Assembly: GCA_014323965.1 (NCBI GenBank)
Contig: JACONB010000017.1
Span: 1 to 32,928, forward strand
DNA: 32,928 nt
DNA from: Prochloron sp. SP5CPC1
GTDB taxonomy: Bacteria; Cyanobacteriota; Cyanobacteriia; Cyanobacteriales; Prochloraceae
Direction: 5' to 3'
The notes under the pieces were generated by a model that did no database searches, had not been told where the DNA came from, and saw only the letters and a list, made by a program, of their open reading frames with translations. Shown piece by piece: positions 1-32,928 of this stretch (positions are counted from its first letter, which is position 1; each line of letters begins with the position of its first letter). A program made the translations under genes and the position numbers.

Positions 1-1
1 A

Positions 2-1099
2 GGAATTACTGTCTTTGAAACGAAAACTGGGACGGAGGATGTGGCGGCAGCAATCCTTGGTAATAAATTGGTTTTGTCCTCTGCGCCAGATGGGGTGGAA
101 TCTGCCATCGATACCTTTAAAGACTCAAAATCTTTGGCCCGCAAAGAAGGAGCCAAAAAGCTTTTAGCCGGGAAATCGGCGGTGAAAAAACCAATTTTCA
201 AGCTATATGTGCAATCGCCGGAACTCCTGGAACAGTTGGCAGCATTAGAGTCCGTAGTAATGGGAATAGGTTTCCAGGAAGAAGGACTGCGCTTGCAAGT
301 CTTAACTTCCTTTAATCCCGACGCCCTAAAACATGACTTCAAACCCGGTAAAAGCAAAATTGTCTCTCGATTTCCCGCTGAAACCTTCGCCTTGGTTAGT
401 GGGAGAGAAATGAACAAGATTTGGTCCGAGATAGTAGAGCAAAGTGCAGCATTACCGGAGTTGGAGCAAGCATTAAATTACTCTAGAGATTCCTTTGAGT
501 TGATAAATCTCGACCTGGATGAGGATATTTTTTGCTGGATGAATGGAGAATTCGCCTTGAGTCTGATTGGGGTGAATGAAGGTATATTCAGAGAATTTGG
601 TATCGGTACCTCAGCAATATTCCAAACGAGCGATTGGGAGACGGCTAACAGAACCCTGGCTAAATTGGAAGATTTGGCGGTCCAAAATCCGGATGTCGCC
701 ATAGATCGCCGCACTGTCCAGGACAAAACAATCGTCCAATGGAAAACGCCACTAGGAGAAGTACTCTTATCCTATGGTTGGCTAGATAATAATTCCCTGG
801 CTATGGCTTGGGGGAGTCATGAAGCAGATATCCTCAAGGTTCGCCCGAAAACTTCTCTAGCTCAAAGCCAAAACTTTAAAGCCATGACAGGTTCTTTGCC
901 CCAAAAGAATTTCGGCTACTTTTATTTCGATATGGCAAAAGCAACGGCGGCATTCAAGTATTACAATGAGCTGCCCCCGGAAACCAGGGAAATTCTCGAT
1001 TCGATCCGAGGTATTGGGGCTACCACCATTCTGAAGGATAGTTCCACCAGGGAACTGGATCTCTTATTACACCTCCAACCCCTACAGGGCGCTCAGTAA
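2..1099 (+). CDS. conserved cyanobacterial hypothetical protein (DUF3352-like), 5' end outside the window
   Basis: The frame of ORF 41..1099 stays open back to nt 2, so the gene enters from upstream. The ORF is long with coding-like composition. The family name is recalled from similar cyanobacterial proteins; no diagnostic motif was seen. Confidence 0.6.
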   Translation, partial: GITVFETKTGTEDVAAAILGNKLVLSSAPDGVESAIDTFKDSKSLARKEGAKKLLAGKSAVKKPIFKLYVQSPELLEQLAALESVVMGIGFQEEGLRLQVLTSFNPDALKHDFKPGKSKIVSRFPAETFALVSGREMNKIWSEIVEQSAALPELEQALNYSRDSFELINLDLDEDIFCWMNGEFALSLIGVNEGIFREFGIGTSAIFQTSDWETANRTLAKLEDLAVQNPDVAIDRRTVQDKTIVQWKTPLGEVLLSYGWLDNNSLAMAWGSHEADILKVRPKTSLAQSQNFKAMTGSLPQKNFGYFYFDMAKATAAFKYYNELPPETREILDSIRGIGATTILKDSSTRELDLLLHLQPLQGAQ

Positions 1100-1206
1100 A
1101 GCCCGTTTTAACTGCTCAACGCTCTTGTAGACTGTCAATTCAAGCCAAGTCCATGACCTGGGCTAGTTTTTGGGGAGTACTTCTATTTCGCTTATTGCTC
1201 AATTTA

Positions 1207-1575
1207 TTAACCTTTCGGGCGTGCGCCTGGAACGTTAACCAAGTTATCTTTCGAGGCTTCAATTCTTGGGGATAATATTTTCACACCAGCAAGGTGAGGC
1301 TCTCCAGAAACTGCTTGTTTGAATAAGTCTTTGGCCACACTGAAAAAATTAGGCTTTTGATACTCAGTTTCATTAGGTATAATCGATAATTTTTGCTCTT
1401 GAACAGCAGATATATTTTCTGTTTTTGATTCATTTGAATCTACTTCTATAACTACTTTTAAGACCCTATTGCCTACCTTAATTTCATCTCCGTTTTTCAG
1501 CTTATACTTGGATTTGGGGTGGTTGAGGACTAGTGAGGTCCCGTTGCCACTGCTTAAATCGCCAACGCCGATCAC
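1207..1575 (-). CDS. FHA-domain fragment protein (only the C-terminal half of an FHA fold; possible gene remnant)
   Basis: GDLSSGNGTSLVLN...LKNGDEIKVGNRVLKVV matches the DLxSxNGT...GDxIxxG half of FHA domains. The N-terminal GR...SRxH half is absent. The frame is closed by a TAA about 50 nt upstream of the GTG, and only 84 nt separate it from the next gene. Confidence 0.4.
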   Translation of the reverse strand: MIGVGDLSSGNGTSLVLNHPKSKYKLKNGDEIKVGNRVLKVVIEVDSNESKTENISAVQEQKLSIIPNETEYQKPNFFSVAKDLFKQAVSGEPHLAGVKILSPRIEASKDNLVNVPGARPKG

Positions 1576-1659
1576 TGGAGGGGTACTTTGGCCATTGATT
1601 CTGAAGTAAATTTTTTGGACTTTAGCTTAAGCTTGAGAACAGATCTGTTTTGGCATTGA

Positions 1660-2523
1660 TTAGATATTTCGTGCTGCCTCGAGCAAGTGCTCGTGAACTT
1701 CTGTTGTCGCAGCAATAATCAGTCCGGGTAGGCGATACCCTTTACAACTATGAAGTGGTGGTAGGGGTGAACCATCTAGAGTAGTGACTAGATAACCCGC
1801 CTCTCTGGCGATAAAAGCAAGTGCTCCTGCGTCAATGAATTGAGCCGATCTTACCGCAGCAGCGCACACATCCCCTGTGAGAATTCCGTTGAGATTGGGA
1901 ATTTGCACTTGGGTAGAATAACAGTTAGCCAAATCTATTACTTCGTATCTATCCTCAAGGAACGGTTTGAGCTTGTCCATCTCCAATCCCAAATAAATAG
2001 TAGACTCTCGTGGGTTAATTTCCAGGGGCACCGAATCTTCCCAATCCCCGGAAAGAGAACCAGTATAAGCACCGTGACCCCCCAGAGCATAATAGTAGGT
2101 GTTTTGAGCAGGAGAAATGGCTAAAACACCCTCAAAGTCATCCCGGTTGAGAATGCCAAGGATTATCTGGTAGTTACCATGTCCGTCTAGGTAGAATTTC
2201 GTGCCGTCAATGGGATCTAGAGTAACTAGGTAGTCTCCCGTGGAACCTAAATCGATAGCACGAAAATATTTAGTATTGTGCGACTGCTCGTATTCTTCAC
2301 CGAAAAAACGAATATCCGGAAAAAATGCCAACAAAACCACCTCAATCATATTCTGGATCGACAAATCCGCATCCGTCAAAGCCGCAGTAAACAAATTGTC
2401 CTTTTGCGCTTTTGCCGGCAGGGCGGTTATTTTCGGTTGGAGAGTCCGAGCATAAGCAGCCACTACTTTCAAATAGGGAAACAAAGTTGCCAAAATAAAG
2501 CCAGGGGTGGGTGAAGATGACAT
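1660..2523 (-). CDS. inositol monophosphatase / FBPase-fold family phosphatase
   Basis: FFGEEYE metal-binding motif, LDPIDGTKFY (DPIDGT) motif and C-terminal D-AGA...EAG motif, typical of the IMPase family. 287 aa. Confidence 0.8.
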   Translation of the reverse strand: MSSSPTPGFILATLFPYLKVVAAYARTLQPKITALPAKAQKDNLFTAALTDADLSIQNMIEVVLLAFFPDIRFFGEEYEQSHNTKYFRAIDLGSTGDYLVTLDPIDGTKFYLDGHGNYQIILGILNRDDFEGVLAISPAQNTYYYALGGHGAYTGSLSGDWEDSVPLEINPRESTIYLGLEMDKLKPFLEDRYEVIDLANCYSTQVQIPNLNGILTGDVCAAAVRSAQFIDAGALAFIAREAGYLVTTLDGSPLPPLHSCKGYRLPGLIIAATTEVHEHLLEAARNI

Positions 2524-2676
2524 GTTAAAAATATAAAGTAGTCATTTTGGTACTAGCTTTGCATCTCAATTTCTAAAGTGATGAGCAACCGTGATATATC
2601 TTGCTACAATCCCCATTATAGAGACAATTGGGGTAATTGTCAAGTGTAGGTAGAGGTTTTATTACTTTAATCCCAA

Positions 2677-3788
2677 CTATAGCCTGCTTACGGGGGTAGG
2701 GAACAGGTTGTGAATGTATCTTTCCCGCACTACAGGAGGGTCTTCAGCCCATTTCCAGAGACTTTCATAAAAAAAGAAAGATACGCCAGCAAAACCCCGT
2801 TCACGCACTTCCTGGACTTGAGAGGAGATTTCACTCATAGAAGTTGGACGATTCTTCAGACCGCTCAAAATTCCGATTGCCACGGGAATATTATTTTTTG
2901 CCAGCTCTACTTCCACCCTTTCCAATTCTAACACAAAATGTTCTAATTCGGAACGATATACCTGGAGGACTATTTCCGAGATATACCCCTTTCTTTCCCA
3001 AGTCAACCAATCCTGTAAATAAGCAGGCAAAGAAAAATGTAAAGGATTGGGAGAAACGGAAATGATACAATCTGGTTTAATCTCTTTAATTGTAGCAGAT
3101 AATCGCCCCATAAACTCGTTAATCTTATCCGCTCGCCACCGTACCCAGAAAGTTTCCGAAAAACTCTCCGGAGGAGACAAACCCTTCAATTCACCCTGGT
3201 ACATTTCCACCGTTAACTCATCATAGCCAAATTCGGCGGGTAAACCGAAATGGTTTGCTGTACTTCTGGATGATTTGGATTGAGCCAAACTCGCCTATCT
3301 TCACCTTGTATGTGGATATAACTACCGTCGTGACGATATGTTAACCAATCAGGGTGTTTTTGGACTAATTCGGAATCCGCAGGAGCCATGAAACCAAATT
3401 CCAACCAAGGAATGACAGTTAAACCTCTTTTATGTCCCTGTTGAACTAATTCTCGAAGTAAATCTCGCTTTTGTAGTCCGGGGGTGGGATCTACCGCTAC
3501 GCCAAATACTTCTTCAGCGACTTTGCTAGGATAGAGAGTATAGCCTCCTTGCCAAACCGTAGGATATACGGTATTGAAATTGAATTTTTGCAGGCGCTTT
3601 AAAGCTGCTTTTGTCCCTCGACGAGAGAAAAGGACGTCGCTGTCTACATTGGTGAGCCAAACGCCCCTAATTTCCCGCTCTGGATTTATTGCACCCACGT
3701 GAGGTACCCTGGTTACAACTAGGGTGATTGTGATGAGGGAGGTGAGTAATAGGGCAATGAACCCCTTGTATCTTTGCATAAACATCAT
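2677..3788 (-). pseudogene. glycoside hydrolase-like family 10 (GHL10/DUF187) protein, disrupted by an internal out-of-frame deletion
   Basis: Two overlapping minus-strand ORFs (3213..3851 and 2677..3288) carry the N- and C-terminal parts of one protein. These are signal peptide, EIRGVWLTNVDSDVLF...IPWLEFGFMAPADSEL...WLNPNHPEVQQ, then in another frame NHFGLPAEFGYDE... The frames switch near 3253-3255. Confidence 0.75.
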
Positions 3789-4134
3789 CTTGAACGAAAG
3801 CTTCGGAGATTTTGGCAGCGCAAGAACATAAGGGAGACTCTGACAGCCCATTGTTTTGCGCGCTGTTGGGTAAAAACAGTATCGGAATGCTTTCTATGTT
3901 ATATTCTACTTTATTGTTGTTCTAGGTTTAGCGCAGACTTTGGGCGGTTTCATCAAACTGTAGCGCTGCGCGCGAGTGTAGGGAAGCTGATTTCCCTTGC
4001 TATATAAAGGTTTGAGCAATAGGACGCCAAGGGCGGGACGCTTACGCAAAGCTTCGCAATCATTTTTTGAATCTGTAAAGAGCCCGCGCAAACTGCTATA
4101 CTGTTTTTATTGACGAGTTACGAAAAAATCCTGT

Positions 4135-4449
4135 ATGAGGTTGAAAATGCTTTTTGAAGAATACAACAAGTTGAATCTCAGTAACAAGCAAAGGACACTG
4201 ATTTGGGAATTGAAAAAAAGAGGATTTGGTTCTGAAATCACGGCGATGCTCTTCGCAATGCTGTATTGTCTAGATAATAAGATTGAATTCAAGTTGTCAT
4301 CCAAGTATTCTAACATCGCATTTGAAAAAGGTTGGACAGATTATTTTGAGAGCTTTTGTGATGAGTGTGACTTTTGGTTTTTTAGAGACTGGTATGACTA
4401 TTATGGGCCTCTATATCATAAAAATAATACCTTAAAAAATTATTTTTAA
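4135..4449 (+). CDS. GT23-like (NodZ/FUT8-type) fucosyltransferase, N-terminal piece of a split gene
   Basis: KKRGFGSEITAMLFAMLYCLDNKIEF resembles the N-terminal GFG(S/D)...A segment of NodZ-type transferases. The TAA stop (4447-4449) overlaps the ATG of the next ORF. The region is visibly more AT-rich than its neighbours. Confidence 0.5.
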   Translation: MRLKMLFEEYNKLNLSNKQRTLIWELKKRGFGSEITAMLFAMLYCLDNKIEFKLSSKYSNIAFEKGWTDYFESFCDECDFWFFRDWYDYYGPLYHKNNTLKNYF

Positions 4450-5108
4450 TGTCATTCTATCGCAAACCAGTTCAGCGGTTAAGTGACGTGTGGCAGGCTG
4501 TTAGGAATGATAGTTTCCTCAATAAGCAGTTTTATATTCCCGAACTCCAGATTAATGGTGATGGGTATCATGCTGTACAGGTACTAACTAGAGTTATTTG
4601 GCGAATAAGGCCGGAAATCAGGCAAATTATAGAGCAGCATAAAAACAATTTAAATTTAGGACATTTACCCTATGCTGGTCTATGGATCCGAAGAGGGGAC
4701 AAGATAAATGAAGCCAGTTACGTTGCAGTAAGTGAATATGCGAAAAAAGTCAAAGAGCTGAATTCTGACATCCACAGAGTGTTTATTGACACCGATGACT
4801 ACAGATGTGTTGAAGAATTCAAGCAGCTCAACCCGGGTTGGGAAGTTTTTACGATGTGCGATACCCAAAAAAGGGGGCATTATCAATTTAATTTCAATCA
4901 ACAAACACCTGTAGAGCGGAGGCGAGAAATTATCCAACTGCTCACTATAATTGACATACTCAAAGAGTCAACGTTCTTCATTGGTACATTCTCCTCTAAC
5001 TTTGCTCGCCTCGTTGGCTTACTAAAAGGCATAGAAACCTGCTACAGTCTAGACGCTAACGCTTCGACTAGAATATTGTTAACCCGTCATGCTAGGACAC
5101 GATTATAA
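4449..5108 (+). CDS. GT23-like (NodZ/FUT8-type) fucosyltransferase, C-terminal catalytic piece
   Basis: WIRRGDK (the HxRRxDK fucosyltransferase motif) and DILKESTFFIGTFSSNFARLVGLL (compare FUT8 ...FLVCTFSSQVCRVAYE). This frame is open only from 4428. Confidence 0.6.
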   Translation: MSFYRKPVQRLSDVWQAVRNDSFLNKQFYIPELQINGDGYHAVQVLTRVIWRIRPEIRQIIEQHKNNLNLGHLPYAGLWIRRGDKINEASYVAVSEYAKKVKELNSDIHRVFIDTDDYRCVEEFKQLNPGWEVFTMCDTQKRGHYQFNFNQQTPVERRREIIQLLTIIDILKESTFFIGTFSSNFARLVGLLKGIETCYSLDANASTRILLTRHARTRL

Positions 5109-5167
5109 GGAAGTTGGATACAGGGAAAGAAAAATGTCCTAATCAGAAAGAACTTAAGGAGAAAAAG

Positions 5168-5929
5168 ATGGCTACTTTAACAGCAAAACACGAGATTACT
5201 TGGGAAAAGCTACCAAAAGACTTTATTTTACCAGACGATCCAGTGGACAATATTAATCAGCCTGCCCTAGCAGCAGCTCTCACCGACAGCTTGGAAGCAG
5301 GAGGTATAGTAACCCCTAAAACCCTCACAATAACCAATTACGGCATTTGTGCCACCCTCAATGGGAAAACGGTGGTGAAAGCACCAGACTGGGGGTACAT
5401 AGCCAATATTAGCACCACTCGTGAAGAAGTCATTCGCAGTTATACCCCCCATTTGCAAGGAGAAATACCCACTATTGTCATGGAGTTTCTCTCAGATAGT
5501 GAGGGAGGGGAATACTCCACCAAACCAACTTATCCTCCCGGGAAGTGGTTCTTCTACGAACAAGTGTTGCAAGTGCCCTGCTATGCTATTTTTGATTGCG
5601 AAGCAACCGCCCTTGGCGTCCCCAGAGAAGGTGCTCTAGAAGTTTATCGTTTAGATAAATCGAAACAATATCAGTTGCAAAAGCCAGATAACAACGGACG
5701 TTATTGGATCGAAGGGATGAACTTATACCTGGGAGTCTGGGAAGGAACCAGAGAACGTCGCAGGGGTTACTGGTTACGGTGGTGGAACGAAGACGGGGAG
5801 TTGTTATTGTGGAGTTTGGAGTTAGCCCAACGAGAAAAGCAACGAGCAGATCTGGAACGACAACTAGCCTCCGAAGAAGATCGCTTATTGCAACAACTTC
5901 GAGCTGCTGGACTGGAACCGGAAGAATAA
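5168..5929 (+). CDS. Uma2 (DUF820) family endonuclease, cyanobacterial long form with C-terminal coiled coil
   Basis: ITWEKLPKDFILPDDPVDNINQPALAAAL...KAPDWGYI...VMEFLSD...GKWFFYE...GYWLRWWNEDGELL is the pattern of this cyanobacterial Uma2 subgroup. The ATG at 5168 is preceded by AAGGAGAAAAAG; the TTG at 5114 in the ORF track is less likely. Confidence 0.7.
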   Translation: MATLTAKHEITWEKLPKDFILPDDPVDNINQPALAAALTDSLEAGGIVTPKTLTITNYGICATLNGKTVVKAPDWGYIANISTTREEVIRSYTPHLQGEIPTIVMEFLSDSEGGEYSTKPTYPPGKWFFYEQVLQVPCYAIFDCEATALGVPREGALEVYRLDKSKQYQLQKPDNNGRYWIEGMNLYLGVWEGTRERRRGYWLRWWNEDGELLLWSLELAQREKQRADLERQLASEEDRLLQQLRAAGLEPEE

Positions 5930-5952
5930 AAATCTGGCAGGTATAATATGAG

Positions 5953-5981
5953 ATATAGCAATACCCCAAATATTGCTATAT
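5953..5981. repeat. perfect 11-bp inverted repeat ATATAGCAATA-N7-TATTGCTATAT between the two Uma2 genes
   Basis: Read directly: arms at 5953-5963 and 5971-5981. A TATAAT hexamer lies at 5942-5947, just upstream. Confidence 0.7.
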
Positions 5982-6027
5982 AACCCCGAACCACCCTCGT
6001 AACGCTATAAAAGAGGTAAGATAAATA

Positions 6028-6606
6028 ATGACCAATTTTGCAATTGATTTAAACTCTGTCATTCAACTCACAGATGATCAATTTTATCAACTGTGTCGGT
6101 ATAATCCCGATCTTAAATTTGAACGAAATGTGGAAGGAAAAATTATCGTTATGTCACCGACAGGGGGAGAAACGGGAAATCGCAATGTTGAAATTGCTGC
6201 TGATTTTGTTATCTGGAATCGAGAAACCCAGTTAGGAGAGGTATTTGATTCTTCCACGGGTTTCAAGTTACCCAACGGGGCAAATCGCTCTCCTGATGTC
6301 TCCTGGATTGAAAGGAAAAGATGGGATAAGTTAGCCCCAGAGCAAAAACGGAAATTTCCTCCTCTTGCTCCCGATTTTGTTTTGGAGTTAATTTCTCCTC
6401 ATGACAGTTTAAAGCAAAGCCAAGGTAAAATGGAAGAGTATATAATCAATAATGTCCGACTCGGTTGGTTAATCCACCCCCAGAAGCGCTTGGTGGAAAT
6501 TTATCGCCTAGGAAAGGAGGTTGAAGTATTACAATCTCCGGCAACTCTCTCAGGAGAAGATGTCTTACCAGGATTTGTCCTCAACTTAGCATCTGTTTGG
6601 TATTAA
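6028..6606 (+). CDS. Uma2 (DUF820) family endonuclease
   Basis: Classical Uma2 pattern: NPDLKFERNVEGKIIVMSPTGGETGNRN...SPDVSWI...PDFVLELISP...EYIINNVRLGWLIHPQKRLVEIY. 192 aa. Confidence 0.85.
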   Translation: MTNFAIDLNSVIQLTDDQFYQLCRYNPDLKFERNVEGKIIVMSPTGGETGNRNVEIAADFVIWNRETQLGEVFDSSTGFKLPNGANRSPDVSWIERKRWDKLAPEQKRKFPPLAPDFVLELISPHDSLKQSQGKMEEYIINNVRLGWLIHPQKRLVEIYRLGKEVEVLQSPATLSGEDVLPGFVLNLASVWY

Positions 6607-6629
6607 AGCCAAATGTTTAAACTCCAACA

Positions 6630-7274
6630 ATGTTCCCAGAATATCTGAAAGCAACAACAATTATTGATTGGCAAAACACAGCAGTGTTAAAGTTAGCGAG
6701 GTACCTGTCAGAGGGCAAGGAAAATGTAGAGGCGATTGCCCTTGCTTGTTTTGAGTGGGTTAGAGATGAAATTCGCCACAGTTTCGACTATCAAATGAAC
6801 CCCATTACCTGTCGCGCTTCGGAAGTATTGGCATCCAAAACTGGCTACTGCTATGCTAAAAGTCATTTACTTGCTGCTTTATTGAGAGCCAATGCCATTC
6901 CTACAGGTTTCTGCTATCAAAGATTAAGTGTCAACGACAATGGACCCCCCTACTGCTTGCATGGATTAAATGCCCTCTACCTCCCCAAAATTGGCTGGTA
7001 TCGCATGGATCCGAGAGGTAATAAAGCAGGAATTAATGCTCAGTTTACTCCACCTAAGGAGCAATTGGCTTATCAGATCAGGTTACCCGGTGAAGCAGAC
7101 TTGCCTCAAGTTTTTCCCGAACCCCTATCAATTGTAGTTCAAGCTTTGCAAACTGCACAAACCTACGACGAGCTATCCCATAATCTACCGGATATTGCTA
7201 TAAAATGTTTAAACTCGAAAATGTTGTTCCCTGGGGACGTTCCTTCCAGGAATACGTCAACATGTTTAATTTAA
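6630..7274 (+). CDS. transglutaminase-like cysteine protease superfamily protein
   Basis: KTGYCYAKSHLLAALLRANAIPTGFCY (catalytic Cys context), then HGLNALYL and WYRMDPRG (His/Asp context). The last 70 nt overlap the next gene in another frame. Confidence 0.7.
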   Translation: MFPEYLKATTIIDWQNTAVLKLARYLSEGKENVEAIALACFEWVRDEIRHSFDYQMNPITCRASEVLASKTGYCYAKSHLLAALLRANAIPTGFCYQRLSVNDNGPPYCLHGLNALYLPKIGWYRMDPRGNKAGINAQFTPPKEQLAYQIRLPGEADLPQVFPEPLSIVVQALQTAQTYDELSHNLPDIAIKCLNSKMLFPGDVPSRNTSTCLI

Positions 7275-7903
7275 CCCCTAATGACCTCAAAGAGTCAATT
7301 CTGGATTGTGGAGCTGGTCCTTCCAGCTTTAATGCGCAAATGACTCGTTCCGGGGGGAAAGTTATTTCCTGCGATCCCATCTATCAATTTACAGGGGAAG
7401 AGATTCAAAAGCGGATTCAAGCAACTTATCCTATGATAATATCTGATTTAGAGGAAAACTTTGATAAATTTGTCTGGAAAGACATGAAATCTCCCGAACA
7501 TTTGGGGCAAGTGAGAATGGCAGCGATGAACCGGTTTTTGGAGGATTTTACCCCAGGAATAAGAGAAGGACGTTACCAAATCCAGTCCTTACCATATCTT
7601 TCTTTCTCCACAGGTGAATTTGACATTGCTCTTTGTTCTCACTTTCTCTTTACTTACTCGGAGCAGTTTTCTAAAGACTTTCATTTAGCTGCTATTTTAG
7701 AGATGTGTCGAGTGGCCAAAGATGTGCGGGTGTTTCCCCTACTAAAGAATTTTACTGGGGAACCATCTCCTTATCTTGAACCAATTAAAGAAGCATTAGG
7801 TGCGAGAGGGTATAAAGTGACGATTGAGCAAGTGTCTTATGAGTTTCAACGAAATGGCGATCGCCTCTTACATATTACCAATACTAAATCTGGCAACCAA
7901 TAA
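7205..7903 (+). CDS. class I SAM-dependent methyltransferase
   Basis: ILDCGAGPSSFNA (SAM-binding motif I: DxGxGxG-like) and FDIALCSHFLF (motif II/III region). 232 aa. Confidence 0.75.
   Translation: MFKLENVVPWGRSFQEYVNMFNLTPNDLKESILDCGAGPSSFNAQMTRSGGKVISCDPIYQFTGEEIQKRIQATYPMIISDLEENFDKFVWKDMKSPEHLGQVRMAAMNRFLEDFTPGIREGRYQIQSLPYLSFSTGEFDIALCSHFLFTYSEQFSKDFHLAAILEMCRVAKDVRVFPLLKNFTGEPSPYLEPIKEALGARGYKVTIEQVSYEFQRNGDRLLHITNTKSGNQ
7857..7864. repeat. HIP1 octamer GCGATCGC
   Basis: Exact match. Confidence 0.95.
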
Positions 7904-7980
7904 TAAAATATAGTCTCGCCCTCGGCATCCGCGATGGCGAGGGCAAAGACGCGAAGGGGGGAAGGAGTGGTTTATTTTAT

Positions 7981-8014
7981 AGCAAAAACCGATACCCATT
8001 TTGAGGAATATCGG
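7981..8014 (-). terminator. candidate intrinsic terminator of the type II peroxiredoxin gene
   Basis: On the minus strand, CCGATA-N14-TATCGG is followed by TTTTTGCT. The stem is short. Confidence 0.3.
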
Positions 8015-8044
8015 CGAAAATCTGCGGTTGAAAATCCAGAGCTA

Positions 8045-8578
8045 CTAAGCTTTGGCTTCCTTGAGATATGCTAACATAGTATCTGCATCAGAGACTTCAA
8101 AGGGATCCGTAGGGCAGTTATCTTCGTATCCAGGTTCCACGAACATCTTTTCAATGTTACCATCCTTCACTACCATAGAATAGCGCCAGGAACGCATCCC
8201 AAAACCGAGATTATCTTTTTGTACCAACATTCCCATTTGACGGGTAAAATCGCCATTCCCGTCAGGTAACAAGAAGACTTTGCTCGCTCCTTGATGTTTT
8301 CCCCATTGGAACATGACAAAAGCATCGTTGACGGATAAGCAGATAACCTCGTCAACCCCTTGCGCTTTGATTTCGTCGTACAGTTCCTCGTACCGGGGCA
8401 GGTGAGTGGAGGAACAAGTGGGGGTAAAGGCACCGGGAAGTGAAAATACAACTACCCGCTTGCCGCCAAAAATTTCCTCACTAGTGCGATCTTGCCAGCG
8501 AAAGGGGTTGGGTCCACCGACGGACTCGTCCCGAACCCGGGTCTTGAAGACAACGTTGGGTACTTTATCTAGAGCCAT
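8045..8578 (-). CDS. type II (Prx5-like) peroxiredoxin
   Basis: [17 protein letters not shown] peroxidatic-Cys motif of the Prx5/type II subfamily. 177 aa. Divergent from a Fur/PerR gene, as at the Synechocystis sll1621/slr1738 locus. Confidence 0.85.
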
Positions 8579-8635
8579 TTTCCTCTTTCTCCTTCTTGTA
8601 TGAGTATTCTGGAGCGTTTTTGCTCCTACTATCTC

Positions 8636-8646
8636 AGAATAATTCT
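8636..8646. promoter_or_regulatory. candidate PerR/Fur-type operator (AGAAT-A-ATTCT palindrome) in the prx/perR divergent promoter
   Basis: Perfect 5-1-5 AT-rich palindrome in the 162-nt divergent intergenic region. It is flanked by a direct repeat ATCTCAGAA (8631-8639 and 8648-8656). Confidence 0.35.
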
Positions 8647-8740
8647 AATCTCAGAAAAAGTCAATAGTAAGAAATACCTTTAGCCACTATTGACCAGGAA
8701 AAGCTAAGATAGTAGTATCTGTAAATCCGTGGGCGGAGCC

Positions 8741-9166
8741 ATGAGTAAGGGAAATCTGAGAGACGTCATTGTCAATAGGTTGAAATCCAAGGGCTTGAGA
8801 GTAACGCCCCAGCGGTTTGCTGTTTATGCCAATCTCTGCTCCCGCAGGGATCACCCCACAGTGGAGCAAATTCTTAAGGATCTGAATCAGGATTTTCCCA
8901 TCTCTTCTCAAGCGACGGTTTATACTTCCCTCCAAGCACTGCGCAAAGTTGGCTTAGTGAAAGAAGTGTTGTTAGAAGAGGGGGTATCCCGTTACGATGC
9001 CAACGTAGAACCCCACCATCACTTCCACTGTCGTCAGTGCGGTAGCATAAAAGATGTACCTTGGGATACCTTTGATAGTTTTAACCTGGAACGGTTACCC
9101 TATTTAGCAGAGAGCTATGAAGTGACGATTCGGGGTTTGTGCGATCGCTGTACAGGAAATAATTAA
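8741..9166 (+). CDS. perR: Fur family transcriptional regulator, PerR-like
   Basis: LRVTPQR...HPTVEQI winged-helix region, HHHFHCRQCG and CDRC (two CxxC zinc-site pairs). ATG at 8741; the GTG at 8729 is the ORF-track alternative. Confidence 0.8.
   Translation: MSKGNLRDVIVNRLKSKGLRVTPQRFAVYANLCSRRDHPTVEQILKDLNQDFPISSQATVYTSLQALRKVGLVKEVLLEEGVSRYDANVEPHHHFHCRQCGSIKDVPWDTFDSFNLERLPYLAESYEVTIRGLCDRCTGNN
9141..9148. repeat. HIP1 octamer GCGATCGC
   Basis: Exact match. Confidence 0.95.
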
Positions 9167-9201
9167 TCGAATATAATCTTGACAAGAAAAGAGTAGTAGC
9201 A

Positions 9202-9468
9202 ATGAATGTATCCCTAGCCCCTGAACTTGAACAGTTTGTGAATGCAAAAATCTCCAGCGGTTTGTATCGCGATGCTAGCGAAGTCATCAGCACCGCACTG
9301 CACATGATGAACGAGCAGGAGCATTTTACCCACCTTGAACAAGATTGGTTACGTTCGGAAATTGACATCGGCTGGCAAGAGGCAGAACTTGGTATATTTG
9401 TTGAGTGTACCCCAGAAACTATTATGGCCAAGGCCAGCTCCCTGGACTTGGTGCAAACTGATGAGTAA
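9202..9468 (+). CDS. parD: type II toxin-antitoxin system ParD family antitoxin
   Basis: MNVSLAPELEQFVNAKISSGLYRDASEVISTAL is the canonical ParD/COG3609 N-terminus. It overlaps the toxin start by 8 nt. Confidence 0.8.
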   Translation: MNVSLAPELEQFVNAKISSGLYRDASEVISTALHMMNEQEHFTHLEQDWLRSEIDIGWQEAELGIFVECTPETIMAKASSLDLVQTDE

Positions 9469-9766
9469 GTATTCCTTGACACGACAGGCAGAGGCCGATA
9501 TGGTCGGTATTGCCCGCTATACCCGACGGCAATGGAATGAAACCCAGGAGGAAAAATATATTCAAGAACTTTTCGAGGCTTTAGCTCAAATTGCCAACAA
9601 TCCAGGAATAGGCCGCCAGTATAATAAATTAAAACCGGGACTGCGGATTAAAACGTACAAGAAGTTGCATTATATTTGTTATCGTGTGATGGAGGATCAA
9701 GTTGAGATTCTAAGGATATTACACGCAAAACAAAATATACAGCAGCAGATTGCAAAACTCCGCTAA
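9461..9766 (+). CDS. parE: type II toxin-antitoxin system RelE/ParE family toxin
   Basis: MSKYSLTRQAEADMVGIARYT...NPGIGRQ...KKLHYICYRV..DQVEILRILHAKQN is ParE-like. The ATG at 9461 overlaps the parD stop; the ORF-track start at 9335 lies inside parD. Confidence 0.8.
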   Translation: MSKYSLTRQAEADMVGIARYTRRQWNETQEEKYIQELFEALAQIANNPGIGRQYNKLKPGLRIKTYKKLHYICYRVMEDQVEILRILHAKQNIQQQIAKLR

Positions 9767-9777
9767 GAAGCTCTGAT

Positions 9778-10440
9778 TCATTGTTTTTGCATTTTCATCG
9801 ACTTCTTCATTGTTGACAAAAAAGCTTTAATTGCCTCGGGACTAGGTTCAGTTTTCTGCCATGCAGAACGTTGGCTAAGACGATGGCACCAACCTTGCAG
9901 TTGGGGATACTCCTCCAGGGTAATACCCAGACTGGGTAACCGGGTAACTACAGTTCCAGCCACAATATCTCCCAGTGAAACAGAATTGCTGCCAAAATAA
10001 GGGTTATCTCCTAAATGACTCTCAAAAAATGCCAATACAGTAGCTATCTTTTGCCGTGACTGTTCCAGCCTTTCTTCGGAATGTTCCCCAATACCCATTA
10101 CTTGTTGAATTAGGGGCATTATTCCTGGAACCAGTTCGTTAACTGTTATCATTTCTACCATGCGCACCACCGCTAAATTTTGAGGTTCTCGCGGTAACAG
10201 TGCTGGTTCTGGATATTTGGCCTCCAAATAATCTAAAATTGCCAGAGACTCCACTACCTTAAAGTCATCATCTACCAAAACAGGGACGTGATGAAAGGGG
10301 TTGATAGCCAGAAAATCGGGCTGCATTTGCTCCCCATCTAATTTGAAGCGAATTTCCTCAAATTCAATTTCTTTTTCTAAGAGTGTAATCCAGACGCGAC
10401 GAGTATTCCAGGAAATAGCGTGATTGTAAAATTTTAACAT
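9778..10440 (-). CDS. glutathione S-transferase
   Basis: MLKFYNHAISWNTRRVWITLLEKEIEFEEI...HVPVLVDDDFKVVESLAILDYLE (GST N-terminal thioredoxin-like fold with the ES motif). Start taken at the ATG at 10440. Confidence 0.8.
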   Translation of the reverse strand: MLKFYNHAISWNTRRVWITLLEKEIEFEEIRFKLDGEQMQPDFLAINPFHHVPVLVDDDFKVVESLAILDYLEAKYPEPALLPREPQNLAVVRMVEMITVNELVPGIMPLIQQVMGIGEHSEERLEQSRQKIATVLAFFESHLGDNPYFGSNSVSLGDIVAGTVVTRLPSLGITLEEYPQLQGWCHRLSQRSAWQKTEPSPEAIKAFLSTMKKSMKMQKQ

Positions 10441-10485
10441 TTTGCATTTGTTGTTGTTTAACCCATTATACATTATAATAGAGAA

Positions 10486-11328
10486 ATGAACCAATTACCT
10501 TTTGTGCAAGTTGATGTTTTCACGTCCCGTCCTTTTCGCGGTAACCCCCTGGCTGTAATTCTAAATGCAGACAGACTTACTCAAGAGGAAATGCAGGGTA
10601 TTGCTCACTGGACAAACCTTTCCGAAACTGCCTTTATCTGTTCCTCTACCATAGCTGACTATCGCTTAAGAATTTTCACTCCCGAACGAGAATTACCCTT
10701 TGCAGGACATCCTACCATTGGTTCCGCTCACGCTGTCAGGGAAGGAGGTATTCTGAGTAAGAAGAGGACAGATTTTACTCAGGAGTGTGGTGCGGGAGTG
10801 ATACCTTTGAGAGTAGATAAAGAAGGGAATATTTACGCTCGCGTTCCAAGACCTAAGCTACTGGATATTCAAATTGAACTGAAAGAGCTAAGTCAAGCTA
10901 TCCCTGCTAACAATATTATAGAACCCATATCCATTGACGTTGGACCTATTTGGTTAGTTGCTCGTCTCGAAACACCAGAATTAGTAAATTCACTTCAGGT
11001 TAATTTTTCTGAATTAACAACCTTGAGTAATGCAGCTGGTATTGTAGGAGTTACTGTCTATGGTTTTAACCAAGATGGTACAATACAAGTGCGTTCCTTT
11101 GCCCCAGTTTTAGGAGTGAACGAAGATCCAGTCTGCGGTAGCGGAAATGCAGCAGTAGCAGCCCATATTAAAGCCACAAACCAGAGAGAATATGTAGGAG
11201 ACACCTATACAGCATATCAAGGAGAAGCTTTGGGAAGAAATGGTAAAGTGAAAGTGTGTTTTGAAGGAGATGACATTCTTATTGGTGGCACAGCAATTAC
11301 TGTCATTAATGGTAACATTTCCCCATAA
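10486..11328 (+). CDS. PhzF family isomerase
   Basis: FVQVDVFTSRPFRGNPLAVIL...ETAFI...RIFTPERELPFAGHPTIGSAH...EDPVCGSGNAAVAA is the PhzF-family signature. Confidence 0.85.
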   Translation: MNQLPFVQVDVFTSRPFRGNPLAVILNADRLTQEEMQGIAHWTNLSETAFICSSTIADYRLRIFTPERELPFAGHPTIGSAHAVREGGILSKKRTDFTQECGAGVIPLRVDKEGNIYARVPRPKLLDIQIELKELSQAIPANNIIEPISIDVGPIWLVARLETPELVNSLQVNFSELTTLSNAAGIVGVTVYGFNQDGTIQVRSFAPVLGVNEDPVCGSGNAAVAAHIKATNQREYVGDTYTAYQGEALGRNGKVKVCFEGDDILIGGTAITVINGNISP

Positions 11329-11347
11329 CCCCTATCTCTTCTACTCT

Positions 11348-11377
11348 CTCCGCGCCTCTGTGCCTCTGCGTGAAACA
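11348..11377 (-). repeat. orphan copy of the (CAGAGGCR)n / GTTTCAC leader repeat
   Basis: ctccgcgcctctgtgcctctgcgtgaaaca is the reverse complement of the TGTTTCACGCAGAGGCACAGAGGCGCGGAG pattern seen upstream of other genes. Confidence 0.7.
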
Positions 11378-11393
11378 TCACCATTAAATAATC

Positions 11394-11663
11394 ATGAAAC
11401 TCATCTTATATAGCAAACCCGGTTGTCACCTCTGTGAAGGATTGGAAGAAAAATTAAGACAAATGGAAAACTTAGCCATAGAATTGGAGATAAGAGATAT
11501 AACCACAAGAGAGGATTGGTTTGCAGCCTATGAATACGAAGTGCCAGTATTAACCCTCCGGCATCGCGGATGGCGGAGGGGAGACAGGGAAGAAATCTTA
11601 CCTCGTCCCAACCCCCGCGCTTCTGTACTACTATTGGAACGAATGTTACAAAAATATGTGTAA
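11394..11663 (+). CDS. glutaredoxin-like protein (DUF836 family)
   Basis: MKLILYSKPGCHLCEGLEEKL...YEVPVL: CxxC in a thioredoxin-fold context. 89 aa. Confidence 0.75.
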   Translation: MKLILYSKPGCHLCEGLEEKLRQMENLAIELEIRDITTREDWFAAYEYEVPVLTLRHRGWRRGDREEILPRPNPRASVLLLERMLQKYV

Positions 11664-11704
11664 CAACATATATCAAGCTACAAACAGGTACCAGAGAGGT
11701 TTCC

Positions 11705-13189
11705 ATGAAGCTGCGCGAGTTATTGGTCAAAGTTGACACCATAGTCCAAATACCCGAACACCCCGCACTAGAAGTAGAAGCGCAAGGCATTCAAACTAAT
11801 TCCCAGGAATGCGGTCCAGGAGATTTATTTATCGGTATACCGGGAACCCGGGTAGACGGAGGGGAGTTTTGGCAAAGTGCCATGGCTAAAGGTGCGATCG
11901 CCGCCCTCATAACTCCCTCTTCAGCAGCTAAATGCCCCCCAAAACCAGATAGCTGCGTCATTCTCACCCCAGATCCCATAGCTACCTGTGCAGCAGTAGC
12001 AGGAGCGTTCTTCAATTATCCGGCCCAACAATTAAAATTAATCGGTGTTACGGGAACCAATGGTAAAACCACCACCACTCATTTAATCGAATTTTTCCTC
12101 ACTAATGCTCAATTACCAACAGCCCTCCTGGGAACTCTCTACACTCGTTGGCCTGGTTTTGCCCAAACTGCCCTCCACACTACCCCTTTCGCCCTCCAGT
12201 TGCAAGAACAGCTGGCAGCAGCTTTCAAAGCAGGTAGTGAATTTGCGGTCATGGAAGTCTCCTCCCACGCTTTAGCCCAAAGACGGGTACTGGGTTGTCC
12301 TTTTGAAGTGGGGGTCTTTACCAATTTAACTCAAGATCACCTAGACTACCATCACAATATGGAAGATTACTTCGCTGCTAAAGCCCAGTTATTCAGTCCA
12401 GAATATCTGAAAACCCGCGCTATAATTAATCAAGATGATCTCTATGGGAAGCGTTTACTGAAAAATCTCAGTAGAGATCAGGTTTGGAGTTATAGTATCA
12501 ACGACTCCAAGGCGGATCTCTGGACTTCTAACCTTATTTACGAACCCACGGGAGTAAAAGGAATATTGCACTCTCCTACAGGAGCCGCACCTTTTAGTTC
12601 CCCATTAGTAGGTCAATTCAATTTAGCTAATCTTTTGGCAGCGGTAGGAACTGTTTTGCATTTTGGGTTAGATTTAGAGTCTATATTAACCAACTTACCC
12701 AACTTTTCCGGCGTTCCTGGGAGAATGGAACGGGTGCAAATTAGTCCGAAACAGGATATTAGTGTGATTGTGGATTATGCCCATACCCCAGATAGTTTAG
12801 ATAATTTGCTCAGAGCATCCCGCCCCTTTATTTCGGGTAAAATGATATGCGTTTTTGGTTGTGGAGGGGATCGCGATCGCACCAAACGTCCTTTGATGGG
12901 TAAAATAGCAGCAGAATTAGCTGATATAGTGATAGTTACTTCCGATAACCCCCGCACGGAAGACCCAGAAAAGATATGGTCGGATATTGTAGCAGGAATT
13001 CCTCCAAATTACAAGCCCATAGTTCTAGGCGATCGCGCTACGGCCATTGAAACTGCTATTCGGAATGCAAAACCAGGAGACGGAGTCTTCATTGCGGGAA
13101 AAGGTCATGAAGATTACCAGATTTTGGGGACAGAAAAAATCCACTTTGATGATCGGGAACAAGCGCGAAATGCAATAGCTGCCAGATAG
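11705..13189 (+). CDS. murE: UDP-N-acetylmuramoyl-L-alanyl-D-glutamate--2,6-diaminopimelate ligase
   Basis: GVTGTNGKTTT P-loop, MEVSSHAL, TNLTQDHLDYH, DNPRTEDP and GKGHE motifs of Mur ligases/MurE. Start at the ATG at 11705 (MKLRELL). Confidence 0.9.
   Translation: MKLRELLVKVDTIVQIPEHPALEVEAQGIQTNSQECGPGDLFIGIPGTRVDGGEFWQSAMAKGAIAALITPSSAAKCPPKPDSCVILTPDPIATCAAVAGAFFNYPAQQLKLIGVTGTNGKTTTTHLIEFFLTNAQLPTALLGTLYTRWPGFAQTALHTTPFALQLQEQLAAAFKAGSEFAVMEVSSHALAQRRVLGCPFEVGVFTNLTQDHLDYHHNMEDYFAAKAQLFSPEYLKTRAIINQDDLYGKRLLKNLSRDQVWSYSINDSKADLWTSNLIYEPTGVKGILHSPTGAAPFSSPLVGQFNLANLLAAVGTVLHFGLDLESILTNLPNFSGVPGRMERVQISPKQDISVIVDYAHTPDSLDNLLRASRPFISGKMICVFGCGGDRDRTKRPLMGKIAAELADIVIVTSDNPRTEDPEKIWSDIVAGIPPNYKPIVLGDRATAIETAIRNAKPGDGVFIAGKGHEDYQILGTEKIHFDDREQARNAIAAR
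11894..11901. repeat. HIP1 octamer GCGATCGC
   Basis: Exact match. Confidence 0.95.
12873..12880. repeat. HIP1 octamer GCGATCGC
   Basis: Exact match, within GGATCGCGATCGC. Confidence 0.95.
13029..13036. repeat. HIP1 octamer GCGATCGC
   Basis: Exact match. Confidence 0.95.
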
Positions 13190-13192
13190 TAG

Positions 13193-13209
13193 GGTGGGCA
13201 TTGCCCACC
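13193..13209 (+). terminator. GGTGGGCA-T-TGCCCACC palindrome just after the murE stop (terminator-like small palindromic repeat)
   Basis: Read directly. No strong T-tract follows it. Confidence 0.3.
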
Positions 13210-13283
13210 AATTTCCTGTATCTGATGTCTTTTAGTATATAATAAAGGTTATCCTTGATAATCAACATAAATTGTAACATATA

Positions 13284-14120
13284 ATGCCTTTTGACAGTAC
13301 ATGCAAATTCATCGCCGAAAACTTCTCTGAAGATATAGCTACCTGGTTACTAGGAAAACCCGTTACTTTAACCAAGATAGAACCCTCAGAACTTTCCGTA
13401 GAACCGATTAGAGCCGATTCCTTAATCCTTCTCGAGTCCAAAAAACAAATATTGCACATAGAATTCCAGGTAGATCCAAAACTTGATGTTCCCTTTCGGG
13501 AAGCAGATTATCGCCTGCGATTACATCGAATTTTCCCGGATAAGTCAGTGTGTCAGATAGTGATCTATCTCAGAAAAATTAATTCACCTCTAGTATATCA
13601 AGATAAATTCCAGATAGATGGAATGTGTCATCGCTATGAAGTGATAAGATTATGGGAGTGTGACGTGGAACAATTTCTCCACTTACCAGGTTTGTTACCT
13701 TTTGCGGTGCTGAGTCGCACCAAAAATCCCAAGGAAACCCTTGCTACTGTTGCAAGCAAAATTGAGACTATTCCTGAAGAGAGAGAAAGGAGCAACATAG
13801 CTTCCTCCACAGCTGTTTTAGCTGGGTTATTATATTCTAAAGACGTCATTACCCAAATATTGAGGCAAGATATTATGAAAGAATCCACTATGTATCAAGC
13901 AATAAAGGCGGAAGGTTTCCAACAGGGAATGGAACGGGGAATGGAACGGGGAGAGCGATCGCTCCTACTTCGACAGCTCAACCGTCGTTTTGGGGTGGTA
14001 TCATCAGAGTTAATCTCTCAAATTGAGACTCTACCTTCGTCAAAACTAGAAGACTTGGGGGAAGCTTTGCTCGATTTTAGAGAAGAAGCTGATTTATACT
14101 CCTGGTTCCAGTCTCATTAA
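13284..14120 (+). CDS. Rpn family recombination-promoting nuclease / putative transposase with DUF4351 C-terminus
   Basis: FDSTCKFIAENFSEDIATWLLGKP...SELSVEPIRADSLILL...HIEFQ...DYRLRL and the C-terminal ...LLLRQLNRRFG..S.ELISQIETLPSSKLEDLGEALLDF pattern. Confidence 0.75.
   Translation: MPFDSTCKFIAENFSEDIATWLLGKPVTLTKIEPSELSVEPIRADSLILLESKKQILHIEFQVDPKLDVPFREADYRLRLHRIFPDKSVCQIVIYLRKINSPLVYQDKFQIDGMCHRYEVIRLWECDVEQFLHLPGLLPFAVLSRTKNPKETLATVASKIETIPEERERSNIASSTAVLAGLLYSKDVITQILRQDIMKESTMYQAIKAEGFQQGMERGMERGERSLLLRQLNRRFGVVSSELISQIETLPSSKLEDLGEALLDFREEADLYSWFQSH
13955..13962. repeat. HIP1 octamer GCGATCGC
   Basis: Exact match. Confidence 0.95.
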
Positions 14121-14136
14121 CACGTACCTTAATACC

Positions 14137-14214
14137 GTAGGTTGGGTAGAGCGCAAGGGTTACCCAACATATATTGGTTGGTTTTGTTGGGTTTCGTTCC
14201 CCAACCCAATCTAC
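14137..14214. repeat. MITE-like palindromic element built from GTTGGG...CCCAAC hairpins
   Basis: Termini GTAGGTTGGGT and ACCCAATCTAC are inverted with 1 mismatch. Two internal hairpins are present (GTTGGGTA...TACCCAAC and GTTGGG...CCCAAC). It translates to the LGFVPQPNL-type pseudo-peptide common to this repeat class. Confidence 0.6.
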
Positions 14215-14235
14215 AGTTTTATGATTATCATTTTT

Positions 14236-15618
14236 TTACCGATAATCATAATAGTCTGTGCACTCGTTTTCATCTAATCTATGTACATATTCATATGCGT
14301 CAAATAGTAATTCAAAATGTTGGATAAAGCTATTTGGGCAGGGTAGGTGTCCTTGTGATGCATTAATGTCGAACACGAGGTCTTTGTAGTCTATCCACCC
14401 CCACCACCGCCTCCATCCAACAGCTACGCCCAACTTTATCGCTATTTCATAATCCCACTCCCAGATTTCACCCAAACTTTCCCAGGTTCCACCCAAACTT
14501 TCCCAGATACGCCTCTGAACACTAAAACCGAAGCGCCCAGAGGAATATTTCACCCACAACTGGTCTATAGTGCTCAAGTCGGTTGTAAAGTCGGTTAGAA
14601 GCACGTATTCAATCAACGAATCATATTCCTCTGGGTCAGCAGCACGTAACATGACTAGGACCAGATCTGTTTCCTCGTTCGCCTCCTTCCACTTCCCCGC
14701 TGCTAATAAATCCCTCAACTTAGTATAATCCACCCCCACTTCTGTCAGAAGAGGAACATCTTTAGGAAACAAATCCAACCACGCTTTCACAGAAGATGGA
14801 CGTTTTTGAGGTGACAAAGTCATCCCTTGAATAATAGCTTCCTCCAACTGGCTACTTATTTCGGGATTATATTTAGTAGGAAGTTTGAGTTTACGCCCAG
14901 AATACTTACGCGCTAAGGAAGGAGTAGGAGTTTTAGCTGTCACCAAATAATACAAAGACGCTGCGAGAGTATAAACGTCAATAGTAGGAGCGAGGAGCAA
15001 CTCCCTCAAATTTACCTCATCCTCATCCTCATCCTCCTCATCTTGTTCCCCTAAAATCTGTTCCCAGGAAGCAAAAGCAATGTTTGCTGCGTGACTCATA
15101 CTTTGGGTTCCCACATTTTTAGCAATACCAAAATCAATCAAAACAACGTTCCCATTATCTTCCCGGAGCATCATATTCCCTGGATGAGCATCCCGATGAA
15201 TAATCCCTGCTTCATGACAAACAGTTAAAGCGGAACAAATTTGCTTAATATACTCCACCGCCTTCTCTTCAGACAACTTCCCCTTTTCCTGCACCAGATT
15301 ATATAAACTATCCCCCGGAATATAATCCATGACGAGACAAGGTAAATCCCCTTCCGTGAAAAAGTCCGTTATCCTCACGATATGACTATGAGGTACTTGA
15401 CTTAATTGAGCCAGACGTCGCCCTTCCTTCTTAAACCGCTCCAAATACTTCTGATAATTCCCATCATGTTGAAGCTTTGCATTAGGAGTTTTCAAAACAA
15501 CATAGTACTCCAATTCCAAGTGCCATGCTTTATAGGTAGAGCCGAAACCCCCAGTACCCAACTCCTTTTTAATTTCATAGGGACGATTTTTCAACCTATC
15601 CCCTGCTCTAAACACCAT
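14236..15618 (-). CDS. Ser/Thr protein kinase with C-terminal GUN4-like domain
   Basis: GTGGFGSTY glycine loop, VVLK, HRDAHPGN catalytic loop and DFGIAK. The C-terminus YTKLRDLLAAGKWKEAN...IDQLWVKYSSGRFGFSVQRRIW is GUN4-like. ATG at 15618 follows a GGAG-rich stretch. Confidence 0.85.
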   Translation of the reverse strand: MVFRAGDRLKNRPYEIKKELGTGGFGSTYKAWHLELEYYVVLKTPNAKLQHDGNYQKYLERFKKEGRRLAQLSQVPHSHIVRITDFFTEGDLPCLVMDYIPGDSLYNLVQEKGKLSEEKAVEYIKQICSALTVCHEAGIIHRDAHPGNMMLREDNGNVVLIDFGIAKNVGTQSMSHAANIAFASWEQILGEQDEEDEDEDEVNLRELLLAPTIDVYTLAASLYYLVTAKTPTPSLARKYSGRKLKLPTKYNPEISSQLEEAIIQGMTLSPQKRPSSVKAWLDLFPKDVPLLTEVGVDYTKLRDLLAAGKWKEANEETDLVLVMLRAADPEEYDSLIEYVLLTDFTTDLSTIDQLWVKYSSGRFGFSVQRRIWESLGGTWESLGEIWEWDYEIAIKLGVAVGWRRWWGWIDYKDLVFDINASQGHLPCPNSFIQHFELLFDAYEYVHRLDENECTDYYDYR

Positions 15619-15698
15619 TTTGTCTCCTTTTCTCCTCCCTCTGTGTCTCTGCGCCTCTGGGCGAAACACAATCAAAAAATTGCCACAAATCTAGTATA
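15619..15698 (-). promoter_or_regulatory. -10 box (TATACT) plus conserved leader with (CAGAGGCR)n octamers upstream of the kinase gene
   Basis: Minus-strand reading is TATACT-AGATTTGTGGCAATTTTTTGATTGTGTTTCGCC-CAGAGGCGCAGAGACACAGAGGGAGGAG...ATG. It is near-identical to 26234-26307. Confidence 0.55.
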
Positions 15699-15794
15699 CC
15701 ATGATAATAAAATAAAAACCCCGCCTTTGCGCTGGAGCGAGTCTTCGAGCGGCTACTTGGCGCGAAACAATACCCATGGTGGGCATCGCTCACT

Positions 15795-16772
15795 CTACGA
15801 AGCAGGTAATAAATCTTTAGAAGCCAACCAATCCCGATTAAACAACCGAGACTGATACCTCCCTCCACTATCACACAATATAGTAACAATTGTGTGACCA
15901 GGACCCATTTTCTTCGCCAAAGCCACCGCTGCGCCTACATTAATACCTGTAGAACCTCCGAGAAAGAGTCCGTCTTTTTTTAGTAACTGATAAACCACCC
16001 CCACGCATAACTTATCATCTATCTGAATAGCGTCGTCTATAGGAACATCTTCCATATTAGCCGTAATGCGACTATTGCCAATTCCTTCTGTAATGGACTT
16101 CCCTTCAGATTTCAATGTGCCAGTTTTAACGTAACTATACAATGCACTACCCATGGGATCAGCGACAACGCATTTAATAGCTGGATTTTTCTCCTTCAAA
16201 AACAAGGATACCCCAGCAAAAGTACCCCCCGTACCAGTAGAAGTTACCCAACCATCAATTTTATCCTCTGTCTGCTGCCAAATTTCCGCACCAGTTGTCT
16301 CGTAATGTGCTCTCCGATTAGCTAAATTATCAAACTGGTTCGCCCAAATAGCATTTTCCATTTCTTCAGCCAAACGCCCGGAAACTTTCACATAGTTGTT
16401 GGGGTTCTTATAAGGTACCGCTGGTACAGTGCGAACTTCGGCTCCTAAAGTTCTCAATGCATCCATTTTCTCCTGAGATTGGGTTTCCGGGATAATAATT
16501 AGACATTTATAACCCAAGGCATTGCAAATGTGAGCCAGTCCAATTCCTGTATTTCCAGCAGTTCCCTCCACTACCGTACCACCGGGTTTTAGCAAACCCT
16601 TCTTTTCTGCATCAGCTATCATGTACAAAGCAGCCCTATCTTTCACCGAACCACCGGGATTGAGAAATTCTGCCTTACCCAAAATTTCACAGCCTGTTTC
16701 TTCACTAAAACTATTCAAACGAATTAAAGGTGTATTGCCAATGGTACCAATAAAACCGTCTTTAATATTCAT
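15795..16772 (-). CDS. cysK: cysteine synthase (O-acetylserine sulfhydrylase) family PLP enzyme
   Basis: [20 protein letters not shown] (PLP lysine), [11 protein letters not shown] and TGTGGT motifs. 325 aa. Confidence 0.8.
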
Positions 16773-16773
16773 T

Positions 16774-16800
16774 TATCTATATTTATATATCTATATTTAT
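16774..16800 (-). repeat. tandem 13-mer TATCTATATTTAT x2 abutting the cysK start codon
   Basis: Copies at 16774-16786 and 16788-16800, read directly. The first copy is 1 nt from the ATG. Confidence 0.7.
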
Positions 16801-16891
16801 CATCAACAAGCCAGCTTGTTTAGGAGTAGGGGAGCTGGTGAGTTGGTAAGGGTGTAATGCAGGTGGGAGATATTGTAGTTAAAATACTCCT

Positions 16892-16940
16892 ATCACCCGG
16901 TTTCACCCCATCACTCCATCACCCTATCCCCCTATCACCC
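16892..16940. repeat. cluster of ATCAC(C/T)C heptamers (GGGTGAT on the minus strand)
   Basis: Copies at 16892, 16910, 16918 and 16934, plus TTCACCC at 16902. They face a G/T-rich stretch (16826-16872) that is partly complementary. Confidence 0.5.
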
Positions 16941-16944
16941 GACA

Positions 16945-17580
16945 CTACTTGTTCGGTTGTGGAGTCATGCGCAGATAGGGTTTAATTTCATTAACTCCTT
17001 TGGGGAATTTCTTCCTCGCTTCTTCAGTGGAAATGGAAGGTACCACCACACAGTCTTCTCCGTCTTTCCAGTTTACTGGAGTAGCCACTTGATGGTGATC
17101 CGTCAATTGCAAAGAATCAATTACCCGCAAAATCTCGTCAAAATTCCGCCCAGTGCTGGGAGGATAGGTAATGGTAAGACGCAGTTTTTTGTCCGGATCG
17201 ATGACAAAGACAGTCCGAACCGTCAAACTAGCGTTAGCCTTCGGGTGGATCATCCCGTAAAGATCCGAAACCTTGCGATCGCCATCTGCCAGAATGGGAT
17301 AATTGACAGTGGTATTCTGGGTTTCGTCAATATCTGCGATCCAACCTTTGTGAGACTCAGTGTCGTCAACACTCAGAGCGATAGTTTTGACGTTCCGCTT
17401 ATCGAATTCGGGTTTCAGCTTTGCCACTTCCCCCAACTCAGTGGTACAAACGGGGGTATAATCGGCGGGATGAGAGAAAAGCACTACCCAGCTATCTCCA
17501 GCCCACTTGTAGAAGGATATCTCCCCAGCGCTGGAAGCTTGAGTAAAGTCAGGTACAGTATCACCGAGTTGAAGAGCCAT
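16945..17580 (-). CDS. 1-Cys peroxiredoxin (Prx6-like)
   Basis: LGDTVPDF...WVVLFSHPADYTPVCTTELG signature of 1-Cys Prx. 211 aa. Confidence 0.9.
   Translation of the reverse strand: MALQLGDTVPDFTQASSAGEISFYKWAGDSWVVLFSHPADYTPVCTTELGEVAKLKPEFDKRNVKTIALSVDDTESHKGWIADIDETQNTTVNYPILADGDRKVSDLYGMIHPKANASLTVRTVFVIDPDKKLRLTITYPPSTGRNFDEILRVIDSLQLTDHHQVATPVNWKDGEDCVVVPSISTEEARKKFPKGVNEIKPYLRMTPQPNK
17275..17282. repeat. HIP1 octamer GCGATCGC
   Basis: Exact match. Confidence 0.95.
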
Positions 17581-17788
17581 AAAAATCTATTTCCTATCAA
17601 TCTAAAAAAGAGCCACTGTATACTCTGACACAATTCACCCCCTGGGAGTCTCAGATTTTATCTTTTTATCACAATTCGGGAAATCACGAAAAATCAACAA
17701 CAAATAACCACTTCTGAGATAAAATGAGATAATCAAAAACCAAATTTAACCTTATCGGAAGTTGTTTTGTCCCTGAGGAGGAAAATTA

Positions 17789-18214
17789 ATGAAAAAATTG
17801 TCTGCCGTGCTAGCCACCTTGGTCCTGTTCCTAGGTTGCTTAGGTATTGTAGCCCAACCAGAAGCCCAGGCAATGCCATTGACAGAGTTTATGGGGCAAT
17901 CATCCCCAGTTTTGGGAGCTGTCATCTACCGTAACAAAGCCGATGCTAAACTGGGTACTGAATTCGGTAAAAAAGTGGATCTGAATAACAGCGACGTGCG
18001 GGACTTTCGCAAATTCCGAGGCTTCTATCCTAGTTTGGCGGGTAAAATCGTTAAATACTCTCCTTTCGAGAAGGTGGAAGATGTGCTAAACATACCCGGA
18101 TTGAGTGAAAGTCAGCAAAAACAACTGCAAGCTAATTTGGACAAATTTACCGTTACCCCACCATCGGAAATGTTTAACGGAGAAGACAATCGCTACAATA
18201 TGGGTGTTTATTAA
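17789..18214 (+). CDS. psbU: photosystem II 12 kDa extrinsic protein PsbU
   Basis: Signal peptide, then KVDLNNSDVRDFRKFRGFYPSLAGKIV...FEKVEDVLNIPGLSESQ...FTVT...NRYNMGVY, a typical PsbU. Confidence 0.9.
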   Translation: MKKLSAVLATLVLFLGCLGIVAQPEAQAMPLTEFMGQSSPVLGAVIYRNKADAKLGTEFGKKVDLNNSDVRDFRKFRGFYPSLAGKIVKYSPFEKVEDVLNIPGLSESQQKQLQANLDKFTVTPPSEMFNGEDNRYNMGVY

Positions 18215-18241
18215 AAACCCTTGATCAACCTTTTCTTTTAG

Positions 18242-18270
18242 GGGCACGGCATTGCTGTGCCCGTTATTAT
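18242..18270 (+). terminator. candidate terminator of psbU (GGGCACGGC-ATT-GCTGTGCCC hairpin plus T-rich tail)
   Basis: 9-bp stem (one G-U pair) with a 3-nt loop, followed by GTTATTATT. Confidence 0.45.
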
Positions 18271-18934
18271 TACTATCATTGATTCAGGAAAAAAGCCAAC
18301 TTGTCTAAATCATCCCTGCCCTCTGAATTTGACGTCCTAGTAGTGGGTGCAGGTGCTGCTGGACTATACGCCTCACTGTGTCTACCAGAGCATTTGCGAG
18401 TTTGCTTAATTACCAAAGACACTTTAAAGGTGGGAGCAAGTGATTGGGCCCAAGGAGGTATTGCAGCAGCTATGGACCTCGCCCCAACTGCATCAGGAAG
18501 ATACAATCAGAGCAGGAGCTGGTCTTTGCGAACCAGAAGCTGTGAAATTTTTGGTGGAAAATGCTCCGGCTGCGATCCAGTCTCTCCTAGAGATGGGAGT
18601 GGAATTCGATAGTCATACCGGAAAGTTAGCAATGACTTTAGAAGCAGCTCACTCTCGACCCAGGGTTTTGCATGCAGCGGATACCACAGGTCGAGCTATC
18701 ATCAGCGTTCTCACAGCCAAAGTTTTAGAGCGTCCGAATATCCAAGTACTTTCTCAAGCATTTGCTTTAAATTTGTGGCTCAATCGGTCAACAGGACATT
18801 GTCAAGGTATTAGCCTGCTCTACCAAGGTAAAATAAGCTGGATCGCTGCGAGGGCTGTAATTTTGGCAACTGGGGGCGGCGGTCAAGTATTTGCTCAAAC
18901 CACCAACCCCACGGTAAGTACAGGGGATGGAGTG

Positions 18935-18942
18935 GCGATCGC
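18935..18942. repeat. HIP1 octamer GCGATCGC
   Basis: Exact match. Confidence 0.95.
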
Positions 18943-19642
18943 CTTCCGTGGTGGGGCCCTCCTGCGGGATTTGGAATTTGTGCAATTTCATCCCACTGCT
19001 TTAAGCAAACCCGGGGCACCGCGCTTTCTCATCAGCGAAGCGGTGCGGGGGGAAGGAGCACATCTCGTAGACGAAAAAGGACATCGCTTTGCTTTTGACT
19101 ATCACCCAGCGGGGGAATTAGCACCTCGGGATGTAGTCAGTAGAGCAATCTTCAACCACTTGCAAAAAACCGCGAACACTTGCGTTTATCTGGACTTGCG
19201 ACCTATTCCAGCCCAACGAATTTCCTATCGCTTTCCCAATATTATCCAGGTTTGTCAACAATGGGGTATCAATGTTTTCCAGGAGCGGATTCCTGTTACT
19301 CCTGCTGCTCATTATTGGATGGGAGGTATTCTCACCGATACAGCTAATCGTACCTCCATTCCAGGCTTATATGCTATTGGAGAAACTGCTAGTACGGGAG
19401 TTCACGGTGCTAATCGCTTGGCTAGTAATTCTTTGTTAGAATGTTTGGTCTATGCTGCTCAATTTTCTCAAATTGAACTCCTAGAATATCCCCACCTGAC
19501 GGCACCGCCCAGAGAGCGGAAAGAGCAGGAAACAGCTAATTTGGACCATGAAATAGAACAGATTCTAGCCCTGCGGCAACAACTACCCACTCTCATGTGG
19601 CAAAGTGCAGGAATTTGTCGGCACCAAGGGGTTTTGGAGCAG

Positions 19643-19650
19643 GCGATCGC
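19643..19650. repeat. HIP1 octamer GCGATCGC
   Basis: Exact match. Confidence 0.95.
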
Positions 19651-19929
19651 CCAAGTCTCTTCCTGGCGCTCTCAATTGGCTGAGTTTACTGTCACTCACT
19701 ACTTAAATAAATTAGTAAAGTTTACATATATTAACTATAGTCACGAAGAATTGCGAATTTGTGCCGAGACCCTCAATCTTGTTGACGTGGCCTATTTAAT
19801 CCTCAGAAGTGCTGCTTTTCGGACTGAAAGTCGTGGTGGTCATTATCGTACCGACTATCCTAAAACTGACCCTCATTGGCAATGCCATACTGTAGTTAAT
19901 AATAATAACTTACATATGGCATGGGCCCT

Positions 19930-20892
19930 CTAATGCAAAATATATTTGAAATTCATCTCTCCCTGATAGCCAGACAATGTTGCCAACTCTTTTAAGGTTT
20001 GAAGACCAGGATATTGCTGTCCTTGGATCTCCCAAGTGGGGTAAGATTTAATCCCTACTTGGTTACACAGCTGAGGCTGGGCTGCCTTACCTTGGGGAGC
20101 GCATTCGATATAATTAATTTCTTGGAGGGCTTTTTTACCGAAGAGCTGTTTTTGCTCGTAACAGTGAGGACACCAGTAAGCGCCGTACATTTTCGCTCCC
20201 ACAGAGGTAAGATGTTTCGCTAAAGCTATTTCTGCTGCTCCTGATTTCGTTGTAATATCCCAACCATAGGGTGCTTCAGGCTGAGTTTTTGCTTTGGGTA
20301 TGACAGTTATATCTGCGATGGGTTGCCATTGAGTAGCATTTATTGCTAAAGTACCCACTAGAGTAACCATGGCTACGATAATCCCAGTAAAGAAAATTTG
20401 ACCTATGTCTTCCCAGTCATTACCGAAAATAGTTAGCATCAAGAGACTGAGGCAAAATATAGCAGAACCTATGCAGTAATAACAGACGATGTTCAGCTCA
20501 GAAAACAAAATGTACATGAGATAACCGCTGAAAACTGCCATAGAGGTAGCCCCAATCAACAGTAGTAACCAAGTGGAGTTTTCTAGTTGGGTTCTGAATC
20601 TTTTGTTATTCTCAGATTTAACAAGTAAAGGAGCGAGGGAAACAGTAGCCATACCAGTATATGCTAGAGAGCCAAACAGGCTGAGGGGCAAACCGAAAAC
20701 AGAAGCATAACGACTGTCTAAAACACTGTTACAACCAGCAGTAGCCACCGCGTCGGCGCTACAAACTACCTGTCCCCCAGTCAATTTTGTCCAAGTTAGA
20801 TAGGCGGTGAGCAAGGCACCTACAATAGCGATCGCCCCTATTAAAGGGCGAGACCAACGATAAATCCAGGGTTGAGAACGTCTGCGTATCAT
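19930..20892 (-). CDS. vitamin K epoxide reductase (VKOR) homologue fused to a thioredoxin-like domain
   Basis: Multi-pass membrane N-terminus with C...C, SVLDSRYASVFGLPLSLFG and CYYC. C-terminal YGAYWCPHCYEQKQLFG thioredoxin-like CxxC. Its stop overlaps the nadB stop. Confidence 0.85.
   Translation of the reverse strand: MIRRRSQPWIYRWSRPLIGAIAIVGALLTAYLTWTKLTGGQVVCSADAVATAGCNSVLDSRYASVFGLPLSLFGSLAYTGMATVSLAPLLVKSENNKRFRTQLENSTWLLLLIGATSMAVFSGYLMYILFSELNIVCYYCIGSAIFCLSLLMLTIFGNDWEDIGQIFFTGIIVAMVTLVGTLAINATQWQPIADITVIPKAKTQPEAPYGWDITTKSGAAEIALAKHLTSVGAKMYGAYWCPHCYEQKQLFGKKALQEINYIECAPQGKAAQPQLCNQVGIKSYPTWEIQGQQYPGLQTLKELATLSGYQGEMNFKYILH
20828..20835. repeat. HIP1 octamer GCGATCGC
   Basis: Exact match. 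Confidence 0.95.
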
Positions 20893-20903
20893 AATTGTCT
20901 ATT

Positions 20904-21716
20904 TTAATTACTTATAGCAGGGGAAGTATTAGCTGCTTCCACCAATTGGGAGACTCGCAGGGGATCAATTGGTTCTGTTAAGTCCCCTCCCCGTTTGAGA
21001 GAACTAGCAACAATGGCTCCATCTGCTGTTTCCATGAGCTGACCGATATTTTCCCAGTCCGCGCCGCTGCCTATAAACACCGGAGTCTCCCCAGCTGCGG
21101 CTGTGGCTAATTCTAAATCTTCTCTGGTGGGAGGGCTGCCTGTTGCCAAACCAGATATAATTACCCCATCTGCTAAACCCCTTCCGATGGTATCTTGGAC
21201 TGCTATAGTTAGGCTTTGGTTGGCTAGAGGGCGGGCGTGTTTCACCAGTACATCTGCTAAAATTGCCACATCGCTACCCAGTTCCCGGCGATAGCGCAGC
21301 AATTGATTGGCTCTGCCTTCAATCAAACCCTGATCTGTAGCCATTACCCCGGTGAGGACATTAACCCTAATGAACGCAGCCCCAACGCAGTCTGCGATCG
21401 CCATGGCACTGCAACCATCATTGCGCAACACATTGATTCCGATGGGCACAGTTACTAGATTAAAGATGCGATCCACAATTAAAGTCATGGCGCTCACTAC
21501 TGCTGGATCTACTCTCTCTTTTGTAAAAGGAGCGTCAAAAAAATTTTCTACTATAATCCCATTTACACCCCCTGCTGCCAAGGCAGTTGCTTCTTGTTCT
21601 GCCCTCTCGATTACTGCTTTTAAGTTTCCTCCCCAACGGGCTGATGCGGGTAAGGGTAAAAGATGAACGACGCCGATTATGGGCTTGGTTGTGTTAAAAA
21701 TTCTCTCTATGTCCAC
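20904..21716 (-). CDS. btpA: BtpA/SgcQ family protein (photosystem I biogenesis BtpA)
   Basis: KPIIGVVHLLPLP...GGVNGIIVENFFDAPF...GINVLRND...FIRVNVLTG pattern of the BtpA family. Confidence 0.8.
   Translation of the reverse strand: MDIERIFNTTKPIIGVVHLLPLPASARWGGNLKAVIERAEQEATALAAGGVNGIIVENFFDAPFTKERVDPAVVSAMTLIVDRIFNLVTVPIGINVLRNDGCSAMAIADCVGAAFIRVNVLTGVMATDQGLIEGRANQLLRYRRELGSDVAILADVLVKHARPLANQSLTIAVQDTIGRGLADGVIISGLATGSPPTREDLELATAAAGETPVFIGSGADWENIGQLMETADGAIVASSLKRGGDLTEPIDPLRVSQLVEAANTSPAISN
21394..21401. repeat. HIP1 octamer GCGATCGC
   Basis: Exact match. Confidence 0.95.
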
Positions 21717-21732
21717 TTAGTCTACTCAATAC

Positions 21733-21762
21733 CTTGACAGTAACCACTTATCAGGGTTATAA
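21733..21762 (+). promoter_or_regulatory. candidate sigma70-type promoter for rimO-crhR (TTGACA-18-TATAAG)
   Basis: TTGACA at 21733-21738 and TATAAG at 21757-21762. A second isolated TATAAT lies at 21832-21837. Confidence 0.35.
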
Positions 21763-21941
21763 GATTTCCATTTTACTTTATTGCGCCTCACTTGTCATTG
21801 GTTTGGAGATCTGTTACATTTTTGGCACAATTATAATAAAATTATAGGGCGGGGAGATTGAACCTCTGGCTACGTTGGAGCAATCCTGCTTAAGTTTTGC
21901 CCGCCTTGGTGTCCAGTGTCAACTTCATCAGGGAATTATTT

Positions 21942-23261
21942 ATGACAGGGAAGCCAACAATTGCTATTTCTCACTTAGGGTGCGAAAAAAATCGCATTGA
22001 TTCAGAACACATGCTGGGTTTGCTGGCGAACGCAGGCTATCCTGTGGATGGGAATGAAGAATTAGCAGATTATGTCATAGTTAATACCTGTAGTTTTATT
22101 CAAGCTGCCCGAGAAGAGTCGGTGCGGCGAATGGTAGAATTGGCAGAAGCCAACAAGAAAATCGTTATTGCTGGGTGTATGGCGCAGCACTTCCAAGAAC
22201 AACTGCTGGAAGAGTTACCGGAAGCGGTAGCTCTGGTGGGAACGGGAGATTACCAAAACATTGTCCAAACCATCCAACGAGTGGAAGCTGGAGAAAGGGT
22301 TAAAGAGATTTCTGCCCTACCTACTTATATTGCTGACGAATCCACCCCCCGCTATCGCACCACTAACGAAGCAGTAGCTTACTTGAGGGTAGCTGAGGGG
22401 TGCGATTATGGCTGCTCTTTTTGCATTATTCCTAAGCTGAGAGGGAAACAGCGCTCCCGCCCTATTGAGTCCATTGTAGCAGAAGCAGAGCAGCTGGCAG
22501 CTCAGGGAGTGGAAGAAATAATTCTCATCTCCCAGATTACTACCAATTACGGTTTGGATTTGTACGGGGAGCCAAAATTAGCAGAATTACTGCTCCAGTT
22601 GGGTAAAGTGGATGTGCCTTGGATTCGCATTCACTACGCTTATCCTACTGGATTGACTGACAAAGTTCTAACTGCTATTAGGGAAACTCCTAACATCATT
22701 CCCTATCTGGATTTACCTCTCCAGCACTCTCACCCGGAAATTCTCAGGAGCATGAATCGTCCGGCGTCGGCGCGGGTTAATGATCAGATTATTGAAAAAA
22801 TCAAACAAATATTGCCAGGCGCCATTTTGCGCACCACATTTATTGTGGGTTTTCCAGGAGAAACAAACCAACATTTCCAACATCTGTTACAATTTGTAAA
22901 GAGGCACGAATTTGATCATGTAGGAGTCTTTACCTTCTCCTCGGAGGATGAGACAGCTGCATCTAGTCTGCCGAATCCAGTTCCCCAAACTATCATGGAT
23001 CAACGTCGAGATACCTTGATGGCAGTCCAACAACCAATCGCAGCTCGGAAAAACCAAGCTATGGTGGGAAAAACCGTAAGTGTGCTAATCGAGCAGGGAA
23101 ATCCTCAAACAGGGGAGGCCATCGGTCGTAGCCATCGCTTTGCCCCTGAGGTAGATGGGTTGATTTATGTTAAAGGTGGTGCGGAATATTTGGCTTCAAT
23201 CGTGTCAGTGAAAATTACGGCTGCTGACGTTTATGATTTAAAAGGTGAAGTAGTGACGTAA
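21942..23261 (+). CDS. rimO: ribosomal protein S12 methylthiotransferase RimO
   Basis: MTTase N-domain (ISHLGCEKN...NTCSF...GCMAQ), radical-SAM CDYGCSFC and a C-terminal TRAM domain. It sits upstream of crhR, as in the Synechocystis rimO-crhR operon. ATG at 21942. Confidence 0.9.
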
Positions 23262-23314
23262 TATTAAGTCTAACAACTGAAGCAAAGACAAAGTAAAGGA
23301 AGAAAAAATAACTA

Positions 23315-24592
23315 ATGACAATTTCCTTCGACAGCTTAGGACTATCCGAAGAGCGGGTTGCACAACTAGAATCTTTAGGTTTTGAGACTCCCACTTCTAT
23401 TCAAGCCCAGGCAATTCCCCATATTTTAGAGGGGCGAGATATAGTAGGTCAATCCCAAACGGGAACTGGGAAAACAGCAGCCTATTCTTTACCCATCTTA
23501 GAACAGATAGATATCGAGAATCGTGGGGTACAAGCACTGATTCTGACCCCAACTCGGGAGTTAGCGCAACAAGTAACCCCAGGACGAATTATTGATCTGT
23601 TGGACAGGGGTCAGTTAAATTTAGAGCAGTTGCGTTGGGCAGTGTTGGATGAAGCCGATGAAATGTTGAGCATGGGCTTTATCGACGATGTGAAGACAAT
23701 TCTCTCCCAAACCCCTAGCGATCGCCAAACCTCTTGTTTCTCCGCGACTATGCCCTGGGCGATTCGGGAGTTGGTAGACCAATTTTTATCTGATCCGGTT
23801 ACGGTGACGGTAGCTAAACAAAAAGCAGCTCCTGCCAAAATAGATCAGCATGTCTATATGGTGCCTCGGGGCTGGTCCAAGCTGAAAGTGCTCCAACCGA
23901 TTTTAGAAGGAGAAAATCTGGAATCGGCGCTTATTTTTGTCCGCACTAAGCAAACCGCTGCTGAATTAACTTCTAAGTTACAGGAAGGGGGTCAAAGTGC
24001 AGATGAGTATCACGGTAACCTTTCCCAAATACAACGGGAACGACTGGTACACCGCTTTCGGGAAGGGAAAATTCGGTTGGTAGTAGCTACGGATATTGCC
24101 GCACGGGGTCTGGATGTGCAAAACTTGAGCCACGTGATTAACTTCGACCTGCCAGATAATGCGGAAACTTACATCCACCGCATCGGTCGCACAGGTCGCG
24201 CTGGGAAGACGGGAAAGGCAATCTCTTTGATTCAACCTATGGATCGCCGCATGCTGCGGCAAATTGAGCGGCGGGTACGGCAAAGTCTCAAGGTCTGTAA
24301 AATTCCTAGTCGCGCCGAAGTGGAAGCCAAACGACTGGCTAAATTGCAAGCACAAATTCAGGAAACTTTGACGGGAGAAAGGATGGCATCATTCCTTCCC
24401 TTGGTAAATAAGTTAGGTGATGAATATGATGCTCATGCCATTGCAGCTGCTGCCTTACAAATGGTTTATGACCAAAATTGCCCCAGCTGGATGAAAACTG
24501 ATTGGGAAGTTCCCGGCTCCACAGTACCTAAACCAATTAAGCGTAAGTTTAATCGGTCCCCAGGGAAGCCAGTGGTACATCAGTTGCGCTAA
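23315..24592 (+). CDS. crhR: DEAD-box RNA helicase CrhR-like, with an in-frame internal deletion in RecA domain 1
   Basis: Q motif, GQSQTGTGKT, PTRELA, TPGR, DEAD, SAT, ARGLD and HRIGRTGRAG are all present. PTRELAQQV, however, runs directly into TPGRIIDL (junction 23575/23576). Confidence 0.85.
   Translation: MTISFDSLGLSEERVAQLESLGFETPTSIQAQAIPHILEGRDIVGQSQTGTGKTAAYSLPILEQIDIENRGVQALILTPTRELAQQVTPGRIIDLLDRGQLNLEQLRWAVLDEADEMLSMGFIDDVKTILSQTPSDRQTSCFSATMPWAIRELVDQFLSDPVTVTVAKQKAAPAKIDQHVYMVPRGWSKLKVLQPILEGENLESALIFVRTKQTAAELTSKLQEGGQSADEYHGNLSQIQRERLVHRFREGKIRLVVATDIAARGLDVQNLSHVINFDLPDNAETYIHRIGRTGRAGKTGKAISLIQPMDRRMLRQIERRVRQSLKVCKIPSRAEVEAKRLAKLQAQIQETLTGERMASFLPLVNKLGDEYDAHAIAAAALQMVYDQNCPSWMKTDWEVPGSTVPKPIKRKFNRSPGKPVVHQLR
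23718..23725. repeat. HIP1 octamer GCGATCGC
   Basis: Exact match. Confidence 0.95.
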
Positions 24593-24606
24593 ATCACGTA
24601 CCATGA

Positions 24607-24656
24607 AAATTACCAGTGTTAAGTAATAAATCATGCAACATTATCACTGGTAATTT
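24607..24656 (+). terminator. 12-bp perfect inverted repeat AAATTACCAGTG-N26-CACTGGTAATTT downstream of crhR
   Basis: Arms at 24607-24618 and 24645-24656, read directly. It could be a terminator or a processing/regulatory hairpin. Confidence 0.4.
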
Positions 24657-24692
24657 AATTATCATAAATCATCCCCTGACGGATAAATCAAA

Positions 24693-25781
24693 GTGGTTCT
24701 GAGTCTTTCTACCCCAAATTTAACCCATAACTGGCCTGGTTTAATCGAGGCTTATCGCTCTTTTCTCCCCGTGAGTAGTTCTACCCCAGTGGTGACTCTG
24801 CTGGAAGGGAATACTCCTCTCATACCTGTTCCGGTTATCGCCAGTAAGGTGGGTCGGGGGGTTAAGGTGTACGTTAAATTCGACGGGCTGAACCCCACCG
24901 GCAGTTTTAAGGACAGGGGTATGACTCTGGCGATTTCTAAGGCGAAGGAAGAGGGGGCTGAGGCGGTAATTTGTGCTAGTACGGGGAATACTTCAGCTTC
25001 GGCAGCAGCTTACGCCAGCCGTGCAGGAATGCAGGCTTTTGTTATTATTCCCAAAGGCTATGTAGCTCTAGGTAAATTAGCTCAGGCTTTGCTTTATGGA
25101 GCACAGGTGATTGCTATTCAGGGTAACTTTGACACTGCTTTACAAATTGTCCGGGATATATCTGCTAATTATCCAGTCACTTTGGTCAATTCCGTTAATC
25201 CCTATCGTTTAGAAGGGCAAAAAACTGGGGCTTTTGAGATTGTGGATAGTTTGGAGGATACACCGGATTGGTTGTGCATTCCTGTGGGCAATGCGGGGAA
25301 TATTTCTGCCTATTGGATGGGATTTTGTCAATACCGAGAGGCAGGGAAGTGCCGTCGCCTCCCCAAAATGATGGGTTTTCAAGCTGCTGGGGCGGCTCCT
25401 TTAGTACAGGGAAAACCTGTTGCTGCACCAGAAACTATTGCTACGGCAATCCGCATTGGGAACCCGGCGAGTTGGGATAAGGCGATCGCAGCAGCTAATG
25501 CTAGTAAAGGGGAATTTAATTCGGTTACGGACGAAGATATTTTAGCAGCTTATCGCTTATTGGCCTCCCAAGAAGGGATTTTCTGCGAACCTGCTAGTGC
25601 TATTTCTGTTGCAGGTTTGTTACAGCTGAAGGAGAGGGTTCCCTCTGGTGCTACGGTGGTGTGTGTGGTTACTGGGAATGGACTGAAAGACCCTGATTGT
25701 GCTATTAAACATAGTAATAATGGGGTGACCTCCTCTGTTGCGCCTGATTTGGATGCTGTGGCTAAGGTTATGGGATTTTGA
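24693..25781 (+). CDS. thrC: threonine synthase
   Basis: [14 protein letters not shown]...[23 protein letters not shown] (PLP lysine) and [17 protein letters not shown] start. Confidence 0.9.
25482..25489. repeat. HIP1 octamer GCGATCGC
   Basis: Exact match. Confidence 0.95.
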
Positions 25782-25808
25782 TTGTGTTTCACGCAGAGGC
25801 GCTCGAAC
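25775..25808 (+). repeat. leader-type repeat fragment (TTTTGATTGTGTTTCACGCAGAGGCG) overlapping the thrC stop
   Basis: Matches the TTTTGATTGTGTTTCGCCCAGAGGCG core of the cassettes at 15619-15698 and 26234-26307. The thrC TGA lies inside the TTTTGATTG part. Confidence 0.6.
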
Positions 25809-25834
25809 GCCGGGGAGGTTTTCATCAAAGATCT

Positions 25835-25857
25835 GGGGTTTGAAACCCCGTTCTTTA
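25835..25857 (+). terminator. candidate thrC terminator (GGGGTTTGAAACCCC then GTTCTTT)
   Basis: Palindrome read directly, followed by a T-rich tail. Confidence 0.4.
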
Positions 25858-25919
25858 GGACGATTTTTGCGGTATAGCGACTCTTTTAAAAGATGAGCAG
25901 AAATACCTACTGAGAAGGA

Positions 25920-25948
25920 TTTACGATTTAAGTCTTCTTTGCTACAAT
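25920..25948 (+). promoter_or_regulatory. candidate promoter TTTACG-17-TACAAT in the ORF-free region
   Basis: Hexamers at 25920-25925 and 25943-25948 with a 17-nt spacer. Confidence 0.3.
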
Positions 25949-26074
25949 AGAAGTGTGGTAAAAACCAAACCACATCTTTTACAAATTCAATTAAGGCGGC
26001 AGGGCTTGCCGTGTCAGTCTGTGGAGCGAGCGTCAGACCCGATAGACTTTGCTCTAAAGGGCAGTTGCGAAATA

Positions 26075-26107
26075 CCCCCGCCCGCCATCGATGATGCCGG
26101 GCGGGGG
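26075..26107. repeat. GC hairpin CCCCCGCCCG-N13-CGGGCGGGGG
   Basis: 10-bp perfect stem, read directly. Its arm composition resembles the CCCCCGCC...CCGGGGG hairpins inside the intron. Confidence 0.7.
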
Positions 26108-26120
26108 ACAGAAGCAGAAA

Positions 26121-26170
26121 CCCACCCACCCCTACCCCCTCCCAGGAGGGGGACCAAGGGGGTGGGTTGG
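26121..26170. repeat. long imperfect palindrome CCCACCCACCCCTACCCCCTCC-CA-GGAGGGGGACCAAGGGGGTGGGTTGGG
   Basis: Read directly. The central CCCCCTCC/GGAGGGGG is perfect and the outer arms carry bulges. Confidence 0.6.
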
Positions 26171-26233
26171 GAATCTCGCCCCTTTAGCGTAAGCGGAGGG
26201 GGGAGAGGATGTCAATTTATGATACTATTGTGG

Positions 26234-26307
26234 TAGACTAGATTTGTGGCAATTTTTTGATTGTGTTTCGCCCACACAAAGGCGCAAAGAGAAGAGGAGG
26301 AGAAAAA
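26234..26307 (+). promoter_or_regulatory. -10 box (TAGACT) plus conserved leader upstream of the GUN4-only paralogue
   Basis: TAGACT-AGATTTGTGGCAATTTTTTGATTGTGTTTCGCC-CACACAAAGGCGCAAAGAGAAGAGGAGGAG...ATG. The first 39 nt, up to GTTTCGCC, differ at only 1 position from the kinase upstream region. Confidence 0.55.
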
Positions 26308-26703
26308 ATGGTGTTTAGAGCAGGGGATAGGTTGACAAATCGTCCCTATGAAATTAAAAAGGAAGTAGGGATGGATTATACTAGCTTGCGGGATTTATTA
26401 GCAGCGGGGAAGTGGAAAAAGGCGAACTGGGAAACAGGTCAGGTCATATTACGTGCTGCTAACCGAGAGAAAGAAGGTTGGTTGAGATATGAAGACATAG
26501 AAAAGTTTCCCAAAACCGACTTTCGCACTATGGACGATTTGTGGGTGGAATATTCCTCTGGGTGCTTCGGTTTTAGCGTTCAGAAGCGTATCTGGGAAAA
26601 ATTGGGTGGAACCAAGGAGTGGGATGATGGAATAGCGAAAAATTGGGGTGTAGCTATTGGGTGGAGACGAGAAGAGTCATGGATAAACTACAAACGTATG
26701 TAG
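26308..26703 (+). CDS. stand-alone GUN4-like domain protein carrying the N-terminal 17 residues of a Ser/Thr kinase
   Basis: MVFRAGDRLTNRPYEIKKEVG (kinase N-terminus up to the glycine loop) joined directly to DYTSLRDLLAAGKWKKANWET...KEGWLRYEDIEKFPKTDFRTMDDLWVEYSSGCFGFSVQKRIW (GUN4-like). Confidence 0.8.
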   Translation: MVFRAGDRLTNRPYEIKKEVGMDYTSLRDLLAAGKWKKANWETGQVILRAANREKEGWLRYEDIEKFPKTDFRTMDDLWVEYSSGCFGFSVQKRIWEKLGGTKEWDDGIAKNWGVAIGWRREESWINYKRM

Positions 26704-26748
26704 ATTTTTTCATAATAGTAATAATTTTACTAACTATAGTGAATCACT

Positions 26749-26927
26749 ATGGGAAGGATATCGCTTAGTTAACCGCAGAGGAACTTAACCGTTTATTTGC
26801 AGCGTTCGCCCCCCAACGCTCGTCGTCTCTTGGAAGCACTAGAGCAGTCTCAATAGTGGGATAAGGAAGAACCACCTTCCCCTCATACTTTAGAAGAACT
26901 GTCCTCGGAGTTGGGTATTGAAAGATA
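26749..26927 (+). pseudogene. possible antitoxin remnant upstream of the YoeB-like fragment
   Basis: The frame from the ATG at 26749 carries two in-frame stops and ends ...LLEALEQSQ*WDKEEPPSPHTLEELSSELGIER*. An alternative frame reads AEELNRLFAAFAP. No intact ORF is present. Confidence 0.25.
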
Positions 26928-27157
26928 AGAGAAAAAAAACAAAACCCAATCTTTCCAGGTTACCAAAATTAGAGATACCTTCTCGATATCCTCTTTTCAC
27001 CAACCGTTTTCGGGAAGATTGTCGTTGGTGGCACAGAACCGACAAACAAAAAGCCGATAAAGTATTCGATCTCGTCACAGCAGTCATGAAAGACCCCTTC
27101 CACGGTGTCGGATACTTTCCTACTAACTGCTTGTTACAAGGAACGGTAATATGGTAG
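26918..27157 (+). pseudogene. Txe/YoeB-family toxin remnant
   Basis: From about 26984, RYPLFTNRFREDCRWWHRTDKQKADKVFDLVTAVMKDPFHGVG matches the first ~50 aa of YoeB (F..a.eD..yW...DKK...K...Li....dPF.GiG). The catalytic C-terminal half (KPEPL...SRRI..EHR) is replaced by unrelated residues, and there is no proper start codon at the homologous N-terminus. Confidence 0.55.
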
Positions 27158-27204
27158 CAATAATTAGATTGAAAAAAAGAGGTTTACGAGACGTGGGTTT
27201 ATGC

Positions 27205-27253
27205 TATAGTAGATTTTTTTGATTAAACCACAGAAGAGCAGAGGGCGCAGAGA
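27205..27253 (+). promoter_or_regulatory. -10 box (TATAGT) plus short leader-repeat version upstream of tldD
   Basis: TATAGT-AGATTTTTTTGATTAAAC-CACAGAAGAGCAGAGGGCGCAGAGA-ATG. Confidence 0.45.
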
Positions 27254-28720
27254 ATGATAACTACTGAACTAGCTACTCTAGCAACTGATATAATGAGCAA
27301 AAGTGGCTGCGAATATGGAGATATCAGGTTATGCAGCTATCGAACTCAAAACCTGACGGCACGGGATCGCTCCCTAACTAACCTTTCTGATAACGTCAGT
27401 TCCGGTTTCGGGGTGCGAGTACTGAAAGACGGGGCTTGGGGTTTTGCAGCTAGTTACAGCTTGACAGCAGCTGAGGTAAAGAGAATAGTTGCTTTAGCTC
27501 TAGAAACCGCCAAAGGTAGTGGTCTCTCGAACCAAGAACCAGTGCGGTTAGTTCCTGTCCCAGCCTATCAAGATAAGTATACCACACCCATAAAAATTAA
27601 CCCTTTTGAAGTCTCTATAGAAGAGAAAGCCGAGTTGCTCCTACATATTAACGAGAAGTTGTTGGCTTTTGGGGAACGGGGGATTAAAAAAGCTTATTCC
27701 TTCCTGCGGTTAGGGAAGGAAGACAAGACTTTTGCTTCTACAGAAGGTTCCCTCATAGAACAGATAATATACCGCAGTTATCCCGGGTTTGGTTGCACAG
27801 CTTTGGGAAACGGAGACGCTCAAAGTCGCAGTTACGAACGTCCTCCTTTAAACTTAGGTTACGAACATATTGACAAGTCCGATTTATTAGCTAATGTAAA
27901 TAGGGTAGCCGAAGAAGCCATCGAAAAAGTCCGAGCACCAGACGGTCCTAATAATATACACAGTAATATTATTCTCCAACCCACGAACCTATGGCTCACG
28001 ATCCACGAGTCCGTAGGACACCCCACAGAACTAGACCGGGTTTACGGTTATGAAGCCAACTTTGCTGGAACTAGCTTTGCCACAACAGAGAAATTGGGTA
28101 AATTGCAATATGGGGCACCCTGGATTAATTTGGTAGCCGATCGCACTCAACCAGGGGGACGAGGAACCACAGGTTATGATGATGAAGGAGTGAAAGCACA
28201 ACGGTGGTATGTGGTGAAAGAGGGGATATTAGTAGATTATCTCACTGATAGAGAGACTGCCTATCGTTTAGGTAGAGGAAGTAGCAACGGTAGTGCTTAT
28301 GCTGATAATTGGTCTAGTCCACCTATGGTGCGCATTCCTAATTTGGGGTTAGAACCAGGAGTTCCAGGAGGGAGTCATACTGCTACTTTAGAGGAGATGA
28401 TTGCTGATACAGAAGAGGGGATTTTAATCGACGGTATGGGGAGCTTTTCTATCGACCAACAGCGACGCAACTTCCAGTTTGGCGGGGATGCTTTTTGGCA
28501 GGTTAAAAAGGATAAAGTGGTGGGGATGTTGAAGAATGTTACTTATCATAGCAATACTGTTGATTTTTGGAACAGTGTCGATGCCATCGGCCCTAGGACA
28601 GAGTTGCAACAGTGTGGTACTAATATGTGTGGTAAAGGGGAACCTATGCAACTAGCCCAAATGACCCATGGTTGTGTACCTGTGCGGGTGAGGGATATTA
28701 AAATTGGTCTATCCTCATAA
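27254..28720 (+). CDS. tldD: TldD/PmbA family metalloprotease
   Basis: GDIRL...GFGVRVL.DGAWGFA...HESVGHPTELDR (HExxxH)...GTTGYDDEG...GMGSFSID...G. 488 aa. Confidence 0.85.
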   Translation: MITTELATLATDIMSKSGCEYGDIRLCSYRTQNLTARDRSLTNLSDNVSSGFGVRVLKDGAWGFAASYSLTAAEVKRIVALALETAKGSGLSNQEPVRLVPVPAYQDKYTTPIKINPFEVSIEEKAELLLHINEKLLAFGERGIKKAYSFLRLGKEDKTFASTEGSLIEQIIYRSYPGFGCTALGNGDAQSRSYERPPLNLGYEHIDKSDLLANVNRVAEEAIEKVRAPDGPNNIHSNIILQPTNLWLTIHESVGHPTELDRVYGYEANFAGTSFATTEKLGKLQYGAPWINLVADRTQPGGRGTTGYDDEGVKAQRWYVVKEGILVDYLTDRETAYRLGRGSSNGSAYADNWSSPPMVRIPNLGLEPGVPGGSHTATLEEMIADTEEGILIDGMGSFSIDQQRRNFQFGGDAFWQVKKDKVVGMLKNVTYHSNTVDFWNSVDAIGPRTELQQCGTNMCGKGEPMQLAQMTHGCVPVRVRDIKIGLSS

Positions 28721-28793
28721 CCTTACCATAAAATTACTCTAAACTTAATAATTTATTAAGTGCCACTACAGAAACCAACACCCTAAATATTAC

Positions 28794-29642
28794 TTAAAAA
28801 GAGTAAACTTTACCATCCATTAGCAGTCGTGTAATACCCTTACCTTGGAGATGAGAAGAAGTTTTCGCAAACATTTCCCCATCGGGAACTTTAATTACCC
28901 GTTGGGAACGATTGGAAAAACGTCGGGCTACCTTGTGGTTCTCAAAAATAGGCAGGGTTTTCTGCTGCACTTCTTTTGGAGGTATTCTTCCCAGATCACC
29001 AAATTCTTTTAGGGGTCGGACGATTAATTCTGCCCTGCGGTCAATAACCACATAGCAAATATTGGGAAAGGTTGCTTTCCCTAAGGGCAAAACTTGAAAA
29101 TCAGACTTACTAAGTTGGGGGAGGGGTTCTTCTTCCCAGTCGTCCTCGTCGCTATCTTCTAAATCCTCTTCATCTTCGTTCAAATCCCCCAAATCTTCCC
29201 CAAGTAGCTCCTGGAGTGCCGCCACATCTACCATAGGTCCATCCTCATCCTCTTTGGTATCTTCGTTCTTTCCAGAAAACAAATTGAGCTGCTTTGCCGC
29301 AGTAACTGTATTGACTGGTTGTGGTTTGGCCTTCTCTTGTAGGATTGGAGTTTCAGTTTTCTTTTTCTGGGAACGGGAGCGGCGCCGACGAGTGGCTGGT
29401 AACTCACTTTTCTCAGTTGAGGTATCTGATTCGTCTCCAGGAACGGGGGTAATACGGCGATTGTTCCGCTTTTGCTGAATTAATTCATCGTACTCCAAAT
29501 CAGACAAGTTAGTCTTGAGAAAACGGCTAATAGTGGAGCTACTGACCTGATACAGCTCTGCTAGAGTTGAGGTTGTTTCTCCTGAGGTGCGATAAAGCTG
29601 TATAATCCTTTCTTTGTCTTCATCAGATAATTTTCTTGGCAT
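28794..29642 (-). CDS. conserved hypothetical protein: N-terminal helix-turn-helix, basic then highly acidic linker, conserved C-terminal domain
   Basis: LSDEDKERIIQLYRTSGETTSTLAELYQVSSSTISRFLK (HTH), RRRRSRSQKKK, then EDLGDLNEDEEDLEDSDEDDWEEE. The C-terminal ~110 aa are of unknown fold. Confidence 0.7.
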   Translation of the reverse strand: MPRKLSDEDKERIIQLYRTSGETTSTLAELYQVSSSTISRFLKTNLSDLEYDELIQQKRNNRRITPVPGDESDTSTEKSELPATRRRRSRSQKKKTETPILQEKAKPQPVNTVTAAKQLNLFSGKNEDTKEDEDGPMVDVAALQELLGEDLGDLNEDEEDLEDSDEDDWEEEPLPQLSKSDFQVLPLGKATFPNICYVVIDRRAELIVRPLKEFGDLGRIPPKEVQQKTLPIFENHKVARRFSNRSQRVIKVPDGEMFAKTSSHLQGKGITRLLMDGKVYSF

Positions 29643-29889
29643 GGTTTAATCAATAACCCCCAACTCAGCCCAATCGTAGTTACAAGAACAGCTTCTTCTA
29701 TTAGATTGGATTTTTGTCATTTTGACGCAGGATAATTTTCCCAGAGCGCGCCTCTCAACTGCGAAATAACCTGGAATATTGGGTTTCATGGCTCATACTT
29801 GCTAATGCCAAGCCCCAACTGCAACATCGATTTGACCGCTCTAATGAGTCAAAAATGGTGTCCTGTGCTATTTTGATGGGAGTACTGTT

Positions 29890-29929
29890 GGATTAGAGGA
29901 ACTGGTGTTTAAGCCAGTTGCCCCCATCC
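29890..29929 (-). other. group II intron domain VI with bulged branch-point adenosine (29894)
   Basis: GGAU-GGGGG-C-AACUGG-loop-CCAGUU-CCUCU-A-AUCC. All helices pair, two of them by G-U. Confidence 0.7.
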
Positions 29930-29932
29930 TTA

Positions 29933-29963
29933 GAACCGTACCGTATCTACGCTCATATGGCTC
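29933..29963 (-). other. group II intron domain V-like element
   Basis: GAGCCAUAUGAGCGUAGAUACGGUACGGUUC: AGC triad and GAGCC/GGUUC basal helix. It is 31 nt against the canonical 34, and the upper helix and bulge are irregular. Confidence 0.6.
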
Positions 29964-29979
29964 CCCAGTTTCATCGCTG

Positions 29980-31771
29980 TTAAGCAGCTCTGCCTCGTTT
30001 GCCATCTTTAATCCGTTCCTTATGCACTTCTTGATGTTGATGACATTCTCGGTGTAAGGCAACACAATTCTTGGGTTTCCAGTTGTTATGGTCTCTATTG
30101 ATGTGGTGTAATTCCACTATGTCACCCGGCCAGAACAGTTTGTTACAATGCGTACATTTCATCTTTTGCCGTTTCATCGTATTTCCGGTATAGCTGCCTT
30201 CATATTTCTTTGACTCTCGGTTTACCCAATAAATCAAATTTCCGTCATATGGACTTGCAGCTCCTTTAACCATTACATGTGAATTCACTCTGTGAGGTAC
30301 CGAAGGGAAGGCTAAATGGATTTGGGAATCCGTCAGTATTCTTTTGGCAGCCCTTTTGACTTTACCTCCAGAACCTTTCAGTTGCGCTGCTTTGGCATTA
30401 GCTATTCGCCCAGACTTCTTGCGGGACAACAATTTAGTTATCTCTTTTTCTTTTGCTTTTACCTTATCCCGTCGCAGTTTCTTCCATAGCCAATGGTTTA
30501 AAAACCACAAGCTATGTTTCCCCATGTCACAGAACTTATGATAGTTCCGCCATCCTCGGACTTTTGACCCTATCATTTTTAGACGAGTCTCTGTGTCCTT
30601 TTTCCCGCCAGATTTATCTGGCGTCCCAGTATTTCTCCAGGTCTTCTTAACCTCTTCTTTAATTTCTTTGTATGAATTTGAATGTGGTGTAGATTTAAAT
30701 CTTCCTTTGGAATCTACTTTAAAGTGCCATCCCAGAAAATCAAATCCATCCATAGCTTTACTCATCTTAGTCTTAGCTTCATTAATTTGTAAGCCTCTTT
30801 GCGCTAATCATTCGTCTATGTTACGCCGTAGCTTCTGGATATCAGCTCCGGGTTTACAAATAAATATGGCGTCGTCAGCATACCTGATGCCCCTTACACC
30901 TTTTCCGTTTCTCCCATATTTCTTCTGGGAGTACTGGTCTGACCCTAGGTTCTCAAATCCATCTAGGGCAATGTTTGCTAGTAAAGGTGAAATGACACCT
31001 CCTTGTGGGGTGCCTTCTTCACTAGAGGGACATTCTCCCTTAACACCTGCTCTTATTGCTTTCTTCAATCCATTTATGCCTTCTTTGGGATAAGACTACT
31101 CCTTTCAGAATCGCCTTATGGTTTATCTTATCGAAGCACTTACTGATATCCGTTTCCAGAACCAATTTGTCCTTCCCGTTTACTTCGCTATTCAAGTTAT
31201 TGAATATTAACTTTTGAGCATCATGGGCAGAGCGTCCGGGCCTAAACCCATAGCTCCTTTCTCCCGCTGTGGCCTCATAGGCAGGCTCTGCCGCATATTT
31301 CAGCAAGCCTTGCCAAGCCCTATCGGCTATCGTTGGGATACCCAATCCTCTGGTTTTCCCATTGGATTTAGGAATATTAACCCTTCGGAGCTTCTGATGC
31401 TGCCATTTCTCCCATTTCTGGTGCAGTTTCTGACATAGAGCTAACCGCTCTTTGGTTGAGAGTGCAGTTTTCCCATCCACTCCGACAGTTTTCTTCCCAG
31501 TGTTAAGTTGGGTTACCTGACGTACGGCTAACGCTTTGGCTGCCCGGCTGCGTAATAACAACCTTTGCAAGCGTTTGACCTTGGCTTTATTACCGTTCTT
31601 TTGAGCTTTGAAGATAGCCCGCTGTAAACGAAATACTTGCCTATGGAATTTCTTCCATGGCAAATCTTTCCAGACATCGTCTGCTTTCTTCCTTACCTTC
31701 AGCTTGGATGTCCAAACCTTCAGTATGGCTTCTAACAGCGGTATTGAATTGATTTTCGTACTGATATTCAC
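29980..31771 (-). pseudogene. group II intron reverse transcriptase/maturase with HNH endonuclease domain, broken into three ORFs
   Basis: ORF 31040..31771 carries RT domains 0-4 (IPKSNGKTRGLGIPTIADR, YGFRPGRSAHDA). ORF 30808..31068 carries GTPQGGVISPLLANIAL and RYADDAIFI (YADD). ORF 29980..30765 carries GFDFLGWHF, the maturase X region and HNH (CTHCN...ELHHINRDHNN...LHRECH). There is one frameshift (31040-31096) and one in-frame TGA (30808-30810). Confidence 0.85.
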
Positions 31772-32143
31772 AACTGGTTACCTTTTCTAATGAAACCCGG
31801 CGGCAATTACGCCGCAACAACCCTCGCTTTGACCATAAGACTATTGTCATTTAGCCTCCACTATTTACAACAACATCGACCAGGGTTTATACCCATGTTG
31901 TTAGAAGTCCAGCGAGTTTCTACTCGTTCCGAATGAACTATTGATATGGACCCTTGGAACTCATCTATTGACCCATGACCATCTCAGGAGTGTAAGTGAT
32001 TAATTACTTCCTTACGAGCATCTTTTCGGTCTCTCTTCTGCTGTTGAAACGGTTATAGCAGTGTCCTCTTTCAGGTCTGGTCAGGTCGAAGGAGTATGTT
32101 ACCATACTCCAGCTCCTTTTCAAAACCGTGCTTGCAACTTTCA

Positions 32144-32170
32144 CCCCCGGCATTGATTAATGGCGGGGGC
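32144..32170 (-). repeat. 27-nt hairpin repeat, copy 1 (CCCCCGGCATTGATTAATGGCGGGGGC on the plus strand)
   Basis: Identical to 32653-32679. Lies inside the intron 5' arm. Confidence 0.9.
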
Positions 32171-32652
32171 TCCTGCAAACTGTGGATGACTAATCCTTTG
32201 ACAAATTCCTGCTATCATATTTGGTACTGCTTACACAGGTCAGATAGATTTTCTTGGCCTTTCCTTCCTTAGTTGTTGTTTCCCGGCAACCCCTTTATAA
32301 GGTTCTTTGCCATATCTGTATTCCGTCCTAAGTCTGGTCTCGTTTGCTGCGGGCAATTGTTTCCGCTGTTACCAGCTTTCGTTTCGTTCCCGCGTCCTAT
32401 CCGTCGTTCCCGATAGAGTTTGCTAGACTCCCTCCTGGTTACCAACCCAGGTGGTTACCGACGTTTTTCGTCGTTCTAAATCCAGAATTGTTTTGAGCAT
32501 TTAGGTCTCACCAGTTCGCCTGCGGGTCACACCCCAGGGAAGCCCGTATCGAAAAAATAACCGGGCGGGTATATCTTCTTGTTTGGCACTGTGTGCTGAC
32601 CATTTCTGGCCCACCTCCATGTTAGACGCTTTTAACGGTGATTCACTTACTG

Positions 32653-32679
32653 CCCCCGGCATTGATTAATGGCGGGGGC
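32653..32679 (-). repeat. 27-nt hairpin repeat, copy 2
   Basis: Identical to 32144-32170, 509 nt apart in the same orientation. Confidence 0.9.
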
Positions 32680-32848
32680 CGGGGGCGGCTTTAGCCTCTA
32701 ACGACTCGCCCGTTTTTCACATGGTTCACTTAAGTTATTCCGGTATTCTCCCCATTAGCGCCAGTGTGGTTATCCACCGCTTGTTTACCTCTGATTGCGC
32801 CCTGTTTCCAGCTTCACTCCGGGTGACAAACCCTCGGTGTGGAAAGAA

Positions 32849-32885
32849 GCTCACAGAGGCACAGAGGCGCAGAGGATAGCACGGT
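32849..32885 (+). repeat. (CAGAGGCR)n leader repeat upstream of the last, partial gene; abuts the intron 5' end
   Basis: gctCACAGAGGCACAGAGGCGCAGAGGAtagcacggt-ATG. Confidence 0.7.
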
Positions 32886-32928
32886 ATGGATGAGCGCTTC
32901 AAACGCCTGTTTATAAATCCTCCGTGCC
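32886..32928 (+). CDS. possible 5' end of a plus-strand gene running off the window (MDERFKRLFINPPC...)
   Basis: ATG is placed after a leader repeat exactly as in the kinase, GUN4 and tldD genes, and the frame is open to the window end. Only 14 codons are visible. Confidence 0.3.
   Translation, partial: MDERFKRLFINPPC

Follow-up and report, generated by a model that had tools for sequence, protein, structure and literature searches.

A decayed, twintron-like group II intron remnant with a nested ORF-less intron and an adjoining multicopy hairpin repeat in a Prochloron-clade cyanobacterium

Results

Organization of the locus

The stretch of DNA that was analysed (the window) comprises 32,928 nt and originates from a cyanobacterium of the Prochloron/Paraprochloron clade, recovered from a sponge metagenome. 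Near its end, the minus strand carries the group II intron that had been claimed in a preliminary description of this DNA, and the protein that it encodes has the RVT_N, RVT_1 and GIIM domains. The intron is broken by three interruptions and its sequence is found in two blocks, both on the minus strand, namely a segment of domain I at 32713..32847, which is collinear with L001:3550-3663 and with many other copies, and a remainder at 29887..32078, which encompasses the end of domain I, domains II-III, domain IV with the ORF, D5 and D6, and which shares 74-75% identity over ~2.2 kb with the copies L001, L002 and L029. The two blocks are separated by a second, ORF-less intron, and on the other side of the domain I segment the window ends within a hairpin repeat. 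In both other assemblies of the same locus (L078 and L079, found via a neighbouring 282-aa gene) the contig is interrupted within the element, the break points being 32147 and 32714.

The intron-encoded protein

The ORFs, a three-frame translation and Pfam searches on the read-through identify the coding part as an RT/maturase pseudogene (29980..31771, minus strand). Its frame is broken by a frameshift within 31099-31070 and by an in-frame TGA (30810-30808) in place of an expected Trp codon; other copies have TGG (at 30808). All three domains score above the Pfam cut-offs on the read-through (RVT_N 103 bits, RVT_1 115 bits, GIIM 29 bits). The best protein relatives are 76% identical, occur in Prochloron and are annotated as group II intron RT/maturase, and the best solved structure for the encoded protein is that of the T. 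elongatus TeI4h RT (6ME0, E 1.8e-65).

The 3' end

The 3' boundary had been placed at 29887, behind a D6 with the branch A at 29894, and this is borne out by the fold as well as by a break in homology. D6 (29887..29929, minus strand) folds as a helix with a single bulged base, the A at 29894, 7 nt from the intron end, and the homology to the closest relatives (L001, L002 and L029) ends right after ...AAC at 29887. Position 29887 is the final base of the intron and the 3' exon runs from 29886 (AGTACTCCC...), in a flank that has unique depth. The D5-like hairpin reported at 29963-29933 is likewise present, just as D6 is at 29929-29887. This D5 (29933..29963, minus strand, GAGCCAUAUGAGCGUAGAUACGGUACGGUUC) is aberrant, i.e. 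in the fold it is without a GNRA-capped upper helix and has an A.C mismatch, and the same variant is found in L001. At gathering score, Rfam Intron_gpII has no match anywhere in the window, and at E<=10 RF00029 has none at 29963-29933. The sole Rfam match in the window at E<=10 (32155-32080, 20.2 bits) is weak and lies away from this D5, upstream of the ORF and within the nested intron; the relatives L002, L030 and L200 score 54-57 bits with RF00029. L001, with the same odd D5, keeps an open frame of 664 aa, and the D5 form alone may not be lethal.

EBS2 and EBS1

EBS2 is the AAGAGG at 32065..32070 (minus strand), in the context AGACCTGA-AAGAGG-ACACTG, and was recognized by covariation with the 5' exons of the relatives: in most full-length copies the hexamer found here (N6) varies in concert with exon positions -12..-7 (EBS2/exon in L004 ACCAGT/ACTGGT, L012 AAGTTGG/CCAACTT, L050 ATCGTA/TACGAT and L206 TTTGTT/AACAAA). 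The predicted IBS2 is CCTCTT. EBS1 is ~TAATTAA (32006-32000), within the stem-loop GTAAG-GAAGTAATTAATCA-CTTAC at 31992..32015 (minus strand), and predicts an IBS1 of ~TTAATTA. It was assigned from the pairing of the loop with each copy's own exon, which over the last 8 exon nt gives a mean run of 5.85 bp, versus 3.75 bp for the exons of other copies, with runs of at least 6 bp in 62% and 7% of the cases, respectively.

Different sites had been proposed before, namely CAGAGG at 32793-32788 as EBS2 and AGAGGC at 32699-32694 as EBS1. These strings, as well as the GTGAG at 32854-32850, are indeed found there, but neither of the two serves the purpose: the first resides in a domain I loop (GGGCGCAATCAGAGGTAAACAAGCG) that is identical in L206 despite the unrelated 5' exon of that copy, and the second sits 13 nt into the nested intron, i.e. 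in its 5' end. The EBS1 TAATTAA, in turn, has no complement in the repeat that flanks the intron and does not pair with the 5' exon that had been put forward. CTTCTT at the junction between repeat and intron, which could pair with the EBS2 AAGAGG (with one G.U), was considered as a relic IBS2 and rejected, because it combines the repeat end with intron sequence, TCTTTCCACACC being what the intron itself reads in copies that lack the interruption.

The nested ORF-less intron

Positions 32080..32711 (minus strand) hold a degenerate ORF-less group II intron that is absent from all other copies of the outer intron. The homology to the outer intron breaks exactly at 32713/32078 in all copies compared, and the boundaries of the nested element are defined to +/-1 nt, C32712 and C32079 being ambiguous. 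Runs X1 and X2 contain a joint 32055->32730, which testifies to insert-free copies in the same metagenome. The 5' end reads GGGCGAGTCGTT (32711-32700) and D6 ends in ...CGACCTGAC. The start does not conform to GUGYG; a GGGCGA start is shared with six other copies that have unrelated flanks. Homologous elements are L030:1187-2176, L029:6497-7117 and L001:8771-8216, and relative to L030 the nested intron is without ~330-350 nt of domain I.

A GC-rich palindrome of 26-27 nt (CCCCCGGCATTGATTAATGGCGGGGGC) sits where the nested intron has its internal deletion (32653..32679), and a second copy (32144..32170) replaces the 5' strand of its D5. In L029(-):~2620-2680 the same D5 position is filled by the palindrome in the opposite orientation. 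Because the palindrome takes the place of half of D5, the window copy (32155-32080) scores low with RF00029, i.e. 20.2 bits at a gathering score of 40 bits, compared to 54.3 bits for L030:2096-2174. This structure speaks against activity as a sequentially spliced twintron.

The GGGAACGAAACGAAAGC string (32375..32391, minus strand), which does begin at 32391 and 463 nt from 32854, had been read as an Ll.LtrB-like end-of-domain-I motif and served as a landmark of the outer intron. It sits in the nested intron instead, and is conserved in the ORF-less elements of L030 and L029.

The hairpin repeat

The last feature of the window is ~83 nt of a MITE/REPIN-like hairpin repeat of ~105 nt (32846..32928, minus strand), as judged from its identity to sequences in L203 and L014, its depth and its fold. 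Bases 32847-32846 (TC) are common to the domain I segment and the repeat end. The repeat holds a (CCTCTGYG)3 array at 32852-32875, GTGAGCTTC and a spurious ATG at 32886, and the window ends inside it. It is identical to L203:31-112 (82/82 nt) and 91% identical over 100 nt to L014:9511-9610, an intron-free copy; L025 likewise has the repeat at an intron-free site. There are ~100 dispersed copies, and the repeat occurs in three genomes; the unitig depth over 32845-32874 is 400-590, versus 3.6-6 for unique sequence. In the three genomes its predicted fold is a long hairpin (-42 to -47 kcal/mol, z-scores -3.2 to -4.2), with outer and inner stems that are alike in L203, L014 and L025, although the centre of the latter differs. 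There is a possible 4-bp duplication (TCTG) in L203 and an 8-bp one (TCTTCGTT) near L025, at inconsistent offsets. Searching the metagenome for the exact 14-mer CCTCTGTGAGCTTC returned chance matches only.

The plus-strand gene that was thought to start at 32886 dissolves upon comparison: the identical sequence in L203 is an ORF of 22 codons followed by a stop, and it is the only ORF in the repeat. The claim that the octamer array forms a leader upstream of three other genes in the window has a weak basis, in that 15638-15716 and 26216-26290 stem from the duplication of a single segment, the instance at 11355 has no downstream gene and the one at 25776 lies at the 3' end of a gene. TTTTGAT was dropped as a target motif, as it is missing from the flanks of the intron-borne copies of the repeat.

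The 5' end of the outer intron

The preliminary description had the intron run from 32854 to 29887, with GUGAG (32854-32850) as its 5' end, and had it homed into a (CAGAGGCR)n leader by means of 6-mer EBS1/EBS2 pairing. The strings cited for this model exist, and by chance the true EBS2 AAGAGG is complementary to CCTCTG of the array at five of the six positions. Nevertheless, the model can practically be dismissed. GUGAG belongs to the hairpin repeat, of which GTGAGCTTC is also part at intron-free sites, whereas the relatives start with GTGCGG some ~300-380 nt upstream of the equivalent point. All full-length relatives (n=33, 2.5-2.7 kb) begin with GTGCGGCTCGTT, their 5' ends read GUGCGGCUCGUU and the conserved 5' end is GTGCGGCTCGTTCC...; not one of the 33 is inserted in an octamer repeat. 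In addition, the candidate EBS2 loop is shared with a copy that has an unrelated exon, the candidate EBS1 falls within the nested intron and the actual EBS1 lacks a complement in the flank.

The domain I segment (32713..32847) begins at about intron position 294 in the numbering of L200, or 381 in that of L001. An nhmmer profile of the intron 5' parts has 32841-32713 as its sole match in the window, where the first ~300-380 nt of the relatives are without counterpart. The 5' portion of the intron family does occur in the organism (contig joins to the 5' part of L001). Among the metagenome contigs no junction is listed between an L001-type 5' part and the other end of the hairpin repeat, and runs X1, X2, X3 and X9 contain no joint from 29886 to 32846 or beyond of the kind that an empty site or another repeat junction would give.

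The repeat inside domain I of sister copies

L203 originates from the same metagenome and has the sequence ATCCCTATCTG-repeat-TCCACGATGAGG. Its flanks match the uninterrupted sequence of L206/L200, GAATCC(C/T)TA(C/T)CTG^(G/C)CCAC..., where it should be noted that, on the upstream side of the repeat, the contig of L203 covers no more than 11 nt of intron before it ends. Because the repeat in L203 is flanked on both sides by contiguous domain I sequence, the direction of insertion is the reverse of that proposed earlier: the repeat sits in the intron, and the intron did not home into the repeat. The same junction is found in four more diverged copies of the intron (L210, L207/L208, L205), and the unitig at the repeat/intron junction has a depth of ~34, versus 3.6-6 for unique sequence. 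Within one genome, at least five diverged copies of the intron thus have the site TATCT(G/T)^(T/C)CCAC occupied, and in these the repeat is 100% and the surrounding intron 65-84% identical.

These junctions bear on a simpler explanation, namely that the window holds a 5'-deleted or truncated copy, in which the first ~300-380 nt are missing from the locus and the repeat merely abuts the break, either because reverse transcription aborted or because a later deletion had one of its ends in the repeat. The window is indeed without any 5' part, and another copy of the repeat in the same metagenome is joined directly (at 32842) to a D5 fragment of an ORF-less intron, which implies that deletions beside the hairpin repeat do occur. 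However, the junction between repeat and intron is identical in five diverged copies, and in L203 intron sequence lies beyond the repeat; because independent truncations would not coincide at one nucleotide, a truncated copy is quite improbable. Simple truncation by abortive reverse transcription was dropped, since L203, L205, L207 and L210 combine the same junction with far-side intron sequence.

How the repeat came to recur at one position can be viewed in two ways. It may be a module that was acquired once by a sublineage of the intron and was then carried along in retromobility or spread by gene conversion. The carrier copies differ in EBS1/EBS2 and in location, as expected if they moved after the acquisition, the copies are mosaic (the window matches L210 identically over ~50 nt, beyond which the two diverge), and folding suggests that the self-contained hairpin could protrude from domain I. 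Yet copies that share only 65-67% identity in the flanking intron sequence have repeats that are 100% identical, the repeat is ~10x more abundant than the junction, and none of 33 or more Prochloron or Paraprochloron copies carries it at that site, which together make a single acquisition rather unlikely. In the second view, to which we give less than even odds, the repeat is a site-specific element that has repeatedly targeted this one position of domain I. The repeat could then be a miniature mobile element with intron DNA as a safe haven; alternatively, it could be a hairpin module that is tolerated and carried along by the ribozyme.

Discussion

We consider the locus, with a probability of about 85%, to be a degraded copy of a mobile bacterial group II intron, whose RT-maturase is TeI4h-like and which was interrupted by other repeats. 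As such, it is an ordinary decayed twintron-like remnant. It lies in an intergenic region, both nested partners appear inactive, and the outer intron probably no longer splices. The probable succession of events is as follows. The intron inserted ~245 nt upstream of the minus-strand gene for the 282-aa protein, in the same orientation, presumably by retrohoming or retrotransposition, after which its protein gene gained the frameshift and the stop codon. An ORF-less group II intron entered domain I just 5' of EBS2, giving rise to the twintron-like nesting, and this inner intron later lost ~330-350 nt of its own domain I, while the palindrome took over half of its D5. The ~105-nt hairpin repeat with its (CAGAGGCR)n array would have inserted in domain I at about position 300-380.

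Because the window stops inside the hairpin repeat (83 nt into it), the true 5' part is placed beyond 32928. Its course there is drawn from the sister copies: the remaining ~25-30 nt of the repeat (...GGAGCGCCTCTGCGCGATG) would be followed by ...AATCCCTATCT and then by the ~300-380 nt of the intron 5' part, with a GUGCGG splice site and the true 5' exon. Two cautions can be taken from this, namely that a sequence edge inside a repeat can mimic the boundary of an element and that 6-mer EBS/IBS matches are unreliable without comparison to sister copies.

The closest parallel is provided by the TeI4/TeI3 group II introns and twintrons of T. elongatus (Mohr et al. 2010, PMC2882425), likewise a proliferated cyanobacterial family of ORF-containing and ORF-less members, with nesting, diversified EBS sequences and a copy that is interrupted by an insertion sequence (TeI4g::ISEL2f). 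The reasoning is also shared, in that identical inner elements in diverged outer introns point to recent independent insertions (PMC2882425). In contrast to the T. elongatus case, the inner intron described here is degenerate and resides in domain I beside EBS2, not where the ORF begins. The outer copy has become a pseudogene, and its other guest is no IS element but a hairpin repeat of ~105 nt. The intron-within-intron architecture has also been described for a Trichodesmium twintron (Pfreundt & Hess 2015, PMC4649490) and for the 'zombie' twintrons of plant mitochondria, in which, as here, the inner and/or outer partner has decayed (PMC7049729). Unlike those, the present locus is intergenic, with both partners seemingly inactive. 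In Paraprochloron strain LD05, 50 RT genes were counted, not analysed (PMC9298193). The present locus is a further instance of introns that proliferate and become nested in host-restricted cyanobacterial symbionts.

The sole feature of wider interest is the recurrence of the same hairpin repeat at one domain I site. If site-specific targeting were true, this would represent a small repeat that uses retroelements as landing pads. The repeat is reminiscent of hairpin-forming miniature repeats such as REPINs (PMC3116915) in its length of ~100 nt, its inverted arms, its ~100 copies per genome, its non-coding nature and its mostly intergenic location. It differs from these in that its arms are built from a tandem octamer, in that it is found repeatedly at a single position of group II introns and in that it is not known to have a linked RAYT or other transposase. 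ERIC and the Correia-type MITEs are further examples of such miniature repeats.

As to Ll.LtrB (group IIA), a resemblance may lie in the GGGAACGAAACGAAAGC-like string of the nested ORF-less element. The outer intron is different, as the GGGAACGAAACGAAAGC motif is absent from it and its protein matches LtrA weakly (E 9e-23, versus 1.8e-65 for TeI4h).

Overall organization

From sequence comparisons, the minus-strand element of the window is best read as a group II intron that is dead and has been interrupted several times. The genome abounds in elements of this kind; in Paraprochloron strain LD05, 50 RT genes were counted (PMC9298193). A close parallel exists in Thermosynechococcus (PMC2882425), where ORF-less derivatives and twintrons likewise occur, where one intron copy carries an IS, and where identical guests reside in diverged hosts as they do here.

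The protein gene and the 3' end of the outer intron

The strings on which the preliminary description based its intron are all present on the minus strand of 29887-32928. The RT ORF lies on that strand in three pieces (31771-31040, 31068-30808 and 30765-29980). It is broken by a frameshift located within 31099-31070 and by a TGA in frame at 30810-30808, where copies from related metagenomes have TGG. The read-through protein contains RVT_N, RVT_1 and GIIM, all above Pfam cut-offs, and its nearest solved structure is the Thermosynechococcus TeI4h RT (6ME0, E 1.8e-65), LtrA being distant (9e-23). Dozens of relatives (63-76% identity) were found in Prochloron sp. (OZ240666.1) and Ca. Paraprochloron terpiosi (CP073341.1), and the window locus itself was found in sponge metagenomes.

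The full-length introns extracted from the comparison loci (n=33; loci carry L numbers) all start with GTGCGGCTCGTT and end with CTCTAAT, or GTGTAAC in L001, the sublineage of the window; most measure 2.5-2.7 kb and four 2.9-3.6 kb. None of the 33 resides in an octamer repeat and their flanks are diverse, which speaks against the proposed homing into (CAGAGGCR)n. Head-to-tail tandem introns occur at L015:5818/5819 and L009:5767-5776, the last base being followed by the next GTGCGG directly or after 8 nt.

The 3' end at 29887 was placed correctly: its similarity to L001, L002 and L029 extends through ...CCTCTAATCCAAC and is lost right after, and D6 folds as a helix in which 29894 is the single bulged base, with 4 bp and then AAC behind it. 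The D5-like hairpin that precedes it (GAGCCAUAUGAGCGUAGAUACGGUACGGUUC) is atypical in that it does not have the GNRA-capped upper helix present in L002. The same unusual form (GAGCGUAGAUACGG centre, no GNRA loop; window 29963-29933) is found at L001:~5843-5873, where the 664-aa frame is open, and may predate inactivation.

A hairpin repeat in domain I

The equivalent of window position 32841 (CACACCGAGGG) is intron position ~300 (L005, L200) to 384 (L001). By BLAST, the first ~300-380 nt of the relatives' introns have no counterpart anywhere in the window, and a profile of their 5' parts matches only 32841-32713. The GUGAG at 32854-32850 is thus not the 5' splice site it was taken for: from 32846 upward the sequence belongs to a separate entity, the supposed 5' exon is not an exon at all, and the earlier joining of the flanks dropped nine bases that belong to a ~105-nt hairpin repeat. 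At two intron-free sites (L014:9511-9610, L025:6400-6494) this octamer array also continues into GTGAGCTTC(C). Unitig depth rises at 32845 from ~100 to 400-590, against 3.6-6 in unique flanking DNA, while the junction unitig (32822-32874) has a depth of ~34, i.e. roughly 6-9 copies.

The decisive evidence comes from contig L203, which belongs to the same sponge metagenome and has the order ATCCCTATCTG-CA-[TCGCGCAGAGGCGCTCC GGCACGGAGG...CTCTGTGAGCTTC]-TG-TCCACGATGAGG. Window 32928-32847 is identical to its bases 31-112 (82/82), and its flanks, when joined, restore the uninterrupted intron sequence of L206/L200, GAATCC(C/T)TA(C/T)CTG|(G/C)CCAC..., and therefore the hairpin repeat has been inserted in domain I. 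The window ends inside the repeat. Folding of the repeat gives a long hairpin with (CRCAGAGG)n and (CCTCTGYG)n arrays as arms, a structure kept in three genomes; the 'gene' proposed to start at 32886 on the plus strand amounts to a 22-codon ORF within it (19 codons in L014).

Among the sponge symbiont's diverged intron copies, at least five (window 32846-32928, L203:12-115, L210:1-21, L207:1-42, L205:1-40) hold the repeat at the same domain I site, as do none of the copies in Prochloron or Paraprochloron loci. In the four further copies (L210, L207/L208, L205) the EBS sequences differ and the intron sequence flanking the repeat is only 65-84% identical. The repeat may have reached this site by site-specific insertion; alternatively, inheritance and gene conversion may have brought it there. 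Other small GC-rich insertions (e.g. CCTGCTCCTGCGCAGCCGCGCCCTCCGGG) are present in domain I upstream of GAAGCTGG in the L012:2579 and L028:3317 intron copies, no more than a few tens of nt away from the repeat site; insertions seem to be tolerated in this stretch of domain I, or drawn to it.

Exon-binding sites

The loop that follows CUCGUAAG in a full-length copy pairs with the final 6-8 nt of that copy's own 5' exon: the pairing run averages 5.85 bp for own exons versus 3.75 bp when loop and exon are mismatched, and it reaches at least 6 bp in 62% versus 7%. The N6 in AGACCUAA[N6]ACACUG pairs with exon positions -12 to -7 in most copies. This covariation places the EBS1 of the window at ~TAATTAA (32006-32000, minus strand) and its EBS2 at AAGAGG (32070-32065, minus strand), which predicts a cognate exon with an end close to CCTCTT-TTAATTA. 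Of the sites previously suggested, 'EBS2' (32793-32788) is part of a loop that recurs unchanged in L206 in spite of an unrelated exon there, and 'EBS1' (32699-32694) falls within a nested element, 13 nt from its start. CCTCTG of the octamer array is 5/6 complementary to the true EBS2, which we regard as chance because the true EBS1 has no partner in the array.

A nested ORF-less intron

Homology with other outer-intron copies stops at 32713 and 32078. The interruption measures 634 nt; all other copies run from ...GTGAAnCATCTGAnAAAA straight into AGACCTAA, and in insert-free copies of the same metagenome 32055 is joined to 32730. The inserted piece begins with (C)GGGCGAGTCGTTAGAGGCTAAAGCCGCC, finishes with ...CTCCTTCGACCTGAC(C), contains the GGGAACGAAACGAAAGC previously used as an end-of-domain-I landmark, and has ORF-less homologues in L030, L029 and L001. 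L030:2096-2174 is a bona fide D5/D6 (Rfam, 54.3 bits). Relative to L030, the window copy misses ~330-350 nt of domain I, and the 5' strand of its D5 is replaced by a 26-nt palindrome. The Rfam Intron_gpII search that had been suggested gave no match in the window at the gathering score, and at E<=10 a sole match upstream of the ORF (32155-32080, 20 bits).

Group II introns almost universally start with GUGYG. The ORF-less family consistently starts with GGGCGA instead: GGGCGA(C/G)TCGTT is found in seven copies (window 32711-32700, L030:1187, L029:6050, L027:4645, L011:164, L001(-):287, L005(-):9129), with unrelated upstream flanks in every one. A G at position 2 is unusual in an intron family that apparently propagates. 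Another intron copy of the same metagenome contains, at L203:670-1497 and upstream of the RT ORF, a nested group II intron that is likewise ORF-less but distinct from that of the window (GTGCGACTCGAT...; Rfam D5/D6, 44.8 bits), a position that recalls the inner introns of Thermosynechococcus twintrons.

The palindrome (CCCCCGSCATTRATYAATGSCGGGGG; 26-27 nt, GC-rich) is dispersed in all three genomes (window 32144-32170 and 32653-32679; L029(-) ~2620-2680; L201:1713; L204:1603; L205:2251; L209:2873), and is reminiscent of the tiny mobile palindromes known from other cyanobacteria. In two ORF-less introns it replaces the D5 5' strand at the same place in opposite orientations. It is frequently found just 3' of IEP ORFs, and a variant is present at window ~26075-26110.

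Octamer arrays and neighbouring genes

Octamer arrays are likewise dispersed in all three genomes, with differing continuations. Of the arrays proposed as leaders of three other genes, 15638-15716 and 26216-26290 are parts of one duplicated segment, which precedes a Ser/Thr kinase-GUN4 fusion gene and a GUN4-only paralogue, and the remaining 'leaders' of the window are not upstream of genes. The two GUN4 regions (14236-15716, minus strand, and 26216-26703, plus strand) share inverted duplicated blocks (86-93% identical) that take in the 5' region, including the 'leader' before it, and a large part of the GUN4 domain. A TTTTGATTGTGTTTC motif stands on either side of 25776-26255, a segment that resembles an insertion of repeat-rich DNA. 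For the 282-aa gene downstream of the intron (28794-29642, minus strand) the only domain signal is a weak N-terminal helix-turn-helix (HTH_23) that narrowly misses the Pfam cut-off; the middle part of its protein is long, acidic and of low complexity.
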